From a virus, in the IMG/VR virus record IMGVR_UViG_3300029915_000016, positions 1 to 64,000 of that record: a stretch of DNA of 64,000 bases. One strand, written 5' to 3'. Within the stretch, counting starts at the first letter, position 1. Every line of letters begins with the position of its first letter. The notes under the pieces were generated by a model. That model saw nothing but the letters and a program-made list of their open reading frames with translations. It did no database searches and was not told the origin of the DNA. Positions 1 through 64,000 of this stretch are shown piece after piece. The position numbers and the translations under genes are program-made.

Positions 1-80
1 TATGTGTTTAATTCCTGAGTGGGTGCCACGCGGCAAGCCTACGCTACCTGAGAGGTTTTAACGAATCATAACCGATCACC

Positions 81-386
81 ATGGATAGAAAAATGAATAA
101 TAAAAAAGCAACGAACTACCGAGTATTTTTCCCTGGTGGAGATAGTAAACGTGGAATATTCGCTATCGACACAGGAAAAGGAACCAAGCGTATCTACTAC
201 GACCATGTTCACATCGTTGGACCATGTTGTGAACTTAGTGCATTCAGAGAACAAAATGGTTCCACGGAGAGAGTGTGCTGCCTAAAGGTAAAAGGAGTAT
301 TAAAACACGCCTATTATAAAGACGGAGAGGAGTTGAAGGTAAGTCGTTCAAATATTGTTATCGAAAACGCTATGAAGAGCAAGTAG
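81..386 (+). CDS. hypothetical protein
   Basis: 101-aa ORF in an AT-rich segment; no recognisable motif. Confidence 0.55.
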   Translation: MDRKMNNKKATNYRVFFPGGDSKRGIFAIDTGKGTKRIYYDHVHIVGPCCELSAFREQNGSTERVCCLKVKGVLKHAYYKDGEELKVSRSNIVIENAMKSK

Positions 387-449
387 ATAACATAGTAAGC
401 GGATTGAGATGTATTGAGATGTTGACAGCAAAAACAGAAAAGGAGAAAA

Positions 450-635
450 ATGAAAACATTGAACGCAAAATCGAAGTATCTAGTATTGGTTAACGTTGAC
501 GAAGTTTCTATAACTGAAGTCGAGGAAAAACTTAAACAGGCAGGGATTAACGCAACTGTAGTTAGCGTCCCAAGCAATAGAGAGATGGTTGATTTTTATG
601 AAATCAAGACCCCATTTTGGAAAAGATTATTCTAA
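450..635 (+). CDS. small hypothetical protein
   Basis: AAGGAG RBS before ATG; 61 aa ending PFWKRLF. Confidence 0.7.
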   Translation: MKTLNAKSKYLVLVNVDEVSITEVEEKLKQAGINATVVSVPSNREMVDFYEIKTPFWKRLF

Positions 636-667
636 CCTAACAGCGAAGCAATCGGTGGGGGTTTAGT

Positions 668-2833
668 ATCTATTCGCAAAAGATAATCCAACGCAACCTA
701 GAGCAGTTCGCCGCGCTTGAAGGTTGGCTTCCTCAATATCATACACTTGATGAAGTTAACGATTTCAAAGAGCGTGTAGATTCGCTAGTTAAAATTGAGA
801 GCAATAGCAGATCGTCATACATTAAAACACTCAGGCCCATGACAGAACGTCTCCGGTTGGAGATTCGTCGTTGGATCGAAAATGAACAAGTTCTATGTGG
901 ATTCGACAGCGGATATTGGGAGACTAGATATGCTTACGTGTGCAACGAGGAAGGCCAAATATATAAATATCAACCTAGAATGTCGCAGCGCATTCTTGAC
1001 TCAGTTATATCTGAATTTGATGAGAAGCAAGTATCAATCGAGTTGCTCATCCTTAAAGGTCGCCAATTAGGGGTCACGTCTTGGACGGCTACGAAGTTCA
1101 TCCGACGTATGCTTTTTCTTCCTCATACTCAAGCTATTATGGCCTCTGTTAAAGCCTCATCATCTCAATTGATTGGAAGAATACTTGACACTGAATACAA
1201 CAAATGTCCCTTCTGGCTTGTGCCATTAAAAACCCCAAGAAACTCGTTTGCCAACGGTTCAATCCTCTCAATTCAGTCTGGTATGCAAGCTACAGGACTT
1301 GCACAAGGTTGGACGCCAACCTGTGTGCATGTGTCTGAAATTGCTGATCTTAGCGATGCAAAGAAGACTATTGAGGAGGGCTTGTTTCGTGCAACCCACT
1401 CATCTAAGAACTTGTTTATGGTGTTAGAGGGAACTGGTGGGGGTAGCACGGGTTGGCTTGCTGACACATGGAGATCGGCAAAGGAGGATTGGCCGAAAGG
1501 ATTATCTAGATTATGTCCTGTCTTTGTTCCATGGCCAATGTGCCCTGAAATTTACCCTGAGAGGGATTGGTTAAGGAAGTTCCCTGTAGAGAATAGCTGG
1601 AGACCGCACGAGACAACACGTAAGCACGTAGCGCGATGTGAGTCTTATATCCGCAATACTCCATATCTTGCCAAGATCGCTGGAGCCAACTGGCGTATGC
1701 CAATTGAGCAACAGTGGTTCTGGCAGTTCAACTACGACACAGCTTGCAAGAATCACACACAGAAAACGTGGGCGGCTCAAATGCCTGCCGACGATTTTGA
1801 GTCTCTCACGGGTGTACATGACTCTGTGTTTGATCCTGAAGTGATGCAGGAGGTTGAGGAGTACGTCTACGAGATAAAGACGGAACCAGAAACAGGACTA
1901 GATGTTAAGACGAGACGTGTTCCGATTCAAGCGTACATCATTCAGGGTGAGTCGATTGATGAGGACTTTATCATTGATGATAGTGATCCACGCATTGACT
2001 GGTCCAAGCCGGTTATCCAAGTGTCATGGAAGAATCACCGTGGAACGGTATACGAGTGGGAGATGATTCCCGCTCTTCCGTTTGACGAGGAAAAGGAAAT
2101 CAACACGTTTGGATTGTTGTTGGTCTATGAAGAGCCTAAAGCTGGTTACGATTACAGTTGCGGGGTGGATACGGCGTCAGGACTTGGAGACGAGGATGAG
2201 GACCGAACTGTTATATCGATGGAGAGAAACAGGTTTGGGTCCGACTTCGATTATCAGGTGGCAGAATTTACATCGAATGCGGTGAACAGTGCGCAAGCCG
2301 TAGGATTTGCGGCGTGTACGGCGGCTTATTACGGCGAGAGGACCAAAGATCACCGGGGAGTAAAATTTGCTATTGAGCAGATCACAAGACCGGGAGATAC
2401 GTGCCAGAACCAGTTGAAGATGATGGGTTTCAACCATCACCATAAACCTCGTAGGTACGACTCAAAGAAGGTCAAGGACGACACCAGCAAGAAAGAGGGC
2501 TGGTATTCGTCTGGGTGGTCTGTTCCTATCCTGATGACCCGCTTTATTCAGGCGGTGAATGACGGGTGGTATAGGCCAGCGTCGAAGTGGTTGATTGAGG
2601 AGCTAAGGACTCTAGAAAGGCACGTAGCGAGTGGTGGCAAGGAAAAGATGGAGCACAGGGAAGGACAGCACGATGACCGGGTGAGAGCGGCAGCACAAGG
2701 ATACTTTACCGTCCATGACCTTGACAACCTTGCGGAACGTGCTCAGAAAAGATACGCTTTACCTGCAAGGAAGAAAGCAGTAAAATCAGGCAGATGTACC
2801 ACGAATGAAATTTCAATTGGTGGAGACGAATAA
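668..2833 (+). CDS. terL: terminase large subunit (probable ATC start at 668; first ATG at 839)
   Basis: Walker A LKGRQLGVT, Walker B HVSE, coupling motif LEGT, RNase H-like nuclease motifs GVDTASG and HDDRV; frame open back to stop at 638-640. Confidence 0.9.
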   Translation: MYSQKIIQRNLEQFAALEGWLPQYHTLDEVNDFKERVDSLVKIESNSRSSYIKTLRPMTERLRLEIRRWIENEQVLCGFDSGYWETRYAYVCNEEGQIYKYQPRMSQRILDSVISEFDEKQVSIELLILKGRQLGVTSWTATKFIRRMLFLPHTQAIMASVKASSSQLIGRILDTEYNKCPFWLVPLKTPRNSFANGSILSIQSGMQATGLAQGWTPTCVHVSEIADLSDAKKTIEEGLFRATHSSKNLFMVLEGTGGGSTGWLADTWRSAKEDWPKGLSRLCPVFVPWPMCPEIYPERDWLRKFPVENSWRPHETTRKHVARCESYIRNTPYLAKIAGANWRMPIEQQWFWQFNYDTACKNHTQKTWAAQMPADDFESLTGVHDSVFDPEVMQEVEEYVYEIKTEPETGLDVKTRRVPIQAYIIQGESIDEDFIIDDSDPRIDWSKPVIQVSWKNHRGTVYEWEMIPALPFDEEKEINTFGLLLVYEEPKAGYDYSCGVDTASGLGDEDEDRTVISMERNRFGSDFDYQVAEFTSNAVNSAQAVGFAACTAAYYGERTKDHRGVKFAIEQITRPGDTCQNQLKMMGFNHHHKPRRYDSKKVKDDTSKKEGWYSSGWSVPILMTRFIQAVNDGWYRPASKWLIEELRTLERHVASGGKEKMEHREGQHDDRVRAAAQGYFTVHDLDNLAERAQKRYALPARKKAVKSGRCTTNEISIGGDE

Positions 2834-2845
2834 CCGGGAGGGGAA

Positions 2846-3595
2846 ATGGATAGACGATCATTCTTTAAGTTTTTAGGTATAGGAGCGGTAGCGGCTGCGG
2901 TTGCTCCGAAGATTTTGGCAGAACAAACTCCAGAAGTTTATCCAGAAGCAAGCGCACCAATAACTTTTGAAATGCTACAGAGAGCCTATGGGGAAACTCT
3001 TAGGTTTCCACGAGGAAATCACGGACTAACAGTTTACGAAGAACCGCTCGCTGGATATGATTACAGTATAGGAGTGGACGTTGGGAGCGGATTCGGATAT
3101 TCTCCAACATGTGTCTCGGTTATGCGCAAAGGAAACGAGTCAGAACCGGATATACAAGTAGCGGAACTCGTTTCTAACCGTCTAAATCCATCTCAGATAG
3201 CCCCAATAGTTGCGTCTATCGCTTGGAGATACGGAGAGAAATGTAAAGACCATAGAGGTCCAATGTTGGTTATCGAACAGATCAGTTCTCCGGGAGATTT
3301 ATGCCAAAATCAATTAAAGATCATGGGATTCACTAGGTTTTATTCAATGAAAAAATATACTCCGATGAAAACGAAAACGGTTAAGGATGGCTGGTACTCG
3401 ACTACGTGGAGTCTTCCTGTTCTTATGAGTAGATTCGAGGGCGCTGTCAAGGATGGCTGGTACAAGCCTAAGTCTGATCGGCTTAAATTTGGAATTGGAA
3501 ATCCAGAAACAACCATAAGGAACGATTCTATTGTGCGATCAGCAGCGCAATCGTATATCGGTTTGAACGGTACAAACGAGGTAAAAAATGGCTAA
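2846..3595 (+). CDS. paralogue of the terminase nuclease domain with an N-terminal twin-arginine-like peptide
   Basis: MDRRSFFKFLG plus hydrophobic stretch; the remainder aligns by eye with the TerL C-terminus (VYEEP.AGYDYS.GVD, KDHRG, IEQI..PGD.CQNQLK.MGF, GWYS..WS.P.LM.RF). Confidence 0.85.
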   Translation: MDRRSFFKFLGIGAVAAAVAPKILAEQTPEVYPEASAPITFEMLQRAYGETLRFPRGNHGLTVYEEPLAGYDYSIGVDVGSGFGYSPTCVSVMRKGNESEPDIQVAELVSNRLNPSQIAPIVASIAWRYGEKCKDHRGPMLVIEQISSPGDLCQNQLKIMGFTRFYSMKKYTPMKTKTVKDGWYSTTWSLPVLMSRFEGAVKDGWYKPKSDRLKFGIGNPETTIRNDSIVRSAAQSYIGLNGTNEVKNG

Positions 3596-3983
3596 CGCAC
3601 AAATGAGAACGAAGATCGTCTACTACTGTGAACGTAAGACGGGAGAGATCCTCATGGGACTCCCTGAGTGTTTTGCAGCCCCACCGGGATACGAGAAGAT
3701 TGTATGCAACACAGCGCACGAGGCAGAGCGGTGGTCTGCGTTGATGCGGAAGTGGGATGAAGTAAAGCATCAGGTGATTCAAGAGAAGCGTGAGCAGATC
3801 GAGGGTCCAATGCGTAAGCATCTACGCGAAGAGATGCTTCACGGAATGGCAAATGCTAGGAATACCATTAACCGTGAGTTCCTACGGCGTCACATGGAAA
3901 ATCAGGAAAAGAAACAGAAGCCATGGGAATACAAGAGAAAGAGTTTCCTTGGCGCGGAAGGATTCGAGAATGTCGCAAAGTAG
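3588..3983 (+). CDS. hypothetical protein
   Basis: GAGG RBS; overlaps previous stop; 131 aa. Confidence 0.75.
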   Translation: MANAQMRTKIVYYCERKTGEILMGLPECFAAPPGYEKIVCNTAHEAERWSALMRKWDEVKHQVIQEKREQIEGPMRKHLREEMLHGMANARNTINREFLRRHMENQEKKQKPWEYKRKSFLGAEGFENVAK

Positions 3984-4218
3984 GATTACCCCAGTGAAGT
4001 TCATCGGCAGGGCTTATGTGTCAGCGTCAACTCTAGATAGCAACCCAGACGTTTGGGTGTGCATCGACTCTGAGGATATTAAAGGAATTGTATTGATGTT
4101 TTTTTCCAAGGATACTATTGAAAACGCTCAAGCTGCGGCAGACGCTTTGAATATTTGGGCTGGCAAGGATGCAGCAGAGTTAGACCCGAATGGACCATGT
4201 GGAGCGTTGGTGAATTAA
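3970..4218 (+). CDS. hypothetical protein
   Basis: Internal ATG of ORF 3790..4218, coupled to the upstream gene. Confidence 0.55.
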   Translation: MSQSRITPVKFIGRAYVSASTLDSNPDVWVCIDSEDIKGIVLMFFSKDTIENAQAAADALNIWAGKDAAELDPNGPCGALVN

Positions 4219-4320
4219 AGCGTAGACATGTAAGCATTTTGCGTTATAATGCGCTAGGACTATTTTTACACAAGATCGACAGGGAATCGATCTTGTACCG
4301 GGAGGGAATGGAAATGATCT

Positions 4321-6441
4321 GTGCCTATCGTAACGGATGGTTCGTCTTCGCGTAATGCATTATTAGAGAACGTGTCGTGGCAATCTCCGCCTTTTTCCGC
4401 TCCTCCTGATCGTATTGTCAGTTGGGTTGAGGATCAAGTCTCGGAGGGTGAAGGTTTTCTCCAAAACCAAACATGCTACCAGAATCTCGGTAGCAATATG
4501 CGTATATTTGACGGCATATTTAAGGATAAATCTAAATCAACGCTTGTCACAAATCGCTTAAAATACAACATTAGAAAATTCTGTGAAACGCTGGCTGAGG
4601 TTAGAGAGATTGCCGGTTTCGGATCGGACATACCTGCCTACAAACAGTTTGCAGAGATGCTTACAAAGGTTTCAAAGTGTGTCTATCTAGAGTCCGATTT
4701 TCCATTCCAAATGCTGAAAGTTTTGCAGTATGCCTCCGTCATGGGGATAGGATACTTGTGGCCTAAAGTTCGGGCTACAGAGTACGGATATGGCGAGAGA
4801 AAGCTAATGTTCGATGCGCTAGGACTCTTGGATGTGGTTCCTGTCCAGATGTCAAATAGCCACGACATTCAAGACTGCTACGCGGTGACGGTGTACAACT
4901 ATATGCCTATCGCAGAGGCGCATGGTAGGTTTCCTTTATTCCAACACCTATTGCAGACGGTTGGGCCTCGTAACTATAAAACTCAGTTGCAGGCAAAGAG
5001 GATTGATTGGGCTGAGAAGTATAGATATGGAGATCAAGGACGCAGTTTTGGAAACCTATATACCGAGATTCGTTATACGTTTGTTAGGGATTTGAGAATC
5101 AACAACACAGGTTTTGAGTTGCCAATGGGAGACTTGGGAACGACGTGGTTTTACAAAGTTCCCTATGTCGGACAGGATATATTTGGAGGAATCAGGAATG
5201 GTCAGCCTTTCATGCGTCCTGCTCAAGTGGAGGATTGCCGGGTGTACCCTAACCTGCGGCTCATCATTACATCTTCAGGACTCAACCGCCCGATGTATGA
5301 CGGTCCTGCCTTCGATTGGGATAGTAATATACCGATTATCCAGTACACGGTAGATGATTGGGCATGGGAGCCTCTAGGACGGTCCTTGGTTGGCGATGTG
5401 GCCTCAATAGAAATGACTAAGAGAAAGCTGGAACGTCAACTAGATCAGGTAGTTACAGCAAGTTTGAATCCTCCGATGGGATACAATATTGACGAGAATT
5501 CAGGGGCAAAGGTGGAGCATTTCGACATCTTTGAACCTGATGTTCGCATGGGACTGGCAGGTGGTGAACCACAGAAGATGCTTCAGTCTCTACTCCCTGA
5601 CTCGGTAAGGGCAGATACGGTTCACTTCACGATGCTGAAGTATCTGGACGAGTGTGAACAGATGCAGCTTGGACTCACGGATCTAGGCAACCTTCAGAAT
5701 ATGAAGATGAACATTGCCAACGAGACGGCAGACAAGATGCTGGAGGGTATTGGTCCTATCGGAAAGGGTATCGCGGCTAGGATTGAAAAGGGAAACAAGA
5801 GGGTAGGAGAACGCATGAAGTTCTTAATCCCTCAGTGGTTCAACGTAAAACGGATTATGGAGTATGTAGGACCGGATGGGATGGCACGGGAGACATTCGA
5901 CTACGATCCTGACTCTCTAGTTCCCAGTCACATGCCCGATGAGATGATAAAAGGGAATTTCCCGGATACGGAATCTAAGTACGATCAGTTGACACGCGCA
6001 CGCTGGTTTGCGCGGCAGATCAGGCTCACATCTGTTCCTAGCACATTGTTGAAGATCACTCAGATGCAACAACAGATGCAAGCGTTGCAACTGAAGCGAT
6101 CCGGGGCTCCAATCTCATGGCAAACGTGCTTTGAACGTATGGATTTTCCTGACCCTAAGGGAGAGATTCAAAAGAGTTTCAAGGAAGAAGTTGAACTCCA
6201 AAAAATGAAGATTTTGGCTCAAATCGAAGTAATGAAGATCATGAAAGAGCTAGGAATTGATCCGTCTCAATTGCCGGGTGGAGAGGATCAAGGTAAGGGT
6301 GGTAAAGGTGGTGGAGGCGGAGGTAAAGGGGCGGGTGGACAACATGCAGGTGGGCGTCCCCCGAGCGGACAAAAACCACCACGATTGGCTTCTAAGGGTT
6401 CCCAAGGTGGTGATCCAAGAACGGTAGTCAAGGAGAGTTGA
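4321..6441 (+). CDS. portal protein
   Basis: 706 aa between terminase and scaffold/capsid; helical Gln/Met-rich then Gly-rich C-terminus as in P22-like portals; assignment mainly positional. Confidence 0.75.
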   Translation: MPIVTDGSSSRNALLENVSWQSPPFSAPPDRIVSWVEDQVSEGEGFLQNQTCYQNLGSNMRIFDGIFKDKSKSTLVTNRLKYNIRKFCETLAEVREIAGFGSDIPAYKQFAEMLTKVSKCVYLESDFPFQMLKVLQYASVMGIGYLWPKVRATEYGYGERKLMFDALGLLDVVPVQMSNSHDIQDCYAVTVYNYMPIAEAHGRFPLFQHLLQTVGPRNYKTQLQAKRIDWAEKYRYGDQGRSFGNLYTEIRYTFVRDLRINNTGFELPMGDLGTTWFYKVPYVGQDIFGGIRNGQPFMRPAQVEDCRVYPNLRLIITSSGLNRPMYDGPAFDWDSNIPIIQYTVDDWAWEPLGRSLVGDVASIEMTKRKLERQLDQVVTASLNPPMGYNIDENSGAKVEHFDIFEPDVRMGLAGGEPQKMLQSLLPDSVRADTVHFTMLKYLDECEQMQLGLTDLGNLQNMKMNIANETADKMLEGIGPIGKGIAARIEKGNKRVGERMKFLIPQWFNVKRIMEYVGPDGMARETFDYDPDSLVPSHMPDEMIKGNFPDTESKYDQLTRARWFARQIRLTSVPSTLLKITQMQQQMQALQLKRSGAPISWQTCFERMDFPDPKGEIQKSFKEEVELQKMKILAQIEVMKIMKELGIDPSQLPGGEDQGKGGKGGGGGGKGAGGQHAGGRPPSGQKPPRLASKGSQGGDPRTVVKES

Positions 6442-7241
6442 TGAAGGTTTACATATACGTTCTGAAGCACCCGGAGACGCTTGAGATTCGCTATGTCGGA
6501 TTGACTCGGTTTCCTGTGAAGCGACTTAATAATGAGATCAACTATCCGCATACTAAATATCTGAAAAACTGGGTAAACAGTCTAAAATCGGCAGGATTAA
6601 AGCCTTTGATGGAGGTTATCGAAGAGTCAGAGGAAGGTAAACTTTGTGATACTGCTGAACGTAAATGGATCTCCGAAATGAAATCTCGTGGGTGCAGACT
6701 TATTAACTACACGAATGGCGGTGAGCGTGGATATAAATGCTCTGATGAGTACCGTATAGCTGTTAGCGAAGGGCAAAAAGGTAAAGTTTTAGGACCAATG
6801 TCAAAAGAACACAAAGCTAAAATCTCGAAAGCGAATAAAGGAAAGAAGAAGCCGGGAAACGCTGCGAGGATTATAGCTCTTAACAAATCTAGGGAAGGGA
6901 TACCTCTAAAAGATGAAACTAAAGCTAAATTGCGAGAAATAGGGAAGAGAAATATGGTTGGGGAAAGACTGGAAAAGTTGATGGATGGTGGAAGGCGTAG
7001 AGTACATGCTTCAAAATTTACAGATCAACAAAAAGGAGAGATAAAATATCTTCTTACCGATGGGTACTCACATAAGGTAATCTCTGACCGATATGGACTG
7101 ACAATAGGCACGCTATCCTGCATAAAAAGAGGAGAAATATGGATAAACGTCACCCCAACCACTACCGCTTTTCCTTTGCCTGAATATAAGAAAATCCAAC
7201 TATTCAGGAACGAAAAAGGCCAATACAAACGGGCAGCATAA
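6438..7241 (+). CDS. GIY-YIG homing endonuclease with NUMOD3-like repeats and C-terminal HTH
   Basis: YIYVL...IRYVGLT, ERKWI, LINYTNGGE and MSKEHKAKISKANKG motifs. Confidence 0.85.
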   Translation: MMKVYIYVLKHPETLEIRYVGLTRFPVKRLNNEINYPHTKYLKNWVNSLKSAGLKPLMEVIEESEEGKLCDTAERKWISEMKSRGCRLINYTNGGERGYKCSDEYRIAVSEGQKGKVLGPMSKEHKAKISKANKGKKKPGNAARIIALNKSREGIPLKDETKAKLREIGKRNMVGERLEKLMDGGRRRVHASKFTDQQKGEIKYLLTDGYSHKVISDRYGLTIGTLSCIKRGEIWINVTPTTTAFPLPEYKKIQLFRNEKGQYKRAA

Positions 7242-7282
7242 CATTGTTAGTTTCAACAAAACAAATAAGTTAAGGAGAGCAA

Positions 7283-7522
7283 ATGGTTGTTAGAAGCAAA
7301 GCACAACGGGACTACCTTTTAACAGAATCTAGTATCGATTTACCTGCCAGCGTTAGTGAGGTGGACGATTTATTGAGAGCGACCAAGACGAGTGGAAAAA
7401 TGGTGGTTTTATACAATGGAGGATGTGTCCAAGGTATAAACATCGAGCAAAAGACGAAAATGAAAGAGTCTGATTCTGTGAAAATCAGGCCAATGCTGGA
7501 TATTGATGATAAAGTTATCTGA
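7283..7522 (+). CDS. hypothetical protein
   Basis: TAAGGAG RBS; 79 aa. Confidence 0.7.
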   Translation: MVVRSKAQRDYLLTESSIDLPASVSEVDDLLRATKTSGKMVVLYNGGCVQGINIEQKTKMKESDSVKIRPMLDIDDKVI

Positions 7523-7546
7523 TTTTTTATATCATCAATTTTCCAC

Positions 7547-7576
7547 TTGACAAGATGGAAGTGTTTGCTGTAAATT
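7547..7576 (+). promoter_or_regulatory. sigma70-like promoter for the head operon
   Basis: TTGACA-18 nt-TAAATT in an intergenic gap. Confidence 0.5.
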
Positions 7577-7715
7577 CAGAAGAACGTAAAGATTTAGCGC
7601 GTGCCCTCCTAATTGAGTTTGTTTTCAACGGGAATAAGCGGCGGCTAGAGCGAAACCGGCTCTAGTCGCCGATTTTGTTTGTGGTCAACCCAAACAACCC
7701 GAAAAGGAGAACACC

Positions 7716-7838
7716 ATGAAGCGTCATTCCACCAAGATCAAGGTCGCCGCAGTTAAGGCAACTCACCTGAAGAAACGTGCAGCCAAGAAAGCTCGCGGTA
7801 AGGTAGCCAAGGCAAAGCGCACCGCTATCAAGGCGTAA
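7716..7838 (+). CDS. 40-aa Lys/Ala-rich histone-H1-like basic peptide (below ORF-track cutoff)
   Basis: AAGGAG RBS; MKRHSTKIKVAAVKATHLKKRAAKKARGKVAKAKRTAIKA. Confidence 0.8.
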   Translation: MKRHSTKIKVAAVKATHLKKRAAKKARGKVAKAKRTAIKA

Positions 7839-7874
7839 TAACTCGTAGCCAACCAATAAGGGGAGTATCTATAA

Positions 7875-8171
7875 ATGGCTACATCAGGTATGCCTACACC
7901 GGATCAGGGAGGATCGCCGCAAGCGGGTGGACCTCCCCCTCCCCCACCTCAAGGGGGAGATCAAGGACAGCAAGGACCACCATCTCAGGGTCCAGCGAAT
8001 CAACTCCAACAACTGTTAGGTAAATGGTCTGTTACCGCCAAGCAAATGGGGGCGTCCGATCCTCGTCTTGCTGAGGGTGCAGAACTAGTGAGTCAGGGAA
8101 TTCAGAAGATGCAGACGGCGTTAGTCACACCGCCTCAACCAACACCAGTCAGTCAACAACCAAGCTATTAA
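7875..8171 (+). CDS. Pro/Gln-rich head-region protein
   Basis: GGGGAG RBS; 98 aa. Confidence 0.75.
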   Translation: MATSGMPTPDQGGSPQAGGPPPPPPQGGDQGQQGPPSQGPANQLQQLLGKWSVTAKQMGASDPRLAEGAELVSQGIQKMQTALVTPPQPTPVSQQPSY

Positions 8172-8198
8172 CAACGACGTTCCGGGAGAATGTGAATT

Positions 8199-9227
8199 AT
8201 GCCAGCACCTAGTCTAGCAGAAGTATTGAAATCGTCTGGTTGGACACAGGAGCAGATTGATGCTCTTGACGCAAAGGCTCAGAGTGGCCTTACGAATTAC
8301 GTGTCGAATGTGTACCAAACCGCAGAGCAGAAGCAGCAGGAAGCAGCGACATTAGCAGCGAAAGCTGAAGCAGATCGAAAGATTGCTGTTGAGTCATCGG
8401 AAGCCGCAAGAGTCGCACAGGAAAAAGCGGAATTAGAATCTCGCAGCACAAAAGAGTTTTGGGACAACACTTATAGTCCCGGCGTTGCAGCATGGGAAAC
8501 AGAAAGACAAAAACTCCTACAAGACAAGATTAACGCCGATGCGCATTCAGCATTTTTGAAAGCGCAGAATGACGGCGCAAAGGCAGCAGGATTCATTCCA
8601 GCCGATGCACCAGCTTACACTCCTACCACAACAACTACCACGACAACTAATGGAACGCGGGATGGACAAGGACGCTTTGTGGCTGGTCAACAGGGTGGAA
8701 CACCGGGTAGCCCAACATTCACGGTGGATGATGTTAGGTCTGGTTTCGGAACGATGTTGGGAACGATTCCTGATATTCAGTGGCGTCATCAGGCTCTCTA
8801 TGGCAAGCCAATGCCTATAGCTCCTACCGAGCTTGTTAAGCAGGCTGAGGCGTTGAAGTTGAGTCCCGGCGAGTACGCGGCTAGGACATTCAAGTTTTCC
8901 GAGCGACAGCAGGAATTGGATAATCAGGCGAAGGAAGCCGAGAAGCAGAAGATTATTGAAGAGGCTCAGGCTCCCATGAAAGCGCAGATTGAAGCCGAGA
9001 AAGCTGCTGCTGCGAAGGCTGTTGCGGACAACGATAAGAAGTGGGCTGAGAAGATTGGCAACAATCCAGACGTTAGGATTGCACAGCCATCAAGGTTTGC
9101 AGATGTAACTCGTGCGGTGAAGGCGGGAGAACGGCCTGATCCGACCAAGATGAACGAAGCAGCACGTCGGAAGGCAACTCATCAGGCGATTATGTCTGAG
9201 ATTTCGGAAGCTCATCAGGTAGCGTAA
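8199..9227 (+). CDS. probable capsid scaffolding protein
   Basis: Ala/Glu/Lys coiled-coil protein immediately upstream of the capsid gene. Confidence 0.65.
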   Translation: MPAPSLAEVLKSSGWTQEQIDALDAKAQSGLTNYVSNVYQTAEQKQQEAATLAAKAEADRKIAVESSEAARVAQEKAELESRSTKEFWDNTYSPGVAAWETERQKLLQDKINADAHSAFLKAQNDGAKAAGFIPADAPAYTPTTTTTTTTNGTRDGQGRFVAGQQGGTPGSPTFTVDDVRSGFGTMLGTIPDIQWRHQALYGKPMPIAPTELVKQAEALKLSPGEYAARTFKFSERQQELDNQAKEAEKQKIIEEAQAPMKAQIEAEKAAAAKAVADNDKKWAEKIGNNPDVRIAQPSRFADVTRAVKAGERPDPTKMNEAARRKATHQAIMSEISEAHQVA

Positions 9228-9285
9228 CAAAGTTCGTGTTGTGAAAAATTGAAGTGCAGCTTAATAAGCTGAAAGGAAAATTACC

Positions 9286-10545
9286 ATGGCCGTTCAGGAC
9301 CCGCTCTTTTCAGAAATAGACGCTTCTACACTCGAAAGCGTCCGCAAAAATGTGGTCTTCAATAATCTTTTCTTAGACACTCCGTTTCAGGCCAAACTTC
9401 GTGTAGCGGGTGTTTGGGATGAGTTCTTGGGCGGCTCTGGCATGGTGGAAGGAATCCTGTACGGAACCACTCAGGGCGGTGCGGTTAACCCCGGACAGTC
9501 TGTGACGATGACACGTCAACAGATCAACACAGCCTTGAAGTTCTATCCTCGTTACTATGTCACCTATTTTCCAATGGACGATGTGGAAATGGATGATGGT
9601 TCGGGGACGGGTGGTGTCATCAACAGTGGCGAAGCTAGGATTGTGAACGAGTACGAGTTGTATTTGGAAGTGATGACTCGGACTCTCAACACATATATTG
9701 AGATGAGTTCCTTCCGTCACGGCCAAGCCAACACAACATCGACCAACGCCAACGGCACAGTCAATGATAACCGTCAAAAGGGCATCAACGGTTTGGATGA
9801 AGCCCTGAATAACGGTATTGATTCGTCGCTGTATGGCAACATCTACAAGTATTACGGCAATCAGGTCCGCAACGGTAACGTGGGTATGGCGATCAATACC
9901 ACGCCTCTTTACCTTGGAACATCCACTGGCGGCACAGGACAAATCGACTTCAACGCTTTGATTAAGCTGAAGTCGCAGTGCGAAGTGACAGGCGGCAAGC
10001 CAACTCTCGGTATCACAAACGTCTTTGGATACGCAGCCATCGCAACCGCTCTGAATGCTCAAGTTCGTTACGTGAACGACACGAAGCATGACATCGAGTG
10101 GACCGGCATCAACTTTGACGGTGTGGACATCTACAAGGATGCGCTGGCACCATCGGCACAGGCTTCCAACTACATCTCGCTTGCTCCGAATAACGGTCCT
10201 AGCGGTAACACATCTCTCTCTGACGGTTTGGGATCGAGCACACAGACGATTGCTTTCCAGACGCCTCAGTTTACCAACCCGGTTACAGGTGCAAACGTTG
10301 CGGTATCGCCTACCGGCTCTGGTCTGCCATCGTCTACCACGATTCAGCCCTCTGAAGCGATTTACTTCTTGGAGCCTGAGAGCTTCAAGATTCGTGAGAC
10401 GAACAAGAGTGGCTGGAAGCATGGTATCCGCAAGGCTCCACTGCCGAACAACGTGAGCATCGACGCGATCTTTATGAGGCTGTCAACGAACCTATATTGC
10501 TGTCAGCCTCGGCATAATTCATACGCGTTTGGTTTCAGTTCCTAA
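9286..10545 (+). CDS. major capsid protein
   Basis: 419 aa, follows scaffold, strongly biased codons; fold not verified. Confidence 0.75.
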   Translation: MAVQDPLFSEIDASTLESVRKNVVFNNLFLDTPFQAKLRVAGVWDEFLGGSGMVEGILYGTTQGGAVNPGQSVTMTRQQINTALKFYPRYYVTYFPMDDVEMDDGSGTGGVINSGEARIVNEYELYLEVMTRTLNTYIEMSSFRHGQANTTSTNANGTVNDNRQKGINGLDEALNNGIDSSLYGNIYKYYGNQVRNGNVGMAINTTPLYLGTSTGGTGQIDFNALIKLKSQCEVTGGKPTLGITNVFGYAAIATALNAQVRYVNDTKHDIEWTGINFDGVDIYKDALAPSAQASNYISLAPNNGPSGNTSLSDGLGSSTQTIAFQTPQFTNPVTGANVAVSPTGSGLPSSTTIQPSEAIYFLEPESFKIRETNKSGWKHGIRKAPLPNNVSIDAIFMRLSTNLYCCQPRHNSYAFGFSS

Positions 10546-10603
10546 CCACTTGAGAACGCAACAAGGTAGTCAACAAGAAATTGAAGTCAAGGAGATTTAA
10601 GTC

Positions 10604-11440
10604 ATGCCATTACTCCAAGTTCTACCCACATTTACAGCGTGGAATAACATGAACAACGCCTCGCCTACGGGCATGACGGACCCCCAGACAGGACAGCCGT
10701 ATTATGCTGGTGGCTTGAACCTTGGCGACTACTTTGACGCTACGGAGCAGGAAGCAAACACTGCGTCGTATCTGACCAACGGCCTGTTGCACGCTGGACG
10801 GTATCGGATGGTGCAGGTTTCGGCAAACGCTACTGCTGCCAACGTGAAAGCTGGCACTGTTGGTTATATCCAACCGGGAACGTTTGTTCAGAACGTTTTA
10901 CAGTTGGTAGCCGGTTCTGGTATGACAGTGGGAACGTACACCACAACCACGACTGGTGGTGGTGCTACAACTCAGGCAACGATTCAAGTGACCGTATTGA
11001 CCGCAACCACAGTGTCTATCACGGTTTTGACTCCGGGTGTTGGATTCACTTCACTTCCAACAGTTACTGCCCCTTCTACTGGCGGAACACCTCCGACGTT
11101 TGTTGTTGAAATGGGTTACAGCGTAAACATGGTCACCAGCGCAGATATTGCCACCAACCTAGTTCGCCCTGTTGTGTTCTTGAACTCGATCACGCCGGGT
11201 AACTACGGATTTGTGCAGGAACTTGGAATCGCTACCGTGTTGTCAACTCTGGGAGCTTTTGCTCAAGTTGTTAACCAATTTGCCCTAGCTACATCTACAA
11301 CCCCTATAGGGCTAATGATTGGTTCTAGTGCTACTTTCACTAACACTGCAATCGGTTATGTTCTTGACCCTGTAACAACTGGAGCGACGGTAAATACGCC
11401 GTTCAAGGTTCTACTCAACGGTCCAGTAGTCCAAGACTAA
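10604..11440 (+). CDS. probable capsid decoration/cement protein
   Basis: AAGGAG RBS; Thr/Gly-rich; directly after the capsid gene; YGFVQ..G motif. Confidence 0.6.
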   Translation: MPLLQVLPTFTAWNNMNNASPTGMTDPQTGQPYYAGGLNLGDYFDATEQEANTASYLTNGLLHAGRYRMVQVSANATAANVKAGTVGYIQPGTFVQNVLQLVAGSGMTVGTYTTTTTGGGATTQATIQVTVLTATTVSITVLTPGVGFTSLPTVTAPSTGGTPPTFVVEMGYSVNMVTSADIATNLVRPVVFLNSITPGNYGFVQELGIATVLSTLGAFAQVVNQFALATSTTPIGLMIGSSATFTNTAIGYVLDPVTTGATVNTPFKVLLNGPVVQD

Positions 11441-11500
11441 TCATTTAGGGGCGGTGAAATATCCGCCCCGCAAGTTTGAAATACGCAGTAAGGAGCAACC

Positions 11501-12070
11501 ATGCAACTCACGTATCTCAAGGGCTACCCGGACTTCGTTGGCATCAGGCAGACATTCGTTGGATTTGGAAACGGCCCTGCTTCGTATGTTAAAGGTGGCG
11601 ATCCGGTTGCACTACCACGGTTCAACTCATACATCGACGCAATCGCAGGTAATGCTTTCAGCGCCAGCGGAAACTATCAAGTAGTTGGTATTCCAGCGGC
11701 AATTGGACCTCGGCAAGTGTGGAAAGCAAAGTGGCTGTATGCTGGTGGACAGATTGGTGTAGACGGTTTATCGCAGAACGTTGCTGGTTCTGGTATGACT
11801 CCCGGATTAGTTACTCCTCTCACATTCAGCGCAGGAAACGCTACTGGAACATTCACGGTTCTGACAGCGACGACAGGTTTTATCACAATAACATCTTCGG
11901 GCTCTGGATACGTCGCTCCTCCTGCAACGGTAACAACAACCGGAACAGGCGGAACACCACCAACATTTAACAACCTCACGATTGGATTAGCAAACGGAGC
12001 GGAGGTTGCAGCAACAACCAACCTATCAGCAGAGACTATTCAACTATGCGGCTTCTGCGGTGAGTTTTAA
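11501..12070 (+). CDS. virion structural protein
   Basis: AAGGAG RBS; shares a GSG...GGTPPTF module with its neighbours. Confidence 0.65.
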   Translation: MQLTYLKGYPDFVGIRQTFVGFGNGPASYVKGGDPVALPRFNSYIDAIAGNAFSASGNYQVVGIPAAIGPRQVWKAKWLYAGGQIGVDGLSQNVAGSGMTPGLVTPLTFSAGNATGTFTVLTATTGFITITSSGSGYVAPPATVTTTGTGGTPPTFNNLTIGLANGAEVAATTNLSAETIQLCGFCGEF

Positions 12071-12119
12071 CGAAGGAATTTAACAAGAGGTCTTTTTCTC
12101 CCGGAAGAGACAAACTGAG

Positions 12120-12156
12120 ATGCCCTGACGGGGAACAACTGTCGGGGCATTTTTGT
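12120..12156 (+). terminator. intrinsic terminator
   Basis: ATGCCCTGAC...GTCGGGGCAT stem followed by TTTTGT. Confidence 0.65.
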
Positions 12157-12171
12157 AAAAGGAGCAGGAAA

Positions 12172-12348
12172 ATGGCAAAGAAAAAGGACACGAAATGGAT
12201 GGAGGACGGGGATGATGCACATTTCCCTGATAACCCGGCTGTACCGAAGCGTGGAAGGCGGAAGGTAGGGGCAAAGTCTGCGCCGAAGATGAAGGCGAAG
12301 AGGACCGGAAAGAAAAGGTCTAGCAAAAAGATTGCGTTGGGTAAGTAG
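12172..12348 (+). CDS. 58-aa Lys/Arg-rich basic protein
   Basis: AAGGAG RBS; MAKKKDTKW...KAKRTGKKRSSKKIALGK. Confidence 0.7.
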   Translation: MAKKKDTKWMEDGDDAHFPDNPAVPKRGRRKVGAKSAPKMKAKRTGKKRSSKKIALGK

Positions 12349-12359
12349 GGGGAGGGGAC

Positions 12360-12536
12360 ATGGCAAAGGCAGACACGAGCACAAACTCTCTAGAGGTTGA
12401 CACTGAAGCCCGTAAGGTAAACAAGAACAGGCATCACAAGCGGGTATCGTTGATGGGCACGGCGGGGAGTATCCCGAAGATCAAGCCCAAGAAGTCAACG
12501 CGGAAGACGGCACCAACAAAGGCAATAGTACGGTAG
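12360..12536 (+). CDS. 58-aa basic protein
   Basis: GGAGGGG RBS; MAKADTSTN...KIKPKKSTRKTAPTKAIVR. Confidence 0.7.
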   Translation: MAKADTSTNSLEVDTEARKVNKNRHHKRVSLMGTAGSIPKIKPKKSTRKTAPTKAIVR

Positions 12537-12563
12537 TAAAAATTCAGGACAAGGAGAAATGAG

Positions 12564-12758
12564 ATGGCAAAGAAACTGAAGGGTGGAGATGACATGCGTT
12601 GGGCGCACGATGCCAAGAGCGCACGGTTTGTTACTGAAGGTGGAGAGCACAAGAAGGGCAAGAAAAAGGTTGCATCGACAGGTAAGACGAAGCACATGAA
12701 GCACGTTGGAGTGCATCGCGCAAAGGGATTCACCACGAAGAGAGCACTGCTCAAGTAA
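12564..12758 (+). CDS. 64-aa Lys/His-rich basic protein
   Basis: AAGGAG RBS; MAKKLKGG... Confidence 0.75.
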   Translation: MAKKLKGGDDMRWAHDAKSARFVTEGGEHKKGKKKVASTGKTKHMKHVGVHRAKGFTTKRALLK

Positions 12759-12854
12759 CGGGGTAGGAACTGTGTCATTGGTTGGGATGCGGGAGATTAA
12801 GACGGGAGAACTCTCCAAAGTATCGGAGAGCGGTTCTGTGCCGGGAGGCTTCCC

Positions 12855-14081
12855 ATGTCTCTAGGATCAATGCGGTCTGAATTGTTGGGCATAGCTGGAA
12901 CGAATTACGGACTAGTGACGACAAAAATTAATGAGGCTTTTCAGGCCATACAAGACGAAAACGTGTGGTCTTGGCAACTGATTGAGGGCGGTTTTTTAAC
13001 TCCCGGTCTCTTAGGTGGTTCTAACCAAAACTTTCTCAGTCCCGGTACGATCAGTGTCTCCCCGTACACGAACACGATAACTGGTGATGTGGTTGCGACT
13101 GCGACATGGACTAATTATCCATCTCCACCACTGTTGACGCAGCAGCAGATTAGGACGCCGTATTACAGTTTATATAACATCATCGCTCTAGGAAACAACG
13201 GAACTGTTGCCTACGCGACGATCTTGACTCCCGGCTCTGGTCAGACCCCCGGAGTTTACACTGTGCCTGTGCTTGACCTTGATAGCGGGGTTGGAGCCAC
13301 TATATCCGTCACAGTGAATGCGAATGGTACGGTTACGATTCCTCCTACTGTGTTGACGGTTGGTAGTGGATACACAGGACCGTCTATCAATTTCTCTCAC
13401 GGTGGAACTCCTGCAACTTTTTCAATCACATTGATTGCGACGTTGACGATTGATAGGCTGTGGATGGAACCGCAGCAGATCAACGCAAACTACATGATTT
13501 ATCAGTGCTACTTTCCTGCGCCTCCTGGATTCAAAAAGTGGTTGAATTTGCGCGACACTACGAATAATAACGCAATGGATTGGTGGACTAAGACACAAGC
13601 TGATTTAGCGGAGGAAGATGCAGAACGGCAGATATTCGACCAGCCGCTTTATGTGGTGCCGTATAAACAGGACACGAGACCGGGTAGCGCAACGCTTGGG
13701 CAGTTCACCTACGAGCTATGGCCTCACCCAATCGCGTCGTTGCCCTACTCGTTTTCTTGCATGGCGAACTGGCCAGCGTTAGTAAACCCGTCCGACACAG
13801 TTCCTTTCCCGCTTACGGATGAGATTGTTAAACTGAGAGCGACTGAGATGCTGTCTCTTTGGAAAGAAATGAACAAGGGTGACGAGATGGAGCGCGGTTC
13901 GGGAACTGACTGGCACTTTGCGATGGAAGCAGCACGAGCCGAGTATGACAATCGTCTAAAGAAGATCAGGTTGCGGGATAGAGATTTGGTGGAATTATTC
14001 TTTACCCGTATGCGCAGGAGTCCAGTGAACTGTGGCGAGCCATACGGTGAGATGGGCAACAGGGCCAACGTAGGTTGGTAA
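12855..14081 (+). CDS. probable head-tail adaptor with inserted Thr/Gly-rich module
   Basis: INEAFQAI..E..WSW N-terminus and YELWPHP motif typical of adaptors; position. Confidence 0.55.
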   Translation: MSLGSMRSELLGIAGTNYGLVTTKINEAFQAIQDENVWSWQLIEGGFLTPGLLGGSNQNFLSPGTISVSPYTNTITGDVVATATWTNYPSPPLLTQQQIRTPYYSLYNIIALGNNGTVAYATILTPGSGQTPGVYTVPVLDLDSGVGATISVTVNANGTVTIPPTVLTVGSGYTGPSINFSHGGTPATFSITLIATLTIDRLWMEPQQINANYMIYQCYFPAPPGFKKWLNLRDTTNNNAMDWWTKTQADLAEEDAERQIFDQPLYVVPYKQDTRPGSATLGQFTYELWPHPIASLPYSFSCMANWPALVNPSDTVPFPLTDEIVKLRATEMLSLWKEMNKGDEMERGSGTDWHFAMEAARAEYDNRLKKIRLRDRDLVELFFTRMRRSPVNCGEPYGEMGNRANVGW

Positions 14082-14093
14082 GGAGATTAAGAT

Positions 14094-14480
14094 ATGCCAG
14101 CATATACAGGATCGGCGCAAGCTAACTTGCTGAGAGAAAATCGGCAAGTGTATCTGTTTAATAACGAGGCTGTGATAGTTGGGGAGTCAAGCGTTGCTGT
14201 CCAATTAGAGAGAATGCCTCATTCGTTTTATCCGTGGGGAGTATCGTTTGAAGTTTCCTTTAGCGGAGCGCCGGGTGCTGCTCAAATCGACGTTCAAACA
14301 TCGGATAGCGACAACATAAACAACTATGTGTCGATAGCATCGCTTTTGACTGCTGGATTGAGTACAACGAACGTAGGACGTATTGAGTTACCGTCATTTT
14401 GGGCTAAATTTATTCGCGTAAAAGTCGTTGCATTTGCGAATTTTGCAACCGTAAACTTGAGCGTTTTGGTAACGAGGTAA
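14094..14480 (+). CDS. virion-associated protein
   Basis: AAGGAG RBS; 128 aa, beta-rich. Confidence 0.6.
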   Translation: MPAYTGSAQANLLRENRQVYLFNNEAVIVGESSVAVQLERMPHSFYPWGVSFEVSFSGAPGAAQIDVQTSDSDNINNYVSIASLLTAGLSTTNVGRIELPSFWAKFIRVKVVAFANFATVNLSVLVTR

Positions 14481-14485
14481 GGACC

Positions 14486-15487
14486 ATGAGAAGACTTTCC
14501 ATCATCCCGGTAGTTTTACTTATCTGCCTGCAATCCTTTGCACAGAATGGTCAAGTAGTGGTAGGAAACTATGGTGCCCCAACTGCGTCTCCATCATTTA
14601 CAGGAACACCAACAGCGCCAACGAATCCTAATCCGTATGACTATACGACTCAGATTGCCACAGACGCCTTCGTGGTGAGAACCACAAACCTACAAATGGG
14701 AACCGTTCCTATGAGTGGCATCACTGGAGGTACATATAGTTTCAATTCCGCATGTACAGGAACAACAGCCAACCTAACTGCTAGTGGAGGAGCGGTAACA
14801 AGTATCCTTGTGTGGATTCCTCTTGGATCAGGATGCCAAGCAGGAGATGTAATAACATTTCAGGCAGGAAATTATGATTCTCTGATACAAATCACGGCTG
14901 TCAACGGTAGCAATCAGCCAACGGCAGGAACCATACTTTACGGTGGAACAGGATATAGCAGCGGTACATCTGTCGCGGAATCTGGCGCTAACGGAGTCCA
15001 GTTCACATTTTTATTGAGTGGAACACTGACCAGCAACGCTACATTTGTTATGCCGTTCGGAAGCTATTTAAGCACAAGTAATCAATGGATATGGGCAAAT
15101 AACACAACAGGGTCGTTCACGGTAACGGTGTGCCAAGCGGCATCGGCTGGATCAAATACATGCGGTGGACGTTCTGTGGTAATTCCTCAAGGGACCAACA
15201 ACTCAAACTCTCAGTATATACAAACAGACGGAGTAGCGAACGTAGATTTGGCATCGCATATTCCATTAGTAGGTACGGTGACATTCACATCCGCGACATC
15301 GGATAATGCAACGATCAACGGGGTAACGGCGTCATCTCATTGCATTTTCTCACCAACAAACTCAACTGCTGCTGCCGCAACCACAGTCGCTTACATCTCA
15401 TCAACTAGCGCAAACACGGTAACATTCACTCACGTTGTAACAACAGCTAGTGGTGGAACGGAAAGTATTCAATGTACGCCGTACTAA
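14486..15487 (+). CDS. fibre-like protein with Sec-type signal peptide
   Basis: MRRLSIIPVVLLICLQSFA/Q; ASPSFTGTPTAPT...TQIATDAFV tail-fibre motif. Confidence 0.65.
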   Translation: MRRLSIIPVVLLICLQSFAQNGQVVVGNYGAPTASPSFTGTPTAPTNPNPYDYTTQIATDAFVVRTTNLQMGTVPMSGITGGTYSFNSACTGTTANLTASGGAVTSILVWIPLGSGCQAGDVITFQAGNYDSLIQITAVNGSNQPTAGTILYGGTGYSSGTSVAESGANGVQFTFLLSGTLTSNATFVMPFGSYLSTSNQWIWANNTTGSFTVTVCQAASAGSNTCGGRSVVIPQGTNNSNSQYIQTDGVANVDLASHIPLVGTVTFTSATSDNATINGVTASSHCIFSPTNSTAAAATTVAYISSTSANTVTFTHVVTTASGGTESIQCTPY

Positions 15488-15499
15488 GAGGATATTCGC

Positions 15500-15709
15500 T
15501 TGATAAACGCAGGATACCAGTGGCAAACGCCAGTACTTTTGAACTGTCCTAGTTGCGGGACGGCTAACGCTAACCAGCTTCCGTGGACAGCGAGCGCGTT
15601 CATGTTAGTATCGTGCTCTAACGCTACGTGTCCGAATTGCAACATTTCTGTATTGGTGGAGAAAGCAAGCCTAGCCGTCATATCGGCAGTGAAAGCAGGT
15701 TCAAATTGA
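15500..15709 (+). CDS. small Cys-rich protein
   Basis: GAGGA RBS, TTG start; CPSC...CSNATCPNC. Confidence 0.55.
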   Translation: MINAGYQWQTPVLLNCPSCGTANANQLPWTASAFMLVSCSNATCPNCNISVLVEKASLAVISAVKAGSN

Positions 15710-18700
15710 AAAAGACACTGATTTTAATCGCTATTATCTTCTGTTCTATTCCATGTTTCTCACAGGTAGGAGCGTTCAATAAATACTGTGAGAATGGAGC
15801 AACTCAGTCTATAACTACTGGATCGAAGTCTAGCAATTACCTTGATGGAGTGATACCGAAATGCACGGTGACCGTATATTTTACGGGGACCACAACTCAG
15901 GTTCCAGGAAACTCTATTTTTTCTGACGGGATAGGAACGATACTCGGAAACCCTTTCACAGCCAACGCCGATGGATCGTGGTTATTTTATGCAGCAAACG
16001 GACAAGGATACGACGTGAATATGAGTGGTGGCGGTGGAAACCCTAATTGCACGACACAGCCAAACTGTTACGCCACGCCTAAGACGATTACAGGATTGAT
16101 GAATGGTGGAGATGGTAGTGGTGGTGGTTTCACGGCGGGACTTGACCTGTCAGGAACAAGCACAGATCAAACCGTCATTGGAATTCATGGGTTCTCTGTC
16201 CCTGTTCCTACTTCTCTAGGGTATCTGTACTGGACTGGAGTGGCGTGGGGCTACAATTCTATAGGGAGTGGAGTGGTAGATTCTGGAGTAGCGGGCCAAC
16301 TCGCTGTCTATACCCCAACAGCCAACACGGTAGCCGGGCAAAATTTCACCCCCAATATGATCTATAACGCTCAGAAGTGCATAGGAGCCTCTGGAATCCC
16401 CGCTGCCTATTCTTGCAGTAACCCGTTAGGAGTTTCGATACCCTACGGAGGGGTGATCGAGTTTTTCCCCGATGTGGCCTCTGCCGCCGGGGCTACTCTT
16501 TCAGCAAATTCCGGCCCTAACTTGGCAGTCTATCCACCACTCGCGGCAAGTCAGTGGACTGGAAGCGGCATCGGATATTTTCTGCAACTCGTACAAGGCC
16601 AATCCGGTAATCCTGATTACTGGAATCAGGTAGGTGTTTCCCCCTCAGCAGACCAATCGACCAATGTATGCAGTAATTCTGGAACTACCACGGCATTGGT
16701 TTGCGCGGATTCAGGATTCACTGGCCAGCAAGGCCATCTCGAGCTATTGAACGTGGCAGTCACGAACGGAACCAACCCGACGCTGAATGTAAACTCGCAG
16801 GGGGCTGTTCCACTTGTGACTAGCCCCGGCGTTCCCATTCCCCCAGGCTATCTCTCCATCCACAACAACACATTGATTAACTATGTCAATACAGGATCGA
16901 ACACTTACTGGGTCGTGCTGAGCGTGATTCCTGTGCTGCCGGTGACTGGCGGCGGAACAGGCTGCACAACAGCCCCATGCGCCCTAGCTAATCTCGGAGC
17001 CGCGCCCGTTGGATCAACTGTGACCGTGCCAATCGCAGATCCTAATGGGAATGGGGTATTTTGTAGCGCACAGTTTTTATCGGGGTCTTTGCAGATCGTC
17101 GGAACAACTTGCATCCACAACTATTTCCCTGTCATTACCGAGGGCGGACAATCTCTGGCGTCAGGTTCTCTTGGCACTCCAGCACTCAGTACAACGCAAC
17201 CTTATAACAACGTGATGCTGACTCCGAGCGTGTCGTATACAAATCTGCCCGTGATCCCGTTGGTAGAAACCTCGAGTGTCTCTTACGATGGGCAGGTTAA
17301 TGTGGAGACGACTTCGTCATCGATGGCTAACTACATAGCGGCATATTATATTCCGACCATCCCACATGTGCGGGTTGGAGTTGGGCTGCATAGTTTGACC
17401 GGCACAGCATACGCTGGCATAGCACCAACCACCCCTCCTTACATACGCGGAGTAGCGCAGCTCCAGTCGTTCAAAACTACGGCACTGACAAACAACTGGG
17501 ACTTCTCTATCTTTGGCGAGGCGTTCACCCACGGAGAAACAGATTATCAATCAGGCAATGGCACATACATCAGCGATAGCAACCCTCACAGTGTGTATGA
17601 GGGCAATCTTGAGAGCTACCAACCAGCACTGTTGGCATCTGCACAACTAATCAATCCCACCACAGCAACATACCCACTCGTGCTGTCACAAATGAACGCC
17701 GGGTGGACCGGGGAAATGGCGCAGACGCAATGGCAGGCGTGCAAAGACAATCCTACGACGATCTTTTGTTCAAGCCCCAAGTACTTCCTTACAGCAGCAA
17801 CAGGAAACCTGCATCTTATCAACACCAGCTATAAACTGTTGGGAGAGTACTACGCAAAAGCCATCTTGTCTGTGCATACGACGGGTTCATGGACTCCGCT
17901 GCAAATGAGCAACTCCACCGTTTTAGGAAGTGTGGTTACAGTCAACTTTAACATCCCGGTTGCGCCGTTGGTTCTAGACACCACGCTTGTTTGGCCGCAT
18001 ACCAACTATGGTTTTGAGTATTTCGATGCAACATCATCGAGAACGATCAGCTCTGTAGCAAAGAGTGGCAATCAGGTAAATGTAACACTCAGCGGTGCGC
18101 CTGGAGCAAATGCGTGGGTTGGGTACGCTATGACTTGTCCGGCAGGCGGCGTTAGTTTCTGTGCATCGACTAACCACACAGTAGCGGCGGATGCTAATTA
18201 TGTTGGCGGGAATATCCGAGACAGCGACACCACAGTAAGTCTATCGTCCACAGGTACGGGCATCAGCCTGTACAACTGGCTGATGAGCGGCAAGATTCCA
18301 ATACCCTCCGTTCCGGCAGCACCAACTGTGTCTGCTACTGTGCTCGGCCTCTGTAACACATGTGCCAACGTTACATTTTCAACCTTCAACATCAGCAGCT
18401 ACCCAATCACAAACGTGTGCGCCACCAGCAGTCCGGGGTCTATCGTGGTGTGCAATACAGTATCTCCTTTGATGTACACCACCCTAACCACCAACACGGC
18501 ATACACGTTCAACGTCACTGCCACAAACACGTACGGTACAAGCGCGGCGGCAACGACAAACAGTGTTACGCCTGTAGTAGTCACTGTCCCAGCACCTACA
18601 GCAGAGTGGTTTGTTACGGCAAACTACAACGACAACAGCGGCAACGGTCACACGGCGACGGCGGCTGGATCAGGTACGACATTCATCACAGACCCGATTG

Positions 18701-19389
18701 GCGGGGGTGTACACGGCACCGTGGCAAGTCTCAACGGCTCGGGCTATGCGACGACAACGGTAGCGCAGAACACCAGCTACTCAGAATGTGGATGGGCGTA
18801 TCCCACAAACGCAGCGCAGCCCTATACGATACTTGGAACAGGAACGGGAACTGGTGATCAGCTTTACATAGCAATCCAGGGCACCGGCGGCGCAAATTTG
18901 TTGTGGACTTTGAAAGGGATACACGAGCAAGGCTCTGGCTTGTTCTCTCTTAATGTTCAGAACCCATCCGCGATGACTATCAATAGCTGGTATCGTGTGT
19001 GCTTGACCTATGATGGCTCACGATACTTTGTGTATGTCAACGGTGTGCAAGTGGGAACCTCTGGAGGCTTCTGGCAGCAGACAACCGCATACGCGCTTGG
19101 AAGCCTTGTTCTTGATGCCGCAGGGCATATACAGAAAGTATCGATTGCAGGAACCTCTGGCTCAAGTATCCCGACGTTCAACGATCTGGGAGCAACCACG
19201 GTAGATGGGACTGTAACTTGGTCCGACATTGGATTGTCAACGGTGGGAGGTCGCACAGGCGGCAACATGTACATCGCTGGAAACAATTTTGGAGCGAGTT
19301 TTAACGTTGGCTATCTTCACAAGGTTGACTACTGGGCATCCACAGTGTTGACATCGGCGCAGATCGTAGTCGATGCGACACAAAACTAG
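15706..19389 (+). CDS. large receptor-binding/fibre-like protein with SGNH (sialate O-acetylesterase-like), FN3-like and LamG-like domains
   Basis: TTG start overlapping previous TGA; signal-like MKKTLILIAIIFCSIPCFS; GGQSLA, HGETD, NLHL...YKLLGE (SGNH blocks); AYTFNVTATNTYGTS (FN3); WYRVCLTYDGS..VYVNG (LamG). Confidence 0.7.
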   Translation: MKKTLILIAIIFCSIPCFSQVGAFNKYCENGATQSITTGSKSSNYLDGVIPKCTVTVYFTGTTTQVPGNSIFSDGIGTILGNPFTANADGSWLFYAANGQGYDVNMSGGGGNPNCTTQPNCYATPKTITGLMNGGDGSGGGFTAGLDLSGTSTDQTVIGIHGFSVPVPTSLGYLYWTGVAWGYNSIGSGVVDSGVAGQLAVYTPTANTVAGQNFTPNMIYNAQKCIGASGIPAAYSCSNPLGVSIPYGGVIEFFPDVASAAGATLSANSGPNLAVYPPLAASQWTGSGIGYFLQLVQGQSGNPDYWNQVGVSPSADQSTNVCSNSGTTTALVCADSGFTGQQGHLELLNVAVTNGTNPTLNVNSQGAVPLVTSPGVPIPPGYLSIHNNTLINYVNTGSNTYWVVLSVIPVLPVTGGGTGCTTAPCALANLGAAPVGSTVTVPIADPNGNGVFCSAQFLSGSLQIVGTTCIHNYFPVITEGGQSLASGSLGTPALSTTQPYNNVMLTPSVSYTNLPVIPLVETSSVSYDGQVNVETTSSSMANYIAAYYIPTIPHVRVGVGLHSLTGTAYAGIAPTTPPYIRGVAQLQSFKTTALTNNWDFSIFGEAFTHGETDYQSGNGTYISDSNPHSVYEGNLESYQPALLASAQLINPTTATYPLVLSQMNAGWTGEMAQTQWQACKDNPTTIFCSSPKYFLTAATGNLHLINTSYKLLGEYYAKAILSVHTTGSWTPLQMSNSTVLGSVVTVNFNIPVAPLVLDTTLVWPHTNYGFEYFDATSSRTISSVAKSGNQVNVTLSGAPGANAWVGYAMTCPAGGVSFCASTNHTVAADANYVGGNIRDSDTTVSLSSTGTGISLYNWLMSGKIPIPSVPAAPTVSATVLGLCNTCANVTFSTFNISSYPITNVCATSSPGSIVVCNTVSPLMYTTLTTNTAYTFNVTATNTYGTSAAATTNSVTPVVVTVPAPTAEWFVTANYNDNSGNGHTATAAGSGTTFITDPIGGGVHGTVASLNGSGYATTTVAQNTSYSECGWAYPTNAAQPYTILGTGTGTGDQLYIAIQGTGGANLLWTLKGIHEQGSGLFSLNVQNPSAMTINSWYRVCLTYDGSRYFVYVNGVQVGTSGGFWQQTTAYALGSLVLDAAGHIQKVSIAGTSGSSIPTFNDLGATTVDGTVTWSDIGLSTVGGRTGGNMYIAGNNFGASFNVGYLHKVDYWASTVLTSAQIVVDATQN

Positions 19390-19454
19390 AGAGCAGGGTC
19401 CAAGGAGAGCCGTGGGATTCCGTCTAAGGCTCCTGCATCGAAGAAGGATGGCTA

Positions 19455-19772
19455 ATGATCTCTGACGCCGTGCAAATCGCTTTGATCGGAGCGGCAGGAC
19501 TCACAGGGGCCGCAGTTGGTGCCGCGTTCGTCAAGGCTTTTGGCGACAAGAAGGCGGCTCAGTATGCGCGTGAAGCCAAAGAGGGGATCGACCGGGTGAT
19601 TCACATGGTCGATGGGACGCAGACGGCTATCTTGGAAGAGTTGAGAATCTTAACCAGTGAACGCGCTGGGGCTATTGGAGAATTGAAAGGGCGCGACTTT
19701 ACCCGGCAGCACATGGAAGCCAGACAGGATAAGTTGACAGAAAGCAGTAAAACAGGCGTAACCGAGGGATAG
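19455..19772 (+). CDS. membrane-anchored coiled-coil protein (lysis region)
   Basis: N-terminal transmembrane segment; RBS. Confidence 0.6.
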   Translation: MISDAVQIALIGAAGLTGAAVGAAFVKAFGDKKAAQYAREAKEGIDRVIHMVDGTQTAILEELRILTSERAGAIGELKGRDFTRQHMEARQDKLTESSKTGVTEG

Positions 19773-19775
19773 CTG

Positions 19776-20240
19776 ATGGGACTGGACGAAGATGATCGCA
19801 GGCGAGTGGATAGCGGAACGAGGGAGATTATGAACGCTTTTGAACTCATGCTTGCACGGCACGTCAATGGGTGCCCAGCTATGCAGTCGCAGGGCCGTCT
19901 CGACAAAGTGTATAAAGAGCTATTCAACGGGGATGATGGTGAACACGGGTTCGTCGCCGAGCATCGCAAATTCCAGCTTGATATAACGAACAAGGTTTCG
20001 TTCGTGCATGGAGCTGCGAAGGCGTGGTCAATCATTTTCGCCGTTCTCCTCAGCGCATGTATGAGCTTTTTCGTATGGGCTTTTCACGAGGTCTATCCAG
20101 CCTTCCGACAGATCATGGCTGACTACTACACGCACCATCCAGAGGCAAAGATTCCACAACAAAAGAGCATCGTTGAACCGAACGAGGTATATACTGTGCG
20201 TATGAACTCTTCCACACAGCAAGCAGGAAAGGATTGGTAA
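19776..20240 (+). CDS. membrane protein (lysis region)
   Basis: One transmembrane segment AWSIIFAVLLSACMSFFVWAF. Confidence 0.6.
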   Translation: MGLDEDDRRRVDSGTREIMNAFELMLARHVNGCPAMQSQGRLDKVYKELFNGDDGEHGFVAEHRKFQLDITNKVSFVHGAAKAWSIIFAVLLSACMSFFVWAFHEVYPAFRQIMADYYTHHPEAKIPQQKSIVEPNEVYTVRMNSSTQQAGKDW

Positions 20241-20241
20241 A

Positions 20242-20427
20242 ATGTCATCAAGACCATCAGGACCGCCCCCTATTCCCAACCAGCCGGACCCGCCAATCGA
20301 CTGTGTTGTAGCACCATCCCCCGCCGATGGCCCTAAACGCTCCAATCTGGATAGAATTCCAGACGAGCCGCTCACCGACGAGGAGCGGGAGTTGATACAA
20401 AGGATAAGAGAGCAGGGAACGGTATGA
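20242..20427 (+). CDS. small Pro-rich protein
   Basis: Translationally coupled ORF, 61 aa. Confidence 0.5.
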   Translation: MSSRPSGPPPIPNQPDPPIDCVVAPSPADGPKRSNLDRIPDEPLTDEERELIQRIREQGTV

Positions 20428-20699
20428 ACAAGCTGATTGTAGCATTAAACTCACTAAACACACCATGGATCGCTATTCTTGTGATCATAATAGGAGCGGT
20501 GTTTTCTGTAGTTTCACACACGTATGGGATGAGCGGAGATGGAGCCTCTGGTATCATCGGTGCTGGTATCGGATTACTAACGGGACAGGCTTTGTCTAAA
20601 TCATCGCAAACTTCAGAGCCTATGCCTCCTCCGCCAACCATCCCAACTAAACCAGACGCACCAACCGCCGCGCAAGTCGATGCGGCAACGACGAAGTGA
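20424..20699 (+). CDS. probable holin
   Basis: Two transmembrane segments, 91 aa, upstream of endolysin. Confidence 0.55.
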   Translation: MNKLIVALNSLNTPWIAILVIIIGAVFSVVSHTYGMSGDGASGIIGAGIGLLTGQALSKSSQTSEPMPPPPTIPTKPDAPTAAQVDAATTK

Positions 20700-20711
20700 A
20701 AGAAGGAACAC

Positions 20712-21131
20712 ATGAAACGAATCACCGCAATCACCGCCGTCCTGATGCTGGCGTTTTGCCTTACCGCCTGTACACACAAGACTGCACCACTGCCCTCTGG
20801 AGCAATCAACGCAACCGACGCCTCGATCAATGCTAATCTTCAGGCCGTCCGTGCTGGATTGGTTCAATATGAGGCCGACGTGGCCAACGGAACCCACATC
20901 CCGGACGCAACCGAAAAAGCTATCGTCAACAAGGTCATCGTCTCACTCAACTACGCCGACCTGCTCTATTGCGGAGCGCCGAATATAGGATCTCCATGCG
21001 CCCCCGCGAGTTACCACGCGCAACTTATCGCCAACCCGGCAGCGGGTGAGCCTCAGCAGCTTATCGACGCCCTCACAGCCGTAACCACGAACTTTTCTGC
21101 GCTTCAGACTCTCATCAAGGCGGTGAAATAA
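20712..21131 (+). CDS. lipoprotein (possible spanin component)
   Basis: Lipobox LTAC after a hydrophobic signal peptide. Confidence 0.7.
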   Translation: MKRITAITAVLMLAFCLTACTHKTAPLPSGAINATDASINANLQAVRAGLVQYEADVANGTHIPDATEKAIVNKVIVSLNYADLLYCGAPNIGSPCAPASYHAQLIANPAAGEPQQLIDALTAVTTNFSALQTLIKAVK

Positions 21132-21463
21132 TGCTAGTCACGATCATCACCCTCATCGGCTCCCTGCTTCCGTCAGTGCTCGGCGCGTTCGGCGTTTCCT
21201 CTACCATTGACAATCTGATCCCTGCCCTGCTCACGGCAATTACACAGATCATCGCGGGAATCACGAACAAGACGCCTGTTGACTCGACACTGGTTGCACT
21301 TCAGACTGCGCTCACTGCGCTTCAGGCCGATACCAGCCTAAGTCCGGTCATCCTCGGAGACATTTCAGAGGGTGTGCGCGATCTTCAGAAGGCTATCGCG
21401 GCGTATCAGGCAGCGCAGTTGAAGACAGACCCATCGACGCTGCAACCGCTTCCTACCGTCTAA
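21131..21463 (+). CDS. hydrophobic helical protein (lysis region)
   Basis: TAATG coupling; amphipathic helices. Confidence 0.6.
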   Translation: MLVTIITLIGSLLPSVLGAFGVSSTIDNLIPALLTAITQIIAGITNKTPVDSTLVALQTALTALQADTSLSPVILGDISEGVRDLQKAIAAYQAAQLKTDPSTLQPLPTV

Positions 21464-21546
21464 CCAGCTTGCGGGTGACCATCCGCAGGACCAAAGCAAC
21501 ATTGGGCGGCTTCGCAAAAGCTGCCCGTTTTTTAGAGGGGAAAGCG

Positions 21547-22038
21547 ATGTCAGATTGGGAAACATGCTACAACTTTATGATTGACAATGAGGATTCAAGC
21601 CGCGAATATAAAACTGTTCCTGATGCTGGAGGAATGGCTATCAGTGGAATAAACAGCAATTCTTTTCCTCTTCAGTTTGCCAAGATCAACGAGCTTCCAC
21701 AGGATCAGAGGGGAGTCGAGGTAGAAAACTTCTATCATGCTGTATTTTGGAACAAATGGTTCGATCAAATATCCAGTGATGAGGTTGCGAAGCGGGTATT
21801 CGACGCCAGTGTGAATATGGGATATGGAACGGCAGTTAAGATATTACAAGGTGTTTTAGGATGCCAAGTAGACGGTAGATTAGGTCCAAACACGGTATCA
21901 TTTACGAACGCAAGTCCATCTCAAGCACTGGTTGCTAATTTTATCCTAGCCCGTTGCCAGCACTACAAGGACATTGTTGCGAAGAATCCAGACGATGAGA
22001 AGTACTTAGCAGTTTGGCTTGTGAGAGCATCTCGATAG
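21547..22038 (+). CDS. endolysin, glycoside hydrolase family 108-like with peptidoglycan-binding C-terminus
   Basis: GAGGGG RBS; DAGG...GI, FDASVNMG, LQ......DGRLGPNT and W..RA motifs. Confidence 0.8.
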   Translation: MSDWETCYNFMIDNEDSSREYKTVPDAGGMAISGINSNSFPLQFAKINELPQDQRGVEVENFYHAVFWNKWFDQISSDEVAKRVFDASVNMGYGTAVKILQGVLGCQVDGRLGPNTVSFTNASPSQALVANFILARCQHYKDIVAKNPDDEKYLAVWLVRASR

Positions 22039-22047
22039 GAGGATACC

Positions 22048-22269
22048 GTGCCGACAGAACACTTTAAAGACGAGGAATCATATCGTAAGAGTCGTGCATA
22101 TACCCATATTCACGGAATTCCTACTCGCGCCGTCGATGTAGTTGTTGGAGGAAAGAAACATAAGGTTAAGCATTCCAAGATCAAATCAGGAAAAGGTGCA
22201 AGCGGTAGAACTGGGAAGTATGTCGGAAAGAGGAAGACGAAGAAGAAAAAAGTGGCGTCAAAGCGTTGA
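22048..22269 (+). CDS. basic Lys-rich protein
   Basis: GGAGG RBS, GTG start; ends KRKTKKKKVASKR. Confidence 0.75.
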   Translation: MPTEHFKDEESYRKSRAYTHIHGIPTRAVDVVVGGKKHKVKHSKIKSGKGASGRTGKYVGKRKTKKKKVASKR

Positions 22270-22346
22270 ACGTGGTAGAGTTTAAGAGATAAATGAGCAA
22301 CCTGCCCTGACCTCATCCGGGAGATATTGAGGCCAATAAGCAACGG

Positions 22347-22378
22347 CTCTGGCTGAGAGGCTAGGGCCTATTTCTTTT
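22347..22378 (+). terminator. intrinsic terminator
   Basis: GGCTCTGGC...GCTAGGGCC stem followed by TATTTCTTTT. Confidence 0.55.
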
Positions 22379-22386
22379 GGAGTGAG

Positions 22387-22536
22387 ATGGTCAACGAGAT
22401 CAACGCATCGACTCAGGACTCAAGGGCGGGGAAGTCTCGTAGAAAAGTATCTCGTGCTGGTGTAGTAGACAAAGTGAAGAGTGAAAATCTGAAGAAACAC
22501 GGAACCAAGAAACGGTCTGTTCGGAAGAGGGTTTGA
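22387..22536 (+). CDS. 49-aa basic protein
   Basis: GGAG RBS; MVNEINASTQDSRAGKSRRK...KKRSVRKRV. Confidence 0.6.
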   Translation: MVNEINASTQDSRAGKSRRKVSRAGVVDKVKSENLKKHGTKKRSVRKRV

Positions 22537-22537
22537 T

Positions 22538-22828
22538 ATGTCAAAAGAGACATATGATCTCGTAAATACGGTCAAAGATGGATGGAAGACGGCGGCTGAT
22601 TGGATGAGCGGTGGCCCAGTCAAAAGACTTTTCGATTCCAAGCCGAAAGGCGAACCGATTAAATTCGATGGCCCAAAAGAGAAAGAAGAACAACGGAAGG
22701 CAAACCAGAAGACTACTCCAAAGCCAGCACCAGCAAAGAAAAAAGTAGGTGGTGGATCTCAATCTGGTACGCAGATTAAGACTGTCAAGAAGAGCGCACC
22801 AGCAAAGAAATACGCAGCGAAGAGGTAA
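22538..22828 (+). CDS. basic Lys-rich protein
   Basis: 96 aa with PAKKK repeats. Confidence 0.7.
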   Translation: MSKETYDLVNTVKDGWKTAADWMSGGPVKRLFDSKPKGEPIKFDGPKEKEEQRKANQKTTPKPAPAKKKVGGGSQSGTQIKTVKKSAPAKKYAAKR

Positions 22829-22834
22829 AGGACA

Positions 22835-23122
22835 ATGGCGAAGAAGAAAAAGAATGTCGGTACGAGTGCAGCGCCCGCATCACCGTCTAGCTCTGGAAAG
22901 AGCCGAATCACTACCGAAATCGAAAATGCAGAAAACGGTTTTGTAATCCGAGTGTGCAGTGATGGGCAAGGACCAGAAGGAAAGTATGAGAGCAAGAAAT
23001 TCGTAGCTCCAGATCACGCTTCCGCTCTCAGGATCGCAAACCAAGGGATGCTTGGAATGGGATTGAAGAGTGGAAAGAAAAAGAGAGCCAAAGGTAAAAG
23101 GTTGGTAAGCAAGAAGGCTTAA
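22835..23122 (+). CDS. basic Lys-rich protein
   Basis: MAKKKK...KKKRAKGKRLVSKKA. Confidence 0.7.
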   Translation: MAKKKKNVGTSAAPASPSSSGKSRITTEIENAENGFVIRVCSDGQGPEGKYESKKFVAPDHASALRIANQGMLGMGLKSGKKKRAKGKRLVSKKA

Positions 23123-23126
23123 GACT

Positions 23127-24479
23127 GTGGCAGGATCATATAGTTGGTTGACGTTTTTATCTGCTCGTCAACAGTTAGCCTCTCGCCTAGCTGATAGCGG
23201 GATGGTGTTCTGGACTGATAATGAGTTAAAGACCTATATCATTAAAGCACTTAGGATGTTCAACTGCATGACATTTACATTTAAGACTGATTTTTCATAT
23301 AACCCCACAAACCTATGGAACTCGCTAGGATCACTTACGGGGAGTCCTCGTCTTCGCACAGTCACCGATACGCAATCCTATATAAACATGGAGTACATGC
23401 TTTTGGAAAAACCTTCTGGCGGGGTTTGGACGGGTACAACTCAGTTTGATATTGCGAGCATGAGCAGTGCGTTACAGCATCGTAGGGATGAGATGCTGCA
23501 AGTTTCTAACGCGAATCAATCTCTCATGCCGGGGATAGGATTAACACCGGGAACTAGACGTACAAATTTACCGGATACGGTTATAGACGTGGCAAGGATG
23601 AGGTATATCCCGGTAACTGGAAACCCTGCAACTCTCTATCGTGATGACTCGGTAGCGCAGGAGTTTTACGAGGCAGGATATTTGCAAGCGCCATCAGGAA
23701 CGCCCCAAACGTACATGGTATCGTCCGAACCTCCATTGTCGTTTGACGTGGATATTACACCAGATCAACCCGGAACCTATGAGGCTGTAGTATCACAATC
23801 AGGAACAGCGTTAAATCCTCCTACTGCTACTATATTAGGCATCCCCAACGACTACGCATGGGTAGCCGAGTATGGAGCCTTGGCAGATTTGCTAGGACGT
23901 GAATCAGAGGCGACAGATAGGGAGAGATCGGCATACTGTTTGAAGCGTTATCAGGATGGTTTGAATCTTTTACTGCATACACCGTGGATTATGTTGGCAA
24001 ACGTAAACGGAATAGCGGTAAGCGTGGACTCGATCAAAGATATGGACAACTACAGTCCAGAGTGGGACTCAAACCCAACCGGATTTGGACCAGTGGTAGT
24101 GGCTGGAGGGATTGATTTCATCGCAGCGCCCGTAGGATTGTCCATAGGTTTAACGGTTCTCGGTAACGCTCCAGTTCCAACACTTGATACGGATTATTTG
24201 CAAATTTCAAGAAGCGATGTCGATATAATTTACGATTTAGCGCAGTCGCTCGCGTGCTTCAAGCTCGGAGGGGCAGACTTTAAGTCTGCTCTCGAACTAG
24301 AATCAAGGGCAATTCAGGCATGTGCAGCAGAGAATTCTCGCCTAAAATCGACAGGATCGTTCGCTGACATCATCATCCAGCGCGGTCAGGCACAAGATAG
24401 GAGTCAGAACAGGTACAACGACATTACGGATAGCAAGATACAAGCACTCCGTAAAACACATCCTGAGTATTTTCAGTAG
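23127..24479 (+). CDS. probable tail adaptor/tubular protein
   Basis: FWTDNELKTYI adaptor-like N-terminus; position. Confidence 0.55.
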   Translation: MAGSYSWLTFLSARQQLASRLADSGMVFWTDNELKTYIIKALRMFNCMTFTFKTDFSYNPTNLWNSLGSLTGSPRLRTVTDTQSYINMEYMLLEKPSGGVWTGTTQFDIASMSSALQHRRDEMLQVSNANQSLMPGIGLTPGTRRTNLPDTVIDVARMRYIPVTGNPATLYRDDSVAQEFYEAGYLQAPSGTPQTYMVSSEPPLSFDVDITPDQPGTYEAVVSQSGTALNPPTATILGIPNDYAWVAEYGALADLLGRESEATDRERSAYCLKRYQDGLNLLLHTPWIMLANVNGIAVSVDSIKDMDNYSPEWDSNPTGFGPVVVAGGIDFIAAPVGLSIGLTVLGNAPVPTLDTDYLQISRSDVDIIYDLAQSLACFKLGGADFKSALELESRAIQACAAENSRLKSTGSFADIIIQRGQAQDRSQNRYNDITDSKIQALRKTHPEYFQ

Positions 24480-24638
24480 TTGAGATTTTCTGGAGCACTA
24501 ATGGCGAAGATCAAAATTAGCGACAACAGGTGTAATCGTTGCGGAGCACATCAACTTGTGGCAACAACTCTTTGCCCTAAATGCGCTCAGAGTTTCCAAC
24601 AAGAGGATAACGGAAAGCCGATCACGAAGAAGGAATAG

Positions 24639-27600
24639 ATGGCTCTGAAATTCATAGGCGTCGATCTTACAAGTCCCCTCAACAGAATTCCTGCTGGTAG
24701 GACGAGTATAGCTCAAAATATCCGCGCTTATGCGCTTGGAGGAATATCTTTTCGTAATCTTCTCACGGCAGCGATAGAAACCCTTGGAGCAGCCGTTCAT
24801 TCCCTAGCCAGGCTCAACGATTCTACCCCAAACGGACCTGTTTCAGGATACATAATCATTGGTGGAGCAGGAACAACTCTCTATGCAGGTTCTACAGCAA
24901 TAGCAACCAGCATGAGCGGTCATCCTCTATCGATGATTACATTTCGGCCTAATGCATCAGTTCAGCCATGGATGTATATTGGAGATTCTGCCCCTGCAAA
25001 CACAGTAACTCTTCTCACAAAGTATCTTGGAGCTAACAGTTTTGGACCAGCAGGAACGCCTGTAAACTTTGTATCTAATGGATTAATGAAAGTTCGGTCG
25101 GATGGAATTGTTTACAAGACAGGTATCCGCGAGCCTCAACTTGCCCCTCTAGTCTCTACCGGAAATATTGTCACGAGCGCGACAGCAGTACCGCTTTCGG
25201 CAAAAACTATTCCGTGGACAAATGTTGGCGGGGCTAACTCGACAAATTACTCATACAATCAGACAAACCCATCAGACGGAACCCCTCCTTTTATTATCAC
25301 TGGCGGAGGACCAGAGTTGGTTGCCGGATCAACTATACTTTTATCAGTAATAGCATCTCTGATAACCCCTCCAGTAGTGAACGGATCGGCACCCGGAGTA
25401 AGTCCAGCAACACCTGGACCAACCGCAGGTTCACCGGGTCAGTTTGTCACATTCCCTACTCCGGGGTCGAGTTCGATCATAGTCGGAGCGTTTACTGATT
25501 CTAGCGGAAATATCATCGCTCCGGGTGGACTGATTCCCATCGTCTTTTCAATTGGCACAGGAACATCTGTTACAGTTCCTACTGGTGCCTCACAATTGCA
25601 TGTGGGGATCAACTCGGTAGGATCAACGCCGTTAGGTTTTTCGTTCAATAATAACAGTGGAGACTTTCTTCTCGATTGGACGGTCACGATCAATCCTATT
25701 GCGGCGAACGTTGCCACGGTTGGGGACGTAACGGCTTATGTATGGGGATCTGTACCGGGAGGAATTGGTACAGGCGGAGGATCTCCACACTCGGGACCAG
25801 TGGCTCAATACATCTGGAAGAACCCTGCTGATGGAGGTTCTGGCATTGTTCGAGGAATAACCAATCCAGTCCCCGACGTATCACCGACAAGCAATTCGTG
25901 GATATTTGACTCTACCCCTGAGAACGACACACTGCCTGTAAATTGGAGTGTATTGAATCCAGACGGTTCGGTTGCAAGCACGATCCCGCTTTTCACTCCC
26001 GCGCTGGAGCCGGAAGGAAACTATGCCGACTTCAATGTGTGCGTAGTTGGTAGCCTCTTCATTCCAGCGGCAGGGACGCACACATTCACGATTCAATACA
26101 AAGATCAGATAATGTTCGGCATCGGTGGAGGGGCAACGCTTGTAGGGTCGTTCTCCAGCGGTCTTTTACGCGGCCAAACAATGACTGTAGTTCAAGCTCT
26201 GCCGCTTCTTTTTGGCGGAGTTATTGACGGTTCAGGATCGTTCCACACAGCAACTATCACAGTATCCTTTCCCGGTACTGGTCTGTACGACGTAGAGATT
26301 GACTGGGATTACTGGTCCCACACTGGAAGGTCTCTCATTCTGACTTGCGATGGAGTTGTAATTCCTCCAATCTCTTCTAATATCCGCCAGAATGTTCAAT
26401 ACCGATATGTGTACCGTAGCACAGCTACAGGAGCATTATCGAATCCATCTCCCGAATCAACAGCGCAATCTCTTCCGGTCATCGCAAATTCTGTATCATC
26501 TATATGGTCGAATGACCCGCAGGTTGATGTAGTTGACTATTATCGACTTGATGAAAACACCACCAATTTCACTTATGTAGCAACAGGACCAAACGATAAT
26601 CTTGGACCGGGTGGTACTAATACGCCGATTGTTGATCTGTTGACGGATTTGGAACTAGGAAACCAGTTGCTAGACTTTGACAACTTTGAGCCATTTCCAT
26701 CTATAGATTTGCCTCAAAAGGGAACGGTTAGCATCTCTGGTGGAGTTATAACTTGGTTGACGGGTGGAGCGATTGGAGGGACTACTACTGGATTTAATGT
26801 ACGTTGGTTGGCTGGTACGATAATCCTTATAGGATCACCAACATCACTGGCTTACATCCTCGTTGCAAGACCAACATCTACCACAAGCATGACGATTCCC
26901 GGAGTTCCAGATGGAACCAATTTATCATATGAGATTCCAGAGCCTATCCTAGCCAATCAACCTCTGCCATATCAGTTTGGACCGACAGATAATATCAACT
27001 TCACTTTTGCGGTAGGAGACCCATTAAGGCCGGGGACTCTCTACTGGTGCAAAGGGTCTAATCTTGATTCCGCACCCGACACAAATCAATTAGAGGTAAC
27101 CGATCCCGGAGAGACGTTAGTCAATGGTGCCATGAGCGGTGGACGGGGAGTTTTAGCGTCGATCAAGAGATTTTGGGTTATCATGCCTAACTTCTTTGAT
27201 TTGACATCGACGGTAACAGGGACTCAAGGATCGACATGGACGCTACAAGAAACCAGCATTAATCGTGGTTTGTATATGCCACGGTGCTTGGCGGTTGAAG
27301 GAGGAGGAACGATATTTTTCAGAGTGTCTGACGGTATCCACGCATCACCGGGAGGAGCCGCTTCGGTTTCCATTACCGATCAGGATTTGTATCCTTTATT
27401 TAGTCACGAGAACGCAGACTCAGCGCCTAGTGTTCCTCAACCGATAACAAGGAATGGAGTAACCGTTTATCCACCAGACGACTCACAGCCACAAGGACAA
27501 AGATTCTCTGTAGTAAACGGTTTCCTTTACTATGATTACTTGGACGCCACCAGTACGCCAAGGACTCTAGTCTACGACATTAAGAATCACGGATGGGTAT

Positions 27601-28076
27601 GGGATGTATATCAATTCCCTGCCACAATCCATGCATCAAGTGAGGGTTTAAGCCAACAAGGAACTCTGGTAGGATGCGCTGATGGGTCAGTACGTCAGAT
27701 GGCGAGCGCAGGAATAGAAACAGGAACATCTATTGTTATGACTCCAGCGATAGGAGGAAAAGAATGGCAGCATTTGTATGAAGTAACGGTTGAATATGTG
27801 TCATCTAATCCAATCACGTTATCTTTTGTTGTGTCTGACACAGGAAACGGAAGCTATGGTCCACCGAATATAATCCTTCCAAGTTCGGGTGGAACTTTAA
27901 CGAAATTCAACACCAAAGCTGGCGCTAACAAGTGGAAGTTGATGGCATTCCAATTCTCTTCTACGGATCAATTTCAATTAAATATGCAGGGAACCACCTT
28001 CGAGGTAAAGGAGTGGGGTAGTAACGCGGAATATCGTTTAGTGAATCCGTTTGGCGACAGTGGGGGTGAGGGATAA
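24639..28076 (+). CDS. probable tail nozzle/stabilisation protein with PA14-like insertion
   Basis: 1145 aa, beta-rich; GSLFIPAAGTHTFTI...GLYDVEIDW resembles PA14. Confidence 0.55.
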   Translation: MALKFIGVDLTSPLNRIPAGRTSIAQNIRAYALGGISFRNLLTAAIETLGAAVHSLARLNDSTPNGPVSGYIIIGGAGTTLYAGSTAIATSMSGHPLSMITFRPNASVQPWMYIGDSAPANTVTLLTKYLGANSFGPAGTPVNFVSNGLMKVRSDGIVYKTGIREPQLAPLVSTGNIVTSATAVPLSAKTIPWTNVGGANSTNYSYNQTNPSDGTPPFIITGGGPELVAGSTILLSVIASLITPPVVNGSAPGVSPATPGPTAGSPGQFVTFPTPGSSSIIVGAFTDSSGNIIAPGGLIPIVFSIGTGTSVTVPTGASQLHVGINSVGSTPLGFSFNNNSGDFLLDWTVTINPIAANVATVGDVTAYVWGSVPGGIGTGGGSPHSGPVAQYIWKNPADGGSGIVRGITNPVPDVSPTSNSWIFDSTPENDTLPVNWSVLNPDGSVASTIPLFTPALEPEGNYADFNVCVVGSLFIPAAGTHTFTIQYKDQIMFGIGGGATLVGSFSSGLLRGQTMTVVQALPLLFGGVIDGSGSFHTATITVSFPGTGLYDVEIDWDYWSHTGRSLILTCDGVVIPPISSNIRQNVQYRYVYRSTATGALSNPSPESTAQSLPVIANSVSSIWSNDPQVDVVDYYRLDENTTNFTYVATGPNDNLGPGGTNTPIVDLLTDLELGNQLLDFDNFEPFPSIDLPQKGTVSISGGVITWLTGGAIGGTTTGFNVRWLAGTIILIGSPTSLAYILVARPTSTTSMTIPGVPDGTNLSYEIPEPILANQPLPYQFGPTDNINFTFAVGDPLRPGTLYWCKGSNLDSAPDTNQLEVTDPGETLVNGAMSGGRGVLASIKRFWVIMPNFFDLTSTVTGTQGSTWTLQETSINRGLYMPRCLAVEGGGTIFFRVSDGIHASPGGAASVSITDQDLYPLFSHENADSAPSVPQPITRNGVTVYPPDDSQPQGQRFSVVNGFLYYDYLDATSTPRTLVYDIKNHGWVWDVYQFPATIHASSEGLSQQGTLVGCADGSVRQMASAGIETGTSIVMTPAIGGKEWQHLYEVTVEYVSSNPITLSFVVSDTGNGSYGPPNIILPSSGGTLTKFNTKAGANKWKLMAFQFSSTDQFQLNMQGTTFEVKEWGSNAEYRLVNPFGDSGGEG

Positions 28077-28079
28077 TCT

Positions 28080-29135
28080 ATGTCTAATAACCCAACATCA
28101 ATGAGATTTCCTTTTGAGAGCCAAATCTCTGGTTTACCTCCAGAGGTTCAGCAGGTTCACAGAAACTCATGGAATGCTATTGTTGACATTCAAAATGCAG
28201 TCAAGGCTCTACATGCCAGCACAAGTTCAAACGCTACGACTATAAATAAAGTCACTCAGACTATTAACTCATCAAACGCATCGACGGCTGGAGTATCGTC
28301 ATTCAACTCTCAGACTGGTAACGTTACATATTTTCCTTTCCTTGGAGGGGTCAACACAGAGACGGCATCGTATGTGACTCAGACCAGCGACAACGGGATT
28401 CTTATTTTGGTTAACTCGTCTTCTCCGGTAGTAGTCACGTTGAACTCTGCCATCTCAAATCCCTATTTCTTCTTCGTCGAAAATCAGGGGACGGCTACGG
28501 CGACACTGAATCCATCTACGGGGCTAATAAACGGATCGGCTTCGTTTGCTCTATTGCCGGGATACTTCACGATTACGTTCTTTGACGGGAATAACTGGCA
28601 AGCAATGAGTCTTCCTATTGTCCCGGTAAACACCCCTTCAGTGGTTCATGAATGGCTAAATTCATACAATTCGATGACAGGGGCATTCACGGCAACTCAG
28701 CCTTCCTTTAGCGATATATCCGGCACTGCCGCACCGTCTCAGTTGCCAAATCCAACCACGACCACGCTAGGAGGTGTAGAGGCGGTTAACGCGGTAACGC
28801 ATCAATGGGTAGACTCGATCAGCAATACCGGGGTTCCGCATTTAAGCCAACCGGCATACGGGGATGTTTCAGGAGCACCTTTAGCGTACCTGAGCGGAAA
28901 CACGGCAAGCATGGGTGGCTCTCCAATGACGGTAGGGCAGACGATCACGGCTACGGCGACGGTCACAGGGGCCACGACGACGATGGTAGCGGTGTGCAGC
29001 CCCCAAACCAATCCGGGGGCAGGATTCTGCTTCGATTCATTCGTATCGTCGGCGAATACGGTAACAGTTAGATTGACGTGCGTACTGGCTGGAACACCAA
29101 CGGCCAGTCTGTACTCAGTCCGAGTAATTCAATAA
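28080..29135 (+). CDS. tail fibre/needle-like protein
   Basis: GVSSFNSQTGNVT fibre motif; internal repeat (H.W.....G.....QP...D.SG). Confidence 0.65.
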   Translation: MSNNPTSMRFPFESQISGLPPEVQQVHRNSWNAIVDIQNAVKALHASTSSNATTINKVTQTINSSNASTAGVSSFNSQTGNVTYFPFLGGVNTETASYVTQTSDNGILILVNSSSPVVVTLNSAISNPYFFFVENQGTATATLNPSTGLINGSASFALLPGYFTITFFDGNNWQAMSLPIVPVNTPSVVHEWLNSYNSMTGAFTATQPSFSDISGTAAPSQLPNPTTTTLGGVEAVNAVTHQWVDSISNTGVPHLSQPAYGDVSGAPLAYLSGNTASMGGSPMTVGQTITATATVTGATTTMVAVCSPQTNPGAGFCFDSFVSSANTVTVRLTCVLAGTPTASLYSVRVIQ

Positions 29136-29136
29136 T

Positions 29137-29844
29137 TTATAGACCGAATAGCGATCCCTGCCCGTCATCTTGTTCATCTTTGCTGCTGTACTTGTTGAGG
29201 TAGAATTTTGCTTGTTTAACCCACTCGCCCAACTCTAGAACACCAAGACGAGTATTACATTTAGTGCATAGTAGGCCGCGACGGCACTTTTCGCAGCCAC
29301 GACCAGTAGGACAGCATTTATGATTATGGTCGATAGACATACGTTTCCTTCCGCTCTCTTTATCGGGAATTCCGCATATAGCGCAATTTCCATTCTGATC
29401 TAAATACGTCTTCTCGTACCACTCCCTAGTTACGCCGTAATACGTAAAATTCTTGGTTTTTGATTTGTCTTGACAATACCCCTTATTAGCATCTCTCCAC
29501 TCTTTATTTTTCCTCCTGTTTAATTCTGGTGGACGAGGCTGTTTTGCCCATTTTGCTTTATATATGGCAGATGTGCAAGTTTTGCATATATTGCTTTTCC
29601 CGTACAGACAAGAGTCGTGTTTATAGAAATCATCTAGAAATTTTTGAGTATTACATAAAAAACAGGTTTTCTTCTTTTCTGTAGAAAAATCAAGTGCGTG
29701 TTTTTCTTTGAGTTTCTCAGCGTATATCTTCGCACAACTTTTACACCTATAGCAAAGCCCGTCATGCCTATTAGTATCTTTACCGAAATTTGTTAAAGGC
29801 TGAGGAGTCTTACAAGTTGAGCACATTTTTATTTGTGAATCCAT
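29137..29844 (-). CDS. endonuclease VII-family HNH homing endonuclease
   Basis: Tandem CxxC...F......CxxC zinc motifs; CAICG...IDHNH...RGLLCTKCNTRLG. Confidence 0.85.
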   Translation of the reverse strand: MDSQIKMCSTCKTPQPLTNFGKDTNRHDGLCYRCKSCAKIYAEKLKEKHALDFSTEKKKTCFLCNTQKFLDDFYKHDSCLYGKSNICKTCTSAIYKAKWAKQPRPPELNRRKNKEWRDANKGYCQDKSKTKNFTYYGVTREWYEKTYLDQNGNCAICGIPDKESGRKRMSIDHNHKCCPTGRGCEKCRRGLLCTKCNTRLGVLELGEWVKQAKFYLNKYSSKDEQDDGQGSLFGL

Positions 29845-30037
29845 TTGCAATACAGGTTGTTCTGGGTATAATGTGGCAGATGGAAGGGTCATATTCGCTC
29901 TCCTTAGCGATAGGATTCGTCCGGGGTGGCAACCCTTGACCCTTCTAGTGTATACTATTTCAAGGAATTGTGCTTATCCGGGAGTGGGCGCGATTCAAGA
30001 GAATACAGGAAAACTTTGTCTCTCTTGGAGGTGTGAT

Positions 30038-30541
30038 TTGAGTTGGTTAACTTCTATGTGGGGGAACGACAAAACAGCGACAAAAGCTAGTGATTCTCTC
30101 CTTAACAATGGCAGTTGGGCTACCGGACAAGGACAGTCTGACGTTGGGAAAGCGTCGAATTTCTTTAGTTCTATATTAAGCGGTGATCCATCCAAAATAA
30201 GTCAGACTCTATCGCCAGAAATAGGCGCGGCGAAAACATCTGCGCAGCAGGAGAATAAAACTAAGGCCGAGTTTGGTTCTCGTAGCGGTGGTACAGCAGC
30301 TTCAGCGGCAATGACGGATGATAAACTCCATTCAGATATTGCGGGATGGACTGCCGCTTTGACTGGTCAAGCAGCAGAAACTTTAGGCTCAATGGGATCA
30401 AATCTTCTTCAAACGGGTACTTCCGCAACGACATCAGGGGCGCAGATAGACCTTGCGAATAAACCATTCTGGCAACAGTTGCTTACATCTGTTGGTGAGG
30501 GTGCCGGAAAAGCTGCTGGTTCTGCGATGGCCGGAGGATAA
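30038..30541 (+). CDS. probable DNA-ejection (internal virion) protein
   Basis: GGAGG RBS with TTG start; Gly/Ala/Ser-rich. Confidence 0.6.
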   Translation: MSWLTSMWGNDKTATKASDSLLNNGSWATGQGQSDVGKASNFFSSILSGDPSKISQTLSPEIGAAKTSAQQENKTKAEFGSRSGGTAASAAMTDDKLHSDIAGWTAALTGQAAETLGSMGSNLLQTGTSATTSGAQIDLANKPFWQQLLTSVGEGAGKAAGSAMAGG

Positions 30542-30543
30542 AA

Positions 30544-32313
30544 ATGGCGCAAAATGCAGGAGGAGGACTTCTCGGCGGCTTATTGTTGGGGGTTGGAGAA
30601 GGGTATTTAGGAAGAAAAGAAGAGCAACATGCCCGTAAGCAGGGGATGAAGGCGCAAGAGTTTCAGGATAAGCATGATGAAATTCAAGGACAGATTGCCA
30701 ACCTACAAACTAAACTTGCGTCAGTTCCCGAAGAGTCTAGGAATACTCCAGATTACCTAAAACTTCAAGACCAACTAGCCCAAGCCACTCAATCCCGTAA
30801 CGAGCATTGGAAAAGCCTCGATCATCCTAACGCGATAATGAAGTTTGGGAAGATGCTTGGGAGAGACTTGAAGTTTGGGAATAAGAAGGATGATACGACT
30901 GTAGCTCCACCCGTTTACGGCCAGCCCACGATGGATATAGATGGGGAGAAAGTCCCGACAGGACCAGCGTACAAGGTTCAAGGACCACAGACTCCAGAAC
31001 AAGTAAAAGCACAGACTGAAGCGGGAAAGATGATTTCCGCTTTGCCTTTATCACCTGAGAGGCAAGCATTACAGGGAGTACAGACGGATGCATCTACAAA
31101 ACTTGCATCGTTCAATGCATCGGTAAAGAACTTTCAAGCGATGAATCCTGATGCGACTCCTGAAGAGATTCAGTCATTCAGGAACGATCAAATCCAAAAG
31201 ATGTACGTCATGACCACGGCTGGAAATTGGGCGAATGTGAAGGGAAAGATGAATGGGCAGGATGTCACCCTTCTCTTTGACAAGAAGACTCATCAGTATC
31301 GTCTGCAAAACGGTGAGGCTGTACCTCAAGACATGCTTGCAACGTTTGTTCCTGAAACAAACACCACGGAATCGACTAGGACTCGTGCCGACTTCGCAGA
31401 GTATCAGAAACAGCATCCTGAATATAAGGGGACGTTTGAACAATGGAAGAATGAGCAGGCTGGAATAGGCAGAAATACGGCGGCTGCATCTAAACCTGAA
31501 TCGTTTGACAAGCAGTACCAAGCTGTTCTTCTTAAAGAGGCGTCTGGTCAACCTCTTACCCCGGATGAGATTGCGCGTAAGGCCGCATGGCAGATTTGGA
31601 ACAAGGAAACAAAAATCGATCCGGGTGTGGCGAGAATGGCAGCAGCAGGAGCCAATCGTTATATTATGGTCTACAATCCTGCCGATCCTGAAAACGTTAT
31701 TCCTATGCGTGCTGGAGATGCTGCTAAAGCAGGATTTAGATCACCGCAGAGTATCGCATTCCAAACAGACAAGGCCATTACGCGTTACATGGTTGCTGGT
31801 CAAGGCGCGGTTAATATCAACTACTTCAATACTGCCACAGACCACTTGGAAATTCTTCGTCAAGCTGGAGAAGCGTTGAATAATGGGGATTACCCACTGT
31901 TCAATAAATACGCTAACAGCTTTGCAACTGCGACAGGAGCGCCTGCACCGACTAATTTTGATGCGGTAAAGAGCGCCGTGGCTGGTGAGTTGTCGAAGAC
32001 GTTTAAGGGCACAGGAGCAACAGATCAAGAAATCGCAGAGATCAACCAGACTATCAATAATGCTCAATCTCCACAGCAGATTCAAGGTGCAATTGAGTAT
32101 TACACGAAACTGATGGGAAGCAAGTTGAATGCATTGAAGGGGCAGTATGATGCTGGAAAGAGCGGAAGGCCAAACTTCCCCGGCGCATCTACTACGCCGC
32201 AAAGTGGAGGTGCAGGAGCAAAGCACAAGATCAAGATTGGGAACAAGTTTTACACCTACAACGGAACAGGAGACACGTCGGATATTAAGAGCTATACTGA
32301 GGTGCCAAAATAA
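30544..32313 (+). CDS. probable DNA-ejection protein
   Basis: Gly-rich hydrophobic N-terminus, helical body; position. Confidence 0.6.
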   Translation: MAQNAGGGLLGGLLLGVGEGYLGRKEEQHARKQGMKAQEFQDKHDEIQGQIANLQTKLASVPEESRNTPDYLKLQDQLAQATQSRNEHWKSLDHPNAIMKFGKMLGRDLKFGNKKDDTTVAPPVYGQPTMDIDGEKVPTGPAYKVQGPQTPEQVKAQTEAGKMISALPLSPERQALQGVQTDASTKLASFNASVKNFQAMNPDATPEEIQSFRNDQIQKMYVMTTAGNWANVKGKMNGQDVTLLFDKKTHQYRLQNGEAVPQDMLATFVPETNTTESTRTRADFAEYQKQHPEYKGTFEQWKNEQAGIGRNTAAASKPESFDKQYQAVLLKEASGQPLTPDEIARKAAWQIWNKETKIDPGVARMAAAGANRYIMVYNPADPENVIPMRAGDAAKAGFRSPQSIAFQTDKAITRYMVAGQGAVNINYFNTATDHLEILRQAGEALNNGDYPLFNKYANSFATATGAPAPTNFDAVKSAVAGELSKTFKGTGATDQEIAEINQTINNAQSPQQIQGAIEYYTKLMGSKLNALKGQYDAGKSGRPNFPGASTTPQSGGAGAKHKIKIGNKFYTYNGTGDTSDIKSYTEVPK

Positions 32314-34736
32314 TGGCTCCCAAAAAGATGAAACTCCCTCCCGGTGCTGAGTTGGTCGATGATTCTTCGTCTATGAAGTTACCTGCTGGAGCGGAATTAG
32401 TTACAGACGAAGATAGCTCTCAAACTCCCACCGAAGACACCACCGAGTTCGCATTCAAGCCGGGTGACCAACACGGAAAATACAGGATGAAGAGTCCTTC
32501 CGGTAAGGATATTGACGTTGGTTACGAGAACGTGATGAATGCTTCCAAAAAAGGATACAAAATTCATCCAGACGACAGGGAAGTTTACGCAAATGATTAT
32601 GTAGCAGATTTACAGAAAAAAGCGAAAACAAGTGGACGCAAAGGATCGGAGTTTATCAATAAGCCGGTTGCCCAGCACATGCTTAACCCGGATACCGATC
32701 TACCACAATCATACGACGTGGTGAAGGCTGGACCTGAGAAGTGGAGTTTGGATTGGGTTAAGCAGAAAGCGAACAATTTAACGAGCCCACACGCGATATT
32801 GGACCAGCTTCCTACCGCTGGTAGCATCGCTGGTGGTGCTGCTGGCGCTACTGCTGGCGCTACGACTAGCCCGATAACTGGACCAGTTGGACCAATCGTC
32901 GGAAGGGTAGCAGGAGCGGGGGTAGGGGCAGGAGTGGGAGAGTCTGCTAGGCAGAAATTGGAGACAGTTGTATACCCATACGAGCATAGGCCAAGCGCGG
33001 AGGAGAATAAGAGACGGATTGCGATAGAGGCTGGTATGGGAGCAGCAGCGGAGGGTGCTGGATTAGGAGGGTCTAAAAGTATTGGTATCGCTGTTAAACC
33101 TCTACAGGAAACCGCTCTTGCATCTGAAAAAGCAGGGGTTAATTTATTGCCATCAGAGGCGGCAGGAAAAGCACCTAGTTTCGTTGAGAGATTTATGAAA
33201 GGCTCCGTTCTTACAAGCGGAAAGATGGAAAAGTTTCGTCAAACTCAAAACGCTGAGACGAAAGCGGTAGTAGAGAAAGTGGCAAATGATATATCAAAAT
33301 TCAATGGAACCCCTGAAGAACTTGGTAATTTAGTTCAAGATGGAATTGAAAATCACAAAAAAGGTTTCCGCGTAATCCAGAATCAGATGTACGACGACAT
33401 CGCCACAGATGTAAACGAGAGAACTATCAAGGTTCCGGTACAAACTCAGGTTCAATCGAAGGTATTGGATGCCCACGGCAAGCCAGTGATGACCACGGTT
33501 ACAAAATTGGAAGATAGAGTTGTCGATGACGTTATGCCTTCCATGAAATCGTTGAAGGATTATGCGAAAGAAAAAATGGCAGATTTAGAACTAAAAAAAG
33601 ACTTACTACCTAAGAAAGACCTAGAAGATTCCGAAGAATTGTTTAAGAAAATAATCAATTCTCCAGACAATGTACCGTTTAGAGTTGTAAAGGATATACG
33701 TAGTGATTATTTGGAAATATCCAGAAAACTAGACGAAGCATTGTCTACAAAGGCTGGAGGATTTGCGAAACACATGTCTGGTCTCTTCGATGAGTCCATG
33801 ATGGATGCTGCTGAGAAAAGTGGGATACAAGGACTGCCAGAGAAGATTCGTGCGGCCAACGCTTTCACTGCGAACGAACACAAGATGTTTGAGCAGGCTC
33901 TCGTTGAGAAGATAGTCAAGACGAAGAAGCCAGAAGCTATTGCTACGTTAATTCGTAATCCGAATATAGGGAATCAAGAGACACGTGATCTATTCGCAGT
34001 CCTTCCAAAACAACTACATCAACCTGTCCAACGACAGATCATTATGGACACCATGCGGCAGTCTGTAAACTTAAACACCAAAGCGTTCAACGAGCGCAGG
34101 TTTGCAGAAACCATAGCTAAAATAGGAGACGAAAGAGGACAGATAATATTTGGACCTAACTGGAAGAATGTAAAAGAGCTAACTGGAATTATGGAGAGGA
34201 TCAACGGCCCTGTAGGAATAGGAGCCAGCGGTGGAGCATCGTTGCAGAACTTTGCGCTACTCAAGAATGCTATGTTGCTGGCAATTCCGGGAGGAGAGGC
34301 AGCAAGAGGACAGTATGGAAGTGCGGCGGCATCTCTAGTAGGAGAATGGGCGTCACTTAACTTATTAGCGTCAGCGATGACTCATCCTGCAACGGCTGTA
34401 AAGATGTTGAAAGTAGCTCAAGGGTTCGCTCGCACTCTACCCTACGCAGGGTATGTTCTAGGAAACGTAGGTCGTGGTGAGGAAATAGGAAAGGGAGAGA
34501 CTCCAGACGAGAGACGGTTGGATGCAGTTAAACAGAAAGCGAAGGACTTGCAAGATAAGATGAGTCCTACGCCTGCCCCTGTCGCTCAACCTGCCGTGCA
34601 GCCAGTCGTTCCAGCACCCGTAGCCGTGCCTCAAATGCTGTACGATGAGGATGGTAATCCTGTTGGTCCACAATCTTCTAATCAAGGACACACGCATATA
34701 TGGGACGCAAAGACACAATCCATAGTGCCTGTATAA
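32313..34736 (+). CDS. probable DNA-ejection protein
   Basis: 807 aa with GAAGA-type hydrophobic Gly/Ala tract. Confidence 0.6.
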   Translation: MAPKKMKLPPGAELVDDSSSMKLPAGAELVTDEDSSQTPTEDTTEFAFKPGDQHGKYRMKSPSGKDIDVGYENVMNASKKGYKIHPDDREVYANDYVADLQKKAKTSGRKGSEFINKPVAQHMLNPDTDLPQSYDVVKAGPEKWSLDWVKQKANNLTSPHAILDQLPTAGSIAGGAAGATAGATTSPITGPVGPIVGRVAGAGVGAGVGESARQKLETVVYPYEHRPSAEENKRRIAIEAGMGAAAEGAGLGGSKSIGIAVKPLQETALASEKAGVNLLPSEAAGKAPSFVERFMKGSVLTSGKMEKFRQTQNAETKAVVEKVANDISKFNGTPEELGNLVQDGIENHKKGFRVIQNQMYDDIATDVNERTIKVPVQTQVQSKVLDAHGKPVMTTVTKLEDRVVDDVMPSMKSLKDYAKEKMADLELKKDLLPKKDLEDSEELFKKIINSPDNVPFRVVKDIRSDYLEISRKLDEALSTKAGGFAKHMSGLFDESMMDAAEKSGIQGLPEKIRAANAFTANEHKMFEQALVEKIVKTKKPEAIATLIRNPNIGNQETRDLFAVLPKQLHQPVQRQIIMDTMRQSVNLNTKAFNERRFAETIAKIGDERGQIIFGPNWKNVKELTGIMERINGPVGIGASGGASLQNFALLKNAMLLAIPGGEAARGQYGSAAASLVGEWASLNLLASAMTHPATAVKMLKVAQGFARTLPYAGYVLGNVGRGEEIGKGETPDERRLDAVKQKAKDLQDKMSPTPAPVAQPAVQPVVPAPVAVPQMLYDEDGNPVGPQSSNQGHTHIWDAKTQSIVPV

Positions 34737-34754
34737 AATATTTCTTGTTAACTC

Positions 34755-34782
34755 TTGACAATAGTAACCATAGGTATATACT
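34755..34782 (+). promoter_or_regulatory. sigma70 promoter of the zinc-finger/RAMP cassette (probably leaderless)
   Basis: TTGACA-16 nt-TATACT, ATG 6 nt downstream. Confidence 0.7.
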
Positions 34783-34788
34783 TAAAGT

Positions 34789-34932
34789 ATGCCACAGCGA
34801 ATAGAAAAAAGGACAATCTGGGTCTGTAGCCGGTGCAAGCACGAATGGGAGAGCAAAGACGGGCAGAAGCCTGTATGCTGCGCCAAGTGCAAATCTCCGT
34901 ATTGGGACAGAGAACCTAAATCTGACCGCTAA
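34789..34932 (+). CDS. 47-aa zinc-ribbon protein
   Basis: MPQRIEKRTIWVCSRCKHEWESKDGQKPVCCAKCKSPYWDREPKSDR. Confidence 0.75.
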   Translation: MPQRIEKRTIWVCSRCKHEWESKDGQKPVCCAKCKSPYWDREPKSDR

Positions 34933-34955
34933 TCCAATGGCATACGAGGCAGTAA

Positions 34956-35576
34956 ATGGATGCGAAAGTAACCGCTTTGAGTGGTGTGTCTAACGATGCG
35001 CAGTTGGACATTGAAATTCAAACCCCATACATGGTTGAGGCGACAATCGAAGGAACGGCACCGATTCTATTTCATCGCTGGTCGTGTGATGCAGTTGAGG
35101 AAAAGTCGAAGGCGGCAAAAGGTTCAGCGGCCAAGAAGACAGATAATGTTGAGTCATACTTATACAGGGACGAAAAAGGAGAAGTGTCGATTCCAGCAGA
35201 ATACTTCCGGCAATCTGTTATTTCTGCCGCTAAGTTCAAGCAAGATCCTCGCTCCCCGCGCAAGTCGGCTATGGACTTATTTAAGGCTGGAATTGCAACA
35301 CTCGGAGAACTCTGCTCTTTCGGGTTAAAAGAACCTGATTATATGGATCGTCGCAGGGTGGTAATTCAACGAAGTGCAATCACTCGTGTTCGGCCTGCGA
35401 TGGCGATAGGATGGAAATGCACTGTTGGTTTCCAGATTCTTCTTCCCGAATACATCAATCCTGCGCTGATGAATGATACTCTTCAATACGCTGGACGGAT
35501 TGTAGGAGTAGGGGATTTTCGCCCGTCATTTGGTCGCTATCAAGTGACAGGATTTAACGTGATAAGATTAAATTAG
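34956..35576 (+). CDS. stand-alone RAMP/Cas7-like protein
   Basis: N-terminal strand IEGTAPILF, IPAEYFRQSV (cf. RAMP IPGSSLKG), C-terminal Gly-rich loop AGRIVGVGDFRPSFGRY. Confidence 0.65.
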   Translation: MDAKVTALSGVSNDAQLDIEIQTPYMVEATIEGTAPILFHRWSCDAVEEKSKAAKGSAAKKTDNVESYLYRDEKGEVSIPAEYFRQSVISAAKFKQDPRSPRKSAMDLFKAGIATLGELCSFGLKEPDYMDRRRVVIQRSAITRVRPAMAIGWKCTVGFQILLPEYINPALMNDTLQYAGRIVGVGDFRPSFGRYQVTGFNVIRLN

Positions 35577-35579
35577 CAT

Positions 35580-35699
35580 GGCTTGGCTTGGTTCGGCGGG
35601 GCATGGCTCGGTCTGGTGGGCTAAGGCGAGGCAAGGCATGGCCCGGTAAGGTCCGGCTCGGCACGGCTTGGAACGGCAAGGCGTGGTAAGGCATGGTAG
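35580..35699 (+). repeat. 24 phased pentamers GGY-NN; candidate non-coding guide RNA
   Basis: 22 of 24 units start GGC or GGT in exact 5-nt register; the last two bases vary. Confidence 0.9.
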
Positions 35700-35701
35700 A
35701 G

Positions 35702-35729
35702 CGGCGAACTTAGGTTCGCCGTTTCTTTT
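35702..35729 (+). terminator. intrinsic terminator closing the RAMP/repeat cassette
   Basis: CGGCGAAC-TTAG-GTTCGCCG followed by TTTCTTTT. Confidence 0.85.
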
Positions 35730-35749
35730 ATTTGAGGTATAATCTCGGT

Positions 35750-38383
35750 ATGCCTGATTCTAAGAAAACCACGAAAATTGTTCAGGTTAAAGGATTGGGG
35801 ACCATATCTTTTCCGTCCGACATGGACGATGAGCATATCTCTCAGCAGATCATGTCGCATCTGAAGAAGAAGAAAACATCTCCCATCACAACAGAGGAGA
35901 GCGAGCACGCACGGCAACTGAAGCCTGCGCAGCCGTTGAGCACGGCGATACCTAAGATGCCTGAGTGGGCTAACAAGCCTATACTCTCAGGTCTGACGGT
36001 TGATGCACAGATTGAGAGAGCAGAGAAAGGTGGTCACCAAAAAGATGCAGATTGGTTAAGGAAACAGAAGGCTCTACAAGATAAGGCTTACGAGAAGAAC
36101 AAAGAGAAATATCCTATCGCCACAGGAGTAACCACGGGCGTAGGAGAATTCGCTGATAGTATGACGAGTCCTGCAAATCTGGCTTTGATTGTAGGATCTC
36201 CACAATCCAAACTACTCAGTGCTTTCTTCTCTATCCAAGCTCTCAAAGGCTCATACCAGAACGCGAAGCAGGCTCAGGATGCATACGACAAAGGAAACAA
36301 CCAAGAAGCTATAAAGTACGCCACAGAAGCGGGTCTAGGGATCGGATTGGCCTACGGAGCAGGAAAACATGCAGTCAAGGATCTTCCTGTACCGGCTCCT
36401 GTACGGAACTTTATGGAGAACGAGGAAGGAAGTCTTACCTACAAAGCATCCGATAAATCTCAGCCATTCTTTTTGAAGTCAGAGAAGATACTGAATGACA
36501 AGGTTCGGGGTCCAATGCCGGGTGAGGACATTCACAAGATGCTTTTGGCGAACGGCGTAGGACCGGAAGAGATGAAGTGGACTGGCTTGGATGACATGTT
36601 GAAGGGGAAGGGAAAAGAGAAAGTAACCCCTGCCGACATTCAGAAGCATATTGCAGAGAATGATATACAGATTAAGGAAGTGACAAAAGGAGACAATAGT
36701 GAAGAAGAAGCGTTAAGGAATGAATATTATCGTCTTGGAAATGCTCGTCAAGCTGCGTATAAGAAAGCAGAAGCGTCTGGAGATAAAGCGGATTATGAAG
36801 AATCTATACGACTAGGACAACAAGAGAGCGAAGCACATAATAGATGGAACGAATACCGCGATAAACCGCGTGAATCAACTAAATTCGCAGGATACACTCT
36901 TCCCGGAGGCAGTAACTACCGGGAGATGCTGTTGACGATGCCTCAAGACAAATTTATGCCTTCGTTTGATGAATGGTCTAGAGCAAACGGATATGGAGAC
37001 CATGAAGGATCTAGAAATCTATACGAAAAAATAAGGAATGGAGAGTCTCCAGATACCACTGGGAATTCCAACCAATTCCGTTCCTCTCACTGGGAAGAAC
37101 CCAACGTACTAGGACACGTCCGCTTTAATGACCGTACTGGTCCTAATGGGGAGAAGATACTGCACGTCGAAGAGTTGCAGAGCGATTGGCATCAGAAAGG
37201 TAGATCGGAAGGGTATCGTCTTCCCGTATCTGAAACATCGAAGATGGACTCGGAATATCGTGCATTAGTTCACAAGAACGCAGATTCCAGAGCTAATGGA
37301 GGAACTCCTAATCCGGCAGATGTTGCCAGAGCGAAGGAACTTGAGGAGCATTTAATAAGATCAGATAAATCAAAGATGCCCGATGCTCCATTTAAGAAGG
37401 AATGGCCAGAGCTTCTATTCAAGCGTATGCTCCGGTACGCGGCAGAGAACGGCTATGACGGCATTAGCTGGACGCCGGGAGAAGAGCAGGCGTCACGATA
37501 CGACTTGTCGAAGCAGATCAGCCGAATTGAATATAAAAAAGGAATGAAGTATAACCACACCGACCCTCAGAAGTGGACGATCAACGCTTTTGATCTTGAC
37601 GGTAATGGTGTGATGAAACAATTCGTCACAGGTGATGAACTACCAAATATTGTTGGGAAAGAGGTAGCCGCAAAGATTATAGGCGATAAGGAAGACCAAG
37701 GAGAACTTTCCGGTCTCGATCTCAAGGTTGGCGGGGAAGGAATGAAGGGATTTTACGACAAGATCGTACCCGACATAGCCAACAAGCTAGGAAAGAAGTG
37801 GGGAACGAAGGTTGGAGAGACGAAGATACCAGTACAAGGAGATTTTGAATACAAATACAGTGGACCAGAAAGGACAATGGACGATGTAAACACTCTCTTG
37901 TCCGTAGCTCAGGGGAGAGGAAACACGAAGATTTCTCCGATCACTGGCAAGCCTATGATGTTTGTTGCGGAACGTGTGGATGTTGAAAACGGTCTGCAAA
38001 GAATAAAGAGAGAGATGAAGCAAGGCAAGACTTTCTCTCAAGCAATGGGAATAACAGGAACCCCTGAATTAGCAGAATGGTTTGGCGGAGAGGTAAAGGA
38101 AGCAGCTAACATCAACCAGAAGCCAGTACCCTACATGCCTATCACTCCAGAGATGCGTAAGGGAGTGAAGGGGGAGCAGCACAGCCTATTCGGATCAGGA
38201 ACGGCACCGACACTATCTGATGTGAAGGCGAAAGCAGAAAAGTTGAATCCTAAGCAGATCAAAGAGTCCGTTGCTCACTCTCAGTCAAACGGAGTGAAAG
38301 TTACCGATCCGAACGGACACATCCATACATTTCCTGACGAGCAGAGCGCGTCAAGGTTTAAGATGGCAGCAGGTATACAGTAG
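35750..38383 (+). CDS. large polyvalent-type internal virion protein
   Basis: YTLPGGSNYREMLL, SSHW, LHVEELQSDWHQKG and GMKGFYDKI motifs seen in large ejected phage proteins; TATAAT 6 nt before ATG. Confidence 0.65.
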   Translation: MPDSKKTTKIVQVKGLGTISFPSDMDDEHISQQIMSHLKKKKTSPITTEESEHARQLKPAQPLSTAIPKMPEWANKPILSGLTVDAQIERAEKGGHQKDADWLRKQKALQDKAYEKNKEKYPIATGVTTGVGEFADSMTSPANLALIVGSPQSKLLSAFFSIQALKGSYQNAKQAQDAYDKGNNQEAIKYATEAGLGIGLAYGAGKHAVKDLPVPAPVRNFMENEEGSLTYKASDKSQPFFLKSEKILNDKVRGPMPGEDIHKMLLANGVGPEEMKWTGLDDMLKGKGKEKVTPADIQKHIAENDIQIKEVTKGDNSEEEALRNEYYRLGNARQAAYKKAEASGDKADYEESIRLGQQESEAHNRWNEYRDKPRESTKFAGYTLPGGSNYREMLLTMPQDKFMPSFDEWSRANGYGDHEGSRNLYEKIRNGESPDTTGNSNQFRSSHWEEPNVLGHVRFNDRTGPNGEKILHVEELQSDWHQKGRSEGYRLPVSETSKMDSEYRALVHKNADSRANGGTPNPADVARAKELEEHLIRSDKSKMPDAPFKKEWPELLFKRMLRYAAENGYDGISWTPGEEQASRYDLSKQISRIEYKKGMKYNHTDPQKWTINAFDLDGNGVMKQFVTGDELPNIVGKEVAAKIIGDKEDQGELSGLDLKVGGEGMKGFYDKIVPDIANKLGKKWGTKVGETKIPVQGDFEYKYSGPERTMDDVNTLLSVAQGRGNTKISPITGKPMMFVAERVDVENGLQRIKREMKQGKTFSQAMGITGTPELAEWFGGEVKEAANINQKPVPYMPITPEMRKGVKGEQHSLFGSGTAPTLSDVKAKAEKLNPKQIKESVAHSQSNGVKVTDPNGHIHTFPDEQSASRFKMAAGIQ

Positions 38384-39523
38384 ATGCCCACACCGAACAA
38401 GCCGAAGGAGTTCTATCATTCCTTAGCGAAAACGCATGGTGCAACGTCCAGCGTGATACCTGATACCGGCTCTGTGATGCCGCCAGAAGAGCAGAGAATC
38501 GAACACGCCGTAGACGCTCGATACGTCAAAGCAGCACCGTATCAGGACGCCATATCATCGGTAGGAAAGAACGAACCGCACGAGATACAAATCAACGATC
38601 CTTCGCGCTTTTCTCTTGATCCGGTGCAGACAAAATCACACGAGTTGATCCATCTGGCGATGAACCAGCTTGCAGGCCCACTAAGGAACGCTATCCCGAA
38701 AGATGATCCGAAGAAGCCTTACGATATATCCAATATTGACGATCTTAGGAAGAAAGGACTCAAGTTGTGGCAACTACCACAAGAGCAGGCCGCAACTATT
38801 CTCCAGACCTACACAGCCGATCCTAGCCAGCGTAAGAGGCTTCAGGAGTGGGTGAACGACCTGAATAATATGCCTTTATCTGTGATGAATCCAACGAGTC
38901 CTAACCAAAAAGGGATCAACACAACAATACGACCACCAGTGCCACCGATAGAGGGATACGAGAGGCTGAAGGACATAAAAGCAAAGGCTCAAGAGCTACA
39001 TAATCATTTCGTCAAGTCTGGATACGCGCAACCAAGTAAAGATATTCCTCTTCCATCACAGCCAAAGGACGCATTAAACAAGTATGCCAACCCTGAGCAG
39101 CAACCGCCGAAGGTATCGTTTGAGTTCAATAAGGGATGGTCGAAACCGGGTCCATACGCGACGAAACTTATTCCTACAGAGGAGCAGGAGTTCCGTCAGT
39201 GGGCGGCAAAGAATCCTAATTCTATACGTGGCGAAGTAGGACCAGCACCGAAATTTGAGCCTATTCCTACGGCAGATTATGACGTGAGAGGACACTTTCA
39301 TGCGGCCAAGACAGGAGATCCTGCGGCGACACTGACACCTAACAAGTGGGATGGGAAGATACACGGTAATGATCGATTCAAGACGCCTTACAATGGAGGG
39401 TTTTCTAATGAGAGCATGTACGCTCTGCCTCATGCTCCACGGTGGGTAGTAAACAGATTGATGACGCATGATGGTAAGCTGGTAACAGACGAAACACCAC
39501 GTAAGCCGGGAGGACAAAAGTGA
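38384..39523 (+). CDS. hypothetical protein with HExxH motif
   Basis: SHELIH; 379 aa. Confidence 0.6.
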   Translation: MPTPNKPKEFYHSLAKTHGATSSVIPDTGSVMPPEEQRIEHAVDARYVKAAPYQDAISSVGKNEPHEIQINDPSRFSLDPVQTKSHELIHLAMNQLAGPLRNAIPKDDPKKPYDISNIDDLRKKGLKLWQLPQEQAATILQTYTADPSQRKRLQEWVNDLNNMPLSVMNPTSPNQKGINTTIRPPVPPIEGYERLKDIKAKAQELHNHFVKSGYAQPSKDIPLPSQPKDALNKYANPEQQPPKVSFEFNKGWSKPGPYATKLIPTEEQEFRQWAAKNPNSIRGEVGPAPKFEPIPTADYDVRGHFHAAKTGDPAATLTPNKWDGKIHGNDRFKTPYNGGFSNESMYALPHAPRWVVNRLMTHDGKLVTDETPRKPGGQK

Positions 39524-39744
39524 TTGAGCTAATTGAAGGTCAGTGGTTCAACCCGTATGAGATTGTATCGGTAAAGTCAATCAGCAAGGATAAATGTGTT
39601 TTATGGACGACAGGACAACCATCGACAGAAGGACACGTATTAGAATTTCCTGCCGAAGAAGTCGTCCAAGCAATTGAGGATGCAATAGAAGAGATCGAGA
39701 GCGAAGAAGTAGACGACGAAGACGCCGATCAGAACGAAGAATGA
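39520..39744 (+). CDS. small acidic protein
   Basis: GGAGG RBS, GTG start. Confidence 0.65.
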   Translation: MIELIEGQWFNPYEIVSVKSISKDKCVLWTTGQPSTEGHVLEFPAEEVVQAIEDAIEEIESEEVDDEDADQNEE

Positions 39745-40664
39745 CAAGTCCATTCCTTTTATCTCACATAGAGCATTGCATACGTGACGGTTTCTGGACC
39801 CGCGATTGGAAACGCTGGAAACTTGAGCCTAACGAGATGATCCAGCGTGGCCTATTGGCTGGACTAACCTCACCGCGACAGGATTACGGAGTAGTATGCG
39901 GTGAAGAGATCATGGGTCTTGGTTCAGAACCGGGATTAGAGACCAAAGAACACAACTTATACGATCAAATAGTTCACTTAGCGGCACTCGCAGACATCGT
40001 ATGCTCGGCCATCCGTAAGCCCACCGAGGGCCCGTGGCTGCGCCCTGAGCCTGTTACGTTGGCGGAAGGATCAACGTGGCGATCAGGAGCCTATATGTCT
40101 CCAGATGGTCGTTTCTTGAGACGCATCGTCCTAGCGTCGGCGTGGAACGATGACCGTCACTACTCAGAGGCTCGTAGCTGGTATACATTGGGAGAAGTCT
40201 GTGCCTACGATCTTCCAATGCAGCAAGCCGTTATCATCCTTGGCCAACACCGGGAAGGAAAGCGACACGGCTACTGGTCGAAGGGACTCAGGCACCCGGT
40301 CAACAAAAAATTGCGATTCAGGAAGCGCAACGATGTGTCAACCGGGTTCAAGAGTTCATGGAACTCTGTATGGCGCGAGGATTATGACGAGATTACCACG
40401 AAAGAGTGGCTCGACGCCATGTATGAAGATGGGGTTTTACAGGACGTAGCATTCAACGTCGATATTCCTGTCCCTGTCAAGGAAGTTAGGAAGAAGATCG
40501 TAGACTTGGCGGCTAGGAAACTGGAAGAGATTGAAGAGATGAAAGAAATTCCAGATATGCAATTATCAACATGTTCATGGCCTGTGAAGTGCCAGTTTAT
40601 CAGACCGTGCCATAATTTCGAGACGCCCAATGGAAGGTATGGATTTGTTAATATCAATACCTGA
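39741..40664 (+). CDS. possible Cas4/PD-(D/E)xK-like protein, diverged
   Basis: C-terminal C.....CQF...C cluster; catalytic motif not evident. Confidence 0.4.
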   Translation: MTSPFLLSHIEHCIRDGFWTRDWKRWKLEPNEMIQRGLLAGLTSPRQDYGVVCGEEIMGLGSEPGLETKEHNLYDQIVHLAALADIVCSAIRKPTEGPWLRPEPVTLAEGSTWRSGAYMSPDGRFLRRIVLASAWNDDRHYSEARSWYTLGEVCAYDLPMQQAVIILGQHREGKRHGYWSKGLRHPVNKKLRFRKRNDVSTGFKSSWNSVWREDYDEITTKEWLDAMYEDGVLQDVAFNVDIPVPVKEVRKKIVDLAARKLEEIEEMKEIPDMQLSTCSWPVKCQFIRPCHNFETPNGRYGFVNINT

Positions 40665-40759
40665 TTAACTTCTTTGGAGACAAGCACTTATCAACACTTA
40701 ATCCTTTGCTGATACGTTTACGTATTCCTGCTTCAGTTATTCCTATTTTTCTAGCCCAA

Positions 40760-41017
40760 TCAGATACGCATAAGGTTTCGGATAGGATTAGGAGACGGTT
40801 TCCACCATTTACTATCCCACGGCCATTCCCAACGAGATGGTTCATCTTTAGGAGCATAATCAACCCCTGTTGCTACTTGAGCGGAAGCAACGCGAGTATA
40901 AGAAATAGCTGCTCTTGCTAGTGTTGTATCCTTATGCTTATCATCATGTTCTGGAGTCCATTTCTCAACATCGATTTGACGTTTCCTCTCTGCTGCGATT
41001 AGCTCTATTCCGTTCAT
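40760..41017 (-). CDS. conserved phage protein, probably C-terminally truncated
   Basis: IAAERKRQI...EHDD.H...WPW...WWKP motif. Confidence 0.6.
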   Translation of the reverse strand: MNGIELIAAERKRQIDVEKWTPEHDDKHKDTTLARAAISYTRVASAQVATGVDYAPKDEPSRWEWPWDSKWWKPSPNPIRNLMRI

Positions 41018-41439
41018 CGTTTCTCCTTCTGGCTTTCAGACACCTGTACTCCATCAAACTTAAACCACCTGTTGAACTCGTACATCTCAGCCTCTCTAAT
41101 CGTTCCGCCGATGATTTCTCGGATAATATCCTCTGGTTTCATTACTTCAAAATGGTAGCGTGAGAAACTTCTGTAGTATCGAAACGTAGTCCTTTTCCGA
41201 ACCGTTTTTCCGATTGAGATAGCTAAACGTTCTCTCGCTCCAGACACCGTAGAGTTCTCAAGGCAAACAGGATCAAACGCAGCGTTCTCTGACTCGTATC
41301 CCTCATAAGTACAGATCACTGAAATCATGTCCGATATGAGATCTTCGTGCAGACGTATCTTCCAACCGGGTTTGTACAATATTCTCTTGAGAAAATCGCT
41401 AACAGTATTCACGGATTGTGAGGAAAAAAGAGGAGGCAT
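41014..41439 (-). CDS. hypothetical protein
   Basis: Coupled ORF with YKPGW motif. Confidence 0.65.
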   Translation of the reverse strand: MPPLFSSQSVNTVSDFLKRILYKPGWKIRLHEDLISDMISVICTYEGYESENAAFDPVCLENSTVSGARERLAISIGKTVRKRTTFRYYRSFSRYHFEVMKPEDIIREIIGGTIREAEMYEFNRWFKFDGVQVSESQKEKR

Positions 41440-42230
41440 TACTTGTCCTTGTTTTCTTCTGGGAGCAACACCTTATCGTACAGCCCGGCATCCTCTTCAG
41501 ATTGAGCAATCCGGTTTATCGCATCAATCTTCGCATCAGGATACCGTTTCTTGGCCTCTTCGATGGTCATCTCTTGCACGATTTCTGCATCGTAAGGACC
41601 GAATAAGTGACGATGAAGCATATAAACCTGCATAGCGTCCTGTTCGGTTGGTGGAACTCCGCGATGCACACCAGTATTGTCAACGTATCCACCGGGTAGT
41701 GGACGATAGGCATACGGATCAAGTGGCTTAAATTCCAATGTTTTCATCGCAAGACGCATAGCGTGATCCCCCAATGTACACACGTCCTTAATCTTGAAGT
41801 AACCTCCGTCCTCTGGCTTCGCTGCCCACGACGATAAGATAAACGTCGTCACCTTACAAATTGGGCAGTACATCGCAATAGGCCACCCCTGCTCTGGTGG
41901 AGTGATGGATGCGATGTGGATTCCTGTTGTCGCCTCATGGATTCGATCAAGAAGATCATTGCTGACAAAGAAGTGATCGTATGTGTTCTTATTGGCCATA
42001 CTCCATTCGATAGGAGGTTGCTTAGGAACATCAGCAAGAAGAGCATCTAAGTCATTCTTCATCTTCGTCAATTGGTCGATGGTCAACGGTTCGGAGTTGG
42101 CTGCTGTAGGACGGTAAGGAGTCGTGTTTATGGGTGTACCAGACAAACCGGAAAAGATTTCCTTTTCAAACTCTTCTTTCAGTTTGGCAGACAGGTCATC
42201 AAGTTCCTTGGGAGTGAGATCGTCGCTCAT
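41439..42230 (-). CDS. hypothetical protein
   Basis: GGAG RBS; 263 aa. Confidence 0.65.
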   Translation of the reverse strand: MSDDLTPKELDDLSAKLKEEFEKEIFSGLSGTPINTTPYRPTAANSEPLTIDQLTKMKNDLDALLADVPKQPPIEWSMANKNTYDHFFVSNDLLDRIHEATTGIHIASITPPEQGWPIAMYCPICKVTTFILSSWAAKPEDGGYFKIKDVCTLGDHAMRLAMKTLEFKPLDPYAYRPLPGGYVDNTGVHRGVPPTEQDAMQVYMLHRHLFGPYDAEIVQEMTIEEAKKRYPDAKIDAINRIAQSEEDAGLYDKVLLPEENKDK

Positions 42231-42551
42231 AGCTTTTTCTCCTTTACCTTCCATACCCAACGGAAGCACGCCGATATGCCTCGATGACTTTATCGTTCAC
42301 TTCTGGATTATCTGTCAACAAGTCCTTAATGTGCTCAAGAGTTACATATCTTGGGCGGGAATAATATGATCCGTTTTGATCAGACCATTGTGTTCTTCTT
42401 CCCGTTCCGCTACACGATGAACATGTGACAGCAGCCGATCTTCCATCGAAGGTTGGACCGCAGTCGTTGAAACCGGAACCATCGCAACTTTAGCACATGG
42501 CAACATATTCTCTCACTTTAAGTTTCTGCAACAAGATGTCATCAGGATTAG

Positions 42552-42788
42552 TCATTTCTCATCCTTTTCTGTACTCCAGTGAACAAACTTCAGAGTTGAA
42601 TTAGGAGGAATAGACTTCATAGACTCCATCTGTTCTTTGGTTACTTCTCCAATCTCAGATAAATGAATCATCGATCCGCACTGCCTAGCCTTGCAAATCA
42701 TAACGTGCATATCAGGAAAGGATGGATCGAACCCCAACTCCTTACCGATTATCTTTTGTATTTCAGTTGGCTTAAACTTTTCCATCAA
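42552..42788 (-). CDS. hypothetical protein
   Basis: AGGAG RBS; part of minus-strand operon. Confidence 0.55.
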   Translation of the reverse strand: MMEKFKPTEIQKIIGKELGFDPSFPDMHVMICKARQCGSMIHLSEIGEVTKEQMESMKSIPPNSTLKFVHWSTEKDEK

Positions 42789-43095
42789 CTTTCTCCTTTT
42801 CTTGATACATAAAAGGAACGACTGTAGAGGTCATTGCTTTTAGATTCATGGTATCAAAGTGCAACTCTTCAATGTGCCGAGTCCTAGTCAGCAATTCCTC
42901 TTCCACTTTCTCGCAAAACTCGACAAACAGTGACGGCCAATCCATTCCTGATCCTTTGATGAAACGATCTACCTCATAGCGCATAGAACCGAACTTCCAC
43001 GTTAGGAAAGCCTCAGCGCGTCGATAGTTCTCTCTGCGTTGGGACTCTTTGAAGTCCTGTTGCATCATCCACATAGTCTCTTTGTTGTCGTTCAT
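42772..43095 (-). CDS. hypothetical protein
   Basis: GAGGAG RBS; coupled. Confidence 0.6.
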   Translation of the reverse strand: MNDNKETMWMMQQDFKESQRRENYRRAEAFLTWKFGSMRYEVDRFIKGSGMDWPSLFVEFCEKVEEELLTRTRHIEELHFDTMNLKAMTSTVVPFMYQEKEKVDGKV

Positions 43096-43364
43096 GCCTC
43101 TCCTCGTATTCCCGCCGCATCAATCAATAACCGAGCAGCTAGTTTCTCAAGATCGTTCAATTCATCGACTCCTGCGGCTTGCAGGAGGAGTCTTTTCTTT
43201 AGACACATCACAGCCGCCAATACCTCATCGTTATCGGGATACAATACTGGTCGTAAAGCGCAAATCTTTAGCGGTCCTTTTAACTCAAATGCCGCAATAA
43301 GGTCATCGATAATTACGGAATCAAATGCCATTGTGTCTCCTACCGGATGTGAAAATCCATACAC
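43092..43364 (-). CDS. hypothetical protein
   Basis: Coupled ORF; start uncertain. Confidence 0.5.
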   Translation of the reverse strand: MYGFSHPVGDTMAFDSVIIDDLIAAFELKGPLKICALRPVLYPDNDEVLAAVMCLKKRLLLQAAGVDELNDLEKLAARLLIDAAGIRGEA

Positions 43365-43765
43365 TCAGAAGTTCCTACCCCGCCAAGGAACTCCATCGTC
43401 TCAAACGTCATCGAGTTTCGTTCAACTACCCAAGGCCACACATCATCCGTAACCCAACACTGTGGCCGTCCATCAGCGCATCCATCACGAACTCTATCCA
43501 GCGTTAGGACGATAGGTTTCTCGTCATCGGGAAACATGTGTCGATACTGATACTCGATCTCTTTGGCCATTATATGATTACCTGTCACGATGTAGCAGAA
43601 TCCAGAACAGTATTCGTGAACAAATCCCAAAAGAGCTAAAGTTTTTCCTGTCCTACGGTCACGATGAACCACCACACCTTTGCCTAGTTCGGCTTTGATG
43701 GAGTTGATAGACTCAGCAAGCGTGGACAATCCAACGCTACGAGGTTTTAGCTTAATATCGGTCAT
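43340..43765 (-). CDS. small P-loop-like protein
   Basis: RRTGKT and WVTDD Walker-like motifs. Confidence 0.5.
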   Translation of the reverse strand: MTDIKLKPRSVGLSTLAESINSIKAELGKGVVVHRDRRTGKTLALLGFVHEYCSGFCYIVTGNHIMAKEIEYQYRHMFPDDEKPIVLTLDRVRDGCADGRPQCWVTDDVWPWVVERNSMTFETMEFLGGVGTSECMDFHIR

Positions 43766-43923
43766 CTCACCCAACTCAGAAACAGAATGTACCCCACAGC
43801 CAAAGTGAAGAGAGACGATCTGAAAAAATCTCCCCAACCGTATGTAAATGACGAGTTTTCAAACCACTCAAGAGCGATAAAACATACGACTACAAACGTC
43901 GCTAGGATATGTAAGAGCATCAT

Positions 43924-44577
43924 TTACAGCCATCCTCTCTCGCTGTTGATACCGATTGTATCGCCAGCAATGCCAACATCTCCGGGACCGGGATCGTCTT
44001 CCATCATGTCTTCTGGTATGCCTCCTATTGCGCCACCCATGCCAGCGGCGATAGGACGCGAAGGACCATCATTCGTGGTAAGGGTAGGGCGCACCATCTG
44101 CTGTAGTGGTTGAGTAGACTGTAGGGGCATGGATTCAGTCTCTATGGTTCCTCCTAGCGCCCTGATGGTCTTGATTAGGCGTGGCATCTTGGAGGTTAGA
44201 CGTGCAACCATCTCTTCGTGATAGGCAAGGGCTTCTGCGGCTTCCTCGTAGTCTTTATTAGCGATTTCCAGAGCCTTTCCATAGACCTTTGAGACAGGCT
44301 TTTCTTTGAGGGCACGCATCCTACCTTTTTCGGCAGGAGTAGGCTCTGCTGGAATGACAGGAATAGGATCTATTTCAACGACAGGAACAAGTTCGGTAGT
44401 AGGAGACGGTAGCGATGTTTCTCCTGTCTGTGAGTTGACGTATGTTATTGTTGTGTTCTCAGCTTTCTTTTTATCCCATCGTGCTCGTGCTCCTGCTTTT
44501 GCAATGGCGCTTCTTTGCTCTTTCGAGAGCTTTGCCCTTCTCGCATTGCCGCCTCTTGATCCTTTTTTCTCAATCAT
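43924..44577 (-). CDS. hypothetical protein with basic N-terminal motif
   Basis: GSRGGNARRAKLSKEQRSAIAKAGARARW. Confidence 0.7.
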   Translation of the reverse strand: MIEKKGSRGGNARRAKLSKEQRSAIAKAGARARWDKKKAENTTITYVNSQTGETSLPSPTTELVPVVEIDPIPVIPAEPTPAEKGRMRALKEKPVSKVYGKALEIANKDYEEAAEALAYHEEMVARLTSKMPRLIKTIRALGGTIETESMPLQSTQPLQQMVRPTLTTNDGPSRPIAAGMGGAIGGIPEDMMEDDPGPGDVGIAGDTIGINSERGWL

Positions 44578-45122
44578 TTTGTGTCCTTTATTGACTTCAA
44601 TTCGCGGTGTAATGAGCAGATGATTTCTCTATTATGAAGGCATCCATAGCAAAGTGTAGGACTACCGGGCTTGGCACGGCAAGTGTCACACTCCACAAAA
44701 GACTCTTCCTTCTTTTTATTAAAAGAGGGGTTCCTGAACACACCCGGAGAAGAGTGGATGTCGCAATTTCCATCGCCATCATTGTCGCGCTCACATAATT
44801 TTAGAGGATCAGGAACGTTGGTTGTATATATCTTTCCACCAGACCATACGCCGATAGGAATAGTCGTACCAGCTCTCCAGACCACAGTACCGTCCTTGTG
44901 TTCAGGAGTGACGCGAAACATGCGGCGAACATCTTCAATCGCCACGTTGTATCCAGCCTGCCACGAGTTCGTATTTGAGTTGTGATGTCTCTTTAATTCT
45001 CCGTCTAGCCACTTGAGAGCCGCTTCAAGCATAGCTTCGACGGCAGGCATTGCAAACGAGGCGGGACAGTATTCATAAGCAGCCGACAACATTCCGTCTG
45101 GTACATTCATTTTATCGTCCAT
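44574..45122 (-). CDS. hypothetical protein
   Basis: AGGAG RBS; Cys motifs at C-terminus. Confidence 0.6.
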   Translation of the reverse strand: MDDKMNVPDGMLSAAYEYCPASFAMPAVEAMLEAALKWLDGELKRHHNSNTNSWQAGYNVAIEDVRRMFRVTPEHKDGTVVWRAGTTIPIGVWSGGKIYTTNVPDPLKLCERDNDGDGNCDIHSSPGVFRNPSFNKKKEESFVECDTCRAKPGSPTLCYGCLHNREIICSLHRELKSIKDTK

Positions 45123-45235
45123 CTTTTTCTCCTGATTCCAAACTCTACGCTTGCTTGCGACAATATGCAAGCATAAAAAGTAAGAAAGTTTGCACATCCA
45201 CCAAACAGGTGTATTCTATCGGCAGAGGACCACAA

Positions 45236-45445
45236 ATGGAATCTCCAGACGCTCTTTCAATCGCCTTCCAAGTGGCTGAGGAATCGGCCACACTCGTTAA
45301 ACTACTCGTTATTGGCGTGCGTGCCAACGGATCTGTGCTTATATTAGACAGCGGTCTATCGTTAGACGAAGCTCAGAAGATGGGCAAGGATTTGGGCCTC
45401 TGGGTGGGTGGGCAACTGGAAAAAGAATTTCTCAAAACCTCTTGA
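45236..45445 (+). CDS. hypothetical protein
   Basis: GAGGA RBS. Confidence 0.55.
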   Translation: MESPDALSIAFQVAEESATLVKLLVIGVRANGSVLILDSGLSLDEAQKMGKDLGLWVGGQLEKEFLKTS

Positions 45446-45694
45446 CAAATGCAAACTCTGCGCCTATGGTATGCGAATGGAGTGCAAGCATGAGAATGCA
45501 CGAGAGAGAAATTCCCGTACAAAAAGCGCATAACGATATGGCTATAGTGGTCACGGAGGCCATTGGACGGCATCCGGGTCTGACCTATTTGGAACTTCTT
45601 GCCATACTAAACCAAGTGGCCGCATCGTGGATTAAGATAGCTATTCGGGATGAAAGAAATACTAACGAAGCAATACAACCGGGAGGAGAAAGAT

Positions 45695-45958
45695 ATGTCG
45701 AAAAGCAATAACCATAGCATGACATCAAAAGGAGTAGGATTTAGCGAATTGTTAACCGTGTTGTTTATCGGCCTCAAGTTGGGACACGTTATTAACTGGA
45801 GTTGGTGGTGGGTGCTATGTCCATTGTGGATTGGCGCTGCTTTCATCTTTGCGATCCTTGCGCTTGTGTTCGTCGTCGCTATTCTTGTTAGCTCCGACAA
45901 CAGAACGGAAAAGGAAGAGACGTTTGAGCCGCGTGCTGGAAAGACGCTGGGATTATGA
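45695..45958 (+). CDS. small membrane protein
   Basis: GGAGGAG RBS; LFIGLKLGHVINWSWWWVLCPLW motif. Confidence 0.75.
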   Translation: MSKSNNHSMTSKGVGFSELLTVLFIGLKLGHVINWSWWWVLCPLWIGAAFIFAILALVFVVAILVSSDNRTEKEETFEPRAGKTLGL

Positions 45959-46257
45959 CACGAGAAGATCATCTCTTGGTAATTATCGCTGAAGAGTGCG
46001 TTGAGATTGCCAAGAATGCGACTAAGGCTCTCAGATTTGGTCTGGACGATTGTGAACCGGGACAGCCTGACACCAACGGAAGACGCATCTGCTTAGAGTG
46101 CGCTGATTTACAAGCGGTGTTGGAAATGCTTGCTGAGTCGAATTGTTTATTCCAACTCACAGGTAATAGCATAGACATGAAGCGCGCTATGGATGCGAAG
46201 AAGGTAAAGGTGGAGAAGTTTTTGAGGTATTCATCAGAACGAGGAAGGTTGGACTAA
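45955..46257 (+). CDS. MazG-like NTP pyrophosphohydrolase
   Basis: AEECVEI..ATKALRFG...ECADL (EExxE...ExxD). Confidence 0.65.
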   Translation: MTREDHLLVIIAEECVEIAKNATKALRFGLDDCEPGQPDTNGRRICLECADLQAVLEMLAESNCLFQLTGNSIDMKRAMDAKKVKVEKFLRYSSERGRLD

Positions 46258-46511
46258 TGAGCAAGCCGCATGAATACTACATCTTTACCACCGCTCACGG
46301 AGGCTGTGATGAAGCGTTGTTTTGGAGGCCAGAAGAAGCCGGATACACGCGATTCCTAGCGGCAGCAGGACGATACTCTAAAGAAGAATCCGATGCAATT
46401 TGTAAGATGAGAGGACAGGACTTCGCTATTCCATGTGAAATTGCAGAGGAACGTGCTATGAGGATGGTTCCGTGGGATTCGGTACAGGAGTTTGTGAAGG
46501 AGGCGAAATGA
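46257..46511 (+). CDS. hypothetical protein
   Basis: FWRP...GYT.....AGRYS motif; TAATG coupling. Confidence 0.65.
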   Translation: MSKPHEYYIFTTAHGGCDEALFWRPEEAGYTRFLAAAGRYSKEESDAICKMRGQDFAIPCEIAEERAMRMVPWDSVQEFVKEAK

Positions 46512-46888
46512 GAGCAGATAAAATTAGGGAACAGAAACTAGAAGGAGCGGGAGGAGTTAATTATTCTGCACACTACGAAAGGGATTGCGCTATATTTTTG
46601 AGAGAACTTGCAGCGCAAGCGGCTGAATTGAACGATAAACTGAAGATCATACTCAATCCTCCTCTCATATACGACACGAAAACGATTGATCCTAGTGATA
46701 TGATGGGATTTTCTGACGATCTTCCTCATCCAATATTTACCATGAATGAGCCACGAGCTACGCTCCGTGACCAGTTTGCTATGGCTGCTCTGACTGGACT
46801 ACTGTCCGATCCTACTAGCTCAGGACCAAAAGGATGTGCGGAAGCTGCGTACTCCTACGCTGATGCCATGATGGAGAGAAGAAAGTGA
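46508..46888 (+). CDS. hypothetical phage protein
   Basis: TLRDQFAMAALTGLL...AYSYADAMM motif. Confidence 0.7.
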   Translation: MRADKIREQKLEGAGGVNYSAHYERDCAIFLRELAAQAAELNDKLKIILNPPLIYDTKTIDPSDMMGFSDDLPHPIFTMNEPRATLRDQFAMAALTGLLSDPTSSGPKGCAEAAYSYADAMMERRK

Positions 46889-47235
46889 CCGTCAAGAAGA
46901 TCAAGCCACGCTATCCCTGCCCTCTTTGTGACTCTGAAATGAGTTTTGAGTTGACTATCAACGCGCACAGAGGATTCAATGATTACGTGGCAGTGAACGT
47001 GAAAGCGAGTTGCTCAAACGATAAGTGTCGGTACGAGGAGCGAACAAAGGGACACTCCAAAAACATGGAAACCGTAGAAAAGATGCGAGATGTAGTGGCA
47101 TCCTATCGCGGTGCGGAGATGTTCAAGCAGGGAAGATTTGAGGAAGGCAACATAGGAATCAATCGGCGTCGGCATACCGGCATAGGACACTTTGAACCCG
47201 TAACCGCAGAGGAAGTGAAAGGGAGGAAACGATGA
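46885..47235 (+). CDS. hypothetical Cys-containing protein
   Basis: CPLC...CSNDKC; coupled. Confidence 0.55.
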   Translation: MTVKKIKPRYPCPLCDSEMSFELTINAHRGFNDYVAVNVKASCSNDKCRYEERTKGHSKNMETVEKMRDVVASYRGAEMFKQGRFEEGNIGINRRRHTGIGHFEPVTAEEVKGRKR

Positions 47236-47510
47236 GCGCAGGAAAGCACAAGTATGATGGAATTAACCCGTTGAATAGGTTGCACGAAGGCGAACCGTGG
47301 TTTTTTGTTAGGGGACAGGATAGGCTAAGTGTTGATGCGGTAATCGAATACAGCCATCTCCTACGCCGTGAGGCAAACAAGGCGTCTCTACGAAATGATT
47401 ACGACCTGTCGGATTCTCTTTCCAAACAGGCCGCAGATGTGCTTGAGTTTGCTCAAGATTTCGTGGATTGGCAGAAAGAGAACAACGATCTGGTCAAGTA
47501 TCCAGACTAG
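47232..47510 (+). CDS. hypothetical phage protein
   Basis: EPWFFVRGQD...KYPD motif. Confidence 0.7.
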   Translation: MSAGKHKYDGINPLNRLHEGEPWFFVRGQDRLSVDAVIEYSHLLRREANKASLRNDYDLSDSLSKQAADVLEFAQDFVDWQKENNDLVKYPD

Positions 47511-47707
47511 CGGACTAACGGATGACCGAAACCACCCGATCCGATAAGAGGAACAAGAGCATAGATGAGCCAAATAAGGAAGATAACTCCAACAATTGCT
47601 GCTGCAATGTTTATCCATGGCTGAGGCGCTCCAAGTGTACGGGCAACGTAGAAAATCAACGCGACGATCAGCATGAACACAAGGATTGTAATCAGAAATC
47701 CGATCAT
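47507..47707 (-). CDS. small two-helix membrane protein
   Basis: GAGG RBS; two transmembrane segments. Confidence 0.6.
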   Translation of the reverse strand: MIGFLITILVFMLIVALIFYVARTLGAPQPWINIAAAIVGVIFLIWLIYALVPLIGSGGFGHPLVR

Positions 47708-47777
47708 GGGACACCTCACATCTCAGTAAACGACGTTTTTATCCTTTGCGATGTATCGGATTGAACAGGAGAGTGCA

Positions 47778-48659
47778 ATGAAAAACAGACGATGGGGCGA
47801 TAACGACAAGTATTGGGGTCCGTTTACATACGCGCATTCGGATAAAGAATACAATCCTTTCGCGGTTATACTTGGATCTGGAGACGAGGAGCATCCGGGG
47901 TGCTATCTCAGGCTTGGTGCATTCCATAGGACGCTGATCTGTTCGCTCCCGCCGATCATTCCACCGTATCGCAGGAAGGTAGTTGCGAAGTTTTGGAACG
48001 AGGATGACATTAAGCGTCTAGGACGCAACTGGTACTACGACGTTCATGAGCGTGAGTACGGATTCTCCTATGCCGCGAGTGGATGTATCGGAGATGGTGG
48101 ATTTCTGCAAGTCTTTCTTGGCCGTCAGACGCACGACAGCAGCAACGAACAGCGGTGGTCATGCTTCACGCCATGGAATAAATGGAATAACTGGCGTCAT
48201 GTGAGGAATAGTTATTACGGTTTGTATGGAGAGTTTTTTGCATCCGAACCACAGCATCGTATCGACTTCACTACGAAGGCAGGAAACGACAAGTACGCGG
48301 AGTGGACGGCGATTGTGGATGCTTGCCCTACGTTTACGTTCGCATTCAATGACTTTGACGGTGAGTTGCTAACCGCCAAAACTCGTATCGAGGAGCGCCA
48401 GTGGGAACTTGGAACTGGATGGTTTAAGTGGCTATCTAATTTCCATAAGCCAATCATTCACCGTTCGCTTGATATTCAATTCTCAGGCGAAACCGGAAAG
48501 CGCAAAGGATCATGGAAGGGTGGCACGGTAGGACATTCTATCGAGATGCTACCCGGAGAACTGCACGAGTCGGCGTTTAAGAGATACTGCAAAGAGCACG
48601 ATATGGTATTCCTTGGCAGGAGCGGAATAGGAGCATTTGACAATTCCCGTAGTGTGTGA
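47778..48659 (+). CDS. hypothetical protein
   Basis: AGGAG RBS; Trp-rich; FSGETGKRKGSWKGG. Confidence 0.7.
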   Translation: MKNRRWGDNDKYWGPFTYAHSDKEYNPFAVILGSGDEEHPGCYLRLGAFHRTLICSLPPIIPPYRRKVVAKFWNEDDIKRLGRNWYYDVHEREYGFSYAASGCIGDGGFLQVFLGRQTHDSSNEQRWSCFTPWNKWNNWRHVRNSYYGLYGEFFASEPQHRIDFTTKAGNDKYAEWTAIVDACPTFTFAFNDFDGELLTAKTRIEERQWELGTGWFKWLSNFHKPIIHRSLDIQFSGETGKRKGSWKGGTVGHSIEMLPGELHESAFKRYCKEHDMVFLGRSGIGAFDNSRSV

Positions 48660-48672
48660 GAGGATTTACCTC

Positions 48673-48744
48673 ATGAAGAACTTGTGCTTATCTCTATCGT
48701 CTTATTGCTCACTCAGTCTGAGTGGACGAGAGGCTATGGGATAA
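48673..48744 (+). CDS. leader peptide 1 (Leu/Ser/Cys/Tyr sensor) of tRNA operon A
   Basis: MKNLCLSLSSYCSLSLSGREAMG; TTGACA at 48637; codons match the downstream tRNAs. Confidence 0.8.
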   Translation: MKNLCLSLSSYCSLSLSGREAMG

Positions 48745-48768
48745 GTCCAAGTTTAGGATTTGTACCAC

Positions 48769-48797
48769 GAGCCTCCAGAAATGGGGGCTTTTGTTTT
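48769..48797 (+). terminator. attenuator terminator of tRNA operon A
   Basis: GAGCCTCCA-GAAA-TGGGGGCTT followed by TTGTTTT. Confidence 0.8.
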
Positions 48798-48799
48798 GT

Positions 48800-48878
48800 G
48801 GGAGAGTACGCCAACGGAAGAGCGTTTGGACTTAAAATCCAAAGGATATGACGGGTTCAAATCCCTCCTCTCCTACCA
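48800..48878 (+). tRNA. trnL: tRNA-Leu(TAA), short variable region
   Basis: Cloverleaf; TTGGA-CT-TAA-AA-TCCAA; CCA. Confidence 0.85.
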
Positions 48879-48880
48879 TT

Positions 48881-48953
48881 GTGCCGTAAGCGAAGGACGA
48901 GCATCCGATCTGCAAAATCGGAGAACAGGGTTAAAGTCCCTGACGGCACTCCA
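48881..48953 (+). tRNA. trnC: tRNA-Cys(GCA)
   Basis: CCGAT-CT-GCA-AA-ATCGG; U73-CCA. Confidence 0.85.
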
Positions 48954-48965
48954 AGTTTAAGATGT

Positions 48966-49051
48966 GCGCGTGTAGCAAAACGGCAAAGCGCAAGGTTTAG
49001 GCCCTTGAGGTGGAAACACCATTGGGAGTTCGAGTCTCCCCACGCGCACCA
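48966..49051 (+). tRNA. trnL: tRNA-Leu(TAG)
   Basis: CAAGG-TT-TAG-GC-CCTTG; long variable arm; CCA. Confidence 0.9.
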
Positions 49052-49064
49052 GATTTTAGAAGTA

Positions 49065-49142
49065 CCTCGCATGGCGAAATGGAAGAGCGGCGCTCTCAAA
49101 AAGCGTGTCATATTCCCGGTTCGAGTCCGGGTGCGAGGACCA
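49065..49142 (+). tRNA. trnL: tRNA-Leu(CAA), short variable region
   Basis: GCGCT-CT-CAA-AA-AGCGT; CCA. Confidence 0.85.
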
Positions 49143-49143
49143 C

Positions 49144-49232
49144 GGAGAAGTGCCAGAACGGTAAATGGGCCGCACTGCTAATGCGGTGGTCCTGAAAAGG
49201 CCACGTGGGGTCAGCACCCACCTTCTCCGCCA
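49144..49232 (+). tRNA. trnS: tRNA-Ser(GCT)
   Basis: CCGCA-CT-GCT-AA-TGCGG; long variable arm; G73-CCA. Confidence 0.85.
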
Positions 49233-49239
49233 TGTTTAC

Positions 49240-49330
49240 GGAAGGATGAGCGGAATTGGTATCGCACTCGCTTGGAAAGCGAGCTTATGTCGAAAGGCAT
49301 ATGCAGGTTCGAGTCCTGTTCCTTCCGCCA
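49240..49330 (+). tRNA. trnS: tRNA-Ser(GGA)
   Basis: CTCGC-TT-GGA-AA-GCGAG; long variable arm. Confidence 0.9.
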
Positions 49331-49334
49331 GTTT

Positions 49335-49425
49335 GGTATACGCCGTCAACGGTGAGACAATCCGCCTCGAAAACGGATGGGGTGTCAGAGATGGCACAGG
49401 AGTTCAATTCTCTCGTATACCGCCA
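49335..49425 (+). tRNA. trnS: tRNA-Ser(CGA)
   Basis: Loop CT-CGA-AA; long variable arm; GCCA. Confidence 0.85.
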
Positions 49426-49430
49426 AGTTA

Positions 49431-49518
49431 GGCGAGTCCCGCAGACGGCTCTGCGAACGGCTTTGAATACCGTTGGCTCCTGAGAGGGATGGGGGATCGA
49501 CACCTCGACTCGCCGCCA
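49431..49518 (+). tRNA. trnS: tRNA-Ser(TGA)
   Basis: Loop TT-TGA-AT; long variable arm; GCCA. Confidence 0.8.
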
Positions 49519-49524
49519 TGTTGT

Positions 49525-49615
49525 GCGTTGGCTGTAGTGACGGTGGACTGCACCAGACTGTAAATCTGGATTCTCTTTGAGGACACTGGGGGTTCAAATC
49601 CCTCCCAACGCACCA
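49525..49615 (+). tRNA. trnY: tRNA-Tyr(GTA)
   Basis: CCAGA-CT-GTA-AA-TCTGG; long variable arm. Confidence 0.9.
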
Positions 49616-49618
49616 GTA

Positions 49619-50038
49619 TTAAATATCCGAGTTGTACCAGCGAATCATCTTCCTAAATTCGCTTAATCTAATACAGATACAATGATTAATATATTGGCGA
49701 AGTGGAGAAATAATAACTACATCTGGCATCTTCTTCATTATCCATTTCCCTTTTACCTTGACTCCAATCCGGGTAACTATCTCTGCGCCATAGGAACCTA
49801 ACCTTAATCCATCATTAGGTTTTTTATCTGTTAAGGTGGTCATGTCAAACGTGCTGACAAAATCTACTGCTTTACGGAAGTCTTTGATCGGAATCGTCAC
49901 ATCAGAAAAGTATCCACGTACAGACACACGGAACCACATCCTTTTTCCGTCTGCCGTGACGCGAGCATCAAAACCCGGTGCTTCAAACACCGCTACGTTT
50001 ACATCCCAATTATTCCCGTTCAGATCGCGTGGTTTCAT
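49619..50038 (-). CDS. hypothetical protein
   Basis: 139 aa, internal repeat (I...FRK). Confidence 0.55.
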   Translation of the reverse strand: MKPRDLNGNNWDVNVAVFEAPGFDARVTADGKRMWFRVSVRGYFSDVTIPIKDFRKAVDFVSTFDMTTLTDKKPNDGLRLGSYGAEIVTRIGVKVKGKWIMKKMPDVVIISPLRQYINHCICIRLSEFRKMIRWYNSDI

Positions 50039-50346
50039 GAAAGCATTATACATCAAATCAAATAAGGCGCATTTTTTCCTTGACAACTCGCAAGGATAGC
50101 GATACGCTTTCTTTGGGTCTGGATGGCTTCGTATCCCGTTCAAGACGGACCCCACAAATGTCTACCAACGGGAGATAGGAGATAGCTTCTCGGTAGCTAT
50201 CTGACTTGGTGGAGTCCTATTCAATACGAAATGGGCCAGAATTTGACGCGGGGAGACGGTATTTATACGTTTCCCCGTTTTCTGTTATACTAGGGGTGTC
50301 GGATGTGTCACCATCCGGCAAAGCCTCATCGTTCGGAGGAACGAAT

Positions 50347-51087
50347 ATGACACCCCTATCCAAAGATACACCTATTACTCGTAAACGCGAAAGAGCATTA
50401 TATTATCGAGAGTATAGGAAGAAAAAAGGTGCAAATCAAAGATCAGAACAAGAAGCCTTGCGTCTAAAAGCATTAGAAGAATACATCAAAAACCCAAACG
50501 TATGCTTGTTTTGCTCAAAAGTAATTGAACCTAAAATAACAGAAAAACTCTCGATAACTAAACGTAAGAGATACTGTGACGTTAAATGCTCAAGTGCGTC
50601 AAGAAAGAGAGAGTGTAAGTGTGTACCATGCATCTACTGCGGTAAACCATTAAAGAGACACCTAAAGAAATTCTGCACGAAAAGCTGCGCGTCTCGGTCA
50701 AGGGGAATCTTGCAATCTATTACGAAAGGCGATCTTTTCTCGAAAAGATCTGGATACCAATCGGCGAGGAGCGCCATACAAAGGGATGCTAGAACTGTGT
50801 ACTTGTGGAGTAAAAGGAAACTGGAGTGTTTAATTTGTGGATACTCGAAGCATGTGGATATAGCGCACATCAAACCTGTTTCAGATTTCGATGATGCGTG
50901 TACTGTCGCTGAGATAAACGCGATGGATAACCTTGTTTCTCTATGTCCTAATCACCATTGGGAATTTGATCACGGTTTTTTGAAATTCAACGCTGGTTGC
51001 TTTGAAGGATCGAATACACGTAAAGTAATCCGAAAACGTGATTACGATCAAATAAACCTATTTCCACTAGCGCAGAATAATTCTTGA
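50347..51087 (+). CDS. HNH endonuclease
   Basis: GGAGGA RBS; CLICG...DIAHIKP...NLVSLCPNHHWEFD. Confidence 0.85.
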   Translation: MTPLSKDTPITRKRERALYYREYRKKKGANQRSEQEALRLKALEEYIKNPNVCLFCSKVIEPKITEKLSITKRKRYCDVKCSSASRKRECKCVPCIYCGKPLKRHLKKFCTKSCASRSRGILQSITKGDLFSKRSGYQSARSAIQRDARTVYLWSKRKLECLICGYSKHVDIAHIKPVSDFDDACTVAEINAMDNLVSLCPNHHWEFDHGFLKFNAGCFEGSNTRKVIRKRDYDQINLFPLAQNNS

Positions 51088-51118
51088 CAACTGTATATAA
51101 TTGCGTTATCGTTTAATT

Positions 51119-51196
51119 CGCGGGGTGGACTGGAGACGGTTCCAGCTTGGTCTCATAAGCCAAATCACGTCGGTTCGATTCCGATTCCCGCAACCA
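51119..51196 (+). tRNA. trnfM: initiator-type tRNA-Met(CAT)
   Basis: CGCGGGG start with C1:A72 mismatch; CT-CAT-AA; own TTGACA at 51084. Confidence 0.85.
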
Positions 51197-51270
51197 TTTC
51201 GAGACGTGACCTGATCTGTCTCAACGGGCTTGCACGATGACAAGCGCATCTAGCAATAAGGAGAATTGAG

Positions 51271-51630
51271 ATGCGTACACGCTGCAAGTTCAAAGTTGTG
51301 TCGGTGGAAGAAATAGAAGGCGAAATCAGCCGCAAATCATTTAAGGGCGATTACGGAACCAACATCGATGAGTACGGTGGTCTAGCTGGACCGGAATACA
51401 CCGAGAGTCAGGGTTTAAGAAACGGTGAACAGTACAAATGGGTTCCAACTGGGAAGTATTGCCAGAATGTACGGCTGGCCGCACAGTATGATTCGCGGGA
51501 CTCGGAAGATATGAGTTTTGCAGCGGCGACACCTTCAGGAGAACTCAAGATTCTTGTGAGTAACCCTGTGGTGGTTGGGAGTTTTAGGCCGGGGAAGAGT
51601 TTTTATCTCGACCTGATTCCGTGTGAATAA
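51271..51630 (+). CDS. hypothetical phage protein
   Basis: AAGGAG RBS; RCKFKV...FAAATPSGEL....N......F.PGK.FYLD. Confidence 0.75.
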   Translation: MRTRCKFKVVSVEEIEGEISRKSFKGDYGTNIDEYGGLAGPEYTESQGLRNGEQYKWVPTGKYCQNVRLAAQYDSRDSEDMSFAAATPSGELKILVSNPVVVGSFRPGKSFYLDLIPCE

Positions 51631-51850
51631 GGTTCCACGTCCCCTCACGGTATGGTGACGTGGTGGTGGTCCGGTGGGGTGCAAACCCTATTGGGGTCTG
51701 ACAGCCGGGAAAGACCGGCAAGGATTGATGGGTTGCGTCGGCGCATCCCTTAACGGGTGGCCTAGGAGTTAGGAAACCAGACGGTTGTTACCGTTGGACG
51801 GAGAATACCGCTAGAACAGTTGGGCCGATGAGATGGGCGCTGTGGCACTC

Positions 51851-53090
51851 GTGAATCACCGTCATCTAAATCAGACAGTTTCCGGCTTCAATGGCATCTG
51901 CGTTAGCTAAAGACTTGCGTCCCAACTTCCGTCTTACGTTGCCTCCACCAGCAGTAGCGCCAATCCCTGACGCCAGTATCCGTAAACCTTCGTCACGGAT
52001 ATTCTTCGCCGCATTTATATCGCGGTCATGATGTGTTGAGCAGGATGGGCAGGTCCAAGAACGAACAATTAACGGCATCTTACCATTCTGAAATCCGCAC
52101 TCGGAACAAACTTTGCTTGACGGAAAAAAGCGTCCTATTTTTATGAAAGCCTTACCATCGCGCTCTGCTTTGTACTTGAGAAACAATGTTAGTGTTCCCC
52201 ACCCTACATCTGATACTGCTTTCGCAAGGTTATGGTTAGCTATCATTCCCTTCACATTCAAATCCTCTACGATCACGACTTGGTTCTCATCAATGATCTT
52301 GCGAGAGACTTTGTGAAGGTAATCACGGCGCTGGTTTGTGATATGTTCATGAACTCGTGCAACCTGAATACGTGCTTTGTTGCGACTTGATGAGCCTTTC
52401 TTTTTGCGACTCAAAGATTGCTGCTTACGCTTTAGATTCTTTTCTGACTTGGCAATCCAGCGAGGATTATTAAACTTCGATCCATCGCTAGTAATTGCTA
52501 AATGCGTTAAACCTACGTCTACACCGATTGCCTTCCCTTCGATAGAAATAGGAGGAACAGGAATAGAATCATCGGTAAGAATCGAAGCGTAGTAGTGGCC
52601 GCATGGATTCTTGCTCACCGTGACCGTCTTGATTCGTCCAACAATCTCACGGTGTATGACAGCCTTAACTTTGCCAACTTTAGGAAGATTTATTATACTC
52701 CCGTCTATTTTAACGTGTTGCGGATACTGAATCGACTGTTTTCTATGCTTAGATTTGAATCGTGGATATCTAGCCCTCTTCTCAAAGAAGTTCTGGAACG
52801 CTGCTGCCAAATTACGAATTGATGATTGAAGGACTTGCGCGTATGCGTCTTTCATCCATTCATGTTCTGTTTTCAATTCAGGCAAACGATTCGCCATTGC
52901 AACAAATGTGAGACTTTTTCCGGTTTCCTTGTACACTTTCTGCGTTTCCGCCAAAGCCCAATTCCACGTCCAACGAGCACATCCAAACTGGCATACAAGT
53001 AAATTTTCCTGCTCAAAGGTGGGATAGAGACGAAATTTTGTCGTATTCAACATTTATTTAATCCTACCATGTATACGATTAAATGTCAAT
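51851..53090 (-). mobile_element. TnpB-only IS1341-like element; right end ...GATTCAC at 51851
   Basis: Subterminal hairpin ACTGTC...GACGGT then TTCAC on the minus strand; no tnpA; left end undefined. Confidence 0.6.
51866..53053 (-). CDS. tnpB: TnpB RNA-guided endonuclease (IS200/IS605 family)
   Basis: FRLYP...FGCARWTWN; RuvC GVDVG, IVEDL, DRDINAA; zinc finger. Confidence 0.95.
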   Translation of the reverse strand: MLNTTKFRLYPTFEQENLLVCQFGCARWTWNWALAETQKVYKETGKSLTFVAMANRLPELKTEHEWMKDAYAQVLQSSIRNLAAAFQNFFEKRARYPRFKSKHRKQSIQYPQHVKIDGSIINLPKVGKVKAVIHREIVGRIKTVTVSKNPCGHYYASILTDDSIPVPPISIEGKAIGVDVGLTHLAITSDGSKFNNPRWIAKSEKNLKRKQQSLSRKKKGSSSRNKARIQVARVHEHITNQRRDYLHKVSRKIIDENQVVIVEDLNVKGMIANHNLAKAVSDVGWGTLTLFLKYKAERDGKAFIKIGRFFPSSKVCSECGFQNGKMPLIVRSWTCPSCSTHHDRDINAAKNIRDEGLRILASGIGATAGGGNVRRKLGRKSLANADAIEAGNCLI

Positions 53091-53158
53091 ATTTCTCTAT
53101 TTTTGCGTTTACTTATTTCACTAAGATGTGATATAAAAAGTAACAGCAACAAGTTTAC

Positions 53159-53232
53159 GGTCCCATGGTCTAACGGTATGATTCATCTCTGTCTAAGATG
53201 CGTTCGGGGTTCGACTCCCCGTGGGATCGCCA
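53159..53232 (+). tRNA. trnD: tRNA-Asp(GTC)
   Basis: CATCT-CT-GTC-TA-AGATG; GCCA. Confidence 0.9.
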
Positions 53233-53239
53233 TAGTTGT

Positions 53240-53323
53240 GCTGCCGTTCTCGGTACTGGTATCTGAGCACCGTCTTTCAAGCGGTTGAATTTAATGCGAG
53301 TTCGATTCTCGTCGGCAGCGCCA
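53240..53323 (+). tRNA. trnE: tRNA-Glu(TTC)
   Basis: ACCGT-CT-TTC-AA-GCGGT; GCCA. Confidence 0.85.
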
Positions 53324-53330
53324 AGTTTAT

Positions 53331-53405
53331 GTCCTTGTCTTCCAACGTTTAGGAACTCCGGCTCTCTACCGGATAACGCGGGGTAAGCACCCTCCAAGGA
53401 CACCA
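53331..53405 (+). tRNA. trnE: tRNA-Glu(CTC), atypical T arm
   Basis: TCCGG-CT-CTC-TA-CCGGA; ACCA. Confidence 0.7.
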
Positions 53406-53520
53406 TTTCGAGAACGTATGACGAGAACGCAGATCGCAATAGGATTTGTAGTCAAGGTAGCAACCAAGATGTTTTGGTGGATAATTTTGATATTCCTGTT
53501 GTGGATACAAAGTTTGTGAG

Positions 53521-53645
53521 TTTGTGCGGCGGCGTGGAGCGACACGCTAAACCTTATCGTGATATTCATCCCCCACGAGATAAGATAAGGTGAGGAAGAT
53601 TGGGGGAACGACCTGTATGCCGGTTTCGTACCCGGCCCGCACAAA
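53521..53645 (+). ncRNA. tRNA-like RNA with a large structured insert in place of the anticodon arm
   Basis: TTTGTGCGG/CCGCACAAA stem, GCGTG...CACGC D-like arm, GCCGG-TTTCGTAC-CCGGC T-like arm. Confidence 0.55.
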
Positions 53646-53660
53646 TAAATCACAAACTGC

Positions 53661-53690
53661 TTGACATTTGAAAACGAACAAGGATATAGT
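53661..53690 (+). promoter_or_regulatory. sigma70 promoter of tRNA operon B
   Basis: TTGACA-18 nt-TATAGT; ATG 7 nt downstream. Confidence 0.75.
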
Positions 53691-53697
53691 GAAAAAC

Positions 53698-53772
53698 ATG
53701 ATGACCTTTACCACACATACCGCGACACAAGCACCGACGCAGCCAGCCGGTAATCGCGGAAGTGCAGGATAG
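53698..53772 (+). CDS. leader peptide 2 (Thr/Phe/His/Ala/Gln/Pro/Gly/Asn/Arg sensor) of tRNA operon B
   Basis: MMTFTTHTATQAPTQPAGNRGSAG; codons match the downstream tRNAs. Confidence 0.8.
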   Translation: MMTFTTHTATQAPTQPAGNRGSAG

Positions 53773-53814
53773 GGTCTCAGTAGGATTTTTACTCGCATAG
53801 CGAATAAAACTGAA

Positions 53815-53853
53815 GAGGCCCGGTTCAAACCAACGAATCGGGCCTTAGTGCGT
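53815..53853 (+). terminator. attenuator hairpin of tRNA operon B (weak U-tract)
   Basis: GAGGCCCGGTTC...GAATCGGGCCTT followed by AGTGCGT. Confidence 0.6.
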
Positions 53854-53863
53854 AGGAGTAGCA

Positions 53864-54301
53864 ATGGGGAAAGCGATTCACGTTATTAGCAATGTTGATG
53901 AAGATATGAAGACGGCAGATTGTGCGTTTTGTGGTCGCGTGAAAGTGAAACTGAAAAATAATGGTAAGGGTAGATCAAGGCGGTGGGCATGTACTATCGC
54001 GCAGAAAAAATGGGACGGTGCAAGATGTAAAACAGGAAAACCGCTTCGCAATATGACAGACGAGCAAATGGCTCACTACGTATTCAATCGACACGGAAGT
54101 TGTGATATTTGCGGTAGCGTACCACGCCGAATGTTGAACCGAGATCACTGCCATGTAACAGGAAACCTTCGCGGCTTGCTGTGCTATCGCTGTAATACGC
54201 TGCTAGGAAAATTTGATGACAGCATCGAGAAACTCCGTATAAAGGCAGATATTTTCCTGAAGGCGGCATGTTATCTCGAAAGGAACGATACAAAGTTTTG
54301 A
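53864..54301 (+). CDS. endonuclease VII-family HNH endonuclease
   Basis: CDICG...RDHCHVTGNLRGLLCYRCNTLLG. Confidence 0.85.
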   Translation: MGKAIHVISNVDEDMKTADCAFCGRVKVKLKNNGKGRSRRWACTIAQKKWDGARCKTGKPLRNMTDEQMAHYVFNRHGSCDICGSVPRRMLNRDHCHVTGNLRGLLCYRCNTLLGKFDDSIEKLRIKADIFLKAACYLERNDTKF

Positions 54302-54388
54302 TGTGCGATACCCGAGAGGTAGCAGGGACGATACTGTTAATATCGAGAGGTTTATCCTCCACCGTAGGTTCGAATCCTACTCGCACAG
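54302..54388 (+). tRNA. trnN: tRNA-Asn(GTT) with long variable arm, no encoded CCA
   Basis: CGATA-CT-GTT-AA-TATCG. Confidence 0.85.
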
Positions 54389-54403
54389 CCTTTAGTAAGA
54401 AGT

Positions 54404-54477
54404 ACCTCGTTCGTTCAACGGCAGGACGACTGACTCTGACTCAGTTAATTGACGTTCAAATCGTCAACGGGGTGCCA
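54404..54477 (+). tRNA. trnQ: tRNA-Gln(CTG)
   Basis: ACTGA-CT-CTG-AC-TCAGT; GCCA. Confidence 0.9.
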
Positions 54478-54488
54478 AAGATTAACGT

Positions 54489-54562
54489 GGGATCGTCGTT
54501 CAACGTTAGGACATTGCCCTTTGGAGGCAATTATCAAGGTTAGAATCCTTGCGATCCTGCCA
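54489..54562 (+). tRNA. trnQ: tRNA-Gln(TTG)
   Basis: TTGCC-CT-TTG-GA-GGCAA; GCCA. Confidence 0.9.
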
Positions 54563-54570
54563 AACAGTAA

Positions 54571-54645
54571 GCGGGTGTATATCAACGGTAGATAGTCTCG
54601 TTGCCAACGAGAAGGAAGAGGGATCGTCACCCTCCACCCGCTCCA
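54571..54645 (+). tRNA. trnG: tRNA-Gly(GCC)
   Basis: TCTCG-TT-GCC-AA-CGAGA; TCCA. Confidence 0.85.
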
Positions 54646-54740
54646 TATTAGGAATAGTAGCCGACATGGAACATAAGATGATTTTGATGAGTGCCGACTT
54701 CCGAGAGGTACACAAGGTTGTAGTGGCAAAACGTAAACAT

Positions 54741-54815
54741 GCTGGTATGGCCGAGAGCTTAGGCGCTGACCCCGTAAGTCAGAACACACAGGTTGAAATC
54801 CTGTTGCCAGCCCCA
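54741..54815 (+). tRNA. trnT: tRNA-Thr(CGT), C33
   Basis: CTGAC-CC-CGT-AA-GTCAG. Confidence 0.8.
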
Positions 54816-54850
54816 TTTCAAGAGAGTCAAGCTACGGATTGAGGTACGTG

Positions 54851-55396
54851 ATGAGCACGTTGATGAAAAAGCCGGTTTTGGTCCTTAACGCCTCGTATGA
54901 GCCGATCAGGATAGTTCCAGCGCGTCGTGCTCTCACGTTGATTTGTAAGGGTGCTGCAATGGTTGAGCAACCTACACGGATAGAAGTCTATCCGGGTATA
55001 ACTCTACCATCTGTAATCCGGCTTAGGACATATCGGCATATTCCTATACGCCTTCAAATTGTCAGTCGCAAGAACATTTATATCCGTGACGGTCATAGGT
55101 GCGGATATTGTGGACAGCAATTCAAAGGTGATGAACTGACGTTAGATCACATTCAACCAAGATCCCGTGGAGGAAAGAACGACTGGTCTAACCTAGTAAC
55201 TTGCTGCCGAAAAGACAACCATCGTAAGGCAGACAGGACGCCAGAGGAGGCAGGAATGAAACTGCTCCGTAAGCCTCTTCCGGCAACAGTTCACACAGGA
55301 CGTGGATTGCTACGTTCCATGGCGCTTGAAGTTGGGGCGTGGGAAAAGTATTTGTATTCCGACTCAAAAGGAGAAACGAAGTTGCAGTTTTCGTAA
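54851..55396 (+). CDS. McrA-like HNH endonuclease
   Basis: VLVLNASYEP; RD..RCGYCG...LTLDHIQPRSRGGKNDWSNLVTCC...N..K. Confidence 0.9.
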   Translation: MSTLMKKPVLVLNASYEPIRIVPARRALTLICKGAAMVEQPTRIEVYPGITLPSVIRLRTYRHIPIRLQIVSRKNIYIRDGHRCGYCGQQFKGDELTLDHIQPRSRGGKNDWSNLVTCCRKDNHRKADRTPEEAGMKLLRKPLPATVHTGRGLLRSMALEVGAWEKYLYSDSKGETKLQFS

Positions 55397-55400
55397 GTTT

Positions 55401-55472
55401 GCCGAATGCTCTGAGTAGCAGCGGGAGCTTGTATCTCCTGCCCGGTCGGTTCGATTCCGACATTCGGCTCCA
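55401..55472 (+). tRNA. trnT: tRNA-Thr(TGT)
   Basis: GGGAG-CT-TGT-AT-CTCCT; TCCA. Confidence 0.8.
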
Positions 55473-55572
55473 AGTGGCTGAGGAAGCCAATCCGTTAAGC
55501 GTGGAGCACATGGCTTAACGGGCTAGGGGACACGGGGCGAGTGCTACGCAATCCGACTCCACCAAAGTTCAT

Positions 55573-55648
55573 GGCGGCTATAGTTCAGAGGCAGAACGCC
55601 GGTCTGTGGCATCGGATGTCGGGATTTCAAAATTCCCTAGCCGCCCCA
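55573..55648 (+). tRNA. trnH: tRNA-His(GTG)
   Basis: G-1:C73; CCGGT-CT-GTG-GC-ATCGG. Confidence 0.9.
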
Positions 55649-55655
55649 TTTTAAC

Positions 55656-55730
55656 GGGCCAGTAGCATAGATGTAATGCGTCACCCCTGCAAGGTGAAGT
55701 TCGAGGACTCAAGCCCCTCCTGGTCCACCA
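55656..55730 (+). tRNA. trnA: tRNA-Ala(TGC), C33
   Basis: G3:U70; TCACC-CC-TGC-AA-GGTGA. Confidence 0.85.
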
Positions 55731-55739
55731 GTTTTGTAC

Positions 55740-55816
55740 GGCACTGTAGCTCAGAATGGTAGAGCAGGACTCTGAAAAGGTCCGTGTCGCGGTCTCGATA
55801 GCCGCCAGTGCCACCA
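55740..55816 (+). tRNA. trnF: tRNA-Phe(GAA)
   Basis: GGACT-CT-GAA-AA-GGTCC; ACCA. Confidence 0.85.
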
Positions 55817-55817
55817 T

Positions 55818-55895
55818 CGGAATGTAGCGTAGTCTGCTTAACGCGCTCGCTTCGGGAGCGAGAGATCGCAGGTCGAAATCCTGCCATTCCGACCA
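55818..55895 (+). tRNA. trnP: tRNA-Pro(CGG)
   Basis: CTCGC-TT-CGG-GA-GCGAG; C1-G72, ACCA. Confidence 0.9.
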
Positions 55896-55901
55896 GTTTA
55901 A

Positions 55902-55976
55902 CGGGGTGTAGCTCAAAGGAAGAGCACTAGTTTTGGGAACTAGAGGCTGTGGTATCGTGATCCACCACCCCGACCA
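55902..55976 (+). tRNA. trnP: tRNA-Pro(TGG)
   Basis: CTAGT-TT-TGG-GA-ACTAG. Confidence 0.9.
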
Positions 55977-55992
55977 TCTATTAGGAGTAGCG

Positions 55993-56238
55993 ATGAGGGA
56001 TATAACAATACAGGAAGCATCCGAGTGTATCAAGAGAACGCTACCGCGCTGCACGCCTGATATTTGGTTTCTCACGCGCTTCAAGGATTACGTGAATAAC
56101 AACACAGAAGTTGACGATATGGAGGAAGATGAATTTTTCGATAGTTTTCTTCCTTGCGCTTTGTGGGCTTTCACTGAAGCGATGTACAGCACGATTATGC
56201 CAGTTACTAGGTTTGGCGAATGTGCGCCTCTAGCTTAA
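55993..56238 (+). CDS. small acidic hypothetical protein
   Basis: AGGAG RBS; 3' end overlaps tRNA-Arg. Confidence 0.55.
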   Translation: MRDITIQEASECIKRTLPRCTPDIWFLTRFKDYVNNNTEVDDMEEDEFFDSFLPCALWAFTEAMYSTIMPVTRFGECAPLA

Positions 56239-56299
56239 TGGAAAGAGCGGCACTCTACGAAAGTGTCAGGTTCCCGTTCAAGTCGGGAGGGGCGTACCA
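56224..56299 (+). tRNA. trnR: tRNA-Arg(ACG)
   Basis: GCACT-CT-ACG-AA-AGTGT; ACCA. Confidence 0.9.
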
Positions 56300-56311
56300 A
56301 AGATTTTCACA

Positions 56312-56358
56312 TGCAAGCAAAAATAGTGCTTGCAATTGCGCAGAGTTTGATGTAAGGT
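56312..56358 (+). promoter_or_regulatory. putative promoter and operator of the Y RNA/Ro60 operon
   Basis: TTGCAA-17 nt-TAAGGT; inverted repeat TGCAAGCA-N7-TGCTTGCA overlapping the -35 box. Confidence 0.5.
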
Positions 56359-56477
56359 TGGAAATGTTGAGTTTGAGCTTCGGTGCAGGAATGGAAACAT
56401 GACCATCCTGACGAATTAGGTCTCAGAGTATCGAGCCTTGTAGCTAGGTTACAGGACGGCTACCACCGGAAATAAGT

Positions 56478-56623
56478 AAGCGAGAGCCGGAAGAGTTGGA
56501 TTATCGCCTATGGAGCGGGTTATACGGGTTCGAGTCCCGTCTGGGGAACCAATAACGAATCGACTTCCCCGGTCGTCTAATGGCAGGACGCCTAAACATC
56601 CAGTTCGCTATTTGTTCTCGCTT
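56478..56623 (+). ncRNA. Y RNA-like 1 (YrlA-type, permuted tRNA module)
   Basis: GAGCCG/TTTGTTC stem enclosing T arm, acceptor stem, D arm in permuted order. Confidence 0.8.
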
Positions 56624-56630
56624 TAAGTTT

Positions 56631-56760
56631 TGCACGAGCCGTCCGAATTTCGTTATCCTCCGCCAAACTGGGGGCGTAGCTTAATGGCTAAAGCGCCAGA
56701 GTAATCTGGATATTGGGTTCGAGTCCCACGTCAACGCGAAGTTCAATTTTTGTTCGTGCA
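56631..56760 (+). ncRNA. Y RNA-like 2 (non-permuted tRNA module)
   Basis: GAGCCG/TTTGTTC stem enclosing D arm, GTAA-capped stem and T arm. Confidence 0.75.
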
Positions 56761-56767
56761 GTTTTTT

Positions 56768-56826
56768 GTACGGGTCGGAAGCCAGCGTTACCTTGTAAAT
56801 ATCGCTGTCTGATTATTTATCCGTAC
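56768..56826 (+). ncRNA. Y RNA-like 3 (minimal)
   Basis: GTACGGGTCG/TTTATCCGTAC. Confidence 0.7.
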
Positions 56827-56842
56827 CAATGGAGAGTGAATC

Positions 56843-57322
56843 ATGGGTTTCATAGCCGAAGTTTCAGCCACAGATAGGTTTTGGAGTAAGGTTGATAAAT
56901 CGGCTGGGCATGGTCCAAACGGGGACTGTTGGGTTTGGACTGCACGTAGGAATTTAGATGGCTATGGGCAGTTTCGTCCTTCCTCTTGGAGATCAGGTGG
57001 TAAACTTGTAAGCGCACACGTATTTTCGTATCGCGAGAGTTTTGGCGAGTTTGATGCTGGATTACAAGTCCTGCATCGCTGCGATAATCCGGCTTGCGTT
57101 AGGGCAGAACATTTGTTTGTAGGTACGCAGGGTGACAATGTTCACGACATGATAGCGAAAAATAGATCGGGCCTAAATTTTCTTGGCTCTGATGTGATCG
57201 CTAACATTCTCGCGATGCATGGCAAAGGGATTAAACAGACAGAAATTGCCAAGAACGTTGGGATACACAAGCAATCTGTCTGGAGAATCATTAAGAGGAT
57301 GGCGGTAAAATCCTTGGCGTGA
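56843..57322 (+). CDS. HNH homing endonuclease (HNH_3-like) with C-terminal HTH
   Basis: RFWSKV...CWVWT...GYGQF...AH...VLHRCDNPACVRAEHL..GT..DN. Confidence 0.9.
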   Translation: MGFIAEVSATDRFWSKVDKSAGHGPNGDCWVWTARRNLDGYGQFRPSSWRSGGKLVSAHVFSYRESFGEFDAGLQVLHRCDNPACVRAEHLFVGTQGDNVHDMIAKNRSGLNFLGSDVIANILAMHGKGIKQTEIAKNVGIHKQSVWRIIKRMAVKSLA

Positions 57323-57329
57323 TAAGTTT

Positions 57330-57399
57330 TGCATGGGTCGTTTGGCTCAGCGTTATCCTTCTAAGATAAAACCGCTGGCTGGTTGTTTTTATCCATGCA
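57330..57399 (+). ncRNA. Y RNA-like 4
   Basis: TGCATGGGTCG/TTTATCCATGCA. Confidence 0.7.
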
Positions 57400-57407
57400 G
57401 TGTTTCA

Positions 57408-57550
57408 AAGTGCGAGTCGAAAGAAGTTGATTATCTCAACATGAATGTCATGGGTTCGATTCCCATCGTCGTAGTAATACGATGTAGCTCAGTTGGTAGA
57501 GCGTCTGGATGCCGAAAGGCGTATTCGACTTCAACCATTTATTCGCACTT
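57408..57550 (+). ncRNA. Y RNA-like 5 (classic YrlA architecture)
   Basis: GAGTCG/TTTATTC stem; T arm, GTAA-closed acceptor stem, D arm TAGCTCAGTTGGTAGAGC. Confidence 0.85.
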
Positions 57551-57554
57551 AAGT

Positions 57555-57656
57555 TTGTCAGAGCCGGATGGGTTTGGTTATCGGTTCAAATCCGCTACAC
57601 CGCAAGGTGAATGGCTGTCCGCAAGGACAATCCAAATCCGCTATTTGTTCTGACAA
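57555..57656 (+). ncRNA. Y RNA-like 6
   Basis: GAGCCG/TTTGTTC stem; T-loop hairpin plus two GCAA tetraloops. Confidence 0.75.
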
Positions 57657-57662
57657 TAAGTT

Positions 57663-57739
57663 TGCAGGGTCGGAAGTTCACTGTTCTCTACTACGAATAG
57701 AATGCCGAAAGGCGCACGGTGGGCACTATTTATCCTGCA
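57663..57739 (+). ncRNA. Y RNA-like 7
   Basis: TGCAGGGTCG/TTTATCCTGCA; GAAA tetraloop. Confidence 0.7.
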
Positions 57740-57749
57740 TTGAATGTCC

Positions 57750-57790
57750 ATAAGGGTCGAGCGGCAAAGCCGTTCCAATTTTATCCTTAT
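57750..57790 (+). ncRNA. Y RNA-like 8 or Ro60-binding hairpin in the 5' UTR of Ro60
   Basis: ATAAGGGTCG/TTTATCCTTAT ending 4 nt before the RBS. Confidence 0.65.
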
Positions 57791-57807
57791 GACCGGGAGA
57801 AAGACGA

Positions 57808-59493
57808 ATGAAGAACTATATCACCAATGTAATTGATCCATCCACCACGCCTCAGACTGAGGCACTTCCAAACAAAAACCAAGTGAAGAACTCCGCTGGC
57901 GGATTCGTGTTTGCTGTGACGCCATGGACCCGGCTTGAGAGGTTCCTTGTACTGGGAACTGAGGGCGGATCATACTACGCATCAGAGCGCGATCTGACCA
58001 AGACCAACATCGATGGCCTCAAGTCTGCTTTGGCTGAGGATGGCATCCGGTTTGTCAACACGGTTGCCCAAATCAGTCATGCTGGCCGTGCGCCGAAGAA
58101 TGATCCTGCGTTGTTTGCATTGGCTTTGGCTGTTGCCGACAAGCGCAAGGATGTATCCGCATACGCCCTGAGCAAGCTGTCAGACGTGGCGAGAATTCCC
58201 ACACACCTGTTTTCCTTTGCACAGTACGTGCAGAGCCTACGGGGTTGGGGAAGGGCGCTGCGTGGTGGAGTGGCTGATTGGTATCTGTCTAAGCCTGCTG
58301 ACAAGTTGGCTTACCAACTTGCAAAGTACCAGTCGCGTAACGGATGGTCAAACGCAGACCTTTTGCGCCTGAGTCATGCCAACCCTGAGTTGCAGCCTGA
58401 CCATAAGATTCTTTTGAATTGGGCTGTGAAGGGATGGGAGTCTGTTGGTGACGATCCTCATCCGTCAAAGGCTGTTCTTCCGGTGTGGGCATTTGAAAAG
58501 GCAAAGCGCCTCACTCCTCAAACGGGAATCAAGGAACTGGTTAGTCTCATTGCGGATTACGATCTTCCGCGTGAGTGCATTCCTACCGAGTTCTTGTCTC
58601 ATATTGAGGTATGGGATGCATTGCTTCAGAAGATGCCAATGACGGCCATGATTCGCAACCTTGGAAAGATGACTTCCATCGGACTAGTCTCGCCAAACAG
58701 TGAGGCGGCAAAGATGGTAGGAAAGCGCCTTGAGGACGCAGAACTGCTCCACAAGGCACGGATTCATCCTATCTCTGTGCTGATGGCACAATCTGTCTAC
58801 AAGTGCGGTCATGGACTCAAAGGCAACTTGTCATGGTCTCCTGTACCGCGTGTTGTAAACGCTCTAGAGAAGGCTTTCTATGCTTCTTTTGCCAACGCAC
58901 CAAAGACCGGAAAGAGGTTCTACATCGGCCTTGACGTTTCCGGTTCGATGGGAAGCGGATATGTTGCCGGAAGTCAATTGACTCCTCGTGAGGCTGCTGC
59001 TGCTATGGCAATGGTAACCATGAAGACGGAGGACGAGTATTACATCGCTGGATTCACGAACGGCACATCCCGCTCTGCATGGTCTAGCCAAGGATATGGC
59101 TCTGGTGTCACGAAGTTGGAATTGACTCCTGATATGACTTTGAAAGCTGCTTGCCGGTACACTTCTGATTTGCCTTTCGGTGGAACAGACTGCGCTTTGC
59201 CAATGATCGATGCTTTGGAGAAGAAGATCCCTGCGGACGTGTTCATGGTCATCACTGACTCTGAAACGTGGGCAGGAACCAAGCACCCAACCGTTGCTTT
59301 GCAGGAATACCGCAACAAGATGAAGATCGACGCCAAGTTGATCGTCATGGGAATGGTATCGAACGAGTTCACGATTGCCGATCCTACCGATGCGGGACAG
59401 ATGGACGTGGTTGGATTCGATGCGTCCGTTCCACAGGTCATCGCTCAGTTCATCGGCGTGGATGAGCCTCTGGCTGTTGAAACAGACGACTAA
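57808..59493 (+). CDS. rsr: Ro60 (TROVE + vWA) RNA-binding protein
   Basis: QVKNSAGGFVF, RLERFLVLGTEGGSYY, KYQSRNGWS..DLLRLSH, MPMTAMIRNLGKMT, vWA DVSGSM, GGTDC, TDSETW. Confidence 0.95.
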   Translation: MKNYITNVIDPSTTPQTEALPNKNQVKNSAGGFVFAVTPWTRLERFLVLGTEGGSYYASERDLTKTNIDGLKSALAEDGIRFVNTVAQISHAGRAPKNDPALFALALAVADKRKDVSAYALSKLSDVARIPTHLFSFAQYVQSLRGWGRALRGGVADWYLSKPADKLAYQLAKYQSRNGWSNADLLRLSHANPELQPDHKILLNWAVKGWESVGDDPHPSKAVLPVWAFEKAKRLTPQTGIKELVSLIADYDLPRECIPTEFLSHIEVWDALLQKMPMTAMIRNLGKMTSIGLVSPNSEAAKMVGKRLEDAELLHKARIHPISVLMAQSVYKCGHGLKGNLSWSPVPRVVNALEKAFYASFANAPKTGKRFYIGLDVSGSMGSGYVAGSQLTPREAAAAMAMVTMKTEDEYYIAGFTNGTSRSAWSSQGYGSGVTKLELTPDMTLKAACRYTSDLPFGGTDCALPMIDALEKKIPADVFMVITDSETWAGTKHPTVALQEYRNKMKIDAKLIVMGMVSNEFTIADPTDAGQMDVVGFDASVPQVIAQFIGVDEPLAVETDD

Positions 59494-59512
59494 CAACAAC
59501 CGATTGTGAGCA

Positions 59513-59547
59513 GGGGGTGCGGGAATATTCGCACTCCCTATTTTTTC
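59513..59547 (+). terminator. intrinsic terminator after Ro60
   Basis: GGGGGTGCGG...TCGCACTCCC followed by TATTTTTT. Confidence 0.7.
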
Positions 59548-59557
59548 AGGAGTAAAC

Positions 59558-59881
59558 ATGTATATCGTAGCTCTAATCTGGATGCACTTTGTATCTGATT
59601 TCGTCCTACAATCGGACAAGATGGCGATCAATAAGTCAAAGGATAACCGTTGGCTCTTCTTTCACTGCCTTGTGTACTCTACACCATTCTTTGTCTTTGG
59701 ATGGAAGTTTGGATGCGTCACACTCCTATTCCATTTCGTGACAGACTACTTCACATCTCGTGGAACGTCCTACTTGTGGAAGAAAGAGATGCGCCACTGG
59801 TTCTTCACTTTAATCGGCTTCGATCAAGCGATCCATCTGACGACATTATTTTTCACGTACCGATTTTTATGCTTGCGTTAG
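59558..59881 (+). CDS. DUF3307-like membrane protein
   Basis: HFVSDFVLQ...H...H...D...GFDQAIH. Confidence 0.8.
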   Translation: MYIVALIWMHFVSDFVLQSDKMAINKSKDNRWLFFHCLVYSTPFFVFGWKFGCVTLLFHFVTDYFTSRGTSYLWKKEMRHWFFTLIGFDQAIHLTTLFFTYRFLCLR

Positions 59882-59901
59882 GACTCGAAGTGGTGTACAT
59901 T
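59873..59901 (+). promoter_or_regulatory. putative promoter of tRNA operon C
   Basis: TTGCGT-17 nt-TACATT. Confidence 0.5.
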
Positions 59902-59949
59902 GATTTTACACCGCAGAAGATCGTGCAGTCGCAGTCGGAAGGATTGAAT

Positions 59950-60024
59950 ATGCAGATCAGGACCAAATCCGTGAGATCCATAACCATGACCGGGAAGCGG
60001 GTCATTTGGGGAACTTGCGTATGA
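59950..60024 (+). CDS. leader peptide 3 (Ile/Arg/Thr/Lys/Val/Met/Gly/Trp sensor) of tRNA operon C
   Basis: GGAAGGA RBS; MQIRTKSVRSITMTGKRVIWGTCV; codons match the downstream tRNAs. Confidence 0.8.
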   Translation: MQIRTKSVRSITMTGKRVIWGTCV

Positions 60025-60049
60025 GGGTCTGAGTGCATTTGTGGTACAC

Positions 60050-60080
60050 AGACCTTCGCCTAGAGCGAGGGTTTTTTGTT
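60050..60080 (+). terminator. attenuator terminator of tRNA operon C
   Basis: ACCTTCGC-CTAGA-GCGAGGGT followed by TTTTTGTT. Confidence 0.8.
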
Positions 60081-60096
60081 GGAGTTCTTTGACAAT

Positions 60097-60170
60097 AGGG
60101 GATTAGTCTAATGGCAAAACGTCTGCCTCCAGAGCAGAATTTACGGGTTCGAGTCCTGTATCCCCTGCCA
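60097..60170 (+). tRNA. trnW: tRNA-Trp(CCA)
   Basis: TCTGC-CT-CCA-GA-GCAGA; GCCA. Confidence 0.9.
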
Positions 60171-60175
60171 GATTT

Positions 60176-60244
60176 GGCACGTATCCAAGGCGGAAAGCGG
60201 CTCTCATAAAGCCGTAAACTGGTTCGAGTCCAGACGTGCTACCA
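60176..60244 (+). tRNA. tRNA-Met or Ile2 (CAT), reduced D arm
   Basis: CGGCT-CT-CAT-AA-AGCCG; ACCA; 69 nt. Confidence 0.75.
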
Positions 60245-60305
60245 AGTTCACGGCGGTTTAAACCTAAACCGATGGCGCAACACCATCCTGCCGTGATTAG
60301 TTTTT

Positions 60306-60383
60306 GGGGGTGTAGCTAGTGTTGGCACCAGCAGTCTCCTTATAAGAGACCGTCCGAAGGTTCGATTCCTTCCACCCCTACCA
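60306..60383 (+). tRNA. trnI: tRNA-Ile(TAT)
   Basis: GTCTC-CT-TAT-AA-GAGAC; ACCA. Confidence 0.85.
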
Positions 60384-60387
60384 TAGT

Positions 60388-60474
60388 GGGACTGTGGCCT
60401 AGTCAGGTTTTGGGCACCCGGCTCTTACCCGGCGCGGAAACGCAACGTAGGTTCAAATCCTACCAGTCCCACCA
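60388..60474 (+). tRNA. trnK: tRNA-Lys(CTT) with long variable arm
   Basis: CCGG-CT-CTT-AC-CCGG; GCG-GAAA-CGC arm. Confidence 0.8.
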
Positions 60475-60485
60475 ACACTTTTAAC

Positions 60486-60561
60486 GGGTTTGTCCTCCAA
60501 CGTCTAGGAAACTCGCCTTTTAAGCGAAGCAATGTGGGTTAGAGTCCCACCAAACCCACCA
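60486..60561 (+). tRNA. trnK: tRNA-Lys(TTT)
   Basis: TCGC-CT-TTT-AA-GCGA; ACCA. Confidence 0.85.
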
Positions 60562-60562
60562 T

Positions 60563-60640
60563 GCACTCGTACCGGCCTCGCCTTCTAAGCGAGTTCACCG
60601 TAACTGGAATATGCGAGTTCGACTCTCGCCGAGTGCCCCA
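60563..60640 (+). tRNA. trnR: tRNA-Arg(TCT) lacking a canonical D arm
   Basis: Perfect acceptor, anticodon and T stems; 7-nt connector in place of the D arm. Confidence 0.75.
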
Positions 60641-60645
60641 GTTTT

Positions 60646-60722
60646 GCCGCTGTATCTCCCCTGCCTCCTAAGCAGGTAAGAGTAAGTGGATGATGACGGT
60701 TCGAGTCCGTCCAGCGGTTCCA
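60646..60722 (+). tRNA. trnR: tRNA-Arg(CCT) lacking a canonical D arm
   Basis: CCTGC-CT-CCT-AA-GCAGG; same architecture as its neighbour. Confidence 0.75.
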
Positions 60723-60737
60723 TGAGGGAGAAGTGAA

Positions 60738-61013
60738 ATGCGAAAGTCATCATTAACCGATCCATTGACGGACGAGGAAGTAGACGCAGCAAACGCCGAT
60801 CCTAGCGACATGTGGATTCATGTGCGGTGCAAGGATTGTGGGGATGTTGAGTGTTGCTTCAACCGGACAGTAACGTCATGGCAACGTCGGTGTTTTCCTT
60901 GCCAGATGGGTTGGAAGCCGATGAAGAGCGTTAAGAAGATCGCAGAGGTCAACGGATTCAAGCCAGTTCCTATGCGACAACAGGAAGATACGTTTGATCG
61001 TGAAACACGATGA
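60738..61013 (+). CDS. Cys-rich hypothetical protein
   Basis: GGGAG RBS; CKDC...CFPC. Confidence 0.6.
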   Translation: MRKSSLTDPLTDEEVDAANADPSDMWIHVRCKDCGDVECCFNRTVTSWQRRCFPCQMGWKPMKSVKKIAEVNGFKPVPMRQQEDTFDRETR

Positions 61014-61020
61014 ACTTTTT

Positions 61021-61095
61021 GCAGGCGTGGTGAAACGGAGATCACAAAGCCCCCCGAAGGCTTAATTCTCGGTTCGAATCCGAGCGCTTGTACCA
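61021..61095 (+). tRNA. trnR: tRNA-Arg(CCG), C33
   Basis: AAGCC-CC-CCG-AA-GGCTT. Confidence 0.85.
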
Positions 61096-61103
61096 TAGTT
61101 TTT

Positions 61104-61178
61104 GCCCCGCTCGTCTAAAGGTAAAGACCGAAGTCCTACAAACTTCAGATCGGCGTTCAATTCGTCGGTGGGGCACCA
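61104..61178 (+). tRNA. trnV: tRNA-Val(TAC), C33
   Basis: GAAGT-CC-TAC-AA-ACTTC. Confidence 0.85.
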
Positions 61179-61257
61179 AGTTCGGAGTCTGAGGGTTGGT
61201 AGCCCTTGGAGGTTACAACGCACAGATCGAACACCTGTGACTCTGGGATGTGTAAAT

Positions 61258-61331
61258 GTCGATGTAGCACAGTGGCAGTGCCATTGCTCGGTAAGCAATA
61301 GACCCGCGTTCGATTCGCGGCATCGGCTCCA
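61258..61331 (+). tRNA. trnT: tRNA-Thr(GGT), C33
   Basis: ATTGC-TC-GGT-AA-GCAAT. Confidence 0.85.
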
Positions 61332-61332
61332 T

Positions 61333-61410
61333 GGCGGTCTAGCTCACATTGAGAAGAGCGTTCCCCTGATAAGGGAGAGGCACCCAGTTCAATTCTGGGG
61401 ACCGCCACCA
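61333..61410 (+). tRNA. trnI: tRNA-Ile(GAT)
   Basis: TTCCC-CT-GAT-AA-GGGAG. Confidence 0.9.
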
Positions 61411-61418
61411 TACGTTGT

Positions 61419-61502
61419 GCGGGTCTTGAGTAATTGGTTGCTCAGTGGTCCTCCAAACCACCGCCGTAAGGCATACGGGTTCGACCCCCGTGACCCGCTC
61501 CA
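61419..61502 (+). tRNA. trnG: tRNA-Gly(TCC), C33, long variable arm
   Basis: GTGGT-CC-TCC-AA-ACCAC; TCCA. Confidence 0.85.
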
Positions 61503-61505
61503 TCT

Positions 61506-61835
61506 CTAATTTAGAAAAACAGGATCAACTATATCTATTTTAGATTTAGGTTCCTGTATTTTTACCGGCTGAGGAATAATACCTTGAACTAGAACAAATA
61601 TTCCTCGAAATGTCTCTCTCGTCTCAGCGCACCGCATTCCGAAAAGCTCTTCGCCAAAGTAAACTCCTGCCATATTGGAACAATGCGGATAGGACGTGCT
61701 CACGGTGTATCCTTCTCCTTCTACCCAGTAGAGGGGTTGACCGTATTCTGCAAATTCCTTTTTGTCGATGGTCACTGCTATATATGTTTGTCGTGCATCA
61801 GATATACTTAAACCGAACGCTATTTCATTATTCAT
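61506..61835 (-). CDS. hypothetical protein
   Basis: GGAGG RBS. Confidence 0.65.
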   Translation of the reverse strand: MNNEIAFGLSISDARQTYIAVTIDKKEFAEYGQPLYWVEGEGYTVSTSYPHCSNMAGVYFGEELFGMRCAETRETFRGIFVLVQGIIPQPVKIQEPKSKIDIVDPVFLN

Positions 61836-62008
61836 ATTTTCCTCCGTATTTGAATTGTACTCTTGGATAGGAACTAAAGCGCAGATTAGACAGAAAAATA
61901 GGACTTGTGTTTAGATAGTCCTAGCGCGTAACAATCCCAGTTGCGCAGCCGTTGTACTGTCCTCTCCACGATGGGCCAGCACCTTCCCGGTTGTCGGCCC
62001 TTTGTGTT

Positions 62009-62254
62009 TCATAGAACCAACTCCTCTGGTAGTACCTTAACGGCATCTATGATCCTTTCCGCCTCTCTTTTGGCTACTTCAGGTGTTTCGTAAACAGGAC
62101 CGCTTTCGAGTAGCACTCGTGGCCTTGAGCATCCTGACGGCGTTTTGTCGTCGAACACAATAGCAAGACAATACTTTCCATCTATGGGTCCTAAAGAAGC
62201 GCCATAGATTAGATTCTCTGGATTGCGGATTATAAGAGCAGTCAATCGCGTCAT
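62009..62254 (-). CDS. hypothetical protein
   Basis: TAATG coupling, GGAGG RBS. Confidence 0.65.
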   Translation of the reverse strand: MTRLTALIIRNPENLIYGASLGPIDGKYCLAIVFDDKTPSGCSRPRVLLESGPVYETPEVAKREAERIIDAVKVLPEELVL

Positions 62255-62535
62255 TATTCCTCCAAAAGTTTCCTATACTTCTCTTCTTCTTCCTTGCCGT
62301 GGATATGCAGGATCGTGCTCATAGTTTCTTCGTAGCGTCCTGTACCGCCATCCAAAGTCTTGTCCTCATCGGCGGCTAGGACTTTCAACTCAGACGCTTT
62401 CGGTCCTAAATCCCACTCACTTACGCAGAACATCAACGTCTCTTCTCTTGTCATATCGTAGGCTATGAAGTGGTCTACAATATCGCTGAATGCTGCGTAC
62501 TTCCCGTTAGGTGTCTTAACGATTCTCTGTCCCAT
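62254..62535 (-). CDS. hypothetical protein
   Basis: GAGG RBS; IVKTPNGKYAAFSDIVD motif. Confidence 0.7.
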   Translation of the reverse strand: MGQRIVKTPNGKYAAFSDIVDHFIAYDMTREETLMFCVSEWDLGPKASELKVLAADEDKTLDGGTGRYEETMSTILHIHGKEEEEKYRKLLEE

Positions 62536-62729
62536 TATTCCTCTCCCGAATTTTGTTTCCCATGCGCGTTAGGATTCCGTTGATCCTTCCTATTCTGTTC
62601 TTAATCAGTCTTTTTGACTTATATGCCGCGTATTGAGCAGAGCAAAGAGGACACTCGTTCATTGTGAGGTTTGTGCGAGGATACCGTCTGCTTTAGCTGA
62701 CGGAGGAATCGCATCGTCCTTTCTGTAGA

Positions 62730-63983
62730 TTGACAATTACATCGTAACATAGTATTGTGTGAATGTGAGCATTAAACGCGCATATCGTTTTCGAGTTACC
62801 CCCACGCCTGCTCAAGAGAACATCCTTGCTCGGACGTTTGGGAGTGCGCGTTTTGCCTACAATTACATGCTTCGTCTGCGAACGGATGCATGGTTCAACG
62901 AACAGAAGAGAATCGGCTACCATGAAACCTCCGCTATTCTGACAAAACTAAAGGATAATCCAGAATTCGAGTGGTTGAACGAAGTCAGTTGTGTTCCCGT
63001 CCAGCAATCGTTAAGGCACCTCCAAACCGCTTTTGGAAACTTCTTTGCGCACCGGAACAAGTATCCTATGTTCAAGAAGAAGGACGGAAAACAAGCTGCG
63101 GAGTACACAACTAGCGCATTCAAGTGGGATGGGAAAGAACTGAAACTGGCGAAGATGGATGAACCATTAAATATTATCTGGTCCCGTTCTATCCCTAAAG
63201 CGGCTAAGGTAACAACTTGTACAGTGTCTAAAGACTGCTCAGGCCGATACTTTGTTTCAATGCTATGCGATGATTCAGTAAGCGCAAAGCCTGAAGTTGA
63301 TGGGAAAGTTGGAATTGATCTTGGATTGACACACTTTGCAATTCTGTCCAATGGAGAAAAGATTGCATCTCCTAATACTTTCCGTAAGAACGAAGCTAGA
63401 CTTGCCATACTGCAAAGGAGACTAGCAAAGAAGCATAAAGGTTCCGCCAATCGCGCAAAGGCAAAGCTGAAAGTAGCACGTATCCATGCCAAGATAGCCG
63501 ATACGCGAAAAGATTTTCTCCACAAACTCTCTACACGGCTGATAAACGAAAACCAAGTGATCTCCGTCGAGAGTCTAGCAGTAAACAACATGCAAAAGAA
63601 CCATAGTCTTGCAAAGTCAATCTCCGATGCGAGTTGGTCAGAGTTTGTGAGGCAACTGGAGTACAAAGCACTTTGGTACGGACGCACTTTAATAGGAATT
63701 GATCGCTGGTATCCATCTAGTAAACGATGCAACGATTGCGGGTATACCATCGGTTCTCTTCCGTTGAACGTTCGAGAGTGGACTTGTCCAGAGTGCGGCG
63801 TGGTCCATGATCGAGACATAAACGCAGCACGTAATATCTTGGCCGTAGGGCTTGCGGTGTCAGTCTGTGGAGAGGATGTAAGTCCCGTGTTGCTGTAAAG
63901 CGACATTGGCAGTCCTCGGTGAAGCAGAAAGTCTCAACAGTGATGTTGGGAATCCACCCTCTTTAAGGGGTGGAGGATGTCAA
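62730..63983 (+). mobile_element. TnpB-only IS1341-like element with omega-RNA region; right end ...GGATGTCAA
   Basis: TCCACCCT-CTTTA-AGGGGTGGA hairpin then GGATGTCAA; no tnpA; left end approximate. Confidence 0.7.
62759..63898 (+). CDS. tnpB: TnpB RNA-guided endonuclease (IS200/IS605 family)
   Basis: AYRFRVTP...FGSARFAYN; RuvC GIDLG, SVESL, DRDINAA; zinc finger. Confidence 0.95.
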   Translation: MNVSIKRAYRFRVTPTPAQENILARTFGSARFAYNYMLRLRTDAWFNEQKRIGYHETSAILTKLKDNPEFEWLNEVSCVPVQQSLRHLQTAFGNFFAHRNKYPMFKKKDGKQAAEYTTSAFKWDGKELKLAKMDEPLNIIWSRSIPKAAKVTTCTVSKDCSGRYFVSMLCDDSVSAKPEVDGKVGIDLGLTHFAILSNGEKIASPNTFRKNEARLAILQRRLAKKHKGSANRAKAKLKVARIHAKIADTRKDFLHKLSTRLINENQVISVESLAVNNMQKNHSLAKSISDASWSEFVRQLEYKALWYGRTLIGIDRWYPSSKRCNDCGYTIGSLPLNVREWTCPECGVVHDRDINAARNILAVGLAVSVCGEDVSPVLL

Positions 63984-64000
63984 TTAGATGATTCACAGCC

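What the first reader, a model, noticed from the sequence alone, without database searches (positions are those of the whole stretch)
60563..60722. Two adjacent tRNA-Arg genes without a D arm, with a D-loop-like motif in the variable region
Both have intact acceptor, anticodon and T stems and CCA, but only about 7 nt where the D arm should be (TACCGGC; TATCTCC). Their long variable regions contain CCG-TAACTGGAA and GAG-TAAGTGGAT. The triplets are complementary to the connector (CGG; CTC), covarying between the two genes, and TAASTGGA resembles an Arg D loop with GG followed by the A20 identity base. This suggests a re-wired tRNA topology rather than decay. Their codons AGA and AGG are both in leader 3, which argues they are functional.
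Basis: partly seen in the sequence, partly recalled or inferred. Interest (0 to 1): 0.7.

Follow-up and report, generated by a model that had tools for sequence, protein, structure and literature searches.

The report
Rewired non-cloverleaf phage arginine tRNAs
Two neighbouring genes of an uncultured soil phage very probably encode working arginine tRNAs (for the AGA and AGG codons) whose D-arm parts are strung in a different order from the universal cloverleaf, a conserved design shared by many phages.

Summary
Window 60563-60640 (anticodon TCT) and 60646-60722 (CCT) have normal acceptor, anticodon and T arms and an encoded CCA. They have no D hairpin: 7 bases sit in its place and a D-loop-like TAAnTGGA lies after the anticodon arm.

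The connector triplet pairs with the triplet just before TAA (CGG/CCG; CTC/GAG). In 99 homologues found with a pattern that left this region free, 296 of 297 such cells pair, in 12 different triplet combinations.

Three features match the normal core:
- A follows GG in 98 of 99, as in cloverleaf tRNA-Arg (55 of 68, against 145 of 1113 other tRNAs).
- The R15/Y48-like positions co-vary.
- So the strand-plus-loop 10-21 appears to have moved behind the anticodon arm while the core is kept.

The rewired genes fill anticodon gaps. This contig has cloverleaf Arg only for ACG and CCG. A colinear relative fills the TCT slot with a cloverleaf gene and the CCG slot with a rewired one.

Charging and decoding are inferred, not shown. 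Nine full-text searches found no description. This scan has already reported the same family on other DNA.

The parts
60563..60640 (+). Rewired tRNA-Arg(UCU) gene, with encoded CCA (60638-60640) and C73 (60637)
   Evidence: Sequence; model R1 82.5 bits; missed by ARAGORN and by Rfam at gathering thresholds
60570..60572 (+). Gene 1: U8- and A9-like bases plus one base (22-like)
   Evidence: TA invariant in 46 of 46; the third base is T in 122 of 132, C here
60573..60575 (+). Gene 1: CGG, 5' strand of the rebuilt D stem (equivalent to 23-25)
   Evidence: Pairs with 60598-60600; covariation
60577..60593 (+). Gene 1: anticodon arm, anticodon TCT at 60584-60586
   Evidence: 5 bp plus 7-base loop with U33 and A37; covarying stem
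60598..60600 (+). Gene 1: CCG, 3' strand of the rebuilt D stem (equivalent to 10-12)
60601..60612 (+). Gene 1: D-loop-like segment (13-, A14-, A15-, G18-, G19-, A20-like) ending in AT (A21- and U48-like)
   Evidence: GGA in 98 of 99 and AT end in 92 of 99; R15/Y48-like covariation; same string as cloverleaf Arg D loops
60613..60629 (+). Gene 1: T arm
   Evidence: 5 bp plus TTCGAnn loop; covarying stem
60646..60722 (+). Rewired tRNA-Arg(CCU) gene, with encoded CCA (60720-60722) and U73 (60719)
   Evidence: Sequence; R1 79.8 bits; RF00005 33.3 bits with the D arm deleted; 84.7% identical to the CCT gene of the colinear operon in L263
60656..60658 (+). Gene 2: CTC, 5' strand of the rebuilt D stem
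   Evidence: Pairs with 60680-60682
60660..60676 (+). Gene 2: anticodon arm, anticodon CCT at 60667-60669
60680..60682 (+). Gene 2: GAG, 3' strand of the rebuilt D stem
60683..60694 (+). Gene 2: D-loop-like segment ending in AT
60695..60711 (+). Gene 2: T arm
60097..61502 (+). Context: tRNA operon Trp, Met, Ile(TAT), Lys(CTT), Lys(TTT), the two rewired Arg genes, a 91-aa ORF, Arg(CCG), Val, Thr, Ile(GAT), Gly
   Evidence: same order of 12 anticodons in L263
59950..60024 (+). Context: 24-codon upstream ORF containing AGG, AGA and CGG
   Evidence: I checked only its codons, not its proposed attenuator role

Best explanation
Both genes encode functional elongator tRNA-Arg (UCU reading AGA, CCU reading AGG) with a non-cloverleaf chain order. 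Relative to a normal tRNA, the segment '5' strand of the D stem plus D loop' (positions 10-21) lies after the anticodon arm instead of before it. The order becomes: acceptor 5' strand, U8 and A9, [22-25-like], 26-like, anticodon arm, short linker, [10-12-like triplet], [13 to 20/21-like TAAnTGGA...A], U48-like, T arm, acceptor 3' strand.

Shown here:
- The four helices are conserved and covary.
- The D-loop-like string is conserved.
- The family belongs to phage and mobile tRNA arrays.
- The rewired genes complement the cloverleaf Arg genes in anticodon.

Inferred from what is known of the tRNA core:
- The 3-bp helix stacks on the anticodon stem as a D stem does.
- GG docks on the T loop.
- The A14-like base pairs with U8 and the A15-like base with U48.
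- The RNA therefore keeps the L shape.
- ArgRS reads the A after GG (A20) together with C35 and U36.
- RNase P, EF-Tu and the ribosome see a normal acceptor/T domain.
- The phage needs these two tRNAs because 350 of its 907 Arg codons in long ORFs are AGA or AGG.
For: Covariation of the extra helix:
- 296 of 297 cells and 98 of 99 triplets pair, in 12 combinations, in a sample whose search pattern left the region free. 0 of 10,000 shuffles reach this, and register shifts give at most 186 of 297.
- On a MAFFT alignment that was not fitted to any structure, the helix is 89.4% paired and all 3 pairs show double changes. The whole structure is 97.1% paired against 61.3% for shuffles.

D-loop identity:
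- GGA occurs in 98 of 99.
- A follows GG in 55 of 68 cloverleaf tRNA-Arg but in 145 of 1113 other cloverleaf tRNAs from the same loci, and the cloverleaf Arg D-loop strings are the same TAAnTGGA type.
- Bacterial Arg identity is A20, C35 and U/G36 (PMC9976931, passages).

Tertiary pair: the R15-like and Y48-like bases are A-T in 128, G-C in 3 and A-C in 1 of 132.

In-silico restoring of the normal order raises the score against an HMM of 63 cloverleaf tRNA-Arg genes:
- Mean score rises from 12.6 to 24.5 bits (shuffled-segment control 20.0; segment deleted 19.8).
- Reordered beats native in 129 of 131 and beats the control in 124 of 131.

Function:
- The whole 82.6-kb contig has cloverleaf Arg only for ACG and CCG.
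- AGA and AGG are 175 each of 907 Arg codons.
- Of 146 distinct rewired genes, 39 lie in a locus with a separate cloverleaf Arg gene, and only 4 of those share the anticodon.
- In the colinear operon of L263 the TCT slot holds a cloverleaf gene (RF00005 50.5 bits) while CCT and CCG are rewired. In L320, L273 and L328 TCT is rewired and CCT is a cloverleaf gene. 0 of 10 arrays hold both forms for one anticodon.

Energy: the family structure lies within 0.3-0.5 kcal/mol of the MFE, and the helix adds 1.9 kcal/mol.
Against: - There are no expression, charging or decoding data for any member.
- RNAalifold on the same alignment predicts only the three ordinary helices, not the 3-bp helix. The single-sequence MFEs prefer a 2-bp alternative (gene 1) or a register shifted by one (gene 2).
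- In the ACG/TCG subgroup only 3 of 16 have a full triplet; most have two C-G pairs plus C-A.
- Discriminators here are C73 and U73, not the usual A/G73. C73 is the rarest discriminator in both samples: 1 of 47 in the first, which is gene 1 itself, and 1 of 99 in the second.
- Four loci carry a cloverleaf and a rewired TCT gene together, so the two forms are not strictly exclusive.
- The ARAGORN version of the reordering test is weak: 125 of 131 are called after reordering, but 85 of 131 are still called with the moved segment shuffled.
- The three-dimensional mapping is reasoning from the canonical tRNA structure, not a model or a measurement.
- Samples 1 and 3 were drawn with patterns that impose TGGA and GTTCGA.
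Confidence: 0.8

Rival explanations
1. A conserved tRNA-like RNA that is not used in translation. It could be a decoy or sponge for host tRNA-targeting defence nucleases or toxins, or a regulatory RNA that only mimics tRNA-Arg.
For: The layout is unusual. Four loci hold both a cloverleaf and a rewired TCT gene. The discriminators here are atypical. A paper notes that phage T5 tRNAs differ from host tRNAs mostly in or near the D loop and links this to tRNA-targeting nucleases (PMC12475279, passages).
Against: A decoy would not need to complement the cloverleaf Arg set anticodon by anticodon (35 of 39 loci; 0 of 10 arrays with both forms). It would not need to swap slots with cloverleaf genes in a colinear operon. 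It would not need to keep the aminoacylation determinants A20-like, C35 and U/G36, an encoded CCA and a normal acceptor/T domain.
Confidence: 0.1
2. Simply D-armless tRNAs of the mitochondrial kind with a long unstructured or hairpin variable region. On this view the 3-bp helix and the 'D loop' are not structural.
For: RNAalifold does not call the 3-bp helix. ARAGORN in mitochondrial mode folds gene 1 with a hairpin in the variable region.
Against: The variable-region hairpin is not conserved: 47.5% of cells pair, equal to shuffles, with 0 double changes. The triplet helix covaries almost perfectly. The motif is the Arg D-loop string. ARAGORN in mitochondrial mode reported 0 D-replacement-loop genes, called gene 1 as Tyr(GTA) and missed gene 2.
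Confidence: 0.05
3. Decaying tRNA pseudogenes.
For: Standard finders miss them. Most database records leave them unannotated.
Against: Over 130 distinct sequences from Streptomyces, enterobacterial, Pseudomonas and uncultured phages keep all helices through compensatory changes. The genes are tightly packed in an operon, with CCA encoded like their neighbours.
Confidence: 0.03
4. A scrambled gene whose transcript is cut and religated into a normal cloverleaf, analogous to permuted or split tRNA genes.
For: Restoring the normal order in silico gives a cloverleaf that ARAGORN calls in 125 of 131. A Streptomyces phage that also carries rewired genes (Yaboi) encodes an RNA ligase and a polynucleotide kinase.
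Against: The rearrangement is not a circular permutation: the acceptor strands are in normal order, and two cuts and two joins would be needed. The covarying helix is nested and forms in the RNA as encoded. The known pathway relies on bulge-helix-bulge motifs and the splicing endonuclease of archaea and eukaryotes (PMC4033280, passages).
Confidence: 0.02

Closest known systems
Canonical class I bacterial and phage tRNA-Arg (Rfam RF00005 cloverleaf), for example this window's own Arg(ACG) at 56224-56299 and Arg(CCG) at 61021-61095
   Same: 7-bp acceptor stem, 5-bp anticodon stem with a 7-base loop, 5-bp T stem with a TTCGA loop, CCA, U8 and A9, an Arg-type D-loop string with GGA, C35, and the same operon context.
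   Different: There is no D hairpin. The D stem is formed by strands on either side of the anticodon arm, and the D loop follows the anticodon arm. The usual 4-5-base variable loop is replaced by a 3-10-base linker before the triplet.
Mitochondrial D-armless tRNAs (for example metazoan mt-tRNA-Ser(AGY)); PMC4033280 and PMC9976931, passages
   Same: A short connector sits where the D arm should be, and the anticodon helix is effectively extended.
   Different: As I recall, the mitochondrial ones have lost the D-loop elements (G18, G19). They work with mitochondrial factors. Here the D-loop elements are kept and relocated, in tRNAs presumably used on bacterial ribosomes. ARAGORN in mitochondrial mode did not recognise them as D-replacement tRNAs.
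Permuted tRNA genes of Cyanidioschyzon merolae, some green algae and Thermofilum pendens (PMC4033280, passages)
   Same: The order of tRNA segments in the gene differs from the cloverleaf order.
   Different: Those are circular permutations (3' half before 5' half) that are undone by splicing through a circular intermediate, so the mature tRNA is a normal cloverleaf. Here an internal segment is transposed, the termini are normal, and the covarying nested helix indicates that the RNA functions in the encoded order.
allo-tRNAs and other 8/4 or 9/3 tRNAs of bacteria and phages (PMC5389517, passages)
   Same: Non-standard tRNA architectures found in bacterial and phage tRNA clusters, notably in Acidobacteria, and missed by standard finders.
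   Different: Those change the acceptor/T-stem split but stay cloverleaves with a D hairpin. The genes here are 7/5 with a rewired D domain.

Membership tests
tRNA, Rfam RF00005 cloverleaf | Score at or above the gathering threshold (29 bits) | tested here: inconclusive
   Gene 2 scores 33.3 bits, but only with permissive filters and with the D arm deleted. Gene 1 has no RF00005 hit (its best hit is tRNA-Sec at 26.3, below 47). Neither is listed at gathering settings.
tRNA, Rfam RF00005 cloverleaf | Acceptor stem, anticodon arm and T arm in standard form | tested here: met
   Sequence. On 47 homologues these helices are 99.4%, 96.6% and 99.1% paired, with compensatory changes.
tRNA, Rfam RF00005 cloverleaf | D hairpin between positions 9 and 26 | tested here: not met
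   Only 7 bases lie between the acceptor and anticodon stems. The Rfam alignment deletes 15 model positions there.
Bacterial tRNA-Arg identity set (A20, C35, U/G36, A/G73 or U73; PMC9976931 Table 1) | C35 and U36 | tested here: met
   Anticodons TCT and CCT.
Bacterial tRNA-Arg identity set (A20, C35, U/G36, A/G73 or U73; PMC9976931 Table 1) | A20 in the D loop | tested here: inconclusive
   A directly follows GG in both genes and in 98 of 99 homologues, as in 55 of 68 cloverleaf Arg against 145 of 1113 other tRNAs. That this A occupies the spatial place of A20 is inferred.
Bacterial tRNA-Arg identity set (A20, C35, U/G36, A/G73 or U73; PMC9976931 Table 1) | Discriminator A/G73 (U73 also listed) | tested here: inconclusive
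   Gene 1 has C73 (not listed) and gene 2 has U73 (listed). Family values are G 53, A 35, T 10, C 1 of 99.
Bacterial tRNA-Arg identity set (A20, C35, U/G36, A/G73 or U73; PMC9976931 Table 1) | Arginylation by ArgRS | not testable with these tools
   Needs a bench assay.
Rewired-D-arm phage tRNA-Arg family (defined here by model R1; reported earlier by this scan) | 7-base connector TA-N-[3 bases]-N, whose bases 4-6 pair with the triplet before TAR..GG | tested here: met
   CGG/CCG and CTC/GAG. R1 scores 82.5 and 79.8 bits, against at most 34.1 for cloverleaf tRNAs.
Rewired-D-arm phage tRNA-Arg family (defined here by model R1; reported earlier by this scan) | TAAnTGGA, then 3-9 bases ending in AT, directly before the T stem | tested here: met
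   Both genes. AT end in 92 of 99.
Mitochondrial-type D-armless tRNA | D arm replaced by a simple loop without D-loop elements | tested here: not met
   D-loop elements are present downstream. ARAGORN in mitochondrial mode reports 0 D-replacement-loop genes and misfolds gene 1.
Permuted tRNA gene | 3' half encoded upstream of the 5' half | tested here: not met
   The acceptor 5' and 3' strands are in normal order.
tRNA-Sec and allo-tRNA (8/4 or 9/3) | Acceptor/T split of 8/4 or 9/3, with a long D stem | tested here: not met
   7/5 split. tRNA-Sec scores 26.3 bits, below 47.

The most novel reading that the evidence does not exclude
These are fully functional elongator tRNAs of a natural non-cloverleaf topology working on bacterial ribosomes, interchangeable slot for slot with cloverleaf tRNAs. 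The rewiring also persists because it is adaptive: it hides the phage's tRNA-Arg from host or competitor tRNA-directed nucleases or modification enzymes that read the D-arm hairpin, while ArgRS, EF-Tu and the ribosome still accept it.
Probability: 0.2. Interest if true: 0.9.

Novelty: new variant of a known kind. Interest (0 to 1): 0.8.

Why it matters
The cloverleaf chain order is treated as universal for tRNAs outside mitochondria. [quoted passage not shown]

A widespread, conserved tRNA-Arg class in which half of the D arm lies behind the anticodon arm would show that the L-shaped core can be built from a different chain topology.

It would also explain 'missing' AGA/AGG decoders in well-studied phages. 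Felix O1 annotates one Arg tRNA, and the rewired TCT gene sits unannotated inside its tRNA cluster. It would correct mis-annotations, such as the gene labelled tRNA-Val(aac) in Streptomyces phage Yaboi, and give tRNA finders a new model.

The family offers a natural test of what ArgRS, RNase P, EF-Tu, modification enzymes and tRNA-targeting defence nucleases actually read in the tRNA core. It is directly testable in laboratory phage-host pairs.

Tried and rejected
- Near-identity search of phage records with 60000-61600 found nothing.
- The weak Plastid-ycf2 antisense hit (23.4 bits, gathering 65.7) and the tRNA-Sec hit (26.3, gathering 47) on gene 1 fall far below their thresholds. I read them as partial matches to the ordinary stems.
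- A variable-arm hairpin in gene 1 (linker pairing with TGGA, as ARAGORN in mitochondrial mode drew it) is rejected. On the family alignment 47.5% of cells pair, equal to shuffles, and no pair shows a double change.
- A fourth pair between connector base 3 and the T before AA is T-T in 122 of 132, so it is not a standard pair.
- RNAalifold did not recover the 3-bp helix, so the support for it is covariation, not energy.
- The ARAGORN reordering test is only weakly discriminating, because the control is called in 85 of 131. I rely on the HMM version.
- The promoter scan of 59700-61800 found 0 promoter-like sites. A terminator-like hairpin lies at 60050-60074, upstream of the operon. I did not pursue regulation.
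- A strict scan of all 2.8 Mb held for the rewired layout with any anticodon found 112 distinct genes, all with Arg anticodons. The loci had been fetched with Arg-biased patterns, and two looser cases with anticodon GAT exist.
- One look-up of earlier notes found nothing that held all the words searched.
- I could not learn which part of an earlier, similar claim 'fell'. I therefore bound my claims on annotation and literature to what I saw.
Those of PMC5389517 (tRNA cluster figures) might show such genes.

Full report
THE OBSERVATION. The sequence shows two head-to-tail tRNA-like genes. Gene 1 is 60563-60640 (anticodon TCT) and gene 2 is 60646-60722 (CCT). They lie 1 base after tRNA-Lys(TTT) and are 5 bases apart. 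Each has a 7-bp acceptor stem, a 5-bp anticodon stem with a 7-base loop (U33, A37), a 5-bp T stem with a TTCGA-type loop, a discriminator and an encoded CCA.

Between the acceptor and anticodon stems there are only 7 bases. Between the anticodon and T stems there are 19 and 18. Connector bases 4-6 (CGG; CTC) are complementary to the triplet (CCG; GAG) that directly precedes TAAnTGGA.

Standard tools do not report them:
- ARAGORN lists 30 tRNAs in the window, and the same 30 in the whole 82.6-kb contig, without these two.
- Rfam at gathering settings lists 25 without them.
- With permissive filters gene 2 reaches 33.3 bits on RF00005, with the D arm deleted and a 15-base insertion.
- Gene 1 only reaches tRNA-Sec at 26.3 bits, below its threshold of 47.

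HOMOLOGUES. A sensitive DNA search found gene 2-like sequences in 7 Streptomyces phage records. They were unannotated or lay under a CDS. At weak E-values it also found them in Felix O1-like phages, where some records call the gene 'tRNA-OTHER'.

The Felix O1 copy matches 263 phage records, 252 of them over at least 80% of its length. Hosts include Escherichia, Salmonella, Klebsiella, Serratia and Proteus, and some records are jumbo phages. In the 60 rows shown the feature under the match is 'tRNA-OTHER' in 4, 'tRNA-Undet' in 1, 'tRNA-Val' in 1 and never tRNA-Arg.

I drew three samples by pattern:
- Sample 1: the D-loop-like motif plus the T loop, in viral contigs. 48 genes parsed as this layout after I dropped L084, a different RNA, and 47 were distinct.
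- Sample 2: G-TATC, 8 free bases, the TCT anticodon loop, 25-40 free bases, then the T loop, in viral contigs. This leaves the whole region behind the anticodon arm unconstrained. There were 102 distinct sequences, of which 99 passed the stem tests. The 3 failures are listed.
- Sample 3: a motif pattern in one genome per prokaryote species. It gave 88 stretches, of which 49 parsed as this layout.

IS THE EXTRA HELIX REAL? I anchored on position only: connector bases 4-6 against the three bases before TAR..GG.
- Sample 2 gives 296 of 297 paired cells and 98 of 99 full triplets, in 12 different combinations.
- 10,000 shuffles give a mean of 191.7 and a maximum of 223, so none reaches the observed value. 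Shifting the register gives at most 186.
- The C at connector base 4 was imposed by the pattern. Its partner G was not, and it is present in 99 of 99.
- Sample 1 gives 123 of 138 cells: 29 of 29 full triplets for TCT/CCT genes, but only 3 of 16 for ACG/TCG genes, which mostly have two C-G pairs plus C-A.

On a MAFFT alignment of the 47 sequences, which was not fitted to any structure, the named structure is 97.1% paired (shuffles 61.3%; slid partners at most 45.4%). The extra helix is 89.4% paired, and all three of its pairs show changes on both sides. The middle pair reads C-G 18, U-A 14, G-C 12, A-U 2 and other 1.

Against this, RNAalifold on the same alignment predicts only the three ordinary helices. 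The single-sequence MFEs choose small alternatives. Even so, the family structure is within 0.3-0.5 kcal/mol of the MFE, and the helix contributes 1.9 kcal/mol.

WHAT THE LAYOUT MEANS. I read the parts against standard tRNA numbering as follows:
- The connector begins with invariant TA (U8 and A9).
- Next comes one base (22-like), then the three pairing bases (23-25-like), then one base (26-like) before the anticodon stem.
- After the anticodon arm comes a 3-10-base linker, then the partner triplet (10-12-like).
- Then follow T (13-like), AA (A14 and R15), one or two bases, GG (G18, G19) and A (A20).
- Last come a few bases ending in AT (A21- and Y48-like) directly before the T stem.

So every conserved core element of a tRNA is present. 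The block 10-21 has been moved from before the block 22-43 to after it.

Three results support this mapping.
1. The base after GG is A in 98 of 99 of sample 2, where it was not imposed. In cloverleaf tRNAs called by ARAGORN in the same loci, A follows the D-loop GG in 55 of 68 tRNA-Arg but in 145 of 1113 other tRNAs. The cloverleaf Arg D-loop strings are of the same TAAnTGGA type. A20 is the main bacterial arginine determinant, with C35 and U/G36 (PMC9976931, passages).
2. The R15-like base and the last base before the T stem co-vary as a Levitt pair would: A with T in 128, G with C in 3 (two lineages) and A with C in 1 of 132. One further gene outside that count, the CCG gene of L263, has G with G.
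3. Restoring the cloverleaf order in silico raises the mean score against an HMM of 63 cloverleaf tRNA-Arg genes from 12.6 to 24.5 bits. Shuffling the moved segment gives 20.0 and deleting it gives 19.8. Reordered beats native in 129 of 131 and beats the shuffled control in 124 of 131.

ARAGORN of 131 in native order, 125 of 131 reordered and 85 of 131 in the shuffled control, so that version of the test is weak. That the helix stacks on the anticodon stem and that GG docks on the T loop is inference from the known tRNA structure.

DOES IT WORK AS A tRNA? This is inferred, from four lines of evidence.
1. Need. In 51 long ORFs of the contig, AGA and AGG are 175 each of 907 Arg codons. The contig's only cloverleaf Arg tRNAs are ACG and CCG. 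With the two rewired genes the Arg set is complete.
2. Complementarity. Of 146 distinct rewired genes, 39 lie in a locus with a separate cloverleaf Arg gene. In 35 of these the anticodons differ. In 4, all TCT, both forms occur.
3. Slot swapping.
   - Locus L263 is a contig binned with a Candidatus Acidiferrales genome. It is colinear with this window: 73% identity over 123 bases of the leader region, 84.7% over the CCT gene, and similar proteins downstream.
   - L263 carries the same 12 anticodons in the same order. There TCT is a cloverleaf gene (RF00005 50.5 bits), while CCT and CCG are rewired. In the window TCT and CCT are rewired and CCG is a cloverleaf gene.
   - In L320, L273 and L328 TCT is rewired and CCT is a cloverleaf gene. 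None of the 10 arrays listed holds both forms for one anticodon.
4. Streptomyces phage Yaboi shows the same division in the 36-kb stretch I read. Cloverleaf TCG and ACG genes are annotated. The rewired TCT gene is annotated as tRNA-Val(aac), and the rewired CCT gene is unannotated.

The upstream 24-codon ORF does contain AGG, AGA and CGG. I did not test its proposed regulatory role.

WHERE IT LIVES. The covariance model separates the family cleanly: 48-86 bits for family members, against at most 38.4 for everything else in the searches I ran. In prokaryote assemblies, 26 of the 49 members lie in loci with 10 or more tRNA genes within at most 8 kb. Many of those contigs are assigned to Acidobacteriota (Blastocatellia, Bryobacterales). 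The closest copies of gene 1 (81-83% identity; L241, L308) and of gene 2 (L263) are among them. A structural protein of the window is 30.6% identical to proteins of Tunturiibacter (Acidobacteriota) phages. The host is therefore probably an acidobacterium; this is inference.

KNOWN THINGS. This is a tRNA, but it fails the cloverleaf's defining D hairpin.
- It is not the mitochondrial D-armless type, because the D-loop elements are kept.
- It is not a permuted gene of the Cyanidioschyzon kind. There the 3' half comes first and splicing restores a cloverleaf (PMC4033280, passages).
- It is not an 8/4 or 9/3 allo-tRNA (PMC5389517, passages).

Nine full-text searches and passages of five papers turned up no description of this layout. 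Subscription journals and supplementary files were not searchable.

This scan's own notes show that other agents have reported the same family on other phage DNA many times. One such claim was later checked and 'part of it fell', but the notes do not say which part.

VERDICT. The best reading is two functional, topologically rewired tRNA-Arg genes (confidence 0.8). They belong to a large family of phages and mobile tRNA arrays that I did not find described in the literature I could search. Charging, decoding and the three-dimensional fold remain to be shown.

Noticed in passing
L133:543-619 (Streptomyces phage Yaboi NC_048730.1:74542-74618): A gene with the same rewired layout but anticodon GAT (Ile), scoring 61.8 bits on R1. 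The connector triplet ACC pairs with GGT, and T, not A, follows GG. It is unannotated. A second GAT case is L071. The layout is therefore not strictly limited to arginine.
   Followed up: partly
L129:1501-1579 (Yaboi NC_048730.1:86686-86764): This gene is annotated tRNA-Val(aac) but is a rewired tRNA-Arg(TCT), scoring 71.4 bits on R1. It looks like a mis-annotation caused by a finder forcing a cloverleaf.
   Followed up: yes
L263:4445-4602 and 5062-5138 (minus strand): A colinear relative of the window's operon. The CCT and CCG genes are rewired and only 9 bases apart, and TCT is a cloverleaf gene. The rewired CCG gene has G at both the R15-like and Y48-like places, an exception to the A-T/G-C pattern.
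   Followed up: partly
Loci L243, L309, L295, L318, L285, L294, L322, L270 (rows); L069:5442-5521: A sub-family with an 8-base connector. Connector bases 2-4 (AAC, AGC or AGT) covary with the first three bases after GGA (GTT, GCT or ACT). This suggests a second short helix that closes the D-loop-like segment.
   Followed up: no
L292:1650-1926: Three rewired genes in tandem (59.5, 58.7 and 62.2 bits on R1) in a contig assigned to Saccharofermentanales.
   Followed up: no
L114 (row): A family member whose anticodon hairpin seems to have an 8-base loop around TCT, or a bulged stem.
   Followed up: no
window 60486-60561; 55656-55727; 56670-56736; 51119-51196: The finders disagree elsewhere in the cluster. 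tRNA-Lys(TTT) at 60486 and two other Rfam tRNA hits are missed by ARAGORN. ARAGORN calls a 'tRNA-???' with a two-base anticodon at 51119.
   Followed up: no
window 60738-61013: A 91-aa Cys-rich ORF (CxxC pairs) lies inside the tRNA operon between the rewired CCT gene and Arg(CCG). It is absent at that place in L263.
   Followed up: no
window 24639-28076: A 1145-aa structural protein whose only matches among phage records are three Tunturiibacter (Acidobacteriota) phages (30.6% identity over 41%). This points to an acidobacterial host.
   Followed up: partly
L329:25951-26029 (Felix O1 AF320576.1): The Felix O1 record annotates 22 tRNAs with a single Arg (codon CGU). The rewired TCT gene lies unannotated inside the tRNA cluster, partly under 'ORF100'.
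   Followed up: yes
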